NCBI GenBank assembly: GCA_035300145.1
Contig: DATGVQ010000015.1
Span: 1 to 59,598 of the forward strand
Origin: Acidiferrobacterales bacterium
Lineage (GTDB): Bacteria > Pseudomonadota > Gammaproteobacteria > Acidiferrobacterales > DATGVQ01
Reading direction: 5' to 3'
DNA: 59,598 nt
The notes under the pieces are model-generated. The model saw only the letters and a program-made list of their open reading frames with translations. It was not told the origin of the DNA and ran no database searches. Position 1 is the stretch's first letter; each line of letters starts with the position of its first letter. Made by a program: the position numbers and the translations under genes. Below are positions 1 to 59,598 of the stretch, one piece after another.

Positions 1-1168
1 CAAAATAGCCCACTAATAAAGAACCGATGGCATGGCGCTCGCCCGGCGTCCAACCGCCGATCACCAGCTCCTGGCGCTGATGATTTTTAACCTTTAACCA
101 GGCGCCGCTGCGTTTGCCCGGATCATACCGGCTGTCCAGCCGCTTGGCGATAATACCTTCGAGATTTTTTTCCCGGCTGGCGGCCAGCATTGTCCACCCG
201 TCTCCGCGATGGTAAGCCGGCGTTTGCCAAGCCGGGCCGGAGAGTTTCAGCGCCGCCAAATTTTCCCTTCGCTCAATATAAGATAGTGGCATTAGATTGC
301 GCCCCTCCAGGTAAAGCAGATCGAATAGCATGTAGACGACGGGGGTTTCCTTCATCACCCGGCGCACGGCGCTGTCGCTCACAAGACCCATGCGTGTCTG
401 CAGACGCTCGAAGCTGGGCCGGCCGTTCTCATCCAGCGCCACGATTTCACCGTCGAGCACGGCAGGCCGCGCCCCCAGCGCTTCGCCCAACGGGCGCAAT
501 TCCGGATATTGGCGGGTGATGTCCAGCAAGTTGCGGCTCTGGATGCGCACGCGGCCGCCTTCGATGTATAAAATTGCGCGGATACCATCCCATTTAATTT
601 CATAAGCGTAGTGCGCATCATCCGAGGGCAAAGCAGAAAGCCTGGTCAACATCGGGACCAGCGTTTCCGGCATGGGTTCTAACGCCGGATTTTGCGGCGG
701 ATCCATGCGATGGATCATCCATTTTTTGCCGCCGGTTCGAAACAATACGTATTTTCCTTGCACCCGCCGGCCATGCAGGGTAACCACCACTTCGTCATCG
801 CGGAATTTGTGGCATTCATACGTTCCTTTGTCCCAGATATAAACTTGCCCGGCGCCGTAATTCCCCTCCGGAATTTCGCCGGAAAAATTAATATACGATA
901 ACGGATGGTCCTCCACCCGCATTGCCAGGCGGTTTTTGCCGGGATCATCCGGGATGCCCTTAGGCACCGCCCAGGACACCAGCACGCCCTCCCGCTCCAA
1001 ACGAAAATCCCAATGCAAATGGGAAGCATGGTGCTCTTGAATGACGAAACGTAAAGATCCGGCCGCAACGGCGGTATCGCCGGCTTGCTTCGGTTCTGGG
1101 GTGCGGGAGAAATTGCGCTTAGAGCGATATTGCGTCAGGCGCTGTTTGATTTTTCCAGACTTGGTCAT
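1..1168 (-). CDS. ligD: ATP-dependent DNA ligase LigD (3'-phosphoesterase + ligase domains); the 3' end runs off the window
   Basis: Absent from the ORF track because there is no stop in the window. Hand translation from the ATG at 1166-1168 gives MTKSGKIKQRLTQYRSKRNFSRTPEP...LRFVIQEHHASHLHWDFRLE (LigD phosphoesterase signature), then ...YAYEIKWDGIRAILY (ligase motif I, KxDG). The frame stays open to position 1. Confidence 0.85.
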   Translation of the reverse strand, partial: MTKSGKIKQRLTQYRSKRNFSRTPEPKQAGDTAVAAGSLRFVIQEHHASHLHWDFRLEREGVLVSWAVPKGIPDDPGKNRLAMRVEDHPLSYINFSGEIPEGNYGAGQVYIWDKGTYECHKFRDDEVVVTLHGRRVQGKYVLFRTGGKKWMIHRMDPPQNPALEPMPETLVPMLTRLSALPSDDAHYAYEIKWDGIRAILYIEGGRVRIQSRNLLDITRQYPELRPLGEALGARPAVLDGEIVALDENGRPSFERLQTRMGLVSDSAVRRVMKETPVVYMLFDLLYLEGRNLMPLSYIERRENLAALKLSGPAWQTPAYHRGDGWTMLAASREKNLEGIIAKRLDSRYDPGKRSGAWLKVKNHQRQELVIGGWTPGERHAIGSLLVGYF

Positions 1169-1320
1169 CTTGTCTGCAACGCAGCCCATATTGAATGACA
1201 GTTGAGCAATCGAACCTACCTTGATCGTTACTCCTGCCCATCCGACTTTGATGCGATGCTTATCAATACGGCAAAAAGCTGATTATTTATGACAGAAGAA
1301 CAAACTCGGCAAAAGACGAG

Positions 1321-1437
1321 AAAGTGGCTTTGATTACTGGCGGCGACAGCGGTATCGATCGCGCCATGAACAAGATGCTTTTTGAACCTCTTATTGCAGC
1401 TAAAACGGGCATCCCTGCCCTTACGCGACGCGCGTAA
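1321..1437 (+). pseudogene. short-chain dehydrogenase (SDR) gene fragment
   Basis: The frame reads KVALITGGDSGIDRAMNKML...*, so only the N-terminal Rossmann TGxxxGIG-type motif survives. An out-of-frame ATG at 1289 stops after 14 codons. There is no full-length ORF. Confidence 0.25.
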
Positions 1438-1510
1438 TCAATCCCTTGTGCAGCATTGTGCCTGTGCATCAGGCCGGCATCTTCCGACTAAGGTCGGAGA
1501 CAATTGATGT

Positions 1511-2434
<924 letters not shown>

Positions 2435-2485
2435 TTACCGTATTCCTTGGCCGAAGTCAGCTATTTAAGAAGAATTCTGGAAATA

Positions 2486-2511
2486 AAAAGGGCCGCTGAA
2501 CGGCCCTTTTC
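2486..2511 (-). terminator. rho-independent terminator downstream of hsp20
   Basis: The minus strand reads GAAAAGGGCCGTTCAGCGGCCCTTTTTATTT: a GGGCCG/CGGCCC stem followed by a T-run, 28 nt after the hsp20 stop. Confidence 0.6.
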
Positions 2512-2538
2512 AATGAATCCCCGGAATTGCAAGGGGTG

Positions 2539-2994
2539 TTAGCCCACCGCGATCTTTTTCGGTTTCACTTCGTCCGCTTTCGGCAATACTAATTCCAATA
2601 TCCCGTCTTTGTAATTTGCCTTGACTTTCTTTTCGTCGATTTGGGTGTCCAACCGCAGGCTGCGGGTGTACTTTCCATAGCGCCGCTCCTGGCGAATAAC
2701 CCGATTACCCTCTTTCTCCTCGTGCTCTTCCCTGGATTCCCCGCTAATGGTTAATACCCCGTCCGCCAAGGTAACTTCGATGGCGTCCTTGGGTACCCCC
2801 GGCATTTCGGCGCGAATCAAATACTCATTATCCCGCTCGGTGACGTCGATTGCCGGCACCAGGCCTTGGCCAGTTACCTCGCCAAATCGGCGCAAGGGGC
2901 GGAAGAAGCCTTCAAATAAATTATCAAAATCATCGCTCAAAAGATTACGGCTAGGCGTTTGTTGCATTAACGTGTTCATCCCAATCACCTCCAA
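2539..2994 (-). CDS. small heat-shock protein, Hsp20/alpha-crystallin family (IbpA-like)
   Basis: 151-aa ORF with ...PAIDVTERDNEYLIRAEMPGV...GVLTISGE...DGILELVLPK. The start could instead be the MNTLMQQ Met at 2979. Confidence 0.9.
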   Translation of the reverse strand: MEVIGMNTLMQQTPSRNLLSDDFDNLFEGFFRPLRRFGEVTGQGLVPAIDVTERDNEYLIRAEMPGVPKDAIEVTLADGVLTISGESREEHEEKEGNRVIRQERRYGKYTRSLRLDTQIDEKKVKANYKDGILELVLPKADEVKPKKIAVG

Positions 2995-3027
2995 AATTTA
3001 AATATCAATGGTCCACCCATGCCGCTA

Positions 3028-3057
3028 TATCTGGGGATACTTTTATAAAATTTCAAG
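3028..3057 (-). promoter_or_regulatory. sigma32-type heat-shock promoter of hsp20
   Basis: The minus strand reads CTTGAAA-N14-CCCCAGATA, matching the sigma32 consensus CTTGAAA-N13-15-CCCCATnT, about 35 nt upstream of the ORF. Confidence 0.55.
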
Positions 3058-3088
3058 CGGCCAAAAAGGGTAGAAAAGGTCTCAGGCG

Positions 3089-4435
3089 TTAGAGAATATA
3101 GCGGGCCAAATCTTCATCCCCCGCCAGCTCAGCCAAATGGGCGTCCACATAGCTGGCGTCGATGGTAATCTTTTGACCGCTTTGGTCGGCGGCTTCAAAC
3201 GAGGCGGTTTCCAGCAGACGCTCCATGACGGTATGCAGGCGCCGGGCGCCGATATTTTCGGTCTTCTCGTTGACCCGCCACGCGACTTCGGCGAGACGGC
3301 GAACGCCATCGGGCACGAACTCCAATTGCAATCCCTCCGTTGCCATGAGCGCCGCATATTGTTCCGTCAGGGAAGCGTCCGGTTCGGTTAAAATCCGCAC
3401 AAAATCCTCCACATTCAAGGCCTCCAGCTCGACCCGGATGGGCAAACGCCCTTGTAATTCCGGGATGAGATCGGACGGCCTGGATAGATGAAACGCGCCG
3501 GAGGCGATAAAAAGAATATGATCGCTCTTCACCATGCCGTATTTGGTCGAGACCGTAGACCCCTCCACCAGCGGCAGCAAATCCCGCTGCACGCCTTCAC
3601 GCGAAACGTCCGGCCCGCGCGTATCGGAACGGCCGACGATCTTATCGATCTCGTCAATAAAAACAATGCCGTTTTGTTCTACCCGCTCCACCGCCTTGGC
3701 TTTGAGGTCGTCGTCGTTGATTAACCGCGCCGCCTCATCTTCAGCGAGCAGCTTCATGGCCTCCTTAATTTTCACTTTGCGCGACTTGGTGCGGCGATTG
3801 CCGATGCCCTGAAACAGGCTTTGTAATTGGCTGGTCATTTCTTCCATGCCCGGCGGGGCGAAGATTTCCACCCCCAACGGCGCCGTCCGGAGTTCGATCT
3901 CAATCTCCTGCTCATCGAGGCCGCCTTCGCGCAGTTTTTTACGGAAACGCTGGCGCGCGGCGCTGTCGCCTTCCGCCCGGGAGGTCTCCGCGCCGATGGC
4001 ATAAGGCATATCCCGCGCGGAAGGTAACAAAATATCCAGTATCCTGTCTTCGGCGGCGTCTTCGGCGCGTTGCCGCACTTTGGCCATTTCTTCCATGCGG
4101 GTCATCTTCACCGAAACTTCCACCAAATCACGAATGATTGAATCGACATCCCGGCCGACATAGCCGACTTCGGTAAATTTAGTCGCCTCTACCTTGATGA
4201 AAGGCGCTTGCGCCAATTTCGCCAGGCGGCGCGCGATTTCGGTTTTGCCCACGCCTGTCGGCCCGATCATCAGGATATTTTTCGGGGTGATTTCATTGCG
4301 CAGTTCGGCATTCGCCACTTGCGCGCGCCGCCAGCGGTTGCGTAACGCGATAGCGACCGCGCGTTTGGCGGCGTTTTGGCCGATGATATGTTTGTCCAGC
4401 TCCTGGACGATTTCACGTGGAGTCATTGATGACAT
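3089..4435 (-). CDS. hslU: ATP-dependent protease ATPase subunit HslU
   Basis: 448 aa with [17 protein letters not shown]..., Walker [16 protein letters not shown], and [10 protein letters not shown]. Confidence 0.97.
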
Positions 4436-4440
4436 GGCAA

Positions 4441-4980
4441 TTAAATTTCTAGCTCTTCAATAGTCAAATTATGATTGGTGTAAATACAGATATCGGCGGC
4501 GATACCCAAGGATTTTTCCACGATCTCGCGGGCGGAAAGCGAGGTATGGTCCAATAAGGCGCGCGCGGCGGCCTGCGCGTAGGGGCCGCCTGAACCGATG
4601 GCGATCAAGCCGCCTTCCGGTTCGATGACATCCCCGCTGCCGGTAATGATGAGCGAGGCGGTCTTATCCGCCACTGCCAGCAACGCCTCCAAGCGGCGCA
4701 GAATGCGGTCGGTGCGCCAATCCTTCGCTAACTCGACGGCCGAGCGCATGAGATTGCCTTGGTGCTTTTCCAGCTTGGCTTCAAAGCGCTCAAATAGGGT
4801 AAACGCATCCGCGGTGCCGCCGGCAAAACCGGCGATAATACGGTCTTTATAAAGGCGCCGCACCTTACGGGCGTTGCCTTTCATGATGGTGTTGCCCATC
4901 GATACCTGGCCGTCACCGCCGATCACAACCTTTTGCGCCTGGCGTACAGAAAGAATGGTGGTTCCGCGATATTGTTCCAA
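4441..4980 (-). CDS. hslV: ATP-dependent protease subunit HslV
   Basis: 179 aa with ...TTILSVR...GDGQVS...[10 protein letters not shown]. The start codon is TTG, leaving a 6-residue extension (MEQYRG) before the catalytic Thr. Confidence 0.95.
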
Positions 4981-5010
4981 GAAGAGTTCCTATAAAAATT
5001 CCAAAGTGTA

Positions 5011-5040
5011 TAGATGGAGGCGGTGGAACGAAAAGCCAAG
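5011..5040 (-). promoter_or_regulatory. possible sigma32-type promoter of hslVU
   Basis: The minus strand reads CTTGGCT-N13-CCTCCATCTA, a weaker match to the sigma32 consensus. Confidence 0.3.
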
Positions 5041-5113
5041 CTATTTTACCCCAAAAGCCCCTTTCTCCACCTGCATTTGGTGCAAATTTTGCAGAGAATC
5101 TAGAAAAGCTTTT

Positions 5114-5200
5114 TTGCTATTCGGCGACCTTAAACCTGGCATGTACGTTTCCGAGTTGGATCGCCCATGGCTGGAAACTCCCTTTTTATTTCAAAGCTTT
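5114..5200 (+). pseudogene. N-terminal remnant of an HD-GYP-associated (DUF3391-like) protein
   Basis: The frame reads LLFGDLKPGMYVSELDRPWLETPFLFQSF. This is the characteristic start of HD-GYP phosphodiesterase N-domains. Similarity ends where the convergent xerC 3' end begins. Confidence 0.3.
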
Positions 5201-6116
5201 AAGATGGCTCGGACGCGGTGGATTTTTTTCTCGCCCGCGGGTGCGCCTGATCGTAAACCTTGGCTAAGTGTTGAAAATCCAAGTGAGTATAAATCTGCGT
5301 GGTGGAAATGTCGGCGTGCCCGAGCAATTCCTGCACCGCGCGCAGATCACTGCTGGACTCCAGCAGGTGGCTGGCGAAAGAGTGACGCAACATATGCGGG
5401 TGGACCGGCATCGCCAGTCCCTGGCGCAGCCCCCAATAGCGCACCCGCTGTTGTACCAAACGGATGCTCAAGCGTTCCCCGGAGCGATTGATAAACAAAG
5501 CTTCCGTATCGGCCGCGGCTTTAAGCGCGCGTGCCGGGAGCCAGCAACTTAACGCTTCAAGAGCGTAACGGCCTACCGGCACGTCACGTTGTTTCTTGCC
5601 TTTACCGGTTACCCGCACGGTGCCATCGAAAAGATCCGGCAGATCTAACGCGACCAGTTCGGCGACCCGCAAACCGGAGGAATATAATAATTCCAGTATG
5701 GCGCGGTCGCGCAATGTGAGAAAAACCCGGTCCTCCGCGGCAACCGGCATGAGCCTACCGGCTTGCTCGACGCTGAGTGTTTCGGGCAGCAATTTTGCCG
5801 ACTTAGGTCCACGAATGCCGACGATGGGATTCTGCTTAACCAATCCTTGGCGCAACAGATAACGGTAGAAGGAGCGCGCCGCCGAGAGCATGCGCCGTAT
5901 GCTCTTGCCGGCAAGGCCTCGGCGATGCAGGGAGGCGGCGTAGGTGCGCGCCTGATCGATATCAAGATCGGCCCACTTCTTAATATTTTGTTTGTTGCAA
6001 AAGGCGTGCAGACAAGCCAGATCACGCCCATAATTTTTAATTGTGTGCGGGGATAAGTGCCGGTTTTGCAGATGCGCGAGAAATTGCTTTATGTGCAGCG
6101 TTTCGGCTTTAGTCAT
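5199..6116 (-). CDS. xerC: tyrosine recombinase XerC
   Basis: The track ORF is 5199..6254. The likely start is MTKAETLHIKQF at 6116, which avoids overlap with the upstream gene. The C-terminus reads HMLRHSFASHLLE...LGHADISTTQIYTH. Confidence 0.9.
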   Translation of the reverse strand: MTKAETLHIKQFLAHLQNRHLSPHTIKNYGRDLACLHAFCNKQNIKKWADLDIDQARTYAASLHRRGLAGKSIRRMLSAARSFYRYLLRQGLVKQNPIVGIRGPKSAKLLPETLSVEQAGRLMPVAAEDRVFLTLRDRAILELLYSSGLRVAELVALDLPDLFDGTVRVTGKGKKQRDVPVGRYALEALSCWLPARALKAAADTEALFINRSGERLSIRLVQQRVRYWGLRQGLAMPVHPHMLRHSFASHLLESSSDLRAVQELLGHADISTTQIYTHLDFQHLAKVYDQAHPRARKKSTASEPS

Positions 6117-6142
6117 GAGAATTGAACAGAAGCCGGCATGCA

Positions 6143-6838
6143 TTAGGCATGAAGATAACGCGCCACTCCACGCATTAATAGCTCTCCCAGGCGGGTAAGG
6201 TAGATGGTGCCCATTTCCGGATGGAACCGGTGCGGATCGCGGCTGCCCATGCAAAGCAACCCCTCACGCAAGGGGTCTTTGAGCGCAATCAAGGTGGTGG
6301 ATTTAATTTCGGAAGCGAGCTCGGAAAATAAATAGGCCATCGTTTCCGTCTCATACCTACCGCCACAGACGGGGCCCTTCGCGCGGCATTGTTTTATAAG
6401 TGCTTGGAATTCTTCATCACCAGCAGTGATAAATTCCGGCCTGCCATGATGGCCATCAACTTCCGCATTAAGCAGAATCACCACCGCATCCAGCTTAAAT
6501 TCCTGCCGCAACATATCTTTCGCGGTATCCAACACATCGTCCAACGATGCCGAATCCACCATCGCCACGGCAAAGCGGTGCAAACGCTCGCTCAGGATAT
6601 CGTTCTCGCGCGCAACCGTAACAAGCTCACGCATTTGTTGCTGCACGGCCAGGTTGCGATCGCGTAACACCTGCACCTGGCGCTCGATCAGGGAAATGGC
6701 CTTGCCGCGCCCCACATGCGGCAGGCGTATAGCCGCCAAAATGTCCGGGCGGCGCTCAAAATACTCCGGATTGTCTTCCAGATATCTGGAAACAGCCTCC
6801 TCCCAGGATAATTCTTCGCTCGGTAATTTTTTGCTCAT
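6143..6838 (-). CDS. DUF484 family protein (YigA-like)
   Basis: 231 aa. It sits in the conserved position between dapF and xerC, as in E. coli dapF-yigA-xerC. Confidence 0.8.
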
Positions 6839-7674
6839 AAATTATCCAAATTGATGCTGCCGTCATAAACCGTAGTCGCCGGGCCCGTCATCCATACCGG
6901 CTCTCCCTCTCCTTGCCAGAATATGCGCAACCTCCCGCCACGCACTGCCACCTCAACGGTATCGTCAAGCAGATGTCTTAGGCGCCCCGCAACTACCGCG
7001 GCGCAAGCGCCGCTGCCGCAGGCCAGCGTCTCGCCCGTTCCGCGTTCGTATACCCGCAAACGGATATGTGTCCTATCTATTATTTGCATATAGCCGGCAT
7101 TGCCACGCTGCGGGAAGCGCACATGATTTTCTATCAGTGGTCCCTGGCTGGTAACCGGTGCGCGCTCCACATCCTCTACAATCTGCACTGCATGTGGGTT
7201 ACCGACAGACAGCACGCTCACTGGTACAATTTCTCCCCCGATATCCAAATTATAGACGGGTTGCCTACGCTCCGCCTGAAAAGGCACGTGAGCCGGGTCG
7301 AATTGCGGCACACCCATGTTGACTCTCACTTGCCCATCGGCCTCAACAGTGGGGTAGATGATACCGGATAGGGTCTCTACTGCAAGCTCGCTCTTGTCAG
7401 TCAAGCCTTTTTCGCGTACAAAGCGGGCGAAGCAACGCGCGCCGTTACCGCATTGCTCAACTTCGCCGCCATCGGCATTGAAAATTCGGTAACGAAAATC
7501 AATGTTCTTTTTATCAGAAGCAGCGACCACCAGAACTTGATCGCAGCCTATACCGAATCGCCGGTCGGCGATTTTGCGTATCTGCGCCGGGGTTAACGAA
7601 AACGACTGGCGCACACCGTCCAGCACGACGAAATCATTACCTAAACCATGCATCTTCGTGAAAGCAAGCAACAT
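6835..7674 (-). CDS. dapF: diaminopimelate epimerase
   Basis: 279 aa with [12 protein letters not shown]...[10 protein letters not shown]...SVGNPHAV...ACGSGACA. Confidence 0.95.
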
Positions 7675-7743
7675 GGTACAAGATTACCGCGCCTGTAAAG
7701 GTAAATAAATATAAAGGTAAATAAATATTAAAATGGCTTCTTA

Positions 7744-8004
7744 ATGAGTGAGTTCTGGCAAAAATCCCTGGAAAAGATCAAACGCAGGCGCTGGTTGCGT
7801 AATACGTTGGGGTTTTTTCTGGTCATCGGCGGCGTATTGGGGCCGTTTTTACCGGTCTTGGGGATTTGGATGTTGCCGCTGGGATTAATCTTGTTATCGA
7901 TCGATTTTCCTCGGGCCAAACGTTATCACGACCACTATCACGCGTGGTGGGAACGACGCAAGCAGAAAATTAAGTCTCGCGACAAAAACGGCCGAACGCG
8001 ATGA
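7744..8004 (+). CDS. small two-TM membrane protein (PGPGW-like)
   Basis: 86 aa with LGFFLVIGGVLGPFLPVLGIWMLPLGLILLSIDFPRAKR. The family assignment is from memory. Confidence 0.5.
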   Translation: MSEFWQKSLEKIKRRRWLRNTLGFFLVIGGVLGPFLPVLGIWMLPLGLILLSIDFPRAKRYHDHYHAWWERRKQKIKSRDKNGRTR

Positions 8005-8653
8005 TATGCCGGTCGCTGACGAACTGCGTCTGCAGATACGGGAGCCCGGCCTGCCTTAACTGCTGCTGAATCTCTTCCAATCGATAAGCGGCAAACAGGG
8101 AATTTAAGAAATCGCGCTTTAAAATCGCCGGTTCAGCGGCGGCATAGTTCTCTACCAAAGCTTCAGCCTCGGCGCGCGACGCGGGGCGCGCCAAATCCAT
8201 TACAAAGATTGCCGCACGTTTTGCCGCCAGCGCTTTAATCGTTCGCCACAACACCATGGGATTAGCCAGATGATGCAGCAGGCTATTGCTAATCACGGTA
8301 TCAAACTCGGTTTGCGGCAGAACAGCATGGGGAAAAGCCAATGGCAAGCGCGCTCGGATCAGGCGCACCCGGGGCCGCAACCCCTCGGCCGCCAAAGCGG
8401 TGCGGCCGAAGGCCAGCATCGCCTCTGAAGCATCTACACCCACGATCTCGCATTCCGGATAAGCCTTAGCAAACCGGATCGTAATGTCCGCCGGGCCGCA
8501 ACCCAGATCGAGGACGCGCGCCACCCGGTGATGCGCGAAACATTGTTTGAAGTGATTGACGAAGGCTTGATGCGGCTGGGAAAAATCCGCCAGTGCATAG
8601 GCGCGCGCCTGTTCCGGATCATCCATTACTTCCGCTTCCGGGATTCTATCCAT
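7970..8653 (-). CDS. class I SAM-dependent methyltransferase
   Basis: 227 aa with motif I VLDLGCGPADITI. Confidence 0.8.
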   Translation of the reverse strand: MDRIPEAEVMDDPEQARAYALADFSQPHQAFVNHFKQCFAHHRVARVLDLGCGPADITIRFAKAYPECEIVGVDASEAMLAFGRTALAAEGLRPRVRLIRARLPLAFPHAVLPQTEFDTVISNSLLHHLANPMVLWRTIKALAAKRAAIFVMDLARPASRAEAEALVENYAAAEPAILKRDFLNSLFAAYRLEEIQQQLRQAGLPYLQTQFVSDRHIIAFGRFCRET

Positions 8654-8658
8654 CGCCT

Positions 8659-9921
8659 TTAATTTGGGAGCAGCGATTCCGGCGCGATCAATTCCGCTAC
8701 CGTCTCCCGGCGGCGCACGACGTAAAACCTGTCACCGTCCACCATCACCTCGGGTGCGCGTGGACGGGTATTATAATTCGAACTCATGGAGGCGCCGTAA
8801 GCGCCGGCGGAATGAACGGCGAGCCAGTCGCCGGGCGCAATAGTTAATTCGCGCCCGCGGCCGAGAAAATCCACGCTCTCGCATACCGGGCCGACCACAT
8901 CATATGTTCGCGCGGGCGCTTGCGTTTGCCGTACCGGCACAATTTCTTGCCAGGCATCGTAAAGCGCCGGCCGCATCAGGTCGTTCATTGCCGCATCGAC
9001 GATGGCGAAGTTCTTTGCCTGCGTTAGTTTTAAATATTCCACGCGCGTCAACAATAAACCTGCGTTGCCGACAATGGCGCGGCCGGGTTCGATCAGGATG
9101 CGCAACTGGCGATAGGCGGCGCGCGATTTCTCTAACCGGCGTATTATCGCCGAAACATACTCCATAGGCGTGGGCGGGGTTTCATCGCGGTAGCGGATAC
9201 CCAACCCACCGCCGAGATCGAGATGCTGCAATACGATGCCCTTCATCGACAACTCGCCGACCACGTGCAATACCCGTGTCAAGGCATCGGCAAACGGCGC
9301 GAGCTCAGTGAGCTGGGAGCCGATATGGCAATCAATGCCGGTAATCGCGATATGCGGCATTTCCTGCGCCTGCATATAAAAAGTGTGCGCCCGATCAACA
9401 GTGATGCCGAATTTATTTTCCTTAAGCCCGGTCGCGATATAGGGATGGGTGCGGGCGTCTACATCCGGATTGACACGCAATGACACCGGCGCACGCCGGC
9501 CTAACTCACCCGCTATTTGATTTAACCGCTCCAGCTCGCTTTTGGATTCGATATTGAAACAATGTATTCCCACTTCCAATGCACGGCGCATTTCTTCGGC
9601 GGTCTTGCCCACGCCGGAAAAGATAATTTTATTCGGATCGCCACCGGCCGCGAGTACCCGTTCCAGCTCGCCGCCGGAGACAATGTCAAAACCGGAGCCG
9701 AGGCGCGCCAGAACATCAAGCACCGCTAAATTGGAGTTCGCTTTGACGGCATAACAGACTAGATGCACGTGTTCGCCGAAGGCGACGTCAAATGCGCGCC
9801 ATTGCGCCTCAATCATGGCGCGCGAATAGACATAGCACGGCGTACCCACCTGCTTGGCAATATCGGCAAGCGGCACGTTTTCGGCAAATAAGTGCCCGCC
9901 GCGGTAAATAAAGACTTCCAT
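8659..9921 (-). CDS. lysA: diaminopimelate decarboxylase
   Basis: The track ORF starts at a TTG (9924). An ATG lies one codon in, at 9921. The sequence contains ...YAVKANSN... (PLP lysine) and ...CESVD.... Confidence 0.95.
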   Translation of the reverse strand: MEVFIYRGGHLFAENVPLADIAKQVGTPCYVYSRAMIEAQWRAFDVAFGEHVHLVCYAVKANSNLAVLDVLARLGSGFDIVSGGELERVLAAGGDPNKIIFSGVGKTAEEMRRALEVGIHCFNIESKSELERLNQIAGELGRRAPVSLRVNPDVDARTHPYIATGLKENKFGITVDRAHTFYMQAQEMPHIAITGIDCHIGSQLTELAPFADALTRVLHVVGELSMKGIVLQHLDLGGGLGIRYRDETPPTPMEYVSAIIRRLEKSRAAYRQLRILIEPGRAIVGNAGLLLTRVEYLKLTQAKNFAIVDAAMNDLMRPALYDAWQEIVPVRQTQAPARTYDVVGPVCESVDFLGRGRELTIAPGDWLAVHSAGAYGASMSSNYNTRPRAPEVMVDGDRFYVVRRRETVAELIAPESLLPN

Positions 9922-10082
9922 CAAGGCTGATAACCCGGCGCTGACGGCGGAACTACCCGTTCCTGGCCGTCTTTCTGAGGAAGATAAAGCGGACCTTTCT
10001 TGCCGCAGCCGGAGATCAGCAACATGCCGAGCAGTACGACCGGCAATAGAAAGGTGAAGCGCAATGAATGATAACCATTCAT
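9921..10082 (-). CDS. lptM: small lipoprotein LptM/YifL/LppL family
   Basis: 53-codon ORF, below the track cutoff: MNGYHSLRFTFLLPVVLLGMLLISGCGKKGPLYLPQKDGQERVVPPSAPGYQP. It has a lipobox followed by the GKKGPLYLP hallmark. Its stop overlaps the lysA ATG (TGATG). It sits between cyaY and lysA, the conserved position. Confidence 0.7.
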   Translation of the reverse strand: MNGYHSLRFTFLLPVVLLGMLLISGCGKKGPLYLPQKDGQERVVPPSAPGYQP

Positions 10083-10227
10083 AAGGAATTTCCTAGTTCA
10101 ATAGGGGCTGTAGTTTAGCCTGCTTGGCTTCAACTATAAACATTTTACCTTAGCGCTTAACGATCCATCAGGGACCGGAATAGACCTAGGCCTTGTTCAC
10201 CTGCCAGGTGCTCGGTAACATACTTGT

Positions 10228-10563
10228 ATGATGAATGACGCTGAATTCCAGCAGCAAGTGGCGGACACCTTACTGCGCATCGAGCAGGCGGTAGAGGCTA
10301 GCGGCGTGGATATTGAATTCGAGAACGCCGGCGATATCCTGACGTTGGAATTTGAAAACGGCAGCAAAATTATCATCAACAAACAGGGCGCCGCCAAACA
10401 GATATGGGTGGCGGCGAAAGCCGGCGGGTTTCATTACAACTATGATGCCGCACAAAACCGCTGGCTAAACGATCAAACCGGCGCGGAACTCATGCAAGAG
10501 CTATCGCGACTGGTCAGTACGCAGGCCGGAAGTCCCGTTAGTTTGCACGGACGGCATGAATAG
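10228..10563 (+). CDS. cyaY: frataxin-like iron donor CyaY
   Basis: 111 aa with ...FENAGDILTLEFENGSKIIINKQ...KQIWVAAKAGGFHY. Confidence 0.9.
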   Translation: MMNDAEFQQQVADTLLRIEQAVEASGVDIEFENAGDILTLEFENGSKIIINKQGAAKQIWVAAKAGGFHYNYDAAQNRWLNDQTGAELMQELSRLVSTQAGSPVSLHGRHE

Positions 10564-10574
10564 AAAATACGGAG

Positions 10575-10961
10575 CTAAAAAATTTTTCCCCTGCGCGGAT
10601 ACGGGCGAATGGCAAGGAAAGTGATAATTACCGCCAGCGCAAATAATAGGTAAGCGAGCGTAAATACGGATTCCGGCAGGTCGTAGTACAGCACGCGATG
10701 CAGCCAGCTCCGCATAAAACTGCCGCCATAGGGCCCCCTTAAGCGCAACGCATTTTCCCATTGGGTCAGCGGACAAGCGACGCCGATCAGAGATTCCACC
10801 GCGACAAATAAGATCGCGGCCAGGTGCGCCAAGCGAAACCAGGCATTGCGTATCCACCGCCAGCCCAGGGCGGCGCCGATCCAAATTAAAATCAGCCCGC
10901 CCACCACAAACATCACAAATAGAAAATGGACGGTCAGGATAATATCCGCAAATAACGCCAT
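10575..10961 (-). CDS. DUF2784 membrane protein
   Basis: 128 aa, 4 TM, with the ...CPLTQWENALR motif. Confidence 0.7.
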   Translation of the reverse strand: MALFADIILTVHFLFVMFVVGGLILIWIGAALGWRWIRNAWFRLAHLAAILFVAVESLIGVACPLTQWENALRLRGPYGGSFMRSWLHRVLYYDLPESVFTLAYLLFALAVIITFLAIRPYPRRGKIF

Positions 10962-10970
10962 AAAGCCTGA

Positions 10971-13376
10971 TTATTTTACAGTTGGAAATACCAGGCGCGC
11001 TATTTCGCGATAATGCTTGACAAAATGCGCTTTAATGCCCTTGCGGATATGCTCCGGCAATTCATCAAAATCACTTTTGTTGCCGTGAGGTAAAATCAAT
11101 TCAGCAAGCTTCACCCGCCGGGACGCGATCACTTTTTCCCGTACGCCGCCGACCGGCAGCACATGGCCGGTCAAAGTAATCTCTCCGGTCATAGCTAAGG
11201 CGCGCGAGATCTTCTCGCTGCGCGCCAATGATAACAGCGCGGTCGCCATCGTGATGCCGGCGCTCGGCCCATCTTTAGGTATCGCCCCCGCCGGCACATG
11301 CAAGTGTAAATAGGCCTTATCAAAATAATTGTTTTTACCGCCGTACTGCTTGCAATGGGAAGCAATGTAACTATAGGCGATCTCGGCCGATTCGCGCATG
11401 ACATCGCCGAGCTGGCCGGTCAACTTCAAACCACGGTTGTTGTGGTGCACGCGCGTGGCCTCAATGTCGAGCGTGGCGCCGCCCATCGGTGTCCAGGCCA
11501 ACCCGGTAGTCACCCCGACTCCATGTAACGGTTTCACCGGCTGGAATATCGGCTTGTCGAGATATTCTTTTAGATTTTTAGTGGTGATTTTGATCGGCGG
11601 TTTCCCGCCCTTTAAGATCGCCACCACCGCCTTACGCACGATAGTGCCGAGTTTCTTTTCCAAATTGCGCACACCGGCTTCGCGCGCATAGCCTTCAATA
11701 ATTTCGCGCACCGCCGCGGTTTCAATCTTAAGTTGCCCGCGCTTTAAGCCCGTCTTTTCCAGTTGCCGCGGGATCAGATGATTCTTTGCAATGGCGAGTT
11801 TTTCGCTCGTGATATAACCCGCCAGGCGAATCACTTCCATGCGATCTAACAGCGGGCGGGGAATGGTATCCAACTGATTGGCGGTGCAAATAAACAACAC
11901 CTTGGAAAGATCAAAGCGCACGTCCAAATAATGATCAAGAAAGTCGGCGTTTTGCTCCGGATCCAATGCTTCTAGCAAAGCAGAGGCCGGATCCCCATGA
12001 TAGGAAGAACCGATCTTATCGATCTCGTCCAGCATGATTACCGGATTCGCCACCCCAACCTCTTTAATAGCCTGGACGAACTTGCCCGGCATCGCGCCGA
12101 TATAGGTGCGGCGATGCCCCTTAATCTCGGCCTCATCACGCACGCCGCCGACTGAGAAGCGATAAAACTTGCGCCCTAGGACGCTAGCCACAGAGCGCCC
12201 GATGGACGTTTTGCCCACGCCGGGGGGGCCCACCAGCAATAAAATGGAGCCCGCGACCTCACCCTTCATGACTCCTACCGCGAGAAATTCAATAATCCGG
12301 TCCTTGACATCTTCCAGGCCGTCATGGTCTTCATCCAATACCTTGCGCGCATAACCAAGGTCGATTTTATTTTGCGAATATGCGCCCCACGGCATGAGCG
12401 TAAGCCAATCGAGATAATTGCGCGTCACCGCATATTCCGGCGAGCCGACCTCCAGCATCGTCATTTTTTTTATTTCCTCCTCGATGCGTTTGTGCGCGCC
12501 TTCCGGCACGATCAGCTTTTCCAGGCGCGAGCGGAATAAATCCAATTCCGCCGTGCGATCATCCTTGGCGAGGCCCAGTTCTTTTTGAATCGCCTTGAGT
12601 TGTTCGCGCAGGAAAAATTGCCGTTGCTGTTCATTGATCTTTTCCTCCACTCGCTCGTTGATGCGCGCCTGCGCCTTCGCGATCTCAACCTCCTTTTTCA
12701 GCAGCACCAGCACTTTTTCCAGGCGATCCAAAATGCGCGTCGCCTCCAACACCTCTTGCAGCTCTTGTTTGCCGGCAGTGGTCAGGCTTGCGGCGAAATC
12801 CGCCAAACGCGAAGGCTCGTTCGGGCCAAAGCGGCTGAAAAAGAGTTTGAGCTCTTCCCCATACATGGGATTGAGCGGCAATAACTCTTTGATAGTGTTG
12901 ATGATCGCGACCGAATAGGCTTTTAATTCCGGCACGTCTTGATAGGCGGTTTCCGGATAATATCGCGCCCGTACTACAAACGGCTTTTCCCTTGAAATCC
13001 AATCTTCAACCCGGAACCGCTGCAAGCCCTCGACATAAAGTTGCAGCTTATCTTGGAATTGTACGACCCGGTGGATGCGGCCCGCCGTCCCCATGCTGTA
13101 TAAATCATCCGGCCCCGCCGCCGATGAATTGTCGCTGCGCGTTAGCACTAGCCCGATCAGTTTGTGCGCAGTTTCAGCGGCGCCTTCGATCGTGCGCAGC
13201 CACGGTTCGCGATCTACCACTAAAGGAATAGCCTGACCGGGAAAGAACGGACGGTTAACGAGTGGCAATAGGTGTAGGATGCTGGGCAATACCTCGCTTG
13301 GACGGGCTAATGGAGGAACATTGCCAATCGCTTCTGATTCACCTTCGGTATTAATTTGATTGCTATCTTCGGTCAT
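10971..13376 (-). CDS. lon: ATP-dependent Lon protease
   Basis: 801 aa with Walker A GPPGVGKTS and the catalytic PKDGPSAGITMATAL. Confidence 0.95.
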   Translation of the reverse strand: MTEDSNQINTEGESEAIGNVPPLARPSEVLPSILHLLPLVNRPFFPGQAIPLVVDREPWLRTIEGAAETAHKLIGLVLTRSDNSSAAGPDDLYSMGTAGRIHRVVQFQDKLQLYVEGLQRFRVEDWISREKPFVVRARYYPETAYQDVPELKAYSVAIINTIKELLPLNPMYGEELKLFFSRFGPNEPSRLADFAASLTTAGKQELQEVLEATRILDRLEKVLVLLKKEVEIAKAQARINERVEEKINEQQRQFFLREQLKAIQKELGLAKDDRTAELDLFRSRLEKLIVPEGAHKRIEEEIKKMTMLEVGSPEYAVTRNYLDWLTLMPWGAYSQNKIDLGYARKVLDEDHDGLEDVKDRIIEFLAVGVMKGEVAGSILLLVGPPGVGKTSIGRSVASVLGRKFYRFSVGGVRDEAEIKGHRRTYIGAMPGKFVQAIKEVGVANPVIMLDEIDKIGSSYHGDPASALLEALDPEQNADFLDHYLDVRFDLSKVLFICTANQLDTIPRPLLDRMEVIRLAGYITSEKLAIAKNHLIPRQLEKTGLKRGQLKIETAAVREIIEGYAREAGVRNLEKKLGTIVRKAVVAILKGGKPPIKITTKNLKEYLDKPIFQPVKPLHGVGVTTGLAWTPMGGATLDIEATRVHHNNRGLKLTGQLGDVMRESAEIAYSYIASHCKQYGGKNNYFDKAYLHLHVPAGAIPKDGPSAGITMATALLSLARSEKISRALAMTGEITLTGHVLPVGGVREKVIASRRVKLAELILPHGNKSDFDELPEHIRKGIKAHFVKHYREIARLVFPTVK

Positions 13377-13515
13377 TATCCTGTCTCCCTGCTTAAAATG
13401 GGGATCGGCGGCGCAACTTCAAGCAGGCGCTCCCCCCTTGCTCGGTTGCTTGGACCCAAAAGTAAACTCTTTGGTCTTATTGCAACATATGTTCTCCAGT
13501 GGGATAAAATTTAGC

Positions 13516-14049
13516 ATGAGGAAATTCCTTGCCGGCCTTTTCAGTCTGTTACTTGCAGGCTGCGCCAGTCAAGTTCCGCGGACGGTGAGCGAACCGGCGC
13601 CCAGTAAGCTCAGCGTTGCGCAGGCGCGCGCCGACCAAGGACCGCTCGGCGCGCCAGTGCGCTGGGGCGGAACGATCGCCAAGGTAGAAAATCACAAGAC
13701 CGAGACCTGGATGGAAATTGTCGAGCGCCCGCTTGATAACAACGGCCGCCCCCGGCAGCTCGACCAAAGCGGAGGCCGCTTTCTGGCGCGCATCGACGGC
13801 TTTCTCGATCCGGCAATCTATACCCCCGGGCGGCCAATCACGGCGGCCGGTTTGCTGCAAGAGAATATTACCCGCCCCATTGGCGACTACACTTACACAT
13901 TCCCGGTAGTTAAAGTCACCAGCTTTTATCTGTGGCCGCCGTTATCGGAGCGTGTTTACGATGACCCCTGGTACGATCCCTGGTATCCGTGGCATTATCC
14001 TTTTTATGATCCTTGGTATCCTTACTTCCCTCATCGCTTGCCAAGGTAG
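13516..14049 (+). CDS. slp: outer-membrane lipoprotein, Slp family
   Basis: The track ORF is 13360..14049. The likely start is MRKFLAGLFSLLLAGCAS (lipobox) at 13516. It contains VRWGGTI...GRFLARIDGFLDP. Confidence 0.8.
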   Translation: MRKFLAGLFSLLLAGCASQVPRTVSEPAPSKLSVAQARADQGPLGAPVRWGGTIAKVENHKTETWMEIVERPLDNNGRPRQLDQSGGRFLARIDGFLDPAIYTPGRPITAAGLLQENITRPIGDYTYTFPVVKVTSFYLWPPLSERVYDDPWYDPWYPWHYPFYDPWYPYFPHRLPR

Positions 14050-14548
14050 ACCCGGCGCTATCCGGTTTTTAACCGGTTTTACTCTGCTTGGCTTGCTGCT
14101 GACCGCCTGCGCGACAAACCCGAAGTGGGATATACGCGGGGTCGACAAGAATATCACTCCGGCTAAAGCGGTAACTGATATTCAGGCGACACGCGGCCGC
14201 ATTGCGCAATGGGGCGGCGTCATTATAGGCGCGCAAAACTTAAAAGACGCGACCCAACTGGAAGTGCTGGCCTATCCTTTAGATGAGGCCGGCCGACCCA
14301 AGCAAGGTACTGCACCGTTAGGGCGGTTTTTGGCGCTAAAAAACGGTTACCTAGAAACAGTAGACTGGGCCGCCGGGAGATTAGCCACGTTTATCGGCCC
14401 GGTGCAAGATGCGCGCGCCGGCGCGATTGGAGAAACCAATTACACCTACCCGGTTCTCACCGTACAGCAATCGTACCTATGGCCGAAAACTTCTAACAAT
14501 ACGGAGCCGCGCTTCCACTTCGGCATCGGCATCGGCCTGCATAACTAG
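14006..14548 (+). CDS. second Slp-family lipoprotein (start uncertain)
   Basis: The track ORF is 13952..14548. It has the lipobox LLLTACAT, then AQWGGVIIG...GRFLALKNGYLE. The candidate ATG at 14006 overlaps the end of the first slp. Confidence 0.7.
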   Translation: MILGILTSLIACQGRPGAIRFLTGFTLLGLLLTACATNPKWDIRGVDKNITPAKAVTDIQATRGRIAQWGGVIIGAQNLKDATQLEVLAYPLDEAGRPKQGTAPLGRFLALKNGYLETVDWAAGRLATFIGPVQDARAGAIGETNYTYPVLTVQQSYLWPKTSNNTEPRFHFGIGIGLHN

Positions 14549-14656
14549 CAGGCCCCATTGCTCTTCCTTTCCCTCGGCTTCCCTGGGCCTCGGGATCGAG
14601 ATAAGCTTTCCCACAGCCGGGGAGAGTCCGCCCGGCCCAAGATAAGGGGAGACATC

Positions 14657-16186
14657 ATGACTAACAGCGGCATTGCCCGCGCGCGCGTACACGCGGCCGG
14701 GGGCACAGGTATAGCTTGGGTTCTGGGAGCGACGATGTTTGCAGGAATCGCCATATCGGCAATTGCTGCGGCGGCGCAAGGGATCGCTTCTGGGGAAGCG
14801 GCGGCGGGGGGGCCAAAGGCCGAGGGACAGAACATGCGGCTTCTCAGTAGCCACGACCTTCAGACCCGCAGCGCCTATCAGCCGGTTATCCATCCCCAGG
14901 GGAACCGCTGGATCCTCTACATCGGCCACCACGGCGGTGTACGGATGAACCCTCTTACCGGGGCGGAAGAGCCCAACGGCACCTCCATCCTCGACGTGAC
15001 CAACCCGCGCGCGCCACGGTTTCTCATCCACATTCCGGGCGAGAAGGGAACGGATGTCGGCGGCCGCGAGCGCGGCGGCGCGCAGATGGTGCGGGTATGC
15101 GACGGACGCACCCTTCCGAAGGGCAACCCCGACAAGGTCTACATGCTGCGCACCTTTGGCGATTCCGCCAACGAGGTGTGGGACGTGACCGTGCCCGAAA
15201 ACCCGTCACGGCTCGCCGTTATCGGCGGCGACTACAAGTCCACTCACAAGAACTGGTGGGAATGCGACACCGGCATCGCCTATCTCCCGGCGACCGCGCC
15301 CGGCTGGCGTGCGTCACGTGTCACCCGCATCTTCGATCTCTCAGACCCGGCGAACCCGGTCTTCGTTCGCGACTTCGGGCTATCCGACCAGCTTGCGGGC
15401 ACGACCGGCTACCAGTCGGCCCAGATCCACGGAGCGATGTCGACCGGGCCAACCGGCAACCGGGTTTACTTCGGCTATGGCACCAACACCCGCGGCGTCG
15501 CTCAGATCGTGGATCGCGAGAAACTCCTCGCTGGTCCTTCGGCGCCGACGCGCGAGAACCTGCTCGCCCCTCAAATTGCGCGCATCGATCTGCCTGAAAC
15601 GGTGGGGGCACACTCGACCTATCCGCTCCTCGGGGTGGAGGTCGCCGAGTACGACGAGGACAAGGTCGGGCATAAGCGCGACTTCCTGGTGGTGGTCAAC
15701 GAATCCAACGTCAACGAGTGCCAGGAGGCGCGCCAGTTCGTCTGGTTCTTCGACATCACCGATGAGCGGCGCCCGGTGGGCGTCTCCACCTACACGGTAC
15801 GGGAGGCGAGCGGCAACTTCTGCACCCGCGGCGGGCGCTTCGGCGCGCACTCGACCGAGGAGAACTTCACGCCCCTCTACTACAAGCGGCTGATGTTCCT
15901 CTCCTGGTTCAACGCCGGGGTGCGGGTGCTCGACGTGCGCGACCCCTACCGCCCGCGCGAGATCGCCTACTACATCCCTGCCACCACCGCCAAGACTGAT
16001 CGCCGCTGTGTCGACGACGTTAATAAGGTGAACTGCAAAGTACAGATCCAGATCAATAACGTGGAGGTGGACGACCGCGGCCTGATCTATGCCGTCGACC
16101 GGGCGGACACCGGGCTCTTCATCCTTGAGCTGACCGGCGAGGCGCGCGGGCTCGCGCGCATCACCCGCCCGGCTGGAGAGCGTTGA
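14657..16186 (+). CDS. LVIVD-repeat / beta-propeller-like exported protein
   Basis: The track ORF is 14558..16186. The likely start is the ATG at 14657 behind AAGGGGAGA. There is an N-terminal hydrophobic segment. Repeats such as FLVVVNE, LMFLSWFNAGVRVLDV and GLIYAVDR match the LVIVD family as I recall it. Codon usage is visibly GC-richer than in the neighbours. Confidence 0.6.
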   Translation: MTNSGIARARVHAAGGTGIAWVLGATMFAGIAISAIAAAAQGIASGEAAAGGPKAEGQNMRLLSSHDLQTRSAYQPVIHPQGNRWILYIGHHGGVRMNPLTGAEEPNGTSILDVTNPRAPRFLIHIPGEKGTDVGGRERGGAQMVRVCDGRTLPKGNPDKVYMLRTFGDSANEVWDVTVPENPSRLAVIGGDYKSTHKNWWECDTGIAYLPATAPGWRASRVTRIFDLSDPANPVFVRDFGLSDQLAGTTGYQSAQIHGAMSTGPTGNRVYFGYGTNTRGVAQIVDREKLLAGPSAPTRENLLAPQIARIDLPETVGAHSTYPLLGVEVAEYDEDKVGHKRDFLVVVNESNVNECQEARQFVWFFDITDERRPVGVSTYTVREASGNFCTRGGRFGAHSTEENFTPLYYKRLMFLSWFNAGVRVLDVRDPYRPREIAYYIPATTAKTDRRCVDDVNKVNCKVQIQINNVEVDDRGLIYAVDRADTGLFILELTGEARGLARITRPAGER

Positions 16187-16194
16187 GGCTGTTT

Positions 16195-17403
16195 CTAGGA
16201 ACCCATAGCGACCGGGCGAACCAAGGCGGCGCATTCCTTTGCGCGCTTGCGCGCCCGTTCTACGTTATCCGCCGCCGCCAGCGCCACCCCCATACGCCGG
16301 CGTTCAAAAGAACGTGGTTTGCCGAATAGGCGCAAATTAGTTTCGGGTACGCGCAAAGCCTCGTCCACATTTTCGAAACTGATGCCGTCGGCCTCGATCC
16401 CACCGTAGATCACAGCGCTCGCGCCGGCGCGACGCATGCGTGTGCCCACCGGTAAACCAAGGATGGCGCGCACATGCAGCTCAAATTCGTTTTGCGCCTG
16501 CGTGATCATCGTTACCATGCCGGTGTCGTGGGGCCGCGGGCTGACTTCAGAAAACCATACGGTGTCGCCCTGGACAAACAATTCCACGCCAAAAATACCG
16601 CGCCCACCTAGCGCCCCTGTTATTTTAGTGGCGATATCTTGCGACTTAACCAAGGCCTTATCACTCATCGCTTGCGGCTGCCAACTTTCCACATAATCGC
16701 CTTTTACCTGAAGATGGCCGATCGGATCGCAAAAATGCGTTTCCACGCTCCCGTCCGCGCCTAAGGCGCGTACCGTCAGCAAGGTAATTTCGTATTCGAA
16801 ATCGATCGCACCTTCGACAATCACACGCCCGACATTTACCCGAGTCCCGGTGGCCGCATAATCCCATGCCGTTTTTAATTCGTCGGGTGTGTCCACGCGT
16901 GACTGGCCTTTACCTGACGAAGAAACAACCGGCTTGACGATGCATGGATAACCAATACCGCCATCGACCGCCGTTTGCAATTCCTCAAAACTGGAAGCGA
17001 ATGCATAGGGAGAAGCAGGCAAGCCCAATTCCTCCACCGCCAGGCGACGTATGCCTTCACGATTCATGGTAAGCCGGGCGGCGCGCGCCGTCGGAATAAC
17101 TTCAGCAATGCCTTCGGCCTCGATTTCCACCAGCATCTCGGTCGCAATGGCCTCAATCTCCGGCACGATGATCTGCGGCCGCTCGCTCTCCACCAATTTT
17201 CGCAAAGCGCGGCCATCGGTCATGTCGATTACATGCGCACGGTGCGCGACCTGATGCGCCGGCGCATGCGCATAGCGATCGACGGCGACAACTTCCACAC
17301 CCAGGCGCTGCGCGGCGATGGCAATTTCCTTGCCGAGCTCACCGCTACCGAGCAGCATAATTTTGGTAGCGCCGGGTGACAGCGGAGTTCCAAGCTTAAC
17401 CAT
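16195..17403 (-). CDS. purT: formate-dependent phosphoribosylglycinamide formyltransferase
   Basis: 402 aa with [13 protein letters not shown] and an ATP-grasp core. Confidence 0.95.
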
Positions 17404-17777
17404 AGTTACAATTCAGGGTCGAAGATCTTTAGAAAAATTATTAGAAAAAGTTCTACTTCAAGCTCTAATCGATCTGGCAACGGCTAACGTTCGCCTGAAA
17501 CCTCATTCAGAGGTTTGTCTGGTTTAAAACGGAAGGAAGTCCAATCTTATGCACCCCAATACCATATCCAATGCGAGCAAAAATTTCAGCACCATAAATC
17601 AAGACCGCGCACATCATACTGACAAGGGCGGCGCTGTCAATGTTATAACTATTACCTCCTAGTTGTTAAAATAAACAAAGACTAACCCTGCAGATCTGTT
17701 GATGGGCGGATTTAAGCACGGATTTTGCAGGACTATAATTACTGAAAGACTGGCTAGAATAGCCGAGGAGGCTGCAT

Positions 17778-18317
17778 ATGCTCGTACCCACTCTTTATCA
17801 ATTCTTTCGCCGCCACATCCAGCAAGGTTTTAAAGAGCATGGCTTAGCGGCTGAACCGGCCACTGTGGAGTATGTTAGTGACATTTTAACCCGCTTTGCC
17901 CGCACCCCCAACTTATATGCCGTTCATGATGCCGACGGCGCGCCGCTTGAGCATCTTGGGCAATTTCTGATCGAATACCGGCGCGCCCAGGGTTTGGAAG
18001 AGGCGCCGGCGGACCGCTCGCGCCAGGTCCTGCTTACGCGCCACCTCGGAGAATATGCGCTCTTTATGAGCGGTCTATTCCGCGAGCATCTGCAGGCGCG
18101 CGGGCAATTAGGCTACTATCTGGATCATGGCCGCAGCGCCTTTGGGCAAAGCGCCGATTTCGAAGCTAACCCGAAACGCGCGCAGGTATTCCGCCGCTTG
18201 TATTTAAACTTTGAACCTATTTCGGGCACTCTAAATTATATCCGACGCGCGCAGTTCCCGATGAAAAGTCCCGTCCTCGCTTTGGAATCCCCGTTGGTTG
18301 CGCTATGGAGGATGTAA
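17778..18317 (+). CDS. hypothetical protein
   Basis: 179-aa ORF behind GAGGAGG. No motif was recognised. Confidence 0.5.
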   Translation: MLVPTLYQFFRRHIQQGFKEHGLAAEPATVEYVSDILTRFARTPNLYAVHDADGAPLEHLGQFLIEYRRAQGLEEAPADRSRQVLLTRHLGEYALFMSGLFREHLQARGQLGYYLDHGRSAFGQSADFEANPKRAQVFRRLYLNFEPISGTLNYIRRAQFPMKSPVLALESPLVALWRM

Positions 18318-18323
18318 GGAACA

Positions 18324-19055
18324 TTAACTCCGCGCCCAGCGGCGCACGGCCACGGCGTGACGCCGGCTGACGGCAAGTTTTTTCTCCAAACCCTTTAAAT
18401 TCACCTGCCAGGTCCCGTTTGCGTCTTTTTCGATGCCTTGCACATAAGTAGTCGCCACCAGGGCATTGCGATGGATACGCAAGAAAGCCTTGCCGAATTC
18501 CCGCTCCAAATTCACTAACGAGTCTTCAATCAAATGCTCTTCTTTGGCGGTGCGCACGGTGACATATTTGCTGTCGGCAAGAAAATAAATGATCTCCGGC
18601 ACCGGGATTAAACGTATATTGCCGCGCAGATGCACGCTGATATGCGTCCGCGCGGCGGGTTGCTCTTGTGCCTGATTAATTTCATGCAACTGTTGCAAAC
18701 TCAATTTTCCTGCCTTGGCTAAGGCCTTATCGAGCCGGTCTTTACGGATGGGTTTGAGCAGATAATCCACGGCATTAACTTCGAATGCATCCAAGGCATG
18801 CTGATCGTAGGCAGTGGTAAAAATCACGCTGGGCGGCGTTTCCATGCTCATCAAGTGCATAGCGGCCTCGAGGCCGTCCATGCCCGGCATGCGTATATCC
18901 ATCAGCAGGACGTCCGGGTTCAGCTCGGTTGTCTTTTCCACCGCCTCGGCGCCGTTCATGGCCTCGCCCACCACGGCATGGCCGCCGATTTCCATCAATA
19001 ACTCGCGCAGCCGGTCGCGCGCCAGTTTTTCATCGTCAACTATCAAGATTCTCAT
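18324..19055 (-). CDS. algR: LytTR-family response regulator (AlgR-like)
   Basis: It starts MRILIVDDEKLARDRL..., has the receiver motif LLMDIRMPGMDG, and a C-terminal LytTR domain. The track ORF starts 4 codons earlier (19067). Confidence 0.85.
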   Translation of the reverse strand: MRILIVDDEKLARDRLRELLMEIGGHAVVGEAMNGAEAVEKTTELNPDVLLMDIRMPGMDGLEAAMHLMSMETPPSVIFTTAYDQHALDAFEVNAVDYLLKPIRKDRLDKALAKAGKLSLQQLHEINQAQEQPAARTHISVHLRGNIRLIPVPEIIYFLADSKYVTVRTAKEEHLIEDSLVNLEREFGKAFLRIHRNALVATTYVQGIEKDANGTWQVNLKGLEKKLAVSRRHAVAVRRWARS

Positions 19056-20181
19056 ACTTTCCTCCACGCGCAGGTAATTTGAGCACTGCGCGATATAGCC
19101 CGTTTTCTATAGTGGCCTCCAACTTCGCCGACGTTCCATAATGACTGTTAAGACGTTGGCGAATATTATCCAGCACCATCTCTTGACCTTTCTGCAGCTT
19201 AGGTGCGAGCGGCGGTGCTAACGGATTAGTTACACTGATATGAATCAATTCGTTCTCTTCCCATAGTTTTACATTAATGTTGCCGCCGCCGGCCAAAGAC
19301 TCTACCCCGTAATAGATGGCGTTCTCCAACAAGGGCTGTAAAGTCAACACCGGCATCACCGCTTTGCGGGGAAATTTACCGATATCCCAATTCACTCTAA
19401 GGCGATTATCCAGCCGCAAAACCTCCAGGCTTAAATATTTCTGCGCAACAGCGATTTCATTCTTTACCGGCACCAAGTTCTCCGCATCGCTTAACATCAT
19501 GCGAAACAAGTCGGCGACATCTTCAATTGCCGTCTCGGCCTTATGGGGAGCGACGCGGACAAGACTGGCGATACTATTCATGCTATTAAAGAGAAAATGC
19601 GGGCGGATACGTGACTGCAAGGCCTGCATTTTTGCCCGCGCTTCGGAGATCGTACGCTGCTTCAACTCGTGCTTGGCGAGAAAATAACGCAGCACCAGGG
19701 CATTGATAATGGCGCTGACCGATAAATTCTGCACATGGAAATAAGCATACCATTCCGGGTGCGGAGAGCTGATTTTACCCATACCCACCAATAGCCACAA
19801 TGCGCCCTCTCCCACTAGAAACGTAATGCTCAGCAATAAAAAATAGGCCGCGGTGAGCGCGTGCAAATTTGACAGCTGGCTTAAATATCGGCGCGCCGCG
19901 CATAGAGCCGCTACGCTTGCCAACGCAATCCATTGCACGAAAATGGAGATGATCAGCAAATCTTGCAAAATATTGGTGAAAATGCGGCGAGTAATAAGGG
20001 TAAAAACAAATGCCGACATTTCCGCAATCAGCGCCACGTTCAGGACCATCGCGCCGGTGCAAAAATTCGGTAAAAAATGAGAGTCCTCTTCACCGCGGTC
20101 TATCGCTCCCGCGGGGCGCAAGCCGGTTATTGCATCGCTTAACCACTTGTGAATAATGTTTTTAGAAAGTTCCATCTTCAA
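19036..20181 (-). CDS. AlgZ/FimS (LytS)-type sensor histidine kinase
   Basis: 381 aa, multi-TM N-terminus, with the H-box RIRPHFLFNSMNSIASL (His_kinase PF06580 type). Confidence 0.8.
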   Translation of the reverse strand: MKMELSKNIIHKWLSDAITGLRPAGAIDRGEEDSHFLPNFCTGAMVLNVALIAEMSAFVFTLITRRIFTNILQDLLIISIFVQWIALASVAALCAARRYLSQLSNLHALTAAYFLLLSITFLVGEGALWLLVGMGKISSPHPEWYAYFHVQNLSVSAIINALVLRYFLAKHELKQRTISEARAKMQALQSRIRPHFLFNSMNSIASLVRVAPHKAETAIEDVADLFRMMLSDAENLVPVKNEIAVAQKYLSLEVLRLDNRLRVNWDIGKFPRKAVMPVLTLQPLLENAIYYGVESLAGGGNINVKLWEENELIHISVTNPLAPPLAPKLQKGQEMVLDNIRQRLNSHYGTSAKLEATIENGLYRAVLKLPARGGKYENLDS

Positions 20182-21242
20182 CCTTTAACAATTGGCATTT
20201 TCACTTTAACGTGATACTGATTGCCTTCTTCGAAGCTTTGCATGGCGGCGCCGCTGCCAAAGTAAGTGAACAAACGCTGGCGAATGTTATCCATCGCGAT
20301 TTTGTTGCCTTTACCATGGGCATGCTTGCGCACCTCAGGCAGCGGATTACTGATTAAGATATTGAGAGTTTTGGCCTCCGCCCAGAGTTCTATTTTAAGC
20401 ACACCCCCGCCAAAACGCGGTTCTATCCCATGATAAATAGCGTTCTCCAGCAGAGGTTGCAAGGTCAAGGCCGGTATCAAGGCATCGCGCGGAATATTAT
20501 CGACATTCCAAGTGACTTTAAGGCGATCCCCCAAACGGAGTTTTTCTATTTCCAAGTATTGACGGGATATTTCGCGTTCTGCCGATATCGGCACCAGCTT
20601 GCGCGCATCCGCCAGCAACACGCGGAATAGATCCGCTAAATCTTGCAGCGCCGCTTCCGCGCGCGCCGGATCGCTGCGTGTCAGGCTGGCGATACTATTC
20701 ATGCTGTTAAAAAGAAAATGGGGCCGGATGCGCGATTGCAATGCCTGTAAACGGGCTTCCTGTTCCAGCTTCGCATCGGTCTGCGCGCGATAACCGAGAA
20801 TTAAATACCTTAAACCCAGGATGCTGCTGACGGCGCCGATAAGCAAGCTGCGAATCAATAACAGCATGTGCCAGTCCGGCCAACGCTCGGGGATAAAGCC
20901 AAAGTAGTAAAGGATAAATATCGTCGCCTCGGTTCCGCCGGCGATGGCGCCTAGCAACAATAAGAATACGATTACCGAGCCCGCCGTCAACGACATATGC
21001 CGTATCCATGCCGATACCAGTTTGAGTACGATGATGGCGCTTACCGCGATGGTTAATGCCAACAAGGACAACAAACGGAAATCCTGCCATGCCGGCTGAT
21101 TTAAAACCGGATTACGGCATATCGCGGCAATAATAGCGATGATTTCGGCAAAGAAAATAACGCTTATAGCAACCCGGAATGAACCGAAATCCGGCAAAAA
21201 ACGCTGCGCCTGGGGCTCCTTTTTTAGGCTGGAACTACTCAT
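20178..21242 (-). CDS. second AlgZ/FimS-type sensor histidine kinase (paralogue)
   Basis: 354 aa with an identical H-box RIRPHFLFNSMNSIASL. It overlaps the downstream kinase by 4 nt. Confidence 0.8.
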   Translation of the reverse strand: MSSSSLKKEPQAQRFLPDFGSFRVAISVIFFAEIIAIIAAICRNPVLNQPAWQDFRLLSLLALTIAVSAIIVLKLVSAWIRHMSLTAGSVIVFLLLLGAIAGGTEATIFILYYFGFIPERWPDWHMLLLIRSLLIGAVSSILGLRYLILGYRAQTDAKLEQEARLQALQSRIRPHFLFNSMNSIASLTRSDPARAEAALQDLADLFRVLLADARKLVPISAEREISRQYLEIEKLRLGDRLKVTWNVDNIPRDALIPALTLQPLLENAIYHGIEPRFGGGVLKIELWAEAKTLNILISNPLPEVRKHAHGKGNKIAMDNIRQRLFTYFGSGAAMQSFEEGNQYHVKVKMPIVKG

Positions 21243-21401
21243 AAATCACATTGGGACCAAAAATCGGCTGCAGGAAAACTTTAGGTATATAACACTATAC
21301 CTTGATTATAAAGGATGTAAAAACCGGAAAGGTGAATAACTGCGGGCGCCGCAGATTACTAAAAGCCCATCGATGGCGTTTTTTCAGCAGCCGCCGGCAG
21401 C

Positions 21402-21433
21402 AAAAAAAAATCCCCCGATTTAACTCGGGGGAT
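21402..21433 (-). terminator. strong intrinsic terminator with no annotated gene upstream on its strand
   Basis: The minus strand reads ATCCCCCGA-GTTAAA-TCGGGGGAT followed by T9. Confidence 0.6.
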
Positions 21434-21579
21434 ATAATGCCTGGTTCGGCATTCGGGGTGGGGGTGCACATAAGGAGAGTCCGAACCAGGTGACTCTTAA
21501 CTTTTAAAAAGATAGCGCAAGATCAGGCCGGCAACAATGGGATACCGACAATCGGGGCCGTAACGCGGACAAATGGCAG

Positions 21580-21605
21580 ACTGAGTGCCCCAAACTCAGT
21601 TTTTA
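21580..21605 (+). terminator. terminator-like hairpin 47 nt upstream of the argH ATG
   Basis: ACTGAGT-GCCCCAA-ACTCAGT followed by TTTTT. Confidence 0.35.
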
Positions 21606-21652
21606 TCGAGACTTCAGTTATACTGCAAAAAAATTTGGATTTGGATAAGGCC

Positions 21653-23047
21653 ATGTCTTCGGAAAAACCCTGGCAAGGGCGCTTTACGGAACCAACCGAT
21701 GCCTTTGTCGAAAGTTTTACCGCCTCGGTTGGATTTGATCGGCGTCTATACCGGCACGATATCGCCGGCTCGATTGCCCATGCGCAAATGCTGGCGCATG
21801 TGGGTGTGTTGACAGAACAAGAAAAAGAGCTGATCGTGCAAGGCTTACGGGAAATTCAGGCGGAGATCGAGGCGGATAAATTCACGTGGAATATCGCGCT
21901 TGAGGACGTGCACATGAATATCGAGGCGCGGTTGACCGCGCGCATCGGCGATGCGGGGAAAAAGCTTCATACCGGCCGTTCGCGCAACGATCAAGTCGCC
22001 ACCACCCTGCGTTTATACTTGCGCGAGGCGGTGGACACGGTCTCCAGTGCGCTGGTACGCCTGCAAACGGTATTGCTGGATATCGCGGAGCGTGAAGCCG
22101 CTACCATGATGCCCGGCTTCACCCATCTGCAGATCGCACAACCGGTCACCTTCGGCCACCACATGCTCGCATGGCTTGAGATGCTGCAGCGCGACTGCGA
22201 ACGCCTGCAAGATTGCCGCAAACGCATCAATATTATGCCGCTTGGCGCCGCCGCGCTGGCCGGCACCAGTTATCCGATCGATCGCGCCTTTACCGCCAAC
22301 GCGCTGGGTTTTGCCGCCCCAGCGGAAAATTCCTTGGATGCGGTCGCGGACCGGGATTTCGTCATCGAATTTACCGCCGCCGGCGCGTTGATAATGACCC
22401 ACCTGTCCCGTTTTTCGGAAGAATTGATCTTATGGTCAACCTCCCAGTTTGGATTTATCGAGCTTCCCGATGCCTTTTGCACCGGTTCCTCGATTATGCC
22501 GCAGAAGAAAAATCCCGACGTACCTGAACTGGTACGCGGCAAAACCGGCCGTGTTTACGGGCATCTTGTCGCCTTATTGACACTGATGAAAGGCCAGCCT
22601 TTGGCTTATAACAAAGATAATCAAGAAGATAAGGAGCCGGTATTCGATACTATTGATACCCTGCTTGACTGCCTGCGCGCCTTTATCGATATGCTCCCGG
22701 CTATACGGATAAACCGGGAGCGTATGGCGCACGAGGCACAACGGGGGTTTCCCACCGCCACCGACCTGGCTGATTACTTGGTGCGCAAGGGGGTGCCGTT
22801 CCGGGATGCGCATGAAATTGTGGGTAAAATCGTAAATTATGCTATAACACATAACCAGGATTTGACTGGAATAAGCTTACAAGAACTACAGAACTTTTCC
22901 AAAGTCATTGAAAATGATGTATTTGCCATATTAACCTTAGAAGGTTCGGTTAAGGCACGGAATCACCAGGGAGGCACGGCGCCAACGCAGGTTGGCAAAG
23001 CGATTCAGCGCGCGCGCAAACGCTTAGCGGCAAATGCGCCTTTTTAG
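21653..23047 (+). CDS. argH: argininosuccinate lyase
   Basis: The track ORF starts at a TTG at 21635. The ATG at 21653 gives [11 protein letters not shown]. The signature [12 protein letters not shown] is present. Confidence 0.95.
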
Positions 23048-23111
23048 TTAAGCCCATACACAACATCAACTGTTTTCATGCTAGGGAAGGCCACAGCAGA
23101 GAGGAAATGGC

Positions 23112-24587
23112 ATGGAAAACCGTCGTGGAGACCGGCGGGGTAGTTCAGAAAGACGTTCGATTGGCCCGAAACTCCAAGAATTCATTGGCCTCAAATACCA
23201 GGAAGAACTAACCGCGACCTGGGAACAACAGCGCGCGCAGTTCGTGGTGCGCTATCTGTTTTGGGCGCTTGGCCTTGCCTACTTTAATCTCGGCGGACCT
23301 TCCCCCACGTGGCTCAGTTTGCCGGTAATCAACCTCGTTTACCTGGCGTATTTCTTAACCGTCTCCGGCTATCTAACCCACGCCAAATGGTATCTACAAT
23401 CGGTTCCGCGTTGGCGCCTGGCGATGTGGACTGATATTCTGGTTGTTTCGTTTTCGCTGGTAGCCGATCCTGGCACTGCTCCGCCGGCTCTATTGGCCTA
23501 TATCATGATCGTGTTGGGCAATGGCATGCGTTATGGAATGCGATTTTTTCGTGAGGCGATAATCGGTAGTTTTACCGCCGGTCTGCTCGCCTCTTATCTT
23601 CGTTATCTGGACTACGTGCACTCGATCAGTTTAGCGACTTTATGGATAATCTTATTCGGCGGTATCATTATTCTTTATGCCTATTCGCTTATGCATAAAA
23701 TCGACCGTGTCAAACAGGAACTCGAAACGAAGGGTCAGGTCGATTCTCTGACCAGCCTGCTTAACCGGCGCGCGCTGAGTGAAAAGGCCGACGTCCTGTT
23801 TAAAGCGCTGGAAAGAAATAATAAAACGCTGGCGGTGTTGTTCGCCGATTTAAACAAATTCAAGGCCATCAACGACCGCCTGGGCCATCGCACCGGCGAT
23901 CAGGTGTTGGCGCAGATCGCGAGCTTAATTTCACATTCCGTGCGGAAATCCGACATCGCCGCGCGCTATGGCGGCGATGAATTCGTCATCGTGCTGCCCG
24001 ATTCGGATTTGGATAAGGCCACCATACTGGCCAAGCGCCTGCAAGAAAACTTGCGCAGTTGGGCGCAGGGCAATCAATTCGATTTGAGCATGTCCATCGG
24101 CATCGGCGAGGCGCCGCGCCATGGCCACGACCTGGACGCCGTGCTGGAGAACGTCGACAAGGCCATGTATCGCGGCAAGTCCGCCACGGCGGAAGACGGC
24201 ATTCAGCACGTAGAGGATGATTTCTCCAACAGCGCCGACAGCACGCCGCTGCATGCGCTAAAATACCGTCTGCGCGAGTTCGCCCAGGCGCGCCAATGGG
24301 AGCAGTTTCATTCACCGAAAAATCTGGCCATGGCGCTGATCGTAGAAGCGGCCGAGATGGTGGAGCACTTCCAATGGCTGAGCGAGGAACAGAGCCGCGC
24401 GTTGCCGCCGGAAAAGCTAAAAGAGGTGGAGCAAGAGATGGCGGATATTTTTATTTACTTAATCCGGATTGCCGACGGCATAGGCATCGATCTGGAGGAA
24501 GCCACCTGGCGCAAGATCGCGCTTAACGAAGAAAAATACCCGGTCGAGAAAGTGCGCGGCAGCGCAAAAAAATACAGCGATTATTAG
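23112..24587 (+). CDS. membrane diguanylate cyclase (GGDEF) fused to a C-terminal DCTPP1/MazG-like NTP pyrophosphohydrolase domain
   Basis: 491 aa. About 5 TM segments come first, then ...LTSLLNRRAL...RYGGDEFVIVLPD. The C-terminal 110 aa read LREFAQARQWEQFHSPKNLAMALIVEAAEMVEHFQW...EMADIFIYLIRIA...NEEKYPVEKVRGSAKKY. Confidence 0.8.
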   Translation: MENRRGDRRGSSERRSIGPKLQEFIGLKYQEELTATWEQQRAQFVVRYLFWALGLAYFNLGGPSPTWLSLPVINLVYLAYFLTVSGYLTHAKWYLQSVPRWRLAMWTDILVVSFSLVADPGTAPPALLAYIMIVLGNGMRYGMRFFREAIIGSFTAGLLASYLRYLDYVHSISLATLWIILFGGIIILYAYSLMHKIDRVKQELETKGQVDSLTSLLNRRALSEKADVLFKALERNNKTLAVLFADLNKFKAINDRLGHRTGDQVLAQIASLISHSVRKSDIAARYGGDEFVIVLPDSDLDKATILAKRLQENLRSWAQGNQFDLSMSIGIGEAPRHGHDLDAVLENVDKAMYRGKSATAEDGIQHVEDDFSNSADSTPLHALKYRLREFAQARQWEQFHSPKNLAMALIVEAAEMVEHFQWLSEEQSRALPPEKLKEVEQEMADIFIYLIRIADGIGIDLEEATWRKIALNEEKYPVEKVRGSAKKYSDY

Positions 24588-24593
24588 CATGGT

Positions 24594-24620
24594 GTTGAAA
24601 AACTCTGTTTTTCAACTTTC
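24594..24620 (+). terminator. probable terminator after the GGDEF gene
   Basis: GTTGAAAAA-CTCTG-TTTTTCAAC followed by TTTC. Confidence 0.45.
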
Positions 24621-24646
24621 AACACCCTACTAGCCCCTCGTGCCTT

Positions 24647-25486
24647 GTGAATTACCAGCATGCCTATCACGCCGGTAATGTCGCCGATGTATTCAAGCAT
24701 TGCGTGCTGATAGAGATCCTGCGCTCACTGCAAAAAAAGCCCGCTCCTTTTTGCGTTGTGGACACGCACGCCGGCAGCGGCATTTACCGGCTAAAGCCGC
24801 CCGGTGAATACGAACAGGGGATTGGTCAACTGTGGCCGGAACGAGAGCGATGGCCGGCGTTGGCCGATTACTTCGCCGTGATCGAAAAATTCAACGGCAG
24901 AGGCCCCCTCAAACATTATCCCGGCTCACCCTTAATCATCAGGACATTCCTGCGCGCGCAAGCGCCCACATCGCGGGATCAAGCCATACTAATGGAATTG
25001 CATCCTGAGGAATTCAAAAAGTTGAAAGAAAATTTAACCGGGACTAAAGGGGTGGCGGTGCACCATACCGACGGCTGCAATGGGCTTAAGGCGTTTGTGC
25101 CGCCGGCGGAAAACCGCGGCCTGGTTTTGATTGACCCACCTTACGAGGAGCCGGGCGAATTTAAGCGGGTTGTCCTGGTGCTTACGCGCGCACTAAAACA
25201 CTGGCGCAACGGAATTTATATGGCCTGGTACCCGATTAAGGCGCGCAAACCAGTGACTGAGTTTCTGCAGGCGATCCGGGCCTTGCAAGCAAAGGCCATG
25301 GCGGTGGAATTTCTCACTTTACCTACCGATGTGGAGCAACGGCTGAACGGCAGCGGCTTGATCATTATCAACCCGCCATGGAAATTACTCCAGCACCTCA
25401 AAACCCTATTGCCGCCGTTAGCGCTCCGGCTAGCTGGGCCTACAGGAACACCCCAAACCGCCTTTTATCACCTGGATGGTAAATAA
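24647..25486 (+). CDS. rlmJ: 23S rRNA (adenine2030-N6)-methyltransferase
   Basis: GTG start. The ORF begins MNYQHAYHAGNVADVFKH and contains LIDPPYE. Confidence 0.9.
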   Translation: MNYQHAYHAGNVADVFKHCVLIEILRSLQKKPAPFCVVDTHAGSGIYRLKPPGEYEQGIGQLWPERERWPALADYFAVIEKFNGRGPLKHYPGSPLIIRTFLRAQAPTSRDQAILMELHPEEFKKLKENLTGTKGVAVHHTDGCNGLKAFVPPAENRGLVLIDPPYEEPGEFKRVVLVLTRALKHWRNGIYMAWYPIKARKPVTEFLQAIRALQAKAMAVEFLTLPTDVEQRLNGSGLIIINPPWKLLQHLKTLLPPLALRLAGPTGTPQTAFYHLDGK

Positions 25487-25546
25487 AATTGATTTAAGCA
25501 AACAAAAATTTTACGATAGTTTTCTCACCATTCTTACAGATCCGTT

Positions 25547-26473
25547 TTGAGCCTCATACGCATCGGCACGCGCAAAAGCCAATTAGCCTTATGGCAAGCT
25601 GAGTACGTGCAGCAACGCCTGCAGGCGATATCACCGGGACTGCACGTGCGCCTGGTAAAAATGACCACGCAGGGCGACCGGAAGCTCGATACCCCCCTGG
25701 CCAAGGTAGGCGGCAAGGGGCTGTTCACGAAAGAACTCGAACAAGGCTTATTGGATGGCCACATCGATCTCGCCGTGCATTCCCTGAAGGATGTGACGCT
25801 GACTTTACCCGAGGGATTGCACATCCCGGTCGTGTGCGAACGTGAAGATGCGCGTGATGTGTTCGTTTCTAATGCCTACCCGGATCTCGCTGCCTTGCCA
25901 CGGGATGCGCGCATCGGCACTTCCAGCTTGCGCCGCCAAAGTCAATTACGCCATCGCTGGCCGCATTTGCAAATTATAAACTTGCGCGGGAACGTCAACT
26001 CGCGTCTCACTAAGCTCGATACCGGCGAATTCGATGCTCTTATCCTCGCCGCCGCCGGGCTTAAGCGCCTCGGCTGGGCCTCGCGCATCCGCCGCTATTT
26101 AGAGCCGGAACACATGTTACCGGCTGTAGGACAAGGGGCGATCTGCATCGAATGCCGCCGCGACCATAGGGAGATTAACCGTTTGCTGGCGCCGTTAAAT
26201 CACATCCCTACGCAAATTTGTATTCAGGCGGAGCGCGCTATGAACGCACGCCTGGAAGGAGGCTGCCAAATACCGATCGCCGGCTATGCGCAATTAGACC
26301 AGGACAGGCTACGTCTGCGCGGCTTGGTAGGCGCACCGGACGGCAGCCGCATTATTTATGCGGAAAAATGGGGTGCAGATAAGCAAGCGGAACAATTGGG
26401 CATCAGCGTTGCCTCCGAACTGCTGGCCCAAGGTGCGCAAACGATACTTGATCAAGTCTATGGCCGCCCCTGA
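25547..26473 (+). CDS. hemC: hydroxymethylbilane synthase (porphobilinogen deaminase)
   Basis: 308 aa with [16 protein letters not shown]...LHSLKDV...[11 protein letters not shown]. Confidence 0.95.
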
Positions 26474-27266
26474 TGCGCCCGCCTGCGGGTACCTGCACAA
26501 CATCCATGTACTGGTAACGCGACCTCAGGGGCATGCGGATAATTTAGTGCGCCTGCTTGAGACCGATGGCGCACACGCCATCCGTTTCCCAACCATAGAA
26601 ATCCGCGAACCGCGGGACCAGACTAGCCTTTTGCAAATTATTGACCGGATAAATGACTTCGATATCGCCATATTCATCAGCCCCAATGCCGTCATCCATG
26701 CGATGCGTCTCATCCAGGCCCGCGGCGCTTTGGCGCAACACGTATTGCTTGCTTGTGTAGGGCACGGCTCCGTGCAGGCGCTTAAAAATCTCGGTTATGC
26801 GCCGGCGCTGGTGCCACCGGAAAAATTCGACAGCGAAGCCTTACTAGCCCTGTCACCGCTACAAAATGTGCGGAATAAAAAAATCATCATCTTCCGCGGC
26901 GAGACCGGGCGCGAATTATTAGCCAGTACTCTGCGAACGCGGGGCGCGCAGGTCGAATATGCCGAGTGCTACCGACGCGTAAAGCCACAAGTGGATGCAG
27001 GGCCGTTGCTGCAGCAGTGGGCGCGCGGCGAGGTGCATATCGTCACCCTGACCAGCGTTGATGGATTGCGCAATCTGTTTGACTTATTAGGGGAAGCGGG
27101 ACGAGAATGGTTGATCAACACTCCAGCAGTAGTGATCAGTGAGCGCCTGGCGGAAGTATGCCGCGAATTAGGGTTCAAAACTGCTCCACTTATCGCCGAA
27201 GAGGCCAGTGATGCAGCCATCATCCAATGTATTAAGGCATGGCGCAAATCGCAAATTTCCCTATAA
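26460..27266 (+). CDS. hemD: uroporphyrinogen-III synthase
   Basis: The track ORF 26358..27266 overlaps hemC heavily. The ATG at 26460 (MAAPDAP...[13 protein letters not shown]) overlaps it by only 14 nt. Confidence 0.85.
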
Positions 27267-27312
27267 TCGTTAGAACACAGTTGCGTCATGAAGAGATTGA
27301 CTGCCGTTATTG

Positions 27313-27349
27313 CCTAAGGAACCTCTGATTAAGTCAGAGGTTCCTTAGG
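27313..27349. repeat. 16-bp perfect palindrome between hemD and hemX
   Basis: CCTAAGGAACCTCTGA-ttaag-TCAGAGGTTCCTTAGG. Confidence 0.8.
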
Positions 27350-27387
27350 AAGAGTTTAACTAGTGGACTATCATCAGCAAAACCAGC

Positions 27388-28452
27388 ATGAATGAAAAAC
27401 AGATAGAGAAAGTTACCGCTACTGAAAAGACATCCGATCAGGCAACCAAGGAGGCGGCGAAAAAACCCGCTAAAAGGCTTGGGCCGCAGACGCTTTACGG
27501 TGGTCTGGCGCTTATCCTGACCCTGGTCGCCCTAATCCTAAGCGGTTACCTCTGGTACATGCTGACGGAAAAAAAAGGCCTGTTTAATACCGACGTAGTG
27601 GGAAAACTGGAGCAGCTTGAAAATACCGCGGATTCATTGCAAAGAAATGCCGCGATTGCCGAACAGGACATTAGCACTCTAAAAGAAACTCAGGACACGG
27701 TTAAAAGCGCCATCGACAAACTCAACGCCGACATCGGTAAAACCAGAACTGAGTGGGCGCTGGCGGAAACCGAGGGATTACTGGTGATCGCCAACCACCG
27801 CCTGCAACTGGCACGGGACGTTAATTTGGCCTTAATTACATTACGCGCCGCCGATAGCCAATTAAAACAGCTGGCGAATCCCAACCTTTTACCAGTTAGA
27901 AGAATATTGGCCGACGAGATCAGCCAACTCGAATCGCTCGAACGGGTAGATATCCCGGGATTGGCGCTGCAGCTTAACAGCATGGCCAACCGGATAGACA
28001 AGCTACCGCTGGCGATGGAAACGAAATTTAAGAAAACCGAGGTGCCTGAAACCAAACAAACGGAAAACCCCTCAGCCGGGACATGGCGGCAATTCCTTCG
28101 GGAGATCTGGAAAGATTTCATCAACCTTATTCGGATCCGGAACAACGCCGAGACGCGTAAGCCGTTATTGCCGCCGGAACAGTATTATTTCTTGCGGGAA
28201 AATCTGCGCCTCATGTTGTATGGAGCGCAGCTTGCGTTATTAGAGCGCAATGAAGCTGTCTACAAGCAAAATCTTAAATCAGCCGATCAATGGATAACGG
28301 AATACTTCGATAACACCACGCAAGTCATTATTAGCATGCGAAAAGATTTAGAAAAAATGCTAAGAACTCCGATAAGGGAGGACGTACCGGACATCTCCGC
28401 CTCCCTGCAAGCCTTGCGCCAAGCCACTGCAAAAACGGGTAACTCTCCATGA
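27388..28452 (+). CDS. hemX: HemX protein (uroporphyrinogen-III C-methyltransferase-like membrane protein)
   Basis: 354 aa, one TM then coiled coil, in the conserved hemCDXY position. Confidence 0.8.
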   Translation: MNEKQIEKVTATEKTSDQATKEAAKKPAKRLGPQTLYGGLALILTLVALILSGYLWYMLTEKKGLFNTDVVGKLEQLENTADSLQRNAAIAEQDISTLKETQDTVKSAIDKLNADIGKTRTEWALAETEGLLVIANHRLQLARDVNLALITLRAADSQLKQLANPNLLPVRRILADEISQLESLERVDIPGLALQLNSMANRIDKLPLAMETKFKKTEVPETKQTENPSAGTWRQFLREIWKDFINLIRIRNNAETRKPLLPPEQYYFLRENLRLMLYGAQLALLERNEAVYKQNLKSADQWITEYFDNTTQVIISMRKDLEKMLRTPIREDVPDISASLQALRQATAKTGNSP

Positions 28453-29711
28453 AATTATTGATTTTTATTATCGCCGTTTTGTTTGCATCGATCGCGTTAA
28501 CGTTATTGGCTATGGAAAATCCCGGCTACGTGTTGATCGCGCGCGAACCCTGGAGCATCGAGATGCCATTAACCCTGTTTGGCTTGCTGTTCATCATTGC
28601 CGCCGCGCTCGTCTCTTTCTCATGGAACGCGCTCGCGCGGATGTTAAATATACCGCGTGAGGTCGCCAGGTGGCGCCGGTTGCGGCACAATCGCAAAGTA
28701 CAAGAAGGATTAACGCAGGGACTCACTCAGCTTATGGAAGGAAATTGGCCGAAAGCGGAAAAACGGCTGTTATCCGATCTGCGGCACAATCAAACTCCGC
28801 TGCTTAATTATCTCGCCGCCGCCTATGCCGCGCAACACCAGGGGGATAATGAAAAGCGCGATGAATATCTCGCACTTGCTCATCAGAGCTCGCCGGACGA
28901 TGAGTTAGCCATCGGCATGACCAAAGCCCAATTGCACTTTCTGGCGCATCAATACGAACGGGCTTTGGCGACGTTGACGCAATTGCGTGTACGCACGCCC
29001 AACCACGGTCAAGTGCTAAAATTGCTCGCCCGGGTCTATCGCGAATTACGCGATTGGGCAAGCCTTGCCAATTTGATCCCGGAATTGCGCAAACATAAGG
29101 CGCTGACAGCGCAAGAAATCGAGGCGCTGGAATTACAAACGCATCAGGAATTATTAATCCTATCGCTGCCGGTCGGTTCCATCGACGTGCTCGAGAAAGC
29201 CTGGCAAGTAGTGCCGAAAAACCTGCGCCAACATCCCACCCTTATCAATATTTACGCCCGGCATCTGATCAAACAACAACAGATGGATAGCTGTGAAGCG
29301 CTACTAAACGACGCTATAAAAAGAAAATGGGACGACGAGTTGGTTTACTTATATGGAATTACGCGCAGCGCAAATCCGGGTGCGCAACTGGGAACCGCGG
29401 AAAGTTGGCTTAACCTCCAGCCCGATAGCCCGGTGCTGTTATTGACGTTAGGCCGCTTGGCGCTGGCCAATAAGCTGCGCGCTAAGGCCTTGGGCTATTT
29501 TGAAAAATGCGTCGCCTTGCGCGAGCTGCCGGAAGCTTACAGCGAGCTGGGAAGCCTGTTAGAACAATCCGGCCAAACCGATAAAGCGCGCGAATGCTAT
29601 CAGCGCGGATTGAAGGTGGCCGGGCAATTGCGCGGTGAAACGGAAAAAACGAGCCCATCCAATTTAGGCAACGGCATGCTGGGAAGCCAGATACACAATC
29701 CGGTCGGATAA
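28449..29711 (+). CDS. hemY: HemY protein (TPR, membrane-anchored)
   Basis: 420 aa, two N-terminal TM segments plus TPR-like repeats. It overlaps hemX by 4 nt. Confidence 0.8.
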   Translation: MKLLIFIIAVLFASIALTLLAMENPGYVLIAREPWSIEMPLTLFGLLFIIAAALVSFSWNALARMLNIPREVARWRRLRHNRKVQEGLTQGLTQLMEGNWPKAEKRLLSDLRHNQTPLLNYLAAAYAAQHQGDNEKRDEYLALAHQSSPDDELAIGMTKAQLHFLAHQYERALATLTQLRVRTPNHGQVLKLLARVYRELRDWASLANLIPELRKHKALTAQEIEALELQTHQELLILSLPVGSIDVLEKAWQVVPKNLRQHPTLINIYARHLIKQQQMDSCEALLNDAIKRKWDDELVYLYGITRSANPGAQLGTAESWLNLQPDSPVLLLTLGRLALANKLRAKALGYFEKCVALRELPEAYSELGSLLEQSGQTDKARECYQRGLKVAGQLRGETEKTSPSNLGNGMLGSQIHNPVG

Positions 29712-29718
29712 TTAGAAC

Positions 29719-29750
29719 GCTGAGAAAGTCCATCCATGGCCTTTCTCAGC
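29719..29750 (+). terminator. hairpin after hemY (no U-tract)
   Basis: GCTGAGAAAG-12 nt-CTTTCTCAGC. Confidence 0.4.
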
Positions 29751-30010
29751 ACGACAAATTCGCCGGGAGCGAATTTGGAACGCGTAGCGGCCCCGAAGGG
29801 GTGAGGCACAGGATGTGCCGAAACACAAATTCGCCGGGAGCGAATTTGGACGCGCGCAGCGCGCCCGTGAGGGTGCGTGCCAGGGATGGTGCGCATCAAA
29901 AGCAAAAAGTGGCCGCTCTTGCGCATCCTTGCGCTCGGCCGTGCCCTCCGTCCCGCCTCCCGCGGCATTACTACTTCCCTGTACGGCACGGCATTCGTGC
30001 GTCCTGCACA
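29751..30010. repeat. cluster of GC-rich palindromic repeat units
   Basis: ACAAATTCGCCGGGAGCGAATTTGGA occurs twice (29753-29778 and 29824-29849). GAGGCACAGGATGTGCCG, CCAGGGATGG and CGGCATTACTACTTCCCTGTACG are homologous to the units at 31518-31628 and 57550-57640. Confidence 0.75.
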
Positions 30011-30119
30011 GCATGATTTTTGCTTTTCTTCATTTTTCAATCACTGACATGATTGAAAAATGGCGGCACATCCCTATACCGCACCGCAGGGTGCCGAAAA
30101 ACAGGCACCCTGCCACCCG

Positions 30120-31058
30120 TCATATTTTTTCCGGACGGATGGGGATAACAGAGGCATAATTCGCCGGCGGTATCTCAGCCGGAATTTCCGGTTGCAAAGT
30201 AATGTGATTGATATTGAACCTCCGCAGCAGCAAGCGCATCTCCTCCAATAATTTTGCCCATTTAGAGAGGTCCTCTACCACTACGTGGGCCGACAAGGCC
30301 AGCATTCCGGATGATAATGCCCAAATATGCAAATCATGCACGGAGATGACGCCTGATACCTGCGCCATCGCCCTTCCTACCGCGTTTAAATCAAGCTCCA
30401 GCGGCACCCCTTCCATTAATACATGCAGCGCCTCCCACAACAGCTTAAATGTCGAATACAAAATCAGAACGCAGATAAACAACGATAAGATCGGGTCGAT
30501 CGGCGTCCACTGCGTGAAATAAATCACCGCGCCGGCAATGAATGCGGCGACTGAGCCCAGCAGATCGCCGATCACATGTAATAGAACGCTGCGGATATTG
30601 AGACTCGATCCATCGCGGCTAAGCCGTAAGATGACGAATGCATTCACAATCAAACCGATTAGCGCGATACCCATTACCGCGCCCCCGGCAATCGACTCCG
30701 GCTGCCGCAAGCGCTGTATTGCCGCGATGGCAATGCCGATTACTATCCCCAACATTACCAGGCCGTTGATCAGCGCAACCACGATCTCCGCGCGCGCAAA
30801 ACCATAGGAATGGCGCCGCGACGGCGGGCGTTTGCTGAACCATGTTGCAAGCAGCGATAAACCCAGGGCCGCCGCGTCAGAAAACATATGGCTGGCGTCG
30901 CCCAAAAGCGCCAACGAATGCGCCCACCAGCCGCCGATCGCCTCGAACAAGGCAAATACCAAAGTCAGGATCAAAGCCGTACGCAGGCCGCTCCCGGCAC
31001 GGTTGTGATGGGCCGATGCGAGTCCTTGATGGCTATGATGATGCGATGCGTTCGACAC
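30120..31058 (-). CDS. cation diffusion facilitator (CzcD/ZitB-like) efflux transporter
   Basis: 312 aa with a His-rich N-terminus, ...GDASHMFSDAAALG... and ...HVIGDLLGS.... Confidence 0.85.
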   Translation of the reverse strand: MSNASHHHSHQGLASAHHNRAGSGLRTALILTLVFALFEAIGGWWAHSLALLGDASHMFSDAAALGLSLLATWFSKRPPSRRHSYGFARAEIVVALINGLVMLGIVIGIAIAAIQRLRQPESIAGGAVMGIALIGLIVNAFVILRLSRDGSSLNIRSVLLHVIGDLLGSVAAFIAGAVIYFTQWTPIDPILSLFICVLILYSTFKLLWEALHVLMEGVPLELDLNAVGRAMAQVSGVISVHDLHIWALSSGMLALSAHVVVEDLSKWAKLLEEMRLLLRRFNINHITLQPEIPAEIPPANYASVIPIRPEKI

Positions 31059-31097
31059 GGCTTTATAAGCAATCCACTGGTTTTGCCAAAAGTAAAG

Positions 31098-32234
31098 TCA
31101 CCTCGCAAGGTTTTTAGATGGGTCTTTAGCGAACTCAAACGAATCGAAATAGAGATTTTCCGGCAATAGGCGATGCTGTGTGAACAAAGCTTTACCGGCT
31201 TCGATCATAGGCGGTGGCCCGCTGGCATAAATCTCATACCGGCTCAAATCCGGATAATCCCGCGCTACCGCCTCATGCACCCATCCTGTTCGTCCGGGCC
31301 ATTGATCTTCAGGCAGGGGCTCGGACAGCACCGGCGTATAGTGAAAATTAGGATAACTGCGCTCCCACGATAATGCCAACTCATGCAAATACAAGTCGCG
31401 CCGGGCGCGTACGCCCCAGAATAAATGCAGCGGAAGGGTTACGCCGGTGTGAAAAGCATGCTCGAGTATTCCCTTAATCGGCGCGAAGCCGGTGCCGCCC
31501 GCCATCAGGATAATAGGGCATTCGGGCGCCGCTCCCGGCATCCCTGCGCCCGCGACGCACAGGGATGTGCAAGTGTCGCGGGAGGCAGGATGCCGGAAGC
31601 GACCGGCATTAGTACTTCCCTGTACGTCATTTTCGCGCAGAAAGAATGTCCCCAACGGCCCCTCGAAACGCAGCAGCGCCTTTTCTTGCATTTGGGTAAA
31701 AACATGATCGGAGAAATGGCCGCCAGGGACATGGCGGATGTGAATTTGTAAAAACGCGTCATCATGTGGCGCGTTGGCAATAGAAAAACTGCGCCGGCGG
31801 CCGTCGCGCAACAAAATATCGATATACTGCCCGGCCAGAAATTGCAGGCGCTCTTGCTGCGGCAGTTTCAGATACAAAACCATGACATCGTGCGCCAGTT
31901 TCTCCAGCTTAACGACCCGGCAAGGCAAGATTTTAATCGCAATATCTTTTGCCGCCTCGATTTCACGCGCCTGGATCATCACGTCTTCCAACGGCACCGC
32001 CTGGCAGAACAAGGCCTTGCCTTGCGCCTTCTCCTCCGCGCTCAACGCCTTGGCCTCATAGTCGCCGTAATCCACCCTGCCGGACAATACCGTGCCTTTA
32101 CAACTACCACAGCGACCGTCGCGGCAACTGTAGGGCAGGCGCAAGCCTTCGCGCAGCGCCGCGGCGAGGATGGTCTCGCCGTCTTGGGTGTGGAACTCAT
32201 GACCGCTAGATTCGATATGGACTTTAAAACTCAT
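31098..32234 (-). CDS. 2Fe-2S ferredoxin fused to an FAD/NAD(P)-binding reductase (AscD/Fre-like), carrying a 37-codon repeat-derived insertion
   Basis: It has CRDGRCGSCKG...C (2Fe-2S), RRSFSIAN (FAD) and GGTGFAP (NAD). See the findings for the insertion. Confidence 0.85.
   Translation of the reverse strand: MSFKVHIESSGHEFHTQDGETILAAALREGLRLPYSCRDGRCGSCKGTVLSGRVDYGDYEAKALSAEEKAQGKALFCQAVPLEDVMIQAREIEAAKDIAIKILPCRVVKLEKLAHDVMVLYLKLPQQERLQFLAGQYIDILLRDGRRRSFSIANAPHDDAFLQIHIRHVPGGHFSDHVFTQMQEKALLRFEGPLGTFFLRENDVQGSTNAGRFRHPASRDTCTSLCVAGAGMPGAAPECPIILMAGGTGFAPIKGILEHAFHTGVTLPLHLFWGVRARRDLYLHELALSWERSYPNFHYTPVLSEPLPEDQWPGRTGWVHEAVARDYPDLSRYEIYASGPPPMIEAGKALFTQHRLLPENLYFDSFEFAKDPSKNLAR
31518..31628. 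repeat. palindromic repeat unit inserted in frame in the reductase gene
   Basis: Inverted termini GACGCACAGGGA (31554-31565) and TCCCTGTACGTC (31617-31628). An inner hairpin pairs CATCCCTG with CAGGGATG. It is homologous to the intergenic copies at 29.9 kb and 57.6 kb. Confidence 0.75.
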
Positions 32235-32280
32235 GCTAGCTCATAGTGGTTAGTATTGAGAGCCGCTATTGTCCCCGAAT

Positions 32281-32565
32281 TTGCGCCAGATAACAAAAAC
32301 GCTTTGCTTGGGGACCTGTATCTGCGTCGAACACTCATAGGCGTCATGCCAAGAGTCAGACCTAGATTTCATGGCGATCAAACCACGGATTGAGAACACC
32401 TGGGAGGAAACAGTTCGGCTCCGCGAGGCCGTGGGTCGCGTCGGAACGGGTGTCGATATTCTGGTGTACTCGGAGCAGGAAGTGGAGCGGCGCGGTCAAG
32501 TCCCCGGCAGGGTCATTTATTGGGCGTTAAGGAAAGGCAAGGTGGTGTATGAAGCCCCACATTGA
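32281..32565 (+). pseudogene. MNT-type nucleotidyltransferase (antitoxin-like) with an in-frame TAG
   Basis: The frame reads ...LCLGTCICVEHS*ASCQESDLDFMAIKP...VDILVYSEQEVERRG...ALRKGKVVYE. The SDLDF and VDILV motifs fit a minimal nucleotidyltransferase. The GSxxRG region is degenerate and is interrupted by a stop at 32338-32340. Confidence 0.4.
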
Positions 32566-32760
32566 AGAGGCTACGTTTTTTGAAAATGGGCCACTGTCAT
32601 ACATGCTTGGGCCGGCGATACTGTCGAACATCAGAGGCGCGAGTAACCGTGCACATCCTCCACCTCGTCATCGCTCCTTTCCCTTTTTGGGGAACGAATC
32701 GAAGACATCAAAGATATTCGGGCAACGCATGCGGTCACCGCGAAACCAGCTTAACCCTCG

Positions 32761-33336
32761 CTAAATCCACGAAACGTGGTGCACGGTTTCCCAGATTTTT
32801 ATCGCGTCACCCGTGCGCTGATGTTGCATCGCCGTTAAAGCAGCTTGATTGCATTCTTCGGCAGTGCCGCATTCAATCCCATCCACGCGATAAATGTCTT
32901 TGCTTACCGTTTTGGCATAACTGCTTCCTTGCCATTCGAAGTAGCTATAGGCAATGCGCGTATCGGAAATTTCTTTTTTCATTTGCACATCAGGGTAGAG
33001 ATGGGCACCTTTGACCAGCCGATACCTGCCATCCAGGCTGAGCAATGTGGCCGTCTGCTGTCCGATTTTCTCCACCAGCCAGCTATTGCAATTGTTAGTG
33101 TCTTCGCAAGAGTTGGTGACCACTAAAAAAAGACTGCCATCGGGTGTCTTGCCCAGCCAATGCACCATATATTCCTGCTCGACATGACAGACTTCGCGGT
33201 TATAGCAATCATTAGTAATGTTCGCCGGCAATTCCGTTGCGCTTAGCATGGGATGGGCAGTTTCACCGACTCCGGTCCATGCAAGCGCCGCTACTGCAAG
33301 TGCCATAGTCAAGTAGGAAGGACGTATGCTTCTCAT
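32761..33336 (-). CDS. secreted hypothetical protein
   Basis: The track ORF runs to 33453. The likely start is MRSIRPSYLTMALAVAALAWTG (signal peptide) at 33336, behind GGAGAG. The protein is Cys-rich. Confidence 0.55.
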   Translation of the reverse strand: MRSIRPSYLTMALAVAALAWTGVGETAHPMLSATELPANITNDCYNREVCHVEQEYMVHWLGKTPDGSLFLVVTNSCEDTNNCNSWLVEKIGQQTATLLSLDGRYRLVKGAHLYPDVQMKKEISDTRIAYSYFEWQGSSYAKTVSKDIYRVDGIECGTAEECNQAALTAMQHQRTGDAIKIWETVHHVSWI

Positions 33337-33601
33337 AAAGTCTCTCCTATAATTGACGATTTGACTAAGAGTAGTGCATATAGCGTGCCAGTTATAATTA
33401 ATGTTTAAGTACAATGACTTACCGAACTTATCGGTCGGGTAGCCGCCTGTCATAACGAATGGCGGAATCGTTGTGGTGGGGGCAACTTAACGTTGAAAAA
33501 AATTTTCAGCGAGTTTAATCCACGAAAGCGGCCCCAAGCTTAGAGAGAATAATTTTCCAGAGCATTGACAAACTCCGCGTCACTGCCTTTAATGGCGCCC
33601 C

Positions 33602-34600
33602 ATGTTAGAAAACGCCCCTGCATTAGTCGAAGTCCACTCCCTCTCACGGAACTACGGCCAACTCCAAGCCATTAAGGATATTAATTTCAGCATTCAAAAG
33701 GGAGAAGTATTGGGTTTCCTCGGACCGAACGGGGCCGGCAAAACCACAACCATGCAAATCATCAGCGGCAACCTGGCGCCGAGCAGCGGCCGCGTCATCA
33801 TTGTCGGCCACGACCTGCGCGAGGAGCCGCGCGCGGCCAAGGCCTGCATCGGCTATCTGCCGGAGCATCCGCCGGTTCATCGTGAGTTAACTGTCGATGA
33901 ATACCTGGACTTCTGCGCGGCATTAAGACGTATCCCACGTCAGGAGCGCAAAGCCGCGCGCGAGGCGGCAAAAGAAAAATGCGGCTTGCAAGACACCGGG
34001 GGGCGTTTAATCGGCAACCTTTCCAAAGGTTTCCAGCAGCGGGTGGGGCTGGCGCAGAGTATTATTCACCTGCCGCCGCTGCTCATCCTCGATGAGCCGA
34101 CGATTGGGCTCGACCCGATCCAGATCCGCGAAATACGCGGTTTAATTCGTGAGCTCGGCAAAGACCATGGCGTGATTCTTTCCACGCATATCCTGCCGGA
34201 GGTACAGGCCAGTTGTGATCGGGTCCAAATCATCAGCAAAGGCGCGCTGGTGTTTAACGACACGATCGACAATTTATCCCGACACTTACAATCAAGCACT
34301 TTGCTGGTCGCCTTCCGGCAGGCGCCGGAAACAGCATTGCTGGAAAAATTGCCCGGCGTGAAATCGGTAAAATTCGAGGAAATGACCCGCGGTTCAACCG
34401 GGTCGCGCGTACGCATCTTCCACGAACTCGGTCTTGACCCTACCGACCAGGTAGTCAAACTCGCGGCCGAAAAAAACTGGGGATTGTACGAAATCAACCC
34501 GGAGCGGGCCTCGTTAGAGCAGGTGTTTGTTGAACTAACCACCAATCAACCAACAGCAGACACTTCCGGCAATACCGTCCAGGGAGCCGCTACGTTATGA
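33602..34600 (+). CDS. ABC transporter ATP-binding protein (ABC-2/GldA-like)
   Basis: Walker A GPNGAGKTT, signature LSKGFQQR, Walker B LLILDEP. Confidence 0.9.
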   Translation: MLENAPALVEVHSLSRNYGQLQAIKDINFSIQKGEVLGFLGPNGAGKTTTMQIISGNLAPSSGRVIIVGHDLREEPRAAKACIGYLPEHPPVHRELTVDEYLDFCAALRRIPRQERKAAREAAKEKCGLQDTGGRLIGNLSKGFQQRVGLAQSIIHLPPLLILDEPTIGLDPIQIREIRGLIRELGKDHGVILSTHILPEVQASCDRVQIISKGALVFNDTIDNLSRHLQSSTLLVAFRQAPETALLEKLPGVKSVKFEEMTRGSTGSRVRIFHELGLDPTDQVVKLAAEKNWGLYEINPERASLEQVFVELTTNQPTADTSGNTVQGAATL

Positions 34601-35346
34601 TTTTTACTATTGCCCTGCGGGAGTTGCGCAGTTTGTTCCTCTCGCCGCTCGCATGGGTGATCCTCGCCGTGGTGCAATTGATCCTGGCATTCTTATTCCT
34701 AAGCCATGTGGATTTATTCCTCAGTGTGCAGTCTCGTCTTCTTGGTATGGAAGGCGCCGGCGGCCTTACCGACTTTGTCGTTGCTCCCTTGTTGGGAAAT
34801 ACCGCGATCGTGCTGTTGCTGGTTGTACCCCTGATTACCATGCGTCTGGTCGCGGAAGAACGGCGCAACCGCACCTTAAGCCTGCTGTTCAGCGCGCCGG
34901 TGTCGATGACCGAAATCATCTTGGGAAAATACTTAGGCGTCGTGTTATTTCTGTTAGTTGTCATCGGCATGGTGGTTTTAATGCCGCTTTCGTTGCTGAC
35001 AGGAGGCGGGCTGGATCTCGGCATGTTCGCTTCCGGCGTGTTGGGGCTCACGCTATTACTGGCCGGCTTTGCCGCCGTCGGTTTATTTATGTCTACCCTC
35101 AGCCAATATCCCACCATCGCGGGCATCACCACGTTCGGTGTTCTGTTTTTATTTTGGGTATTGGACTGGTCCGGCGAAGGGCTTGCCAGCAAGGAGGTGC
35201 TCGCCTACTTGTCGCTACTGAATCACTATGAGCCGTTTTTGCGCGGCGTTTTTGATAGCGCCGACGCGGTCTATTACCTGCTCTTTATCACGGTCTTTTT
35301 GGTGCTAAGCGTGCGGCGCCTGGATGCCGACCGGCTGGGGGGTTAA
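34597..35346 (+). CDS. ABC-2 type permease
   Basis: 249 aa, 6 TM, translationally coupled to the ATPase (4-nt overlap). Confidence 0.85.
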   Translation: MIFTIALRELRSLFLSPLAWVILAVVQLILAFLFLSHVDLFLSVQSRLLGMEGAGGLTDFVVAPLLGNTAIVLLLVVPLITMRLVAEERRNRTLSLLFSAPVSMTEIILGKYLGVVLFLLVVIGMVVLMPLSLLTGGGLDLGMFASGVLGLTLLLAGFAAVGLFMSTLSQYPTIAGITTFGVLFLFWVLDWSGEGLASKEVLAYLSLLNHYEPFLRGVFDSADAVYYLLFITVFLVLSVRRLDADRLGG

Positions 35347-36708
35347 GTGAACTCTCTCTCCCAGTCCCGCTTGCAATTACGCCTGGCCAATATCAGTTTC
35401 GTGCTTTTATTTCTCGTCGTGGTCGGCCTTTTGATGTGGCTCTCCCGCGCTTATCACGTTCAATTCGACTGGACGAAAAACGCGCGTAACAGCCTTTCGC
35501 CGGCGAGTGCCGCCTTGGTCAAAAAACTCGACCGGCCGTTGAAAATCACCGCCTTTGCCGGTGAGCGCGGCGGCGCCCGCAAAGGCATCAGCGCCCTGAT
35601 CGACCGCTATCAAAAATACAAACCCGATCTAAAGCTCGAGTTCGTTGACCCGGATACCGAACCGACGCGCGTGCGGGACGCGGGCATTCAATTCGACGGC
35701 GAATTGCTGGTCGAGTATGGCGCAAACAAGGAAAACATCAACCAACTGCGGGAAGAAAATATTACTAATGCTCTAGCGCGTCTGGCGCGGGTGAATGAGC
35801 GTTGGATCGTGTTCTTGTCGGGACACGGCGAGCGCAGCCCGGACCGCCAGGCCAATTTCGATCTTTCCATCTGGGCGGGACAACTGCAAAAACGCGGCCT
35901 CAAGACGCGCAGCTTGCTCCTGAGTGAGAGCGGCCAGATTCCGCAAAATACCTCGGTATTGGTGATCGCCGGCCCACGCAGCAAATTGTTGCCGGGGGAA
36001 GTAAAACAAATCGAAAATTATGTTACGCGCGGCGGCAATCTGTTATGGCTCAGCGATCCCGGCCCGCTGCGCGGACTCGAGCCGATAGCGGAAACGCTGG
36101 GCATTGAATTTCAGCCCGGGATTATTGTCGATCCGGCCTCGCAGATTTTGACCGGGAATAAGCCGACCTTCCTCGTCATCGCCAAATACGGCCCGCACCC
36201 GGTGGTACGCGACCTGAATCTGCTCACGCTATTCCCCAATGCCGCCGGCATCAAGGCCAATCCCCCTCCTCCGGCCGCCGGCGGGGAGAGTTGGCGCAGC
36301 GATATACTGCTCGACACCAATCCAAGCGCCTGGGCGGAAACCGGGCCTTTAACCGGCGACATTAAATTCGATAAAGGCCAAGATACCCGCGGGCCGCTTA
36401 ATCTCGGCGTCACCCTGACGCGCGAATACGAAAAACGCCAACAGCGGGTGGCAGTCTTAGGCGGCGGAGATTTTCTTTCCAATGCCTTTCTGGGCAATGG
36501 CGGCAACCTTGACTTGGGCATGAACCTCATTAATTGGACCGCCAGTGACGACGCCCAAATCAACATTCCGGCGCGCACCGCGCCTGATCTAAATCTCAAT
36601 TTATCTCCTACCGCCCAGATCGCTATCGCTGCCGGCTTCCTGTTCATCGTGCCATTATTTTTAATCGGCAACGGGATATTTATCTGGTGGCGACGCCGGA
36701 GGCGTTGA
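35347..36708 (+). CDS. GldG-like ABC-transporter auxiliary protein
   Basis: 453 aa, GTG start, N- and C-terminal TM anchors. It sits in the conserved ABC/ABC-2/GldG arrangement. Confidence 0.7.
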   Translation: MNSLSQSRLQLRLANISFVLLFLVVVGLLMWLSRAYHVQFDWTKNARNSLSPASAALVKKLDRPLKITAFAGERGGARKGISALIDRYQKYKPDLKLEFVDPDTEPTRVRDAGIQFDGELLVEYGANKENINQLREENITNALARLARVNERWIVFLSGHGERSPDRQANFDLSIWAGQLQKRGLKTRSLLLSESGQIPQNTSVLVIAGPRSKLLPGEVKQIENYVTRGGNLLWLSDPGPLRGLEPIAETLGIEFQPGIIVDPASQILTGNKPTFLVIAKYGPHPVVRDLNLLTLFPNAAGIKANPPPPAAGGESWRSDILLDTNPSAWAETGPLTGDIKFDKGQDTRGPLNLGVTLTREYEKRQQRVAVLGGGDFLSNAFLGNGGNLDLGMNLINWTASDDAQINIPARTAPDLNLNLSPTAQIAIAAGFLFIVPLFLIGNGIFIWWRRRRR

Positions 36709-37599
36709 ATGCAGCGCGTGGACGGGTCCAGAAAGCGTTGGCTGTTGAATTTAGGCTTAGCCCTATTCATTATCGCCTTGGCACTGCTAGTGAAATATCA
36801 ACCCGGTGTTCGCGAAACCCAGGAAAGCCCGCCGCTCACCAATCTTGCCGCCGATCAAATTGAGCGCATCCGCATCGCTCGCCTCGGGCAACCGGAAATT
36901 ATCCTGGCGAAAATGGGCCAGGACTGGCGATTGGTTGCGCCGTTGCAGGCGCGCGCCGACCGCTTCCGGATTGACGGCTTATTGCACCTGGCGGGAGCAA
37001 CAACCGAAGGCAGTTTTCCGGCGCCGGCTGGCGATCTCGCCAAATACGGCCTGGATAAGCCGGCAGCAAAAGTATGGCTCGATAATACCGAGATCATCTT
37101 CGGCGGCACCCATTCGCTGAATGACCTGCAATACGTGTTATACAACGGTCAGATACATCTCATCTCCAACGCGAGCTTCCGTTCAATCCCAGCCGAACTG
37201 ACCGGATTTTTCAGCAGTCGGCTGCTTGACGAAAAATATAAATTGATCGGCCTGAAGCTGCCGAAATTCAGCCTCACTCTGAAAGACGGCAGCTGGAAGG
37301 TCGAGCCGGAAAATAAAGCCTTATCCAGCGATAGAATTAATAGTTTCGTTGATGAATGGCGCTATGCGCGGGCGTTGAACGTCAAACAATACAGCGGCAA
37401 ACCCGTGTTGAGCCACATCCGCATCAGTTTCCTGGAAGAACAGCCCGCAACGACGACTACCGCCCAGGCGCCGAAAAATCTTGACCTCGGCATTTTGGCG
37501 TATAACCCGGAGTTGGTGCTTTACCGCAAAGATGAAGCGCTTGAATATCATTTCCCGCAGGAAGCCGGGGAGCGCCTGCTGAATCTTACCCCGGAGTAA
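36709..37599 (+). CDS. DUF4340-like protein
   Basis: 296 aa, N-terminal TM, immediately after the GldG-like gene. The family is recalled from context. Confidence 0.6.
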   Translation: MQRVDGSRKRWLLNLGLALFIIALALLVKYQPGVRETQESPPLTNLAADQIERIRIARLGQPEIILAKMGQDWRLVAPLQARADRFRIDGLLHLAGATTEGSFPAPAGDLAKYGLDKPAAKVWLDNTEIIFGGTHSLNDLQYVLYNGQIHLISNASFRSIPAELTGFFSSRLLDEKYKLIGLKLPKFSLTLKDGSWKVEPENKALSSDRINSFVDEWRYARALNVKQYSGKPVLSHIRISFLEEQPATTTTAQAPKNLDLGILAYNPELVLYRKDEALEYHFPQEAGERLLNLTPE

Positions 37600-38411
37600 T
37601 GCCTGAACTCCCCGAAGTCGAAACCACGCGGCGCGGCCTTGAGCTGTTTCTTGTCGGCCAAACCGTGCGCACCGTCGTTGTGCGTGAATCGCGTCTGCGC
37701 TGGCCCATCCCCTCGGCCTTGCTGCGAGAGCTTCCCGGTCAAGCCATTCAATCCGTTACTCGGCGCGGCAAATATCTTTTACTGCAGGCAGCTGCCGGCA
37801 GCGTCATCCTGCATCTCGGCATGTCCGGCAGTTTACGCATCGTTGCCGAAACGATCGCGCCGGAAAAATTCGATCATGTCGACATCGTATTCAACAGCGG
37901 TGATTGCCTGCGCCTGCGTGACCCGCGCCGCTTCGGCGCGCTGTTATGGACCGCCGACCCGGCGCAGCATAAGCTGCTTGTACACCTCGGGCCGGAGCCT
38001 TTGGGAGATAATTTTAACGGGGACTATCTTTACCGCAAATCGCGCGCGCGAACGCGCGCGATTAAAGATTTCCTGATGGACAGCCGCATCATCGCCGGCA
38101 TCGGCAATATCTACGCCAATGAGTCGTTGTTTCTTGCCGGCATCGACCCGCGGCGCGCGGCGGGAAAAATCAGCCGCGCGCGTTACGAAAACTTAAGCCA
38201 AGCAGTGCGTACGATCCTGGAGCAAGCCATTCAGGCAGGCGGCACTACCTTGCGTGATTTCCGCGGCAGCGACGGCAGGCCGGGCTATTTCCAGCAAACC
38301 CTGGCGGTGTATGGACGACGGGATTTACCCTGCCGCAACTGCGGCAGACCAATCCGATCACAAACCCTCGGCAGCCGCTCGACCTTCTTCTGCCGGTATT
38401 GCCAGTCTTAA
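37599..38411 (+). CDS. mutM: formamidopyrimidine-DNA glycosylase
   Basis: It starts MPELPEVETTRRGL and has a C-terminal zinc finger CRNCGRPI...FFCRYCQ. Confidence 0.95.
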   Translation: MPELPEVETTRRGLELFLVGQTVRTVVVRESRLRWPIPSALLRELPGQAIQSVTRRGKYLLLQAAAGSVILHLGMSGSLRIVAETIAPEKFDHVDIVFNSGDCLRLRDPRRFGALLWTADPAQHKLLVHLGPEPLGDNFNGDYLYRKSRARTRAIKDFLMDSRIIAGIGNIYANESLFLAGIDPRRAAGKISRARYENLSQAVRTILEQAIQAGGTTLRDFRGSDGRPGYFQQTLAVYGRRDLPCRNCGRPIRSQTLGSRSTFFCRYCQS

Positions 38412-38444
38412 ATAATCGAAGGTATCTACTTTTTCCGGGGAGGT

Positions 38445-38726
38445 TCAGCGCCCGCTTGAGCGCCGAGTAAGCCGCGAAACTTCCGGCAGTTCTTCCCTGA
38501 TTACTCGACGCAGCACGGACTCCGTCACCAACTCCTTCCCGTCCCTGGCCAGATAAGCCTTAAGCGCTTCATTCATCATGGTCTGATAACCGGTCCCTGC
38601 CTTTTGCGCGCGCGTGCGGAATTCCTCAAGAATCGCGTTATCTATGTAAATAGTGATGCGGGTTTTGCCCTTTGTGGACATAAGCGCACCACGTTTGCCC
38701 TTGGAGAAATCGTATTCAGCTCTCAT
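38445..38726 (-). CDS. brnA: BrnA-type antitoxin (CopG/RHH-like)
   Basis: 93 aa with MRAEYDFSKGKRG...ITIYIDNAILEEFR. Confidence 0.75.
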   Translation of the reverse strand: MRAEYDFSKGKRGALMSTKGKTRITIYIDNAILEEFRTRAQKAGTGYQTMMNEALKAYLARDGKELVTESVLRRVIREELPEVSRLTRRSSGR

Positions 38727-38972
38727 AATCTTTTACCTCTCGACGTGTAGCGCGGCGAGCCGAAATTATCCGGATTTCATCACCGCGAAGCGTGTAGACC
38801 ACGACCAGAATTTTTCCAGCGCTCCCCATCCCAACAGCGACGAATCTTCGGGGTCCGGGTCTTCCCGATGTATCGCGAGCGGATCGAAAAACACACCTTC
38901 CGCGTCCGCAAACGACACACCGTGCTTCTTGAGATTGGTCGCAGCCTTCCTTGGATTAAATTGGAAGCGCAT
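38716..38972 (-). pseudogene. brnT: BrnT (DUF497) toxin gene with a frameshift
   Basis: Frame 0 reads MRFQFNPRKAATNLKKHGVSFADAEGVFFDPLAIHREDPDPED, then turns to nonsense. The -1 frame continues RFVAVGMGSAGKILVVVYTLRGDEIRIISARRATRREVKDYES*, with its stop overlapping the brnA start. Confidence 0.75.
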
Positions 38973-38977
38973 GGCCG

Positions 38978-39006
38978 AGTATATGCATAATATGCATATA
39001 TATCAA
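38978..39006 (-). promoter_or_regulatory. sigma70-type promoter of brnTA with twin palindromic operator-like sites
   Basis: The minus strand reads TTGATA-17 nt-TATACT-CGGCC-ATG. The spacer contains TATGCATA-T-TATGCATA. Confidence 0.55.
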
Positions 39007-39040
39007 GCGGAAGCAGCTTGGCGGCTGACGACCAAGCTAG

Positions 39041-39208
39041 CCGGCGCGCTGCTTTTGCGCGTCCGCGTTGAGCGCCCTGGCCTTCAAGTGGATCCGCATT
39101 CTCTATCGCTGCTGGCAGACCCGGACACCCTATGACGAATCCACTTACTTGAACGCACTGAAACGCCACGGTTCGTCGTTACTCAATTCGATCGTAGAGG
39201 TCGCCTAA
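39041..39208 (+). mobile_element. 3' remnant of an IS110/IS1111-family transposase gene
   Basis: The 56-codon open frame ends ...ALAFKWIRILYRCWQTRTPYDESTYLNALKRHGSSLLNSIVEVA*, a typical IS110-family C-terminus. Nothing of the N-terminal part is present. Confidence 0.6.
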
Positions 39209-39244
39209 AATACTTGACTGTCGACCTCAGGGCGTGGGTTAGGC
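39203..39244 (-). other. partial attC site (cores GCCTAAC ... TTAGGC)
   Basis: The minus strand has GCCTAAC 3 nt after the stop of 39248..39886. A matching TTAGGC lies 30 nt further on and abuts the IS remnant. Confidence 0.5.
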
Positions 39245-39247
39245 TCC

Positions 39248-39886
39248 TCACTCGACCTCCGGACCGCCTCGGCAGGATGCGGTCTTCTTGAAATAGTCTT
39301 CATCTACTGTGGGAGCAATCCAATTCGATTTGTGGACGACGGTGAGGGGGTAAAGATAGCCCCACGCTATCTGCCGGCCGTCAATATCGCCCCTTTTTGG
39401 AGCAACGTAACGAATACTGAACACTTCGTCTGCGTACCAAGCTCTTACTTTGAATTTCCCGTCCACAAGCCCCGTCCCATCTGGCTTAAAGACAATTGAG
39501 CCTGGTGGGCTATCACCAGCTTCGATGTGCATGCGTTTGATCGGCCAACAACGCTTGGCCGGCTTGAGATCGGAAAATCTCAAAAGGTTTTGCCGCTCGA
39601 TCCAGGCAATTTCGCCCTCAATAAAATAGAGACGTACCCACTGGGCGCCACTGAGATCAGTCGGATCAGCGCGGTACGAATTAATGTCGAAGAATCCGCG
39701 GGGGTACTTCCCCATGGGCAACGGCTCACGAGTAGACGGGCCTTTGTAGAATTGCGGATCCCATGTCTTTGGGTAAATGATGCAGGTGGTGTTTTCCTCC
39801 CTACATTCCCTCGGCGCCGTCTTCCAGGGCACTATTTTTGCGCCAAGCAAGAAAGGCAAGACCGCAAGCAGTATCAGTATTCGCAT
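39248..39886 (-). CDS. cassette-borne secreted hypothetical protein
   Basis: The likely start is MRILILLAVLPFLLGAKI (signal peptide) at 39886. The 11 extra codons in the track ORF would run into the intron. Confidence 0.6.
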   Translation of the reverse strand: MRILILLAVLPFLLGAKIVPWKTAPRECREENTTCIIYPKTWDPQFYKGPSTREPLPMGKYPRGFFDINSYRADPTDLSGAQWVRLYFIEGEIAWIERQNLLRFSDLKPAKRCWPIKRMHIEAGDSPPGSIVFKPDGTGLVDGKFKVRAWYADEVFSIRYVAPKRGDIDGRQIAWGYLYPLTVVHKSNWIAPTVDEDYFKKTASCRGGPEVE

Positions 39887-39896
39887 ATCGAGCCTA

Positions 39897-41736
39897 ATCG
39901 GGATAGGGCGACGCCTCACGGCGCCGCTCCTCCCACACCACCGTGCGTACGGATCACGTACACGGCGGTTCGATGAATAAAATTCCTACCGTGCTGCAAG
40001 AACAGGTAGCCCCATGTTACTGAAGTACCGCACCGGCAGGGCCAGTGCGAGCGCCGGGGTCTTGGACAGCCGCCAAGGGCCATGCGCGGACTTGCTGGTG
40101 TGCCATGCTTCACGCACGCTCACACCGCGTTTGCGCAGCTCCCGATAGCCGGCTCGTCCCCATTGCTTCCAGATATAACAGCGTAATTTGCGGCGTACCC
40201 ATTTGTCTATATCGCGCAGAGGGCTCAGCACTTCGGCAATGCCGAAGTACGCTTTCCATCCAAGCAGGGTTTCTCTCAGCTCTGCAACGATATCCATCAA
40301 ACGGCGGCCTCGCGTACGACGGGTCAGCGCGCGCACGCGCGCCTTGAGCTTGTCGATGGCTTGATCCGCCACCTTGAGCCGGACGCCTTGACGGCTGACC
40401 GTGAAGCCCAGAAACTTGCGTTGTGCTGGGCGATCCACCGCGCTTTTCAGCGGATTCACTGTGAGTCGCAGTGTGTCGCTGATGAAGCGGCTTACGCTTG
40501 TCATTACCCGCTCACCGGCACGTCGGCTTCTGACCAGGATGTTGCAGTCGTCGGCATAACGCGCGAAGCGGTGGCCGCGCCGTTCCAGTTCCCAGTCCAG
40601 TTCGTCGAGCACCACGTTGGCCAACACCGGGGAGAGCGGCCCGCCTTGCGGTACGCCCATCGTTGTCGCTTCGGTGTGTTCGCCGACACGGACACCCGCC
40701 TTGAGGTAGCGATTGATGAGTCGCAACAGGTCAAGGTCCGAACAGCGGTGTTTGAGCCGCGCCATCAACCGGTCGTGATTGACCCGGTCGAAGAACGCCT
40801 GCAAGTCCACGTCCACCACCCAACCCCAACCTTCCCGGATACTCGCTTGCACGTGGCGCACCGCCTGATGGGCCGAGCGCTGTGGGCGGAATCCGTAGCT
40901 GTGAGGGTGAAAATGGGGTTCCCATTGCGCTGTGATCACTTGCGCGATGGCTTGCTGGATAAATCGGTCCAACACCGTGGGAATGCCCAAGGGACGGGTC
41001 TTCCCATCCGGCTTCGGGATCTCCACGCGCCGCACGGGTTGTGGCCGGTAGGTGCCCGACAGCAATTGGGCACGCACGGCTGGCCAGTGGTGGCGGAGAT
41101 AGTCTGGCAGGTCATCGACCGTCATGCCGTCGATGCCCGGCGCGCCTTGGTTCCGGCGTACTTGCTTTAGTGCGCGCTGCAAATTCTCGCGTTCCAACAC
41201 GCGAGCCAGCAGCGCTTGGGGTTGAATCGACTCGGCATGCCCAGGCTCTCCAGTGACGGCTTCATCCTGCGCGGTGCGCGCAGCCGACGTTCGTCGGTGG
41301 TCAGGTGCGTTGCCGTCTCTCTTCACTTGTCTGCCTTGTCATTCATCGTTCAGGCCTTCGACGGCGCCATCCGCCTACTATGCCTTTTGCTGACTTCTCC
41401 ACGGTATTCAGCGCCGATCTCTCGGCGCCCAGCTTCGTTGCTTTGAAGCACCGGGGGAGATCTCCCGGGGTAAGGCACGTTACTGTCGCGACACGAGCGC
41501 CGGATTTACAAAGTACACCCCAACCGCAGATGGAGGGCTTCGCGGTCACGTGCCCGCTCGCCCCGGATGTACCACGCCTAGTATCCGGTTTTTGTTCATC
41601 GCCCCGCCGCTTTGCGTTGGGCTTCCTTCAGACCCCACCTCACGGTGACGCCCTTGCCCTTCCGCTAGCCTTCGGCTCTGCGAAAACCTGGCTGTCGGAC
41701 TTTCACCGACATAGTTACGTGCCATGCCCGGCACAC
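39897..41736 (-). mobile_element. group II intron, bacterial class C (IIC), complete
   Basis: The 5' end is GTGTG at 41736. Domain V at 39938-39968 (CCGCCGTGTACG..CGTACGCACGGTGG) has a CGC triad and a 2-nt bulge. Domain VI has a bulged A, and the 3' end reads ...CCTATCCCGAT. Length is 1840 nt. The RT ORF lies in domain IV. Confidence 0.8.
39986..41326 (-). CDS. group II intron reverse transcriptase/maturase (no endonuclease domain)
   Basis: 446 aa with ...GAPGIDGMTV...RVEIPKPDGKTRPLGIPTV...RYADDCNILV..., plus a C-terminal maturase X domain. Confidence 0.9.
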   Translation of the reverse strand: MKRDGNAPDHRRTSAARTAQDEAVTGEPGHAESIQPQALLARVLERENLQRALKQVRRNQGAPGIDGMTVDDLPDYLRHHWPAVRAQLLSGTYRPQPVRRVEIPKPDGKTRPLGIPTVLDRFIQQAIAQVITAQWEPHFHPHSYGFRPQRSAHQAVRHVQASIREGWGWVVDVDLQAFFDRVNHDRLMARLKHRCSDLDLLRLINRYLKAGVRVGEHTEATTMGVPQGGPLSPVLANVVLDELDWELERRGHRFARYADDCNILVRSRRAGERVMTSVSRFISDTLRLTVNPLKSAVDRPAQRKFLGFTVSRQGVRLKVADQAIDKLKARVRALTRRTRGRRLMDIVAELRETLLGWKAYFGIAEVLSPLRDIDKWVRRKLRCYIWKQWGRAGYRELRKRGVSVREAWHTSKSAHGPWRLSKTPALALALPVRYFSNMGLPVLAAR

Positions 41737-41809
41737 ACGTTCCCAGTAACCGGCGCCGTGCACGCGGCGTGCCGCTTGCACGGCGTCCGCGTTGACTGGG
41801 CGGTTAGGC
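41737..41809 (-). other. attC recombination site (5' 73 nt; the last 5 nt, TAGGC, are at 39892-39896 beyond the intron)
   Basis: The reconstructed site is GCCTAAC-CG-CCCAGTCAAC-GCGGA-CGCCGTGCA-AGCGGCACGCCGCG-TGCACGGCG-CCG-GTTACTGGG-AAC-GT|TAGGC. R''/R' are perfectly complementary. L''/L' pair with one extrahelical C. There is a central 9-bp stem. Confidence 0.75.
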
Positions 41810-41818
41810 ATCAGTAGG

Positions 41819-42484
41819 TCACGAGCCATTATGCTTCACACTAGTTTTCGTCACTAAGGCGAGCAACAACAATGCACCAACCCACAAACACAAAAAGGCT
41901 CCCCGCTGCCTGACTCCAACGTCCATCCCAGAGAATCCGGCGTATCTAGGCCACGAAGTGATAAGAGCGGCGTAAGCAGCGGGGCCAGTGGCTGCAATAA
42001 CTCCGCCCAACACACGACGGGCCCAGCTAGACCCTTGCCATACCACCACCAGCCCTGATATCACCATAGCTAAGACTGAACTGTAGAAAAATAATAGCAA
42101 GCCAGCATCGTGAAACGTCTGCTGGCGGACTGCTTCGAACCCCATCTTTTTGAGCTGTTGCATATTCATCGCAGTTTCCCGGAAGTAGGCAAGGATAAGC
42201 AATCCGGAAACGGCGATGCCGAAAACCATCGATGCAATGTGGCTCAGCACTTTTGAGCCGAACGCTCGCCGAAAGGAAATGGAGATACCTAGGCATAGGA
42301 GAGCTAATGCCGCAAGCAACATCCCAGCCGTGATCCAATCCCCGTTGGGGGCCAACGCCGCATAGGTACTGATTTGATTGCGTATCCAACTAAAGTTGTG
42401 CATACCCAAATGACCGATAACCAGTGCAATAGGGGCAGTGAATAAGGCTAACCACGCAGTAAAGAGCGTAATGCGCACGTCCAT
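41819..42484 (-). CDS. cassette-borne multi-TM membrane protein (DUF998-like)
   Basis: 221 aa with about 6 TM segments. It is bounded by the 13-nt inverted repeats GTTAGGCATCAGT (41803-41815) and ACTGATGCCTAAC (42510-42522). Confidence 0.65.
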   Translation of the reverse strand: MDVRITLFTAWLALFTAPIALVIGHLGMHNFSWIRNQISTYAALAPNGDWITAGMLLAALALLCLGISISFRRAFGSKVLSHIASMVFGIAVSGLLILAYFRETAMNMQQLKKMGFEAVRQQTFHDAGLLLFFYSSVLAMVISGLVVVWQGSSWARRVLGGVIAATGPAAYAALITSWPRYAGFSGMDVGVRQRGAFLCLWVGALLLLALVTKTSVKHNGS

Positions 42485-42515
42485 TATTTTAGGTCTACAT
42501 GTCCGATTGACTGAT

Positions 42516-42651
42516 GCCTAACGAGGCTGTAGAAAAAGCCTTGCTTTGAAAAAAATCAATTTTTCATACCTCTATAACTCATTGATCCACTGACGTTATT
42601 GCTACCATTAATTCTGAAACTATAGACTGAAACTGGCTTTTTCTACAGCTC
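42516..42651. repeat. attC-type core (GCCTAAC) followed by a 129-nt AT-rich element with 17/18-nt terminal inverted repeats
   Basis: GAGGCTGTAGAAAAAGCC (42523-42540) pairs with GGCTTTTTCTACAGCTC (42635-42651). AAC is present on both flanks. Confidence 0.6.
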
Positions 42652-42885
42652 AACGCCGCCTTAAGCGGCTGGCTTACCTGGAGCGCGGCGGAAGAGTAAG
42701 GTAGTCCCAGTCGACTTCAGCTACATACTTTCCTTCATGTACCAGCTTGGTACGAACTCGCTTTTTCATTGCTTTCTCCTCAGCGGCTTGCGAATGACTG
42801 GTTTGGGTCGCTTACCGTCCAGTCGCGAAACGGCCGGGAGCAGCCGTTCGCCGGCTGCCTACGATGATGACAAACCGCAGGAAGA

Positions 42886-43947
42886 TTACTTTTTCATCTT
42901 GATCAGCGCGTCGTAGGCATTGTCGCAACGATCAACTTCTGCACTGTCCGTCGCCGGGTCGACGAGCAGAATCTTGGCGCCCCGCAGCGGCGACGCCAGT
43001 TTCTTCACCGGCGACAGATAATTCATCTTCAACATCAGCGGCTGCGCATCGCTGATCGTGTATTCATAAAACAGCAAGGCGGCATTCGGATGAGGCGGTC
43101 TGCGCGATACGCCTATGCCGTTCGAGTGTCCGATCATCGGATCAATCGCAAACCAGTCAACGGGCGCGCCTTGTTGCTTGGCCTGCTCGATCATGTGGCT
43201 ATAAACGGACAGCGCCAGCGGCACCTCGCCCGATACGACCATGTTGGCCAGAACCGAATTGCCGCTGCGCACCGACAAGCCGTTACGCGCCGCGATCTCC
43301 CGGAACAGCTCGCCGCCTTTTTCCTCACCCAAATTCTTGAGCAAAGTGCAATACCATTCACCGCTTTTCGCTTCGACACCAAGCATGCCTCTCCATCTGG
43401 CGTCGAGCAGATCGGCCCAGCGTTTGGGCAGATCCTGCTTTTTGACTGCATTGGTGTTGTACGCCTGCACGAAAACGTTGATAAATTGCGGGGCCCAACC
43501 GCGATGGGCGGGCATAGCGCCTTCCAACATTTCTTTTTGCGAGCTGGAATTGATTTCTTGCAGAAGTTTTTCCCGATATATCGCTTCAAGTTCCGGCGAA
43601 GAAACGCTGACCGCGTCGAAGTCCCAGCGGTTCGCTCTTTTTTCCGCCACCATGCGCTGCAACACCTTGGCCGAGGATGCCCGCCACACATTGACGCGGA
43701 CGCCGTAGCGGTTTTCGAAATCAGCGCTCAGTGCCCCAATCGTTTGTGCGGCATTGGAGGTGTAGACGGTTAAAGAGCCTTCTTTTTGTGCCGCTTCCAC
43801 CAGCCGTTGATGACGGGAAGTGCTGTCGTTGGATGCCAGTTCAGCGAATGATTGTGCCGATGCGAAGGGGGCCGCAACGGCCATCAGAAACACGGGGATC
43901 ATCACGCGTGAAAATTCGATAAACAGAGACCGATTCCCCAGGCGCAC
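42886..43947 (-). CDS. periplasmic solute-binding protein, Fe(III)/AfuA-like ABC family (paralogue A)
   Basis: 353 aa with a signal peptide, ...EGSLTVYTS...RYGVRVNVWRASS...VQAYNTN...SGEVPLALSVY...PHPNAALLFYEY. Confidence 0.8.
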   Translation of the reverse strand: MRLGNRSLFIEFSRVMIPVFLMAVAAPFASAQSFAELASNDSTSRHQRLVEAAQKEGSLTVYTSNAAQTIGALSADFENRYGVRVNVWRASSAKVLQRMVAEKRANRWDFDAVSVSSPELEAIYREKLLQEINSSSQKEMLEGAMPAHRGWAPQFINVFVQAYNTNAVKKQDLPKRWADLLDARWRGMLGVEAKSGEWYCTLLKNLGEEKGGELFREIAARNGLSVRSGNSVLANMVVSGEVPLALSVYSHMIEQAKQQGAPVDWFAIDPMIGHSNGIGVSRRPPHPNAALLFYEYTISDAQPLMLKMNYLSPVKKLASPLRGAKILLVDPATDSAEVDRCDNAYDALIKMKK

Positions 43948-44009
43948 AGGAGTCCGCGACGGTGCGGGTGCGGCCTTTTGCGGGGAAACGGCCGTGGTCC
44001 GAAAGTTGC

Positions 44010-45143
44010 TCAGCCGTTCGATGAAGCGACACCGATGGATAAAGCCGCCGCTTGCGCCGCCTGGGCTGCCTGCGCCGCCCTGGAAATACCAGCCGGGAGT
44101 GTCGACATGTCAAGGCCGTGCAACTTGCATGCATTCGCGGCCAACACTTTCGTTTGTGTCTCCAAAGGCAGGTGGCCTATATCGCGCTGGATGACCTTGA
44201 TCGAATTCGGCCAGGTCGAATTGGCATGGGGAAAATCATTCGACCACATGACGTTATCCTGACCCCACCATTCCAGATTGCGGCCGCAGACCGAATCGTT
44301 GAAGAAGCAGGAAAAGACCTGATTGCGAACGTACTCGCTTGGGTCCTTGGTGAACGGCGGCGGGTTCACGCCACGGAAGCGGCGAAAGTAATAATCCCAC
44401 TGCTGGACCATGAAGGGCAGCCAGCCGGATTCGTTTTCCACCGTCACGAGCTTGAGTTTCGGGTATCGCTCCAACACGCCATAGAAAATAAAATCGAAGA
44501 GCGCGTTGGTGACGTCCATCAGCTTCAGGTTTACGCTGCCGCGGTAATGCTCGATGCCTTTTTTTCTTTCCTTGCCGTGGTAGCTGTGGCCCGTCAGGAT
44601 GTGCATGTTGACGGGCGCATCCAGGTCCTGAGCCGCCGCCCAAAATTTGTCATAGTGACTGGAATGAAAAGGGAGATCCGGATGGGGCGCCTGCCAAATC
44701 AACGCGCCTTTGAGCCCTGCCTTGCGGCAACGTTCCAGCTCTTTGACTCCATTGTCAACGTTATAAACAGAGATAGCCGGAATGCCGATAAGACGGTTCC
44801 GGTCCACGCTGCAATATTCGATCAACCAATCGTTGTAAAGGCGGAAGCAGGTTTCTTGCAGTCCGGCATCATTGAGAGCATAGAAACCCAGCAGGAGCGT
44901 CGGATAGAGCACTTCGGCGCTAAGGCCGTCGATTTCCATCTCCTTGATCCTCGCGTTCGGATCCGATCCGCCGGCACGCCGCTGGAATCCTTCGCCTAAT
45001 TTATGCGGAGGAAACAGCGGCGCGGCCTCGCGATATTTTTCCGGCACTCCCTTCTTCCAAAGATCGACCGGCTCCATTACATGGGAATCCGCTGAAATGA
45101 TGACCCCATCAATCCCTCGACCCTGACTATCTATCGCCGCCAT
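44010..45143 (-). CDS. amidohydrolase-2 (ACMSD-like) family metal-dependent hydrolase/decarboxylase
   Basis: 377 aa with IISADSHVMEP...MHILTGH...WSNDFPH, and an odd AAQAAQAAQAAA C-terminal tail. Confidence 0.75.
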   Translation of the reverse strand: MAAIDSQGRGIDGVIISADSHVMEPVDLWKKGVPEKYREAAPLFPPHKLGEGFQRRAGGSDPNARIKEMEIDGLSAEVLYPTLLLGFYALNDAGLQETCFRLYNDWLIEYCSVDRNRLIGIPAISVYNVDNGVKELERCRKAGLKGALIWQAPHPDLPFHSSHYDKFWAAAQDLDAPVNMHILTGHSYHGKERKKGIEHYRGSVNLKLMDVTNALFDFIFYGVLERYPKLKLVTVENESGWLPFMVQQWDYYFRRFRGVNPPPFTKDPSEYVRNQVFSCFFNDSVCGRNLEWWGQDNVMWSNDFPHANSTWPNSIKVIQRDIGHLPLETQTKVLAANACKLHGLDMSTLPAGISRAAQAAQAAQAAALSIGVASSNG

Positions 45144-45197
45144 ATTTGCGCCCTGCTTGATTGGTCAAAACGCGATAAATTCGCGCACCGGCGCCGG

Positions 45198-45689
45198 CTA
45201 CTCGAAGAACTCGCCGTCGCGGTACACCACGGGCACGCGCTTGTTCTCCCGCGAATCGCCGGGCATCGGCTCGCCGCGGATATTAAGCCGACCGGCAGCG
45301 TCCCGAGGCCCCACTCGGCAACCGATCCGCACCAGCACCAGCGGCTCTTGGCTGGTGGCCTCGAACCAGTAATACGCGCCAGCGGGCAGCATGATCCCCT
45401 CGTGCTTACCGACATCCGTATAGCCTCCGTCCACGTCGTAGTAGCGTGCGCTGCCCTGCAACACGATGAAGGTGTGGTCTTCGTTGGGATGCGTGTGCAG
45501 TCCGTTCTCGCCGCCGGAGGCGTAGACCTTGAGCGTCGCCCACATGTTGTCGGTCCCGGCCAGCGCAGTGTTGGTACGCCCTTGATCGAGCATCTGGGCG
45601 CGCATCTTGAAGAACGACGGTTTCTTCGCCCTCGCCTTGATGTCCGCGCGCGCGCCGTGGTGTTTGTCGTCCTGATCGGTTGCCTGCAT
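45198..45689 (-). CDS. cupin-domain protein
   Basis: The likely start is MQATDQ behind GGAGAG (the track ORF extends to 45743). It contains GENGLHTHPNEDHTFIVLQG...GIMLPAGAYYWF. Confidence 0.7.
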   Translation of the reverse strand: MQATDQDDKHHGARADIKARAKKPSFFKMRAQMLDQGRTNTALAGTDNMWATLKVYASGGENGLHTHPNEDHTFIVLQGSARYYDVDGGYTDVGKHEGIMLPAGAYYWFEATSQEPLVLVRIGCRVGPRDAAGRLNIRGEPMPGDSRENKRVPVVYRDGEFFE

Positions 45690-45813
45690 AGACGTCTCTC
45701 CTTCGTTGAGCGCGCGCCCCGCATCGATCAGCGCGCGAAACATTACGATATTAAATTAATGTTGTGCCATACTCAAGGGCCCGCATGGCCACACATGCAG
45801 TGAAGAAAGAAAC

Positions 45814-46863
45814 ATGCACTGGATACAAAACATGGGTCGTTTGGTCCTGTCCCTGGCGACGCTGGCAACGGCCTTATCCGGCTTCGCGCAAGATACGTCG
45901 CTGTTGCGGTATGACGGCCCGGATCGGGCCCGGAAGCTGACCGCGGCGGCGCAAAAGGAAGGCTCGTTCACGCTGTACACGAGCTTTTCCGAAAAAGACT
46001 TGCCGACCCTGATCGTCCCGTTCGAAAAAAAATACGGTATCAAGGTCGAAGTCTGGCGCGCCGGGTCCGAGAAAGTGGTGCAACGAACCCTGATCGAAGC
46101 GGCGGCCAAGCGCTACGAGGTCGATGCGATCCAATCCGCCGCGCTCGAAATGGAGGCGCTGCATCGGGAAAAAATCCTGCAACCCGTCACGTCACCGTAC
46201 TCGACGGAACTGATCGCGGGCGCGCTGCGGCCCCATCGCGAATGGGTGGCGACTCTGCTGTCAGTTTGGGTGCAGGCCTACAACACCAACCTGATCAAAA
46301 AGGAAGACTTGCCTAAAACTTTTCGGGATTTGCTCGACCCGAAGTGGATGGGCAAGCTCGGCATCGAGGCCAACGTCCCGGAATGGTACTCGACTGTGGT
46401 CTTGCATATGGGCGAGGAGAAGGGTATCAAGTTCTTTCGTGACCTAGTGGGGCGCAACGGTATCTCGGTGCGCAAGGGGCATTCGCTGCTCAACAATATG
46501 GTGGTCGCCGGCGAAGTGCCGCTGGCGCTGACGGTCTACAACTACATGCCGGAAGCCGCCAAGCGCAAGGGGGCGACGATCGACTGGTTCGTGTTGGAGC
46601 CGGCGGTCGCACGCACCAGCGGCATCGGCATCGCGCGCCGCGCGCCGCATCCGAATGCCGCGCTGCTGTTCTACGATTACATGCTGTCGACCGAGGCGCA
46701 AAAATTGTTGTTGTCGATGGAATATGTGCCGACAAATACCAAGGTGCCGTCGCCGCTCGCCAAGCAGCGGTTTACGCTGGTCGACCCGGCGGTCGCGCTG
46801 GACCAGAGCGACAAGTGGGCCAAGTCCTTTGAGGAGGTGATACTCAAACGGGATGGCCGATAA
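45814..46863 (+). CDS. periplasmic solute-binding protein, same family (paralogue B)
   Basis: 349 aa with ...EGSFTLYTS...KYGIKVEVWRAGS...VQAYNTN...AGEVPLALTVY...PHPNAALLFYDY. Confidence 0.8.
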   Translation: MHWIQNMGRLVLSLATLATALSGFAQDTSLLRYDGPDRARKLTAAAQKEGSFTLYTSFSEKDLPTLIVPFEKKYGIKVEVWRAGSEKVVQRTLIEAAAKRYEVDAIQSAALEMEALHREKILQPVTSPYSTELIAGALRPHREWVATLLSVWVQAYNTNLIKKEDLPKTFRDLLDPKWMGKLGIEANVPEWYSTVVLHMGEEKGIKFFRDLVGRNGISVRKGHSLLNNMVVAGEVPLALTVYNYMPEAAKRKGATIDWFVLEPAVARTSGIGIARRAPHPNAALLFYDYMLSTEAQKLLLSMEYVPTNTKVPSPLAKQRFTLVDPAVALDQSDKWAKSFEEVILKRDGR

Positions 46864-46948
46864 ATGCGAAGGGTGATGTACGGATTGAATGAGCTCATCG
46901 GCGTTCTTGAAAATGGAATGAAACTCCGGCCCGGCGCCGGCGAAGACT

Positions 46949-48046
46949 GTGTGCCGTAACCATCCAGTCGTCCGAGAGGAGAGAATTTTGCCGCCCGATT
47001 TGAAGCGCGCTTCTGCGGTTCTGGTGTTCGCCATGTCGCTGGTGCTTTTTGTTCACGCCGGACATTCACAAACGTTGCAAAAGCTTGCCACGTATCAGGG
47101 CGAAGACCGGCAGCAGCGCCTGATAGAAGGAGCAAAAAAGGAAGGCGCGCTTCTTTTTTATACAACCTTCCCGACCGAATATGCCAATCAGCTGATCGAA
47201 CCGTTTAAAAACAAATACGGCGTCAAGGTCAACGTCTGGCGTGCCCGTTCGGAAATCGTTCTACGGAAAGTCATCACCGAAGCGCGCGCCGGCGGCCCTA
47301 GCGTCGATGTGATCACCATCATTTCGCCGGCTGTGGAAGCGCTGCGACGCGAGAATCTCGTGCAGGAAATTCACTCTCCGTATCATAAAGACTTGGTCCA
47401 TTTCGCCGTGCCCGCGCACCGTGAATGGGTCTCGACCTTGCAGCATGTGTTCGTGCAAGCCTACAACACCAACAAAGTCAGGAAACAGGACCTCCCCAAA
47501 ACCTATGAGGATCTGCTGGCGCCCAAGTGGAAAGGCAAACTGGCGATAGAAGGCGACGATCACGAATGGATGTCGTCGGTGATTGCGGATATGGGCTCAG
47601 CCAAAGGCATCAAGTTCTTTCGCGATCTGGTCGCAAACAACGGACTCTCGGTCCGCAGCGGCCATCCTTTGTTGACGAATCTGGTCGCGTCCGGCGAAGT
47701 GCCGCTGGCACTGACGGTCTATCAATACAGCGTAGAACAGGCAAAGAAAAAGGGCGCGCCGATTGACTGGTTCGTGATTGAGCCCGCGGTGAGCATTACG
47801 AACGGGATCGGCGTCGCCAAAAGGGCGCCACACCCACACGCCGCCTTGCTGTTCTACGACTACATCATCAGCCCGGACGCACAGCGCATACTGGCAAAAA
47901 TCGGCTACGTCCCGACTAACGTAAAAATTGAATCGCCGATCAAGGGCGTCAAGCTCAAACTTCTCGATGCCGCAACCTTGCTCGACAAGCAGGAAAAATC
48001 AACCAGCCTGTTTGAGCAAATCATTCTCAAAGGCGCTACGCGCTAG
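46949..48046 (+). CDS. periplasmic solute-binding protein, same family (paralogue C)
   Basis: It contains ...EGALLFYTT...KYGVKVNVWRARS...VQAYNTN...SGEVPLALTVY...PHPHAALLFYDY. A more plausible start is the TTG at 46988, behind GAGAGGAGAG. Confidence 0.8.
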   Translation: MCRNHPVVREERILPPDLKRASAVLVFAMSLVLFVHAGHSQTLQKLATYQGEDRQQRLIEGAKKEGALLFYTTFPTEYANQLIEPFKNKYGVKVNVWRARSEIVLRKVITEARAGGPSVDVITIISPAVEALRRENLVQEIHSPYHKDLVHFAVPAHREWVSTLQHVFVQAYNTNKVRKQDLPKTYEDLLAPKWKGKLAIEGDDHEWMSSVIADMGSAKGIKFFRDLVANNGLSVRSGHPLLTNLVASGEVPLALTVYQYSVEQAKKKGAPIDWFVIEPAVSITNGIGVAKRAPHPHAALLFYDYIISPDAQRILAKIGYVPTNVKIESPIKGVKLKLLDAATLLDKQEKSTSLFEQIILKGATR

Positions 48047-48192
48047 TGTTGTATGCCATTAATAATGACCATTTTAAAAAGACGAGGAGTCACGTCTCGA
48101 CGACCTGTTGCCCAAACCCATTTGTTTGCTTTTCCATCGCAAGCGCCATCCCGTGAATAGAGGGCAAGTCCGAAATCGAGCACTCGCTGAAC

Positions 48193-48246
48193 GTTGCCAT
48201 TAAGGCATTGTAGGATTAATCGTGCGCATGGCACGCTACGCTCGCT
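48193..48246 (+). repeat. 54-nt repeat unit (left, intact copy)
   Basis: GTTGCCATTAAGGCATTGTAGGATTAATCGTGCGCATGGCACGCTACGCTCGCT. It ends 5 nt before the stop of 48252..49022. Confidence 0.85.
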
Positions 48247-48251
48247 GCCAT

Positions 48252-49022
48252 TCAACATTGGATCGGCTCGTTGATTACATGAGCATGACTCATGGAAACG
48301 TGTTGGTTGAATGGTGTTCGCTGATTGTAGAAGACGATTTCAATACCGGGAAAGAGATCGGCGGCAAGCCACCGATCAATCTGCGCGAAGTATTCTGCTT
48401 TATATTCTCCAAGGAAATCATCAAAGTTGACGACCATGAACGCGACGCACTTCACTTCGTCGGAGTTATCGTAAGATTTCATTTGGCTCTTAGCCTTACA
48501 TAAAGTTGGCTTCAACTTATCGTAGATGAACTTCTCATCAAGTAAGTTTGTTGTCGAGTCAACATCCCCTTCTTGCTGTCTATTCACTTCATCTTTGGAA
48601 GGTTGGATGGTTTTTACCTCGCATAGAACCTTCCGCCCATTCAGTTCTCCTTCAAGGTCGGGGGTCTCCTGTCCCATCTTCTTCGCCCTTGGAATGAAGC
48701 ACAGCCGAGAACAGCCAAGGTCAATAAGGTAGTTGTAGGCACGCGCTTGGTTCAGTATCGAGATTAGCTGTTGCTGCCCGCGCCCTTTGGTGTCGAATGC
48801 GGTCAGGTAGGGACGAGCTTCGTCCTTCAAGTTTTTCCAAGACACGGCATCAAGCCGCTGGAACTCTCGTTCATAAGCGAGCCACGCCTGTTTCATCGAA
48901 TCAAGCGAAGGGTCTTTATCAATAATATATTTGTCGAAGTTCGCAAAACACGCACGGGGATCAGATTGATCTTCGATTAGGTCTCGCAACTCATATACTC
49001 TGGGCATTTCTCTACGAAACAT
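48252..49022 (-). CDS. hypothetical protein with a PD-(D/E)xK nuclease-like motif
   Basis: The track ORF is 48252..49055 (GTG). ATG candidates are at 49022 and 49007. The motif is ...QETPDLEGELNGRKVLCEVKTI.... The gene is AT-rich. Confidence 0.55.
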   Translation of the reverse strand: MFRREMPRVYELRDLIEDQSDPRACFANFDKYIIDKDPSLDSMKQAWLAYEREFQRLDAVSWKNLKDEARPYLTAFDTKGRGQQQLISILNQARAYNYLIDLGCSRLCFIPRAKKMGQETPDLEGELNGRKVLCEVKTIQPSKDEVNRQQEGDVDSTTNLLDEKFIYDKLKPTLCKAKSQMKSYDNSDEVKCVAFMVVNFDDFLGEYKAEYFAQIDRWLAADLFPGIEIVFYNQRTPFNQHVSMSHAHVINEPIQC

Positions 49023-49076
49023 GGTGCGACACCAAGAGAGATTCGGAAATAACACACAACCATTTTACGCTCATAA

Positions 49077-49305
49077 GCGAGCGTAGCGTGCCAGACTGTA
49101 TGAAAACTCTAAAAATTTCTTTCATGACTGGAGAATTTCCCACTCTATATCAAGATACTGGGGAAATATTTCGCAATTGCGCCACGAGAGCGCCAATATT
49201 TGTATTTTCTTGCACAGGTACTCCCACCAAAAAATTTGAGTTCGGGTTTTCACACAGTCTGGTGCGCCGTGCGCACGATTAATCCTATAATACCTTAATG
49301 GCAAC
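49077..49305 (-). repeat. 54-nt repeat unit (right, inverted copy) split by a 175-nt insert
   Basis: 49077-49094 is the reverse complement of TGGCACGCTACGCTCGCT (18/18). 49270-49305 is the reverse complement of the other 36 nt (34/36). The insert at 49095-49269 is bounded by CCAGACTGT/ACAGTCTGG. Confidence 0.85.
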
Positions 49306-49315
49306 CTACGCGAGC

Positions 49316-49918
49316 TCAGTGCAACCTACCGCGCTTGGGTTTCTTCTTTTTCGGCTTGGCAAACACCTCTGCGAACGGATTTTCTACTCTCTGGGTTGTA
49401 TCGCGATAAGTGGCGCCATGAACATAGTTATCTTCCAAATATTTTTTTAGGTCTTCGGAAATATATATCCCGTGATAGTTAGGAAGCATAAAAATATGAT
49501 GCCCATTGACAATCTCATCGTGATATTGAGCTTGAATGACATACATTATCTTCCCACTATCGAATCTTTTTAATTCTGTTTTTTTCAGGTCAAGCGCATC
49601 AAGTATGCACAATACATTCATGTAGCTGTATCCCGGCTGGCCATCTATATCAACCGGCAGAAATTCGAGCTCATCATCGGTAAATGCCTGGATCAATCCT
49701 TTTAGCTTTTCACTTACTATCAGTATCACTGCCGCAAAATATGGACAATCCCCTAACGGTACACTTTTCTTGACCACTCCCTTCATAGAATTCAGCGAGA
49801 CCTTACCCCATAGCTCCCCCATTCTTTTCCCGCGTTCGTGTTTTACTAATTCGGTTAGTTCCTTATCATAGGTTATGCGCAAAAAATGGACATCGCCCTC
49901 CAACTCATAAATCTTCAT
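49316..49918 (-). CDS. hypothetical protein, tentatively DUF1629/Imm11-like (polymorphic-toxin immunity type)
   Basis: 200 aa with ...LGDCPYFAAVILIVSEKLKGLIQAF...LEFLPVDI...HIFMLPNYHGIYISEDLKKYLEDN. The resemblance is from memory only. Confidence 0.5.
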   Translation of the reverse strand: MKIYELEGDVHFLRITYDKELTELVKHERGKRMGELWGKVSLNSMKGVVKKSVPLGDCPYFAAVILIVSEKLKGLIQAFTDDELEFLPVDIDGQPGYSYMNVLCILDALDLKKTELKRFDSGKIMYVIQAQYHDEIVNGHHIFMLPNYHGIYISEDLKKYLEDNYVHGATYRDTTQRVENPFAEVFAKPKKKKPKRGRLH

Positions 49919-49995
49919 TGTTCGCCTTTATTCAATTAGCCCGGTAAGTTGGGGTGAGTGAAACGAACCCCAACCTACGCGAGCTTTCTCGTTGT

Positions 49996-50601
49996 TCAAT
50001 GTTTAGCCTTCATTCTCAACGTTCGTGCGTTTTCAAATTCTTTTGCGATTTCGTTTTCGTTAAGTTCTTTTAATTTATTGATTATGATTTGGTATTCTTC
50101 GAACGCTCTGTGATTTTCCTGGTCGGCAATGAATTTGATGACATTTTGCCTTTCTGGCAACTTGAGCTTTTTTAATAGAGACACAAAACTCGACGTATCT
50201 TGAATGGCGTAGGTGGCCGCGACACTGTGTAAGGCCGACCAAGCATCACAACATCCCGGCGCTCCCCCTTTGGTTATGGAAACAACTTTTTCAGAAACGA
50301 GTTTTCTCTTCATTTCCGGAGCACTATTCAAAATAAAAATATACTCGTGGCTGTTGTTATATAGTTCTGAGAAATCGTCGGGATCGAAAATTTGTTTGAA
50401 TTCTGATTTAGTTTTGGGAAATAGATCGAGATATTCCTCCCAAGACTTGACGTTGTTTGGATTGCTTTGGAGCGAGAGAAACGCGGCTCTCACCTTATGC
50501 GCTGTATCAGACAGAGCCGTATCTTTTGCCGCCGCAAAAAAGGCGAGAAAACCGAGACCGAAAGCAAAAAGAAAACGGGACGCCTTCTTCGCTACGTGCA
50601 T
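49996..50601 (-). CDS. secreted hypothetical protein
   Basis: 201 aa with the signal peptide MHVAKKASRFLFAFGLGFLAFFAAA. AT-rich. Confidence 0.55.
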   Translation of the reverse strand: MHVAKKASRFLFAFGLGFLAFFAAAKDTALSDTAHKVRAAFLSLQSNPNNVKSWEEYLDLFPKTKSEFKQIFDPDDFSELYNNSHEYIFILNSAPEMKRKLVSEKVVSITKGGAPGCCDAWSALHSVAATYAIQDTSSFVSLLKKLKLPERQNVIKFIADQENHRAFEEYQIIINKLKELNENEIAKEFENARTLRMKAKH

Positions 50602-50741
50602 ACTATTTCCTCGTTTGACGCATAACTAAAAGTCGACACCAAATAAATACCTAAAATTTTAGCGGTATGGGTATAAAATTGAAAATGCACTATAAACTAT
50701 GGGTTAAAATCAATACAAGACGATTTTTAGCACGCCTTAAA

Positions 50742-51605
50742 TTAACTGCCGGTTGCAACAGGATGTCTGGGATCGCGTATCCACTCGCTCCAAGAGCCGG
50801 GATATAAACGCGAGCCGGACAGACCGGCGATTTCCATCGCCAGCAGATTGTGACAAGCGCTGACGCCGGAGCCGCAGCTATGAATCACTTTGTCCGGCGG
50901 TTTAGTGTTAGATAAATCGACAAACGCGGCGCGCAGCGTGCTGGCCGGAAGAAATTTTCCATTGGCATCGAGATTGCGTTCGAGCGGCCGGTTCACCGCG
51001 CCGGGAATATGGCCGGCGACCGGATCCAGCGGTTCTTGCTCGCCGCGAAAGCGTTCCGGCGCGCGTGCATCCACCAGCAGGTCTTCGGGCTGTTGCAGTT
51101 GCTCTTCGATATAACGGGTCCTTACCCACATGCGGTCGTTCGGCTTCGCCACGAAGCGTGTGGCGGTTGGACGCGGCAGAGTCGTCTCGAGTGGCCCGCC
51201 TTGCTGCTGCCACGCGGCGAAGCCGCCATCAAGCACCGCGACCGCGTAGTGCCCCAGCCAGCGCAGCAACCACCACAGGCGCGCGGCGATGGCATTGGTG
51301 TTGTCATCATAAGCCACCACTTGCTTGCCGGCATCGACGCCCCACTGCCCGAGTTTATCCGCAAACACAGGCGGCTTTGGCAGCGGATGGCGCCCGGTCG
51401 TCACGGTTTTCCCGCGGCTAAGATCGCGATCCAGATCAGCGTAGCGCGCGCCCGGTATGTGGCTGGCCTGGTACGCGCGCAGGCCCGCTTGCGGATCGGC
51501 TAAACGAAAACGGCAATCAAAGATGATCCACTGGGGATCAGATAAATGCGTCTTTAGTGCATCGACGGTGACTAACGTAGTAAAAGCCATGTGATATTGT
51601 GCCAT
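50742..51605 (-). CDS. sseA: 3-mercaptopyruvate/thiosulfate sulfurtransferase (tandem rhodanese)
   Basis: The start is at MAQYHMAFTT (51605) or MAFTT (51590). The active-site loop is HSCGSGVSA. The track ORF extends spuriously to 51728. Confidence 0.85.
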   Translation of the reverse strand: MAQYHMAFTTLVTVDALKTHLSDPQWIIFDCRFRLADPQAGLRAYQASHIPGARYADLDRDLSRGKTVTTGRHPLPKPPVFADKLGQWGVDAGKQVVAYDDNTNAIAARLWWLLRWLGHYAVAVLDGGFAAWQQQGGPLETTLPRPTATRFVAKPNDRMWVRTRYIEEQLQQPEDLLVDARAPERFRGEQEPLDPVAGHIPGAVNRPLERNLDANGKFLPASTLRAAFVDLSNTKPPDKVIHSCGSGVSACHNLLAMEIAGLSGSRLYPGSWSEWIRDPRHPVATGS

Positions 51606-51679
51606 ATTTACCAGCCGTGGTTTAATCTGCACGAGTTTAAGCCCAAAATAACGGAATAATAAGCAACCACTATGTCCGA
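51596..51679 (+). repeat. left copy of the 84-nt direct repeat flanking the GC-rich island
   Basis: Gapless alignment with 58039-58122 at a constant offset of 6443 nt gives 71/84 identical, and 43 of the first 45. It includes ATGTCCGA, the start of the enoyl-CoA hydratase gene. Here that start leads only to a 10-codon dead-end ORF. Confidence 0.85.
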
Positions 51680-51700
51680 CACGCGGAAAAACTCGCGGAT

Positions 51701-52702
51701 ATGAAACGCGAGGCGTTGAAGCGCGCACTTGCCGCGGCCATCGTCGCCTGCGCGGTGAGCGTCGCCGCGCCGGCGCTTGCGGAGGCCAGGACGGTGCTGC
51801 GCATTTCCACTTCCGCGGTTCCGGACGACTGGCACGTGAAGATGCTCTACGTATTCAAGGAAGAGCTCGGGAAGGTCCTGCCTGGCCGTTTCGACGTGCA
51901 GGTACACCACTCCGGCACCCTGTTCAGGCAGGGCACCGAGCCGGTGGCCATGCAGCGCGGAAATCTGGAGATGGCGCTGCTGTCCATGCAGGACATCGCG
52001 CGGCAGATTCCCGAGTACTCGATATTCACGGCCGGCTATCTGATCCGCGACCCCGATCATCTGAGCAAAGTCTATGGCGGGCCGATCGGCGAAGAGGTCA
52101 GGCGCAGGACCGCCGAAGTAATGGGAATCCAGTTGCTGCAGGCAGTCTATCTTGGGACCCGGCAGGTGCAGCTGAGGGAGCGAAGGCGCGTGCGCATCCC
52201 GGCCGACCTGGCCGGGGTCAAGCTGCGCATGCCCGGCTCGAAGGAGTGGCTCTTTCTCGGCCAGGCGCTTGGCGCGAATGCTACGCCGATGCCGTTTACC
52301 GAGGTGTACCTGGGCCTCCAGACCGGCACCATCGACGGCCAAGACAACCCATTGCCGACGTCGAAGTCAGCCAAGTTCTACGAAGTCACCCGGCAGGTGG
52401 TGCTGACCGGCCATCTGGTGGACGTGCTGCAGCTGGCCATTTCCGCCAAGGCGTGGAACGCCCTGTCGGAGAAGGACAAGGCCGCGGTCAAGAAAGCCGC
52501 GGCCAAGGCGGCGAAGTTCAACGACGAAAACCGCGTGCGCGAGGAAAAGGAACTCATCGCGTTTTTCCGGACGCAGGGTATCGAGGTCACGACGCCGGAC
52601 GTCGAGGCATTCCGCAAGACGGTGCAGGCGGCGTACCTGAAGTCGGAGTTCGCGCAGAAGTGGCCGCGGGGACTGCTCGAGCGCATCAATGCGGTCAAGT
52701 GA
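51701..52702 (+). CDS. TRAP transporter substrate-binding subunit (DctP family)
   Basis: 333 aa with a signal peptide, ...LRISTS...FKEELGK.... Confidence 0.85.
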   Translation: MKREALKRALAAAIVACAVSVAAPALAEARTVLRISTSAVPDDWHVKMLYVFKEELGKVLPGRFDVQVHHSGTLFRQGTEPVAMQRGNLEMALLSMQDIARQIPEYSIFTAGYLIRDPDHLSKVYGGPIGEEVRRRTAEVMGIQLLQAVYLGTRQVQLRERRRVRIPADLAGVKLRMPGSKEWLFLGQALGANATPMPFTEVYLGLQTGTIDGQDNPLPTSKSAKFYEVTRQVVLTGHLVDVLQLAISAKAWNALSEKDKAAVKKAAAKAAKFNDENRVREEKELIAFFRTQGIEVTTPDVEAFRKTVQAAYLKSEFAQKWPRGLLERINAVK

Positions 52703-53213
52703 CGGTGTGCGTCTCTTAAGGGACGGCATGCACCTTGGCGAGCGGCTCTCGCGATGGGCCGACCTGGTCGGCGCAGGCTTGTTCGCCGTCCTGTTTCTGA
52801 GCCTGATCCTGCAGGTCGTGCGCCGCTTCGTTTTCGGCGCGCCCGCCGCGTGGACCGAGGAACTCGCGGCGATCGCCTTCGTATGGGTGATTTTCTGGGG
52901 GGCGGCGTTTACCACGGAGCTCGCGGCGCACCCATCGGTGGACCTGGTCGTGTCGCGCTTCGGGCCAATTTCCAGTCGTGTGCTGTACGCGCTCGGCCTG
53001 CTCCTGCTTGCGGGCTGCTTTCTCTGGGCGCTGCCCGGCATGGCCGATTACATTTTTTTCATGGCCCGCGAGCGAACGCCGGTGCTCGACTTGCCCGTAA
53101 GCTGCGTGTACGGCGTGTTCCTCGCGTTTGCACTGATGGTGGTCCTGCGCTGCCTGGCGGGGATCGTGCGTCCGCCGCCGCCCACGCGTCCCGATGTGTC
53201 CCGCGAAGCATGA
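52689..53213 (+). CDS. TRAP transporter small permease (DctQ family)
   Basis: 174 aa, 4 TM. An alternative start is at 52728. Confidence 0.8.
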   Translation: MRSSDGVRLLRDGMHLGERLSRWADLVGAGLFAVLFLSLILQVVRRFVFGAPAAWTEELAAIAFVWVIFWGAAFTTELAAHPSVDLVVSRFGPISSRVLYALGLLLLAGCFLWALPGMADYIFFMARERTPVLDLPVSCVYGVFLAFALMVVLRCLAGIVRPPPPTRPDVSREA

Positions 53214-54505
53214 GCGCCGCGTTCTGGCTGATGCTCGCGGTGTTCATCGGCATCGCGCTGTTGCGCGGCCCCATCGGCTTGGCGATGATCGCCGGCGGCA
53301 TCGCCTATCTCGGCGCTTCCGGACAGGACATGGGACTCGCGGCGGAGCAGATCCTGAACGGCCTGTTCGGCAGCTTCGTGCTCATCGCCGTGCCGATGTT
53401 CATCTTTGCCGCGAACGTGATGAACGCCGGCACCATCACCGAGCGCATCTTCGCCCTCGCCCACGCCCTCATGGGACGCTTCCGCGGCGGGCTGGCGCAT
53501 GTAAACGTGTTGGTGAGCGTCATCTTCTCCGGCATGAGCGGCAGCGCGATCGCGGACGCGGTGGGGCCGGGGATGGTCGGGGTCGAGATGATGGGCAAGG
53601 GCGGCCGCTATCCCAAGGCTTTCGCGGTCGCGGTGAGCGCGGCCGCGGCCACCATCGGACCGATCATTCCGCCGTCGATTCCCATGGTGCTGTACGCGCT
53701 GGTCTCGGGCACGTCGGTGGGTGCGCTGTTCCTCGGGGGCGTCGTTCCCGGCCTGCTGATGGCGGCCGCCATGTCGCTAGTGATCGTCTGGGTCGCCCGG
53801 CGCCGGAAGTTCCCGACCGAGGCGAGCGTACCGTGGTCGGCATTTCCGCGCATCCTGGCGCGTTCGCTGCTGCCGGTGCTGATGCCGGTCGTGCTCCTCG
53901 GAGGAATCTACTCGGGAGTATTCACTCCGACCGAGGCGGCGGCGGTGGCCGCGCTCTACGCCCTTCTGCTTTCGCTGTTCGTCTACCGCGCCCTGGACTT
54001 CAAAGGGCTGTTGTCCATTCTTGCGGAGAGCACGCGCGCAACGGCGGTGGTCGAGATCATCATCTGCGGCGCGTTTCTGTTCAATTACGCGCTGGCGGCC
54101 GAGCAGATTCCGTCGCACGTGGCCGACTGGTTTTCGTCGCTGGACTTAAGCCCGTTCGGATTCCTCATGGTCGTAAACATCGTCTTCCTGGTACTCGGTT
54201 GCCTGCTGGATACCACCTGCCTGCTGCTCGTGCTGGTGCCGCTGCTTGTGCCGGTGGCCAAGGCCTTGGGCATAGACCTGGTGCACTTCGGCGTGGTCAT
54301 CGTGGTGAACATGATGATCGGCCTGCTCACGCCGCCCTACGGCGTGCTGCTGTTTATCTTCAGCGGGTTGACCGGAACTCCGGTGAAGGCGATCGTCCGC
54401 GACCTCGTACCGTTCATTCTGGCGCTGGTGGCGGTGCTCTTGCTCATCGCGCTGGTGCCTTCGCTCGTTCTCGGACTCCCCAGGCTGGCCGGCTACTTCG
54501 GCTGA
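53210..54505 (+). CDS. TRAP transporter large permease (DctM family)
   Basis: The start is MSAAFWLMLAVFIGIALL at 53210, in an ATGA overlap with dctQ. The 583-aa track ORF (52754..) is a GC-driven upstream extension. Confidence 0.85.
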   Translation: MSAAFWLMLAVFIGIALLRGPIGLAMIAGGIAYLGASGQDMGLAAEQILNGLFGSFVLIAVPMFIFAANVMNAGTITERIFALAHALMGRFRGGLAHVNVLVSVIFSGMSGSAIADAVGPGMVGVEMMGKGGRYPKAFAVAVSAAAATIGPIIPPSIPMVLYALVSGTSVGALFLGGVVPGLLMAAAMSLVIVWVARRRKFPTEASVPWSAFPRILARSLLPVLMPVVLLGGIYSGVFTPTEAAAVAALYALLLSLFVYRALDFKGLLSILAESTRATAVVEIIICGAFLFNYALAAEQIPSHVADWFSSLDLSPFGFLMVVNIVFLVLGCLLDTTCLLLVLVPLLVPVAKALGIDLVHFGVVIVVNMMIGLLTPPYGVLLFIFSGLTGTPVKAIVRDLVPFILALVAVLLLIALVPSLVLGLPRLAGYFG

Positions 54506-54676
54506 ATCGGGTCGTGCGTTGCGGACTCATCGCCGATCTTAGATATTTTTCAGGTCTTCGATAATTTTCAGGAAATCGGGATTTGCCGGTGCCGCCTTTG
54601 CGTTTGGCGCATGTTCGCGCTAAATTGTCGGGCGGCGTTCCGCGGAAAACCGCACCACCCGATCCGGAGCCCAGCG

Positions 54677-55354
54677 ATGCCGAAAATAATAAGGACATAC
54701 ATCGTTGCCGCAGCAGCCGCACTCGTGATGCTGCCCGGCCTAGCCTGGGCCCATCACTTCATGGGCGGGAGGCTGCCCGAGACGTTCGCGCAAGGCTTGC
54801 TGTCGGGCTTGGGCCACCCGGTGATCGGCCTGGATCACGCGGCGTTCATCGTTGCCGCGGGGTTCTTCCTCGCGTTGATTAACGGCGGGATGTGGGGCGT
54901 CCTGGCTTTGATCGGCGGAAGCCTCCTCGGCGCCACGCTGCACCTGACGGGGTCCGTCCTGCCCGCGGACAAAGTGGGCGTGGCGTTGTCCGTGATCCTG
55001 ATCGGCGGCCTGGTGATGGCCCGGCGCCGGATCAAGCTATCCTGGCTGGCCGGCGGCCTGGCGCTCGCGGGCATGCTGCACGGATATGCCTATGCGGAAT
55101 CCATATTCGGCGCAGAAGCGGCGAAGCTCCGCGCGTACCTGATCGGTTTTTCTCTCGTCCAGCTGGGCGTCGCGGCGGTGGCCTTCGTGATACATCGGCG
55201 CCTGATCGCCACCCGCGAGGCTTGGGCGAGGCCGGTCTGCTCCGGGCTCGGAGCCGCGGTGGGAGCGATCGGCACGGTGTTCCTGGTAATCAACGAGCTG
55301 AGTTGTGCTGCGCATACACAGCGGGTGAACCCGCTACGGAGAAGTCATGAGTGA
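54677..55354 (+). CDS. HupE/UreJ-family metal (probably cobalt) permease
   Basis: The start is [27 protein letters not shown]. The signature [14 protein letters not shown] is present. Confidence 0.75.
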
Positions 55355-55991
55355 CCACGATCATCATCACGGCGACGACCACGTCCACGAGCACAACCGC
55401 CCGCTCTCCGGCCCCGCGCTGCGCGTGAAGGCGCTGGAGTCGCTGCTCACCGAGAAGGGTCTCGTCGATCCGAAGGCGCTCGACGAGGTGATCGAAACCT
55501 ACGAGACGAAGGTCGGGCCGCGCAACGGCGCGCGGATCGTCGCGCGCGCGTGGGTCGATCCCGCCTACAAACGGCGCCTGCTCGCGGACGCCACCGCCGC
55601 CATCGCGGAGTTCGGCTTCATCGAGCGCCAGGGCGAGGACATGGTGGCGCTCGAGAACACGCCGAAAGTCCGCAACATCGTCGTGTGCACGCTCTGCTCC
55701 TGCTACCCGTGGCCCGTGCTCGGGCTGCCGCCCGTCTGGTACAAGTCGGCGCCGTACCGCGCGCGCGCCGTCATCGACCCGCGTGGCGTGCTGAAAGAGC
55801 TGGGCGGCGAGATTCCGGACGACGTCGAGGTGCGCGTGTGGGACTCGACGGCCGAGCTGCGCTACCTGGTGCTGCCCGAGCGTCCGGCGGGGACGGAGGG
55901 CTGGAGCGAGGAGCAGCTGGCGGAGATCGTCACGCGCGATGCGATGATCGGCGTTGCGCAGGTGAGCGTGCCGGCGCGGAGCAAGCGATGA
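55347..55991 (+). CDS. nthA: nitrile hydratase alpha subunit, cobalt type
   Basis: 214 aa. The metal site [10 protein letters not shown] is Co-type (T and Y), unlike the Fe-type VCSLCSCT. Confidence 0.9.
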
Positions 55992-56644
55992 ACGGCGCAC
56001 ACGACCTGGGCGGCATGCACGGCCTGGGGCCGGTCGAGATCGAGCAGGACGAGCCCGTCTTCCACTCGCAGTGGGAAGCGCGCATGTGCGCGCTCAATCT
56101 CGCTTGCGTTTTCCACCGCAAGTGGAACATCGACATGTGGCGCTACGCGCGCGAGCAGATGTCGCCCGCCGAGTACCTCGCCACGACGTACTACGAGCAC
56201 TGGCTGTTCGGTCTGGAGAAACTGCTCGTCGAGCATGGGCTGGTGACGGCGAAAGAGCTCCAGACGGGACGCGCCGAGGCGAAAACGAGCGAGGCGCGCG
56301 TCCTCAGGGTCCCCGACGTGGCGCACTTTCTGCGCAACCGCCGCCACGCGCGGCTCGACGCCGACGTGCCGCCGAAATTCAAGCCTGGCGACCGCGTGCT
56401 CACTCGCAACATCAATCCGACCGGCCACACGCGGCTTCCGCGCTATGCGCGCGGGCGGCGCGGCGCGATCGACCGCGATCACGGAGTGTTCATCTTCGCC
56501 GACACGAACGCGATGAGCCGCGACCAGAAGCCGCAGCATTGCTATAGCGTGCGCTTCACCGCGCGCGAGCTGTGGGGGCCCGACGCCCCCGCGCGCGACA
56601 GCGTATACCTGGACCTCTGGGATGACCACCTCGATCCCGCGTAA
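55988..56644 (+). CDS. nthB: nitrile hydratase beta subunit
   Basis: The start is [16 protein letters not shown], in an ATGA overlap with the alpha subunit. The 364-aa track ORF is an upstream extension. Confidence 0.9.
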
Positions 56645-56993
56645 CGTCGACATCCAAGTCCTCCCCGCGCTGCCGCGCGACGCGGACGGGCCCGTGTTCA
56701 AGGCGCCGTGGGAGGCGCAGGCCTTCGCGATGACGCTCTCCCTGCACGCGCGCGGCGTCTTCACGTGGCGCGAGTGGGCCGATGCCCTTGCCGCCGAGCT
56801 CGCCGCCGTAGCCGCGCGCGGCGAGCCGGACGACGGCACCCATTACTACGAGCACTGGCTCGCCGCCCTCGAGAAGCTCGTCGCCGCAAAAAAGATCATC
56901 CTGGGGCACGAGCTGGAGCGGCGCGTGGACGAATGGGACGCTGCCGCGCGCGCGAAGCCGCATGGCAAGCCCATCGAGCTGCCGCGCCGCTGA
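56622..56993 (+). CDS. nitrile hydratase accessory (activator) protein
   Basis: 123 aa with ...GPVFKAPWEAQAFAM...HYYEHWLAALEKL (beta-subunit-like). Confidence 0.8.
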   Translation: MTTSIPRNVDIQVLPALPRDADGPVFKAPWEAQAFAMTLSLHARGVFTWREWADALAAELAAVAARGEPDDGTHYYEHWLAALEKLVAAKKIILGHELERRVDEWDAAARAKPHGKPIELPRR

Positions 56994-57027
56994 TCGCCCG
57001 ACATGGATATCGAAACGAGGCAGAACG

Positions 57028-57429
57028 ATGGCGCCGAATAAACCGTCGGATGGCGAGATCAATCATGGCAAACTTGATAAGATCGTCGCCAAGGCGAGAA
57101 AAGACGCCGACGAGCGCATGCGCGGCTATCGCGACCAGTCGCTGCGCCTGCATCCGTGGGTATGCGCGCGCTGCGGGCGCGAGTTTACGCGCGAGAACCT
57201 GCACGAGTTGACGGTGCACCACAAGGACCATAACCACGACAACAATCCACCCGACGGCAGCAACTGGGAAAATCTCTGTCTCTACTGCCATGACTGGGAG
57301 CACCAGAAGTATTCTCAGCTCGTGAAAGGCGAGGGTGCCGGTTTCGGTGTGACCGTGAAAGCGGCCAAGGCCGCGGTGCACAATCCGTTCGCCAACCTCA
57401 AGGAGCTGTTGGCGGACAAAAAGAAATAG
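57028..57429 (+). CDS. YajD-like HNH endonuclease-family protein
   Basis: The start is MAPNKPSDGEINHGKLDKI. It contains ...HHKDHNHDNNPPDGSNWENLCLYCHDWEH. Confidence 0.75.
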   Translation: MAPNKPSDGEINHGKLDKIVAKARKDADERMRGYRDQSLRLHPWVCARCGREFTRENLHELTVHHKDHNHDNNPPDGSNWENLCLYCHDWEHQKYSQLVKGEGAGFGVTVKAAKAAVHNPFANLKELLADKKK

Positions 57430-57549
57430 AGGAGGCACCCCCATGGCACTACCTTAAGCACCTTTGATCGAGGATACGGCGCCGGGGGGCTAAGAGCAAC
57501 GAGTAGCCCGCATGAAGCGACAGCGAAATGCGGGGGAGCCCGCCGACGG

Positions 57550-57640
57550 CACCGTCCATCCCCGGATTCCGCCCCACAGGGACGTGGAAGTGTCGCGGAA
57601 GACAGGATGTCGGGAGCGACCGCTCCGCTCCATCCGGGCT
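57550..57640. repeat. third copy of the GC-rich palindromic repeat family
   Basis: CCACAGGGACGTGGAAGTGTCGCGGAAGACAGGATGTCGGGAGCGACCG aligns with 31558-31606. Confidence 0.7.
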
Positions 57641-57700
57641 ACAAACTTAAGTCGCCACGGAGTCTACGTTTACGGTAGCGCCATTGTGCTCTGACATGAA

Positions 57701-57859
57701 TTCCCTGCTAACAGGGAAAAATACAGGGAATTTCCGTAATTATTGACGCCTCCATTTACGCCCTACCCGGCGGAAACCCGCGCCCAGAGCCGATTCCCGG
57801 TCATCCGGCCCATTCTGAATACGCATCGGAACAGGAGATAACAGGGAATTAACAGGGAA
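57701..57859. promoter_or_regulatory. iteron-like ACAGGGAA sites
   Basis: ACAGGGAA occurs at 57711, 57723, 57841 and 57852, in pairs spaced 11-12 nt. An inverted copy, TTCCCTG, is at 57701. Confidence 0.5.
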
Positions 57860-58038
57860 ATGTCACGCGGAGCCAAAAGGCGGTTCAGATAGGAATGGCA
57901 CTACCTACCTTAAGCATTTCTGGCCAATGGTGTACCCCAAGAAAGGCAGAAAAAGCGAGGCCGAATCTCTTGAGTTTTGCTCATCGTGAATGAACCGGGC
58001 GCTAAGGTAGTGCCATTGAGGAGGCACCCATCATTAAG

Positions 58039-58122
58039 ATTGTGCCATATTTGCCAGCCGTGGTTTAATCTGCACCAGTTTAATCGCAAAACCAGGGGAA
58101 CAAAAGGAACCACCATGTCCGA
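58039..58122 (+). repeat. right copy of the 84-nt direct repeat flanking the island
   Basis: See 51596-51679. This copy leads into the intact enoyl-CoA hydratase gene, and it retains only the first three codons (MAQ) of sseA on the opposite strand. Confidence 0.85.
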
Positions 58123-58897
58123 AACCATTCTTGTGCGGCACGATAACGATATTGCCACGGTCGTACTCAACCGGCCGGAAAAGCTCAACGCCCTCACCAA
58201 GCCTATGTGGAATCAGCTTGGCGAGACCATACGGGAACTTTCCGCCGATGACAATCTGCGCTGCATCGTCATCCGCGGCGCCGGCGACAAATCCTTCGCG
58301 CCCGGAAACGACATCTCCGAATTCGAAAACGAGCGCTCCAACGTCGAGCAGGCAAGAGATTATGGCGAAGTGCATCACCGATCGCTCGCGGCATTGGCGG
58401 AATGCCGCCACCCCATAGTCGCGATGATCAAGGGCATTTGCGTCGGCGGCGGACTGGAGATCGCGGCGTTGTGCGATATGCGCATCTGCGGCGAATCGAG
58501 CCGCTTCGGCATCCCGATCAATCGCTTAGGCTTAGCCTTGGGCCTCGGCGAAATGCACGGATTGCTGTCCCTGGTCGGCAAAGCCGTGACGCTCGAGATT
58601 TTGTTGGAAGGCCGGGTGTTCGGGGCGCAAGAGGCAAAGGAAAAAGGCTTGGTTACCCGGGTGGTCGCCGACGACCAGGTCGAGGAGGAGGCCTATGCCA
58701 CCGCCCGGCGCATCGCCGATGGCGCGCCGCTGGTGGCGCGCTGGCACAAGAAATTCATGCGCCGCTTAACGCAAGACCCCACGCCGGTCACCCACGCCGA
58801 ACTTGACGAGGCCTACGCCTGTTATGGCACGGAAGACTTTCAGATCGGCTATAAATCCTTCCTCGCTAAAACGCAGCCGAAGTTCAAGGGGCGCTGA
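58115..58897 (+). CDS. enoyl-CoA hydratase/isomerase (crotonase) family protein
   Basis: The start is MSETILVRHDNDIATVVLNRPEKLNAL. It contains ...RGAGDKSFAPGNDI...GICVGGGLEIA. Confidence 0.85.
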   Translation: MSETILVRHDNDIATVVLNRPEKLNALTKPMWNQLGETIRELSADDNLRCIVIRGAGDKSFAPGNDISEFENERSNVEQARDYGEVHHRSLAALAECRHPIVAMIKGICVGGGLEIAALCDMRICGESSRFGIPINRLGLALGLGEMHGLLSLVGKAVTLEILLEGRVFGAQEAKEKGLVTRVVADDQVEEEAYATARRIADGAPLVARWHKKFMRRLTQDPTPVTHAELDEAYACYGTEDFQIGYKSFLAKTQPKFKGR

Positions 58898-59598
58898 TGG
58901 GTCCATTAACCGGGTTAAAGGTCATCGAGCTGGCCCACATCATGTCCGGGCCGACCTGCGGCATGTTGCTCGCCGATATGGGCGCGGATGTGATTAAAGT
59001 AGAAAAAATTCCCGGCGGCGATGATACCCGCCGCTTCACCCCACCGGAGATCGACGGCGAGGCCGCCGCTTTCCTTATGATGAATCGCAACAAGCGCGGC
59101 ATCGCGGTGAATCTCAAAACCCAAAGCGGCAAGGATATTTTGCGGCGGTTGCTCAGCACCGCCGATGTCGTTACGGAAAATTACCGCACGGGCGCGATGG
59201 AAAAATTGGACTTAGGCTATGAAGCCCTGCGCAAAATCAATCCCGGCCTGATCTACGCGGAAATCTCCGGCTACGGCCGTACCGGGCCTTACGCCGGGCG
59301 CGGCGGCTTCGATCTGATTGCGCAAGGCATGTCGGGCATGATGAGTACCATGGGCGAACCGGGCCAGGCGCCGATCAAGGCGGGCGCGCCGGTCACCGAC
59401 ATCAATGCCGGCATCCTCGCGGCCCTGGGCGTGGTGGCGGCTTATATCCACCGCCTTAAGACCGGCGAAGGCCAACGCGTCGATACCTCGTTGTTCGAGG
59501 CAGGCATTCAACAAAACTATTGGCAGGTGGCGATTTACCTTGCCACCGGCGTTACGCCGCCGCCGATGGGCTCCGGCAATCCGCTTAACGCGCCCTAC
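58897..59598 (+). CDS. CaiB/BaiF family (class III) CoA-transferase, 3' end outside the window
   Basis: Not in the track because there is no stop. The ATG overlaps the preceding TGA. Translation gives MGPLTGLKVIELAHIMSGPTCGMLLADMGADVIKVE...NRNKRGIAVNLK...ENYRTGAMEKLDLGYE...GFDLIAQGMSG. Confidence 0.85.
   Translation, partial: MGPLTGLKVIELAHIMSGPTCGMLLADMGADVIKVEKIPGGDDTRRFTPPEIDGEAAAFLMMNRNKRGIAVNLKTQSGKDILRRLLSTADVVTENYRTGAMEKLDLGYEALRKINPGLIYAEISGYGRTGPYAGRGGFDLIAQGMSGMMSTMGEPGQAPIKAGAPVTDINAGILAALGVVAAYIHRLKTGEGQRVDTSLFEAGIQQNYWQVAIYLATGVTPPPMGSGNPLNAPY

Follow-up and report, generated by a model that had tools for sequence, protein, structure and literature searches.

An in-frame insert in a reductase gene

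In the window, by which we mean the whole 59,598-nt stretch of DNA analyzed here, the ORF at 31098..32234 (minus strand) encodes a 378-aa reductase with 2Fe-2S ferredoxin, FAD-binding and NAD-binding domains, and the junction between the last two contains a segment made up of palindromes. Where did this segment come from, and how does the gene remain readable through it? The earlier note had proposed that a palindromic repeat element was inserted in frame inside the ferredoxin-reductase gene. Our analysis bears this out: a 102-nt insert is present, it is absent from most orthologues, and the ORF is open.

We examined the identity of the host gene. The Pfam domains Fer2, FAD_binding_6 and NAD_binding_1 each scored above their cut-offs, which is the architecture of CDP-6-deoxy-delta-3,4-glucoseen reductase (AscD/E3). 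That label originates solely from the source annotations of orthologues. No NCBIfam equivalog reached its cut-off for the reductase (the best was BenC, with 205 bits vs 430), and deoxysugar biosynthesis genes are absent from its neighborhood, which consists of hemCDXY, czcD and an ABC transporter. The gene adjoins czcD and hemY, and the hemCDXY synteny is kept in relatives.

The size of the insert was measured against empty-site orthologues, which have the linker E-D-S-D-R-P. By this measure it spans 31527..31628 (minus strand) at the FAD/NAD domain junction and comprises 102 nt, or 34 codons (aa 203-236, DVQGSTNAGRFRHPASRDTCTSLCVAGAGMPGAA), so that the translation runs from GTFFLREN through DVQGSTNAGRFRHPASRDTCTSLCVAGAGMPGAA into PECPIILMAGGTGFAP. 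It had previously been put at 37 codons (111 nt), a figure that we correct, P-E-C being residues of the native reductase linker that lie outside the insert. Both the Pfam and NCBIfam profile alignments and the alignments to the solved structures 5OGX and 1KRH are interrupted at the same point (about aa 203-238). The AlphaFold2 model of the window reductase has a mean pLDDT of 86, with values <50 for residues 203-235, and the structure prediction that had been suggested as a check thus placed the insert in an unstructured loop where the FAD and NAD domains join.

Palindromic repeats can provoke mis-assembly, and with its nearest homologues in metagenomes and MAGs the source looks uncultured, so we asked whether we were dealing with a disrupted pseudogene or with an assembly artefact. 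This is extremely improbable, given that the reading frame is unbroken, that every cofactor motif is present and the predicted fold is confident, that the identical protein is recorded from three contigs, and that independent assemblies show the same architecture and Halomonas isolate genomes contain the repeat family.

Two nested copies of a 51-nt unit

A covariance model of the repeat divided the insert into two units. The outer unit is in the sense orientation of the gene and is split. Its head (31604..31628, minus strand) consists of GAC, hairpin 1 (GTAC-AGGGAA-GTAC) and TAATGCCG (covariance-model match at 31592-31628, minus strand, 43.4 bits), and its tail (31527..31553, minus strand) consists of hairpin 2, GCGGGCGCAGGGATGCCGGGAGCGGC, and one base (match at 31528-31556, minus strand, model positions 22-50). 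Between head and tail sits a complete inner unit, inverted with respect to the gene (31554..31603, plus strand), which matches the model over its full length (61.5 bits, E = 2.6e-14) and has compensatory changes in its stems (GCAC/GTGC and GTCGC/GCGAC). The palindromic motifs noticed previously are all found here (CATCCCTG at 31539, CAGGGATG at 31560, GACGCACAGGGA at 31554 and TCCCTGTACGTC at 31617); the two 12-nt sequences once taken for the inverted termini of one element are instead the heads of two separate units. The nesting point of the outer unit (24|25) is also used in the reductase genes of L001, L002 and L073 and in a MiaB gene (L049). The RNA of the insert folds with -62.6 kcal/mol (z = -6.6), and the outer hairpin 1 is left free in this fold.

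Two more units occur in intergenic DNA of the window, bringing the covariance-model count for the window to three complete units in addition to the split outer one. One (29938..29987, minus strand, 49.1 bits) lies in the gap between hemY and czcD, which are convergent, and the other (57571..57620, plus strand, 54.6 bits), whose hairpin 1 stem is CCAC/GTGG, is flanked on both sides by inverted GTAG-type REPs. The latter belong to a true GTAG REP family at 57503-57645, the sequence of which differs from that of the 51-nt unit. The homology to intergenic repeats claimed beforehand is confirmed, as 29963-29985 has 1 mismatch in 23 nt with the insert and 57570-57622 is 85% identical to it over 53 nt, with 0 matches in shuffled controls.

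The extra 102 nt are therefore very probably two copies of a dispersed 51-nt structured repeat, one in gene-sense orientation and one inverted within the first. One copy entered the FAD-NAD linker in the sense of the gene, and the second lies inverted within it, between its two hairpins. We predict that translation turns the insert into a disordered surface loop rich in Gly, Ser and Ala. The unit is 3 x 17 nt long and the frame used has no stop, as had been observed for the insert, and therefore the reductase gene stays open. The description of the insert as a MITE/REP-like element holds with respect to a dispersed repeat; it has to be revised to two nested 51-nt units in place of one MITE with inverted termini.

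A dispersed family of structured repeats

The consensus of the unit is GAY-GTACAGGGA(A/C)GTAC-(A/T)A(A/G)T-GCCGCGGGAGGCAGGATGCCGGGAGCGGC-(C/G). Its length is fixed at 51 nt (17 codons), and it consists of a conserved 21-nt head and two hairpins, the first with a 4-bp stem and a 6-nt loop and the second with an interrupted 5+4-bp stem and a 3-nt loop. Both hairpins show covariation (pair 26-47: CG 46, UA 8, UG 6; pair 32-41: GC 28, AU 13, CG 6), with a score that was reached by 0 of 500 shuffles and that collapsed in slid controls. Stem 1 occurs in the variants CTCC/GGAG, CCAC/GTGG, GCAC/GTGC and TTGC/GCAA, and the folds of five diverse units all gave the same two-hairpin shape.

We also conducted the search for further copies that the earlier note had called for, and the same DNA turned up between genes of the window as well as in numerous other genes and genomes. 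Among the matches listed, the head motif occurs in more than 106 genomic stretches, with several contigs per MAG; this genome scan selected on the exact head motif, so that the sample is biased towards conserved heads. Within the fetched loci the covariance model detected 134 copies. The hosts belong to many gammaproteobacterial orders, including Halomonas isolate genomes, and the copies are both intergenic and intragenic.

About 40 of the 106 sampled copies are intragenic, and these lie in housekeeping genes in a single orientation and frame (DVQGSTSAAGGRMPGAA). The frame census was performed with a codon-position GC test, which replaced a longest-ORF census that over-called antisense ‘R0’ ORFs, and it placed 39-41 copies in real genes in frame 0 and at most 2 in any other frame. 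The in-frame copies are spread over at least 20 protein families, with hosts such as GlnE, LeuRS, ValRS, MetRS, DsbD, Lpd, MiaB, HsdR, DEAD helicase, MurD, TopA, KsgA, MetH and PurM. We suggest that only one frame is used because the peptides of the other frames are selected against. Read-through of the unit in Halomonas valS would yield peptides such as DVQGSTNAAGDRTSGAA.

The frame census also bears on whether the insert is an intron- or intein-like intervening sequence that is removed after transcription or translation, leaving a mature reductase that lacks it. The very stable RNA fold given above and the high nucleotide-level conservation of the element would fit such a sequence. However, excision needs neither a particular frame, nor a length that is a multiple of 3, nor openness, yet the roughly 40 intragenic copies are open and in one frame; moreover, Rfam gave no intron family match for the insert (only miRNA hairpin matches at noise level), and 17 or 34 residues are far below intein size. 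We consider this explanation highly improbable.

HMMER with the 34-aa insert yielded only 12 weak matches, all to short ORFs called across intergenic repeat arrays, and these are uninformative on host proteins. In a search of homologous proteins, with the insert peptide extended to 40 aa, there were no shared words. The DNA and peptide strings of the unit had no match in the searched literature. Given the lack of an Rfam match and of a literature sequence match, the 51-nt repeat family is apparently undescribed.

Apparent turnover of units at the reductase linker

Alignment to orthologues, proposed earlier as a check, showed that the insert is missing in most of them: 85 of 118 close orthologues have an empty linker of 11 residues, whereas five have 17 additional residues (one unit) and seven have 34 (two units). 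Others carry tandem units or decayed remnants, and one clade has acidic/Ala-rich linkers of 20-30 residues in which no repeat is obvious. At a DNA identity of 93-95%, empty, one-unit and two-unit alleles differ by clean 51-nt steps, and filled and empty alleles are interleaved on the reductase tree. The L003 allele is a remnant of a microhomology deletion.

These data speak to the possibility that the insert arose on site as a native, lineage-specific protein loop, through linker expansion for instance, and that its resemblance to intergenic DNA is coincidental or secondary. The linker is indeed variable, as the acidic/Ala-rich clade indicates, and distant orthologues carry inserts at about the same place. 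However, the same 51-nt sequence recurs between genes and in over 20 unrelated proteins, the insert is composed of exact 51-nt modules, near-identical genes have empty or filled alleles, and rare codons ending in A or T (GTA, GGA, AGT, ACT and AAT) are employed in the insert. A native loop is thus very improbable, and the copies elsewhere together with the 51-nt modularity effectively refute it. A conserved insertion in repeat-free genomes, which the earlier note had named as contrary evidence, was not encountered either: the orthologues of only 60-65% identity with a similar insert at this site come from genomes in which the repeat is also present at other loci. One MAG, CAYIQV01, has the repeat in its reductase (L067), in an epimerase (L047) and at a third locus (L080). 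The reading as an in-frame repeat element is thus supported.

The insertion sites in the linker are 3 nt apart. Units follow linker codon 3 in L118 and L002, and codon 2 in L120, L006, L009 and the window; therefore, at least two independent insertions have taken place at the reductase linker. The linker appears to be a permissive spot that was struck at least twice, and its units seem to have been gained, doubled, lost and eroded over a short evolutionary timescale. Homologous-recombination allele exchange, rather than repeated transposition, could partly explain why distant orthologues are occupied at the same site.

Probable mobility of the family

The repeat family is non-autonomous and REP/MITE-like; it is dispersed intergenically and is unusually frequent inside housekeeping genes. 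The base before the unit was C or T at all 29 of 29 sites, with no target-site duplication. A 3-nt target duplication (GAT) hinted at by L118 was rejected, as neither L120 nor the window shows a 3' flank to match. An in-situ origin similar to that of DNA uptake sequences was likewise rejected, as comparison with orthologues shows the units to be a net gain of sequence.

No transposase or recurrent neighboring gene was found beside the copies, and the search for such a gene within 2.5 kb of 60 intergenic-type loci turned up only ABC-transporter paralogues and syntenic loci. Therefore, we infer mobility from the distribution of the copies. We also considered a RAYT as the mobilizing agent. The sole Y1/RAYT transposase came from a relative (L006/L007), where REPs of another sequence, of GTAG type (GTAGCCCGGATGGAG...), flank it, and tblastn detected no further RAYT homologue in the window or in loci L011-L116, so this link was rejected.

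Probable selection on the unit and its resemblance to CsrA sites

Next, we analyzed conservation at synonymous sites. In Halomonas ValRS the unit has a third-codon-position diversity (d3) of 0.069 vs 0.362, and 0 of 866 windows were as low. The test was redone on the tail only, the head having been selected by the search pattern, and 5 of 906 windows were then as low. Synonymous sites within the unit are thus far more conserved than the remainder of the host gene, and more so than any other part of it. Judging from these sequence comparisons, the two GGA-loop hairpins appear to be under nucleotide-level selection in several host genes, and the unit would therefore exceed neutral filler, at least in some lineages. 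As to the earlier alternative of an insert ‘tolerated or selected’, nucleotide-level purifying selection appears to act on the unit in other host genes, while the closest relative of the window has partly deleted its reductase insert.

If this is so, what might be selected? One conceivable answer, to which we give a rather low probability, is that the unit is primarily a functional RNA, a putative dual CsrA/RsmA site that spread and was then selected in mRNAs and intergenic transcripts, with the protein loop as a by-product. The SELEX consensus for CsrA is RUACARGGAUGU, the RsmE loop is ANGGAN and the CsrB repeat is CAGGA(U/C/A)G (PMC7652899). Hairpin 1, GUACAGGGAAGUAC, with its 4-bp stem, A-N-GGA-N hexaloop and AC/GU closing, fits the SELEX consensus at 11-12 of 12 positions and has the form of a CsrA site (ANGGAN hexaloop, stem of at most 4 bp, AC/GU closing), namely GUAC-AGGGAN-GUAC; it also fits the RsmE loop, and the loop of hairpin 2 equals the CsrB repeat. 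In pattern-independent copies the hairpin 1 loops are AGGGAC, ATGGAT, AAGGAT and ACGGAC on covarying stems, so that A and GGA are fixed and only the N positions vary, and 26 of 27 such copies have GGA in the loop of hairpin 2. The spacing of about 25 nt between the two GGA motifs is a further likeness to CsrA/RsmA hairpins and to CsrB/RsmZ (PMC7652899). The synonymous-site conservation, the sense orientation of every intragenic copy, the free outer hairpin 1 in the fold of the window insert and the csrA homologues in two host loci also agree with this idea.

However, the Rfam Csr/Rsm families gave no match on arrays of units, no paper in the searched literature ties CsrA to REP-type repeats, and intergenic copies in co-directional gene pairs showed no orientation bias (7 sense vs 7 antisense). 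The strict frame still demands selection at the peptide level, the GGA loops could equally be a recognition feature of a transposase, and the loop match was spotted post hoc. In addition, known CsrA sites are located in mRNA leaders or sponge RNAs and not in a dispersed, insertable 51-nt repeat of coding regions. The fit of both loops to CsrA sites does offer a concrete mechanism, as a candidate only. It thus seems possible but unlikely that the unit is a mobile, dispersed, putative dual CsrA/RsmA site, placed in frame in essential mRNAs and retained by selection on the RNA; if it were, a selfish repeat would add housekeeping genes to the Csr regulon, or else would serve as a distributed CsrA sponge.

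Comparison with known repeats

Rickettsia and a few other genomes are known to contain in-frame palindromic repeats, which are usually regarded as tolerated junk. The present family differs from them in its spread over many gammaproteobacterial orders, its 17-codon unit, its single frame, its self-nesting at a fixed point, its fast turnover at the linker and its synonymous-site conservation. With these features, and with culturable Halomonas among its hosts, the question ‘neutral or selected’ becomes directly testable. Unusual loops of 17 or 34 residues in annotated proteins of these lineages should be read as repeat-derived and not as family-specific.

Rickettsia palindromic elements (RPE), reportedly described by Ogata and colleagues in 2000, are said to occur in frame in many unrelated, often essential genes and also in intergenic DNA. 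RPE-1 is about 100-150 bp long and confined to Rickettsia, and the translated segments are thought to lie in surface loops. RPEs are also mentioned in PMC3733652. The 51-nt unit resembles RPEs as a short palindromic repeat found in frame in many unrelated genes as well as between genes, whereas its length, its two short GGA-loop hairpins and its occurrence in many gammaproteobacterial orders set it apart from the RPE description, as do the strict single frame and orientation and the fixed internal point at which units nest. A MITE is bounded by terminal inverted repeats and, as a rule, by target-site duplications. In contrast, a single 51-nt unit has neither, since filled and empty alleles differ by a clean gain of 51 nt and no flank is repeated at the 29 sites. 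In-frame QMITEs of Coxiella burnetii are described as non-autonomous elements that can lie within genes and alter proteins (PMC5896051), and they share with the unit the character of a non-autonomous gammaproteobacterial repeat that can be intragenic.

Like REPINs mobilized by RAYTs, the unit is a non-autonomous, multi-copy hairpin repeat that often forms inverted pairs and leaves no target-site duplication; no RAYT was found in the window or the 106 loci, and the RAYT of the relative is surrounded by GTAG REPs of the other type. ‘REP-decorated’ proteins with intragenic GTAG/CGTC REPs have been reported by Di Nocera et al. 2013 (PMC3733652). These REPs have a single hairpin of 20-40 bp, and the minority within coding regions encode 7-30 residues, with tRNA synthetases and DNA-metabolism genes as frequent hosts (PMC3733652). 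Similarly to the unit, they are small hairpin repeats that occur singly, as inverted dimers or in clusters, and some are intragenic; none of the published intragenic REP peptides (PMC3733652 supplement) match unit peptides. The unit differs from them in having two hairpins, a 21-nt conserved head and about 40% of its sampled copies inside genes. Whereas a GTAG REP has a GT[AG]G head and one hairpin of 20-40 bp, the unit starts with GAY-GTAC and has two hairpins in 51 nt. CGTC REPs have a stem of 8-9 bp, A/T in the first two positions, a loop of 4-5 nt and no dedicated transposase (PMC3733652), and the hairpins of the unit do not have such stems and loops. Units starting with GAC end in ...GTACGTC on the other strand, which contains CGTC, whereas about half start with GAT (...ACATC) and some with GCC.

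Anatomy of the linker insert

Linker length, measured as the distance from G-x-F-F-L-R to GGTGFAP in 118 close orthologues of the reductase (31098-32234, minus strand, 378 aa; Pfam Fer2, FAD_binding_6 and NAD_binding_1), was 11 residues (e.g. EDSDRPxILxA), without an insert, in 85, 28 residues (+17 aa, DVQGSTNAAGDRKSGAA) in five and 45 residues (+34 aa) in seven, including the window; the remaining linkers are tandem, nested-variant or shortened forms. From these lengths, the insert comprises 34 codons (102 nt, 31527-31628), and the native linker in the window protein is EN|PECP. The earlier note had described an in-frame, repeat-derived insert of 111 nt; the extra sequence is real and its repeat origin is supported, but the size is corrected to 102 nt. 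The palindromes and 12-nt inverted termini that it reported were found at 31539, 31560, 31554 and 31617, and its homologies to intergenic DNA held at 29963-29985 (1 mismatch in 23 nt) and 57570-57622 (85% identity over 53 nt), with none in shuffles.

A covariance model of the unit, built from 64 distinct copies, resolved the insert into a complete inner unit (31554-31603, plus strand, 61.5 bits) and the gene-sense head (31604-31628) and tail (31527-31553) of an outer unit, in which the inner unit is nested between positions 24 and 25. This nesting point recurs in reductases of other lineages (loci L001, L002 and L073) and in a MiaB gene (L049). The model also placed full intergenic units at 57571-57620 (plus) and 29938-29987 (minus).

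Every match to the NCBIfam profiles of this enzyme class is split in two, with a gap at about residues 203-238. The closest solved structures, 5OGX and 1KRH, align up to residues 201-203 and resume at 239, with only 2-4 residues of their own chains across the gap. In an AlphaFold2 model (118 aligned sequences as input; mean pLDDT 86, pTM 0.83), pLDDT falls below 50 and secondary structure is absent at residues 203-235, which lie between the last FAD-domain strand (187-194) and the first NAD-domain strand (241-246). The model thus predicts that the insert forms a disordered loop where the two domains meet, in line with the surface loop proposed earlier. The annotation of the orthologues as 'CDP-6-deoxy-delta-3,4-glucoseen reductase' is doubtful, since no NCBIfam equivalog was reached for the window reductase and the conserved neighbours in the window and orthologous loci (hemCDXY, a cation-efflux gene and an ABC transporter) include no deoxysugar genes.

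Gain and loss at the linker

In a tree calculated with the linker masked, empty, one-unit and two-unit alleles are interleaved. Loci L117 (empty), L118 (one-unit) and L002 (two-unit) are 93-95% identical in DNA and are separated by clean steps of 51 nt. The unit follows linker codon 3 (E-D-S-[unit]-D-R-P) in L118, L002, L001, L043 and L073, and codon 2 (E-D-[unit]-S-D-R-P) in L120, L006, L009, L005 and the window. The Ser codon lies on opposite sides of the unit in the two groups, which shows that the linker received the unit independently at least twice, at points separated by 3 nt. Comparison of the alleles in DNA showed no target-site duplication.

The closest relative of the window gene (L003, 89% protein identity) retains only GGAAGTACTAAT...CCGGCATCCT. 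Loss of the DNA between an ATCCT repeat in the inner unit and its match in the gene would account for this remnant, indicating that the ancestor bore the double insert and that the L003 lineage later eroded it. In the window's own clade, the unit is dispensable enough for partial deletion. In L003/L004 (55-1098), the leftover repeat encodes …STNPAPG-ILMAGG, leading into the first NAD-domain strand, so that part of the native linker has been replaced by element-derived codons after partial deletion.

A dispersed two-hairpin repeat family

A head-motif scan covering a single genome from each species returned at least 106 stretches. The matches listed are mostly from Acidiferrobacterales, Sulfuricaulis, Sulfurifustis and unclassified gammaproteobacterial MAGs, with others from the Gammaproteobacteria Halomonas (isolates included), Sedimenticola, Colwellia, Chromatiaceae, Ectothiorhodospiraceae, Steroidobacteraceae, Arenicellales and Natronospirales; in several MAGs the matches fall on 3-5 different contigs. 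Full units also occur in a few non-gammaproteobacterial bins (e.g. L013, L086), which may reflect binning contamination; others, such as L014, L041 and L062, resemble chance hits.

Measured from GAY to GCGGC, the unit is 50 nt long, with one further base after that, and it forms two hairpins. Pair 26-47 is CG in 46 copies, UA in 8 and UG in 6, and pair 32-41 is GC in 28, AU in 13 and CG in 6; the covariation score was exceeded in 0 of 500 shuffles, and slid controls collapsed. Copies found by the model rather than the pattern carry stem 1 as CTCC/GGAG, CCAC/GTGG, GCAC/GTGC, GTGC/GCAC or TTGC/GCAA, and five diverse units folded independently gave one common shape. Between genes, unit variants also form arrays of 5-7 successive GGA-loop hairpins, which recur at no fewer than four loci of one Acidiferrobacterales MAG (L050, L058, L082 and L087). 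Such arrays have sometimes been annotated in error as short proteins (GRSRHPASRDTCASLHI repeats; records P0121 and P0122).

In-frame use and selection

Real genes were told apart from antisense shadow ORFs by codon-position GC periodicity. Among the matches listed, 39-41 of about 106 copies lie inside real genes, all in sense orientation and in one frame, reading (D)VQG[S/R]T[S/N]AAGGRMPGAA; for any other frame there are no more than two candidates. Twenty host proteins were sampled and are mostly essential, including GlnE (two sites), LeuRS, ValRS (three sites), MetRS, DsbD, an S9 peptidase, Lpd, an epimerase, MiaB, HsdR, a DEAD-box helicase, MurD, topoisomerase I, KsgA, MetH and PurM. All 29 distinct sites have C or T immediately 5' of the unit, which begins with a GAT or GAC codon in 27 of them.

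In valS of eight Halomonas species (L040, L048, L065, L074, L093, L102, L103, L113), one unit occupies the same codon (...LWEDD|VQGSTNAAGDRTSGAA|ELAKRK...), the sole match in each genome among those listed. Third-codon-position diversity (d3) in these genes is 0.362 gene-wide versus 0.069 in the unit, the most conserved stretch at synonymous sites, a level reached by none of the 866 17-codon windows (minimum 0.185). Because the head belonged to the search pattern, the test was redone on the 9 tail codons, giving a d3 of 0.131, with 5 of 906 windows as low. An Lpd pair (0.059 versus 0.476; 0/512 windows as low) and a second ValRS site (0.118 versus 0.676; 0/409) behaved similarly, and three less diverged pairs gave the test too little power. 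In several hosts, then, the unit is under nucleotide-level constraint.

CsrA/RsmA sites have the SELEX consensus RUACARGGAUGU with ACA and GGA invariant, stems of 4 bp or shorter and a hexaloop with AC/GU closure; RsmE targets an ANGGAN loop, and the CsrB repeat is CAGGA(U/A/C)G (PMC7652899). Hairpin 1 (GUAC-AGGGAN-GUAC) agrees with these features and the hairpin 2 loop, CAGGA(U/C/A)G, with the CsrB repeat, and loop variation in pattern-independent copies is confined to N positions. Against such a role, sense and antisense orientations are equally frequent among intergenic copies (7 versus 7), restriction to one frame demands peptide-level selection anyway, and neither Rfam nor the searched literature links such repeats to CsrA. 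We treat CsrA/RsmA binding as a lead and consider it rather unlikely that the hairpins are such sites.

Relation to known elements

Palindromic repeats inserted in frame are already known, for example as the RPEs of Rickettsia. Another example is the 'REP-decorated proteins', in which tRNA synthetase and DNA-metabolism genes are common hosts and CGTC REPs lack a transposase (Di Nocera et al., PMC3733652). The unit family has similar hosts and no transposase was found near its copies, but it differs from CGTC REPs in stem and loop sizes, from GTAG REPs in its head, its two hairpins and in not lying next to the RAYT, and from MITEs in lacking terminal inverted repeats and target duplication. It acts like RPEs and REP-decorated elements but appears to lie outside the described families. 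As Rfam gave no match to the unit and its sequence was absent from the literature searched, the broader phenomenon, a dispersed in-frame unit, appears undescribed.

Searches for RAYT and for neighbouring genes found no mobilising mechanism: there is no RAYT homologue in the window or the 106 loci, and no gene recurs beside intergenic copies. The RAYT of the related loci L006/L007 was rejected as mobiliser, being flanked by classical GTAG REPs (GTAGCCCGGATGGAG...) and not by the unit. An inverted, REPIN-like pair of GTAG-type REPs in the window (57503-57645; GTAGCCCGCATGAAGCG ... CGCTCCATCCGGGCTAC) encloses the unit at 57571-57620, and this REP is the one flanking the Y1/RAYT transposase gene in L006/L007.

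Other elements in the window

A further mobile element is indicated by group II intron domains at 41353-41649 on the minus strand (Rfam group-II-D1D4-3, 132 bits; D1D4-1, 52.6 bits; both above gathering scores). The hemY-czcD intergenic region holds a perfect 26-nt direct repeat, ACAAATTCGCCGGGAGCGAATTTGGA (29754-29779 and 29825-29850, 71 nt apart), each copy forming a hairpin (AAATTCGC/GCGAATTT), together with several other small GGA-loop hairpins on both strands. An 87-nt direct repeat (84% identity; 51596-51682 and 58039-58125), whose copies end ...CCACTATGTCCGA, looks like duplicated leader or promoter regions belonging to a pair of paralogues separated by 6.4 kb. Finally, an 80-nt direct repeat with 80% identity lies at 19547-19626 and 20668-20747, 1.1 kb apart.
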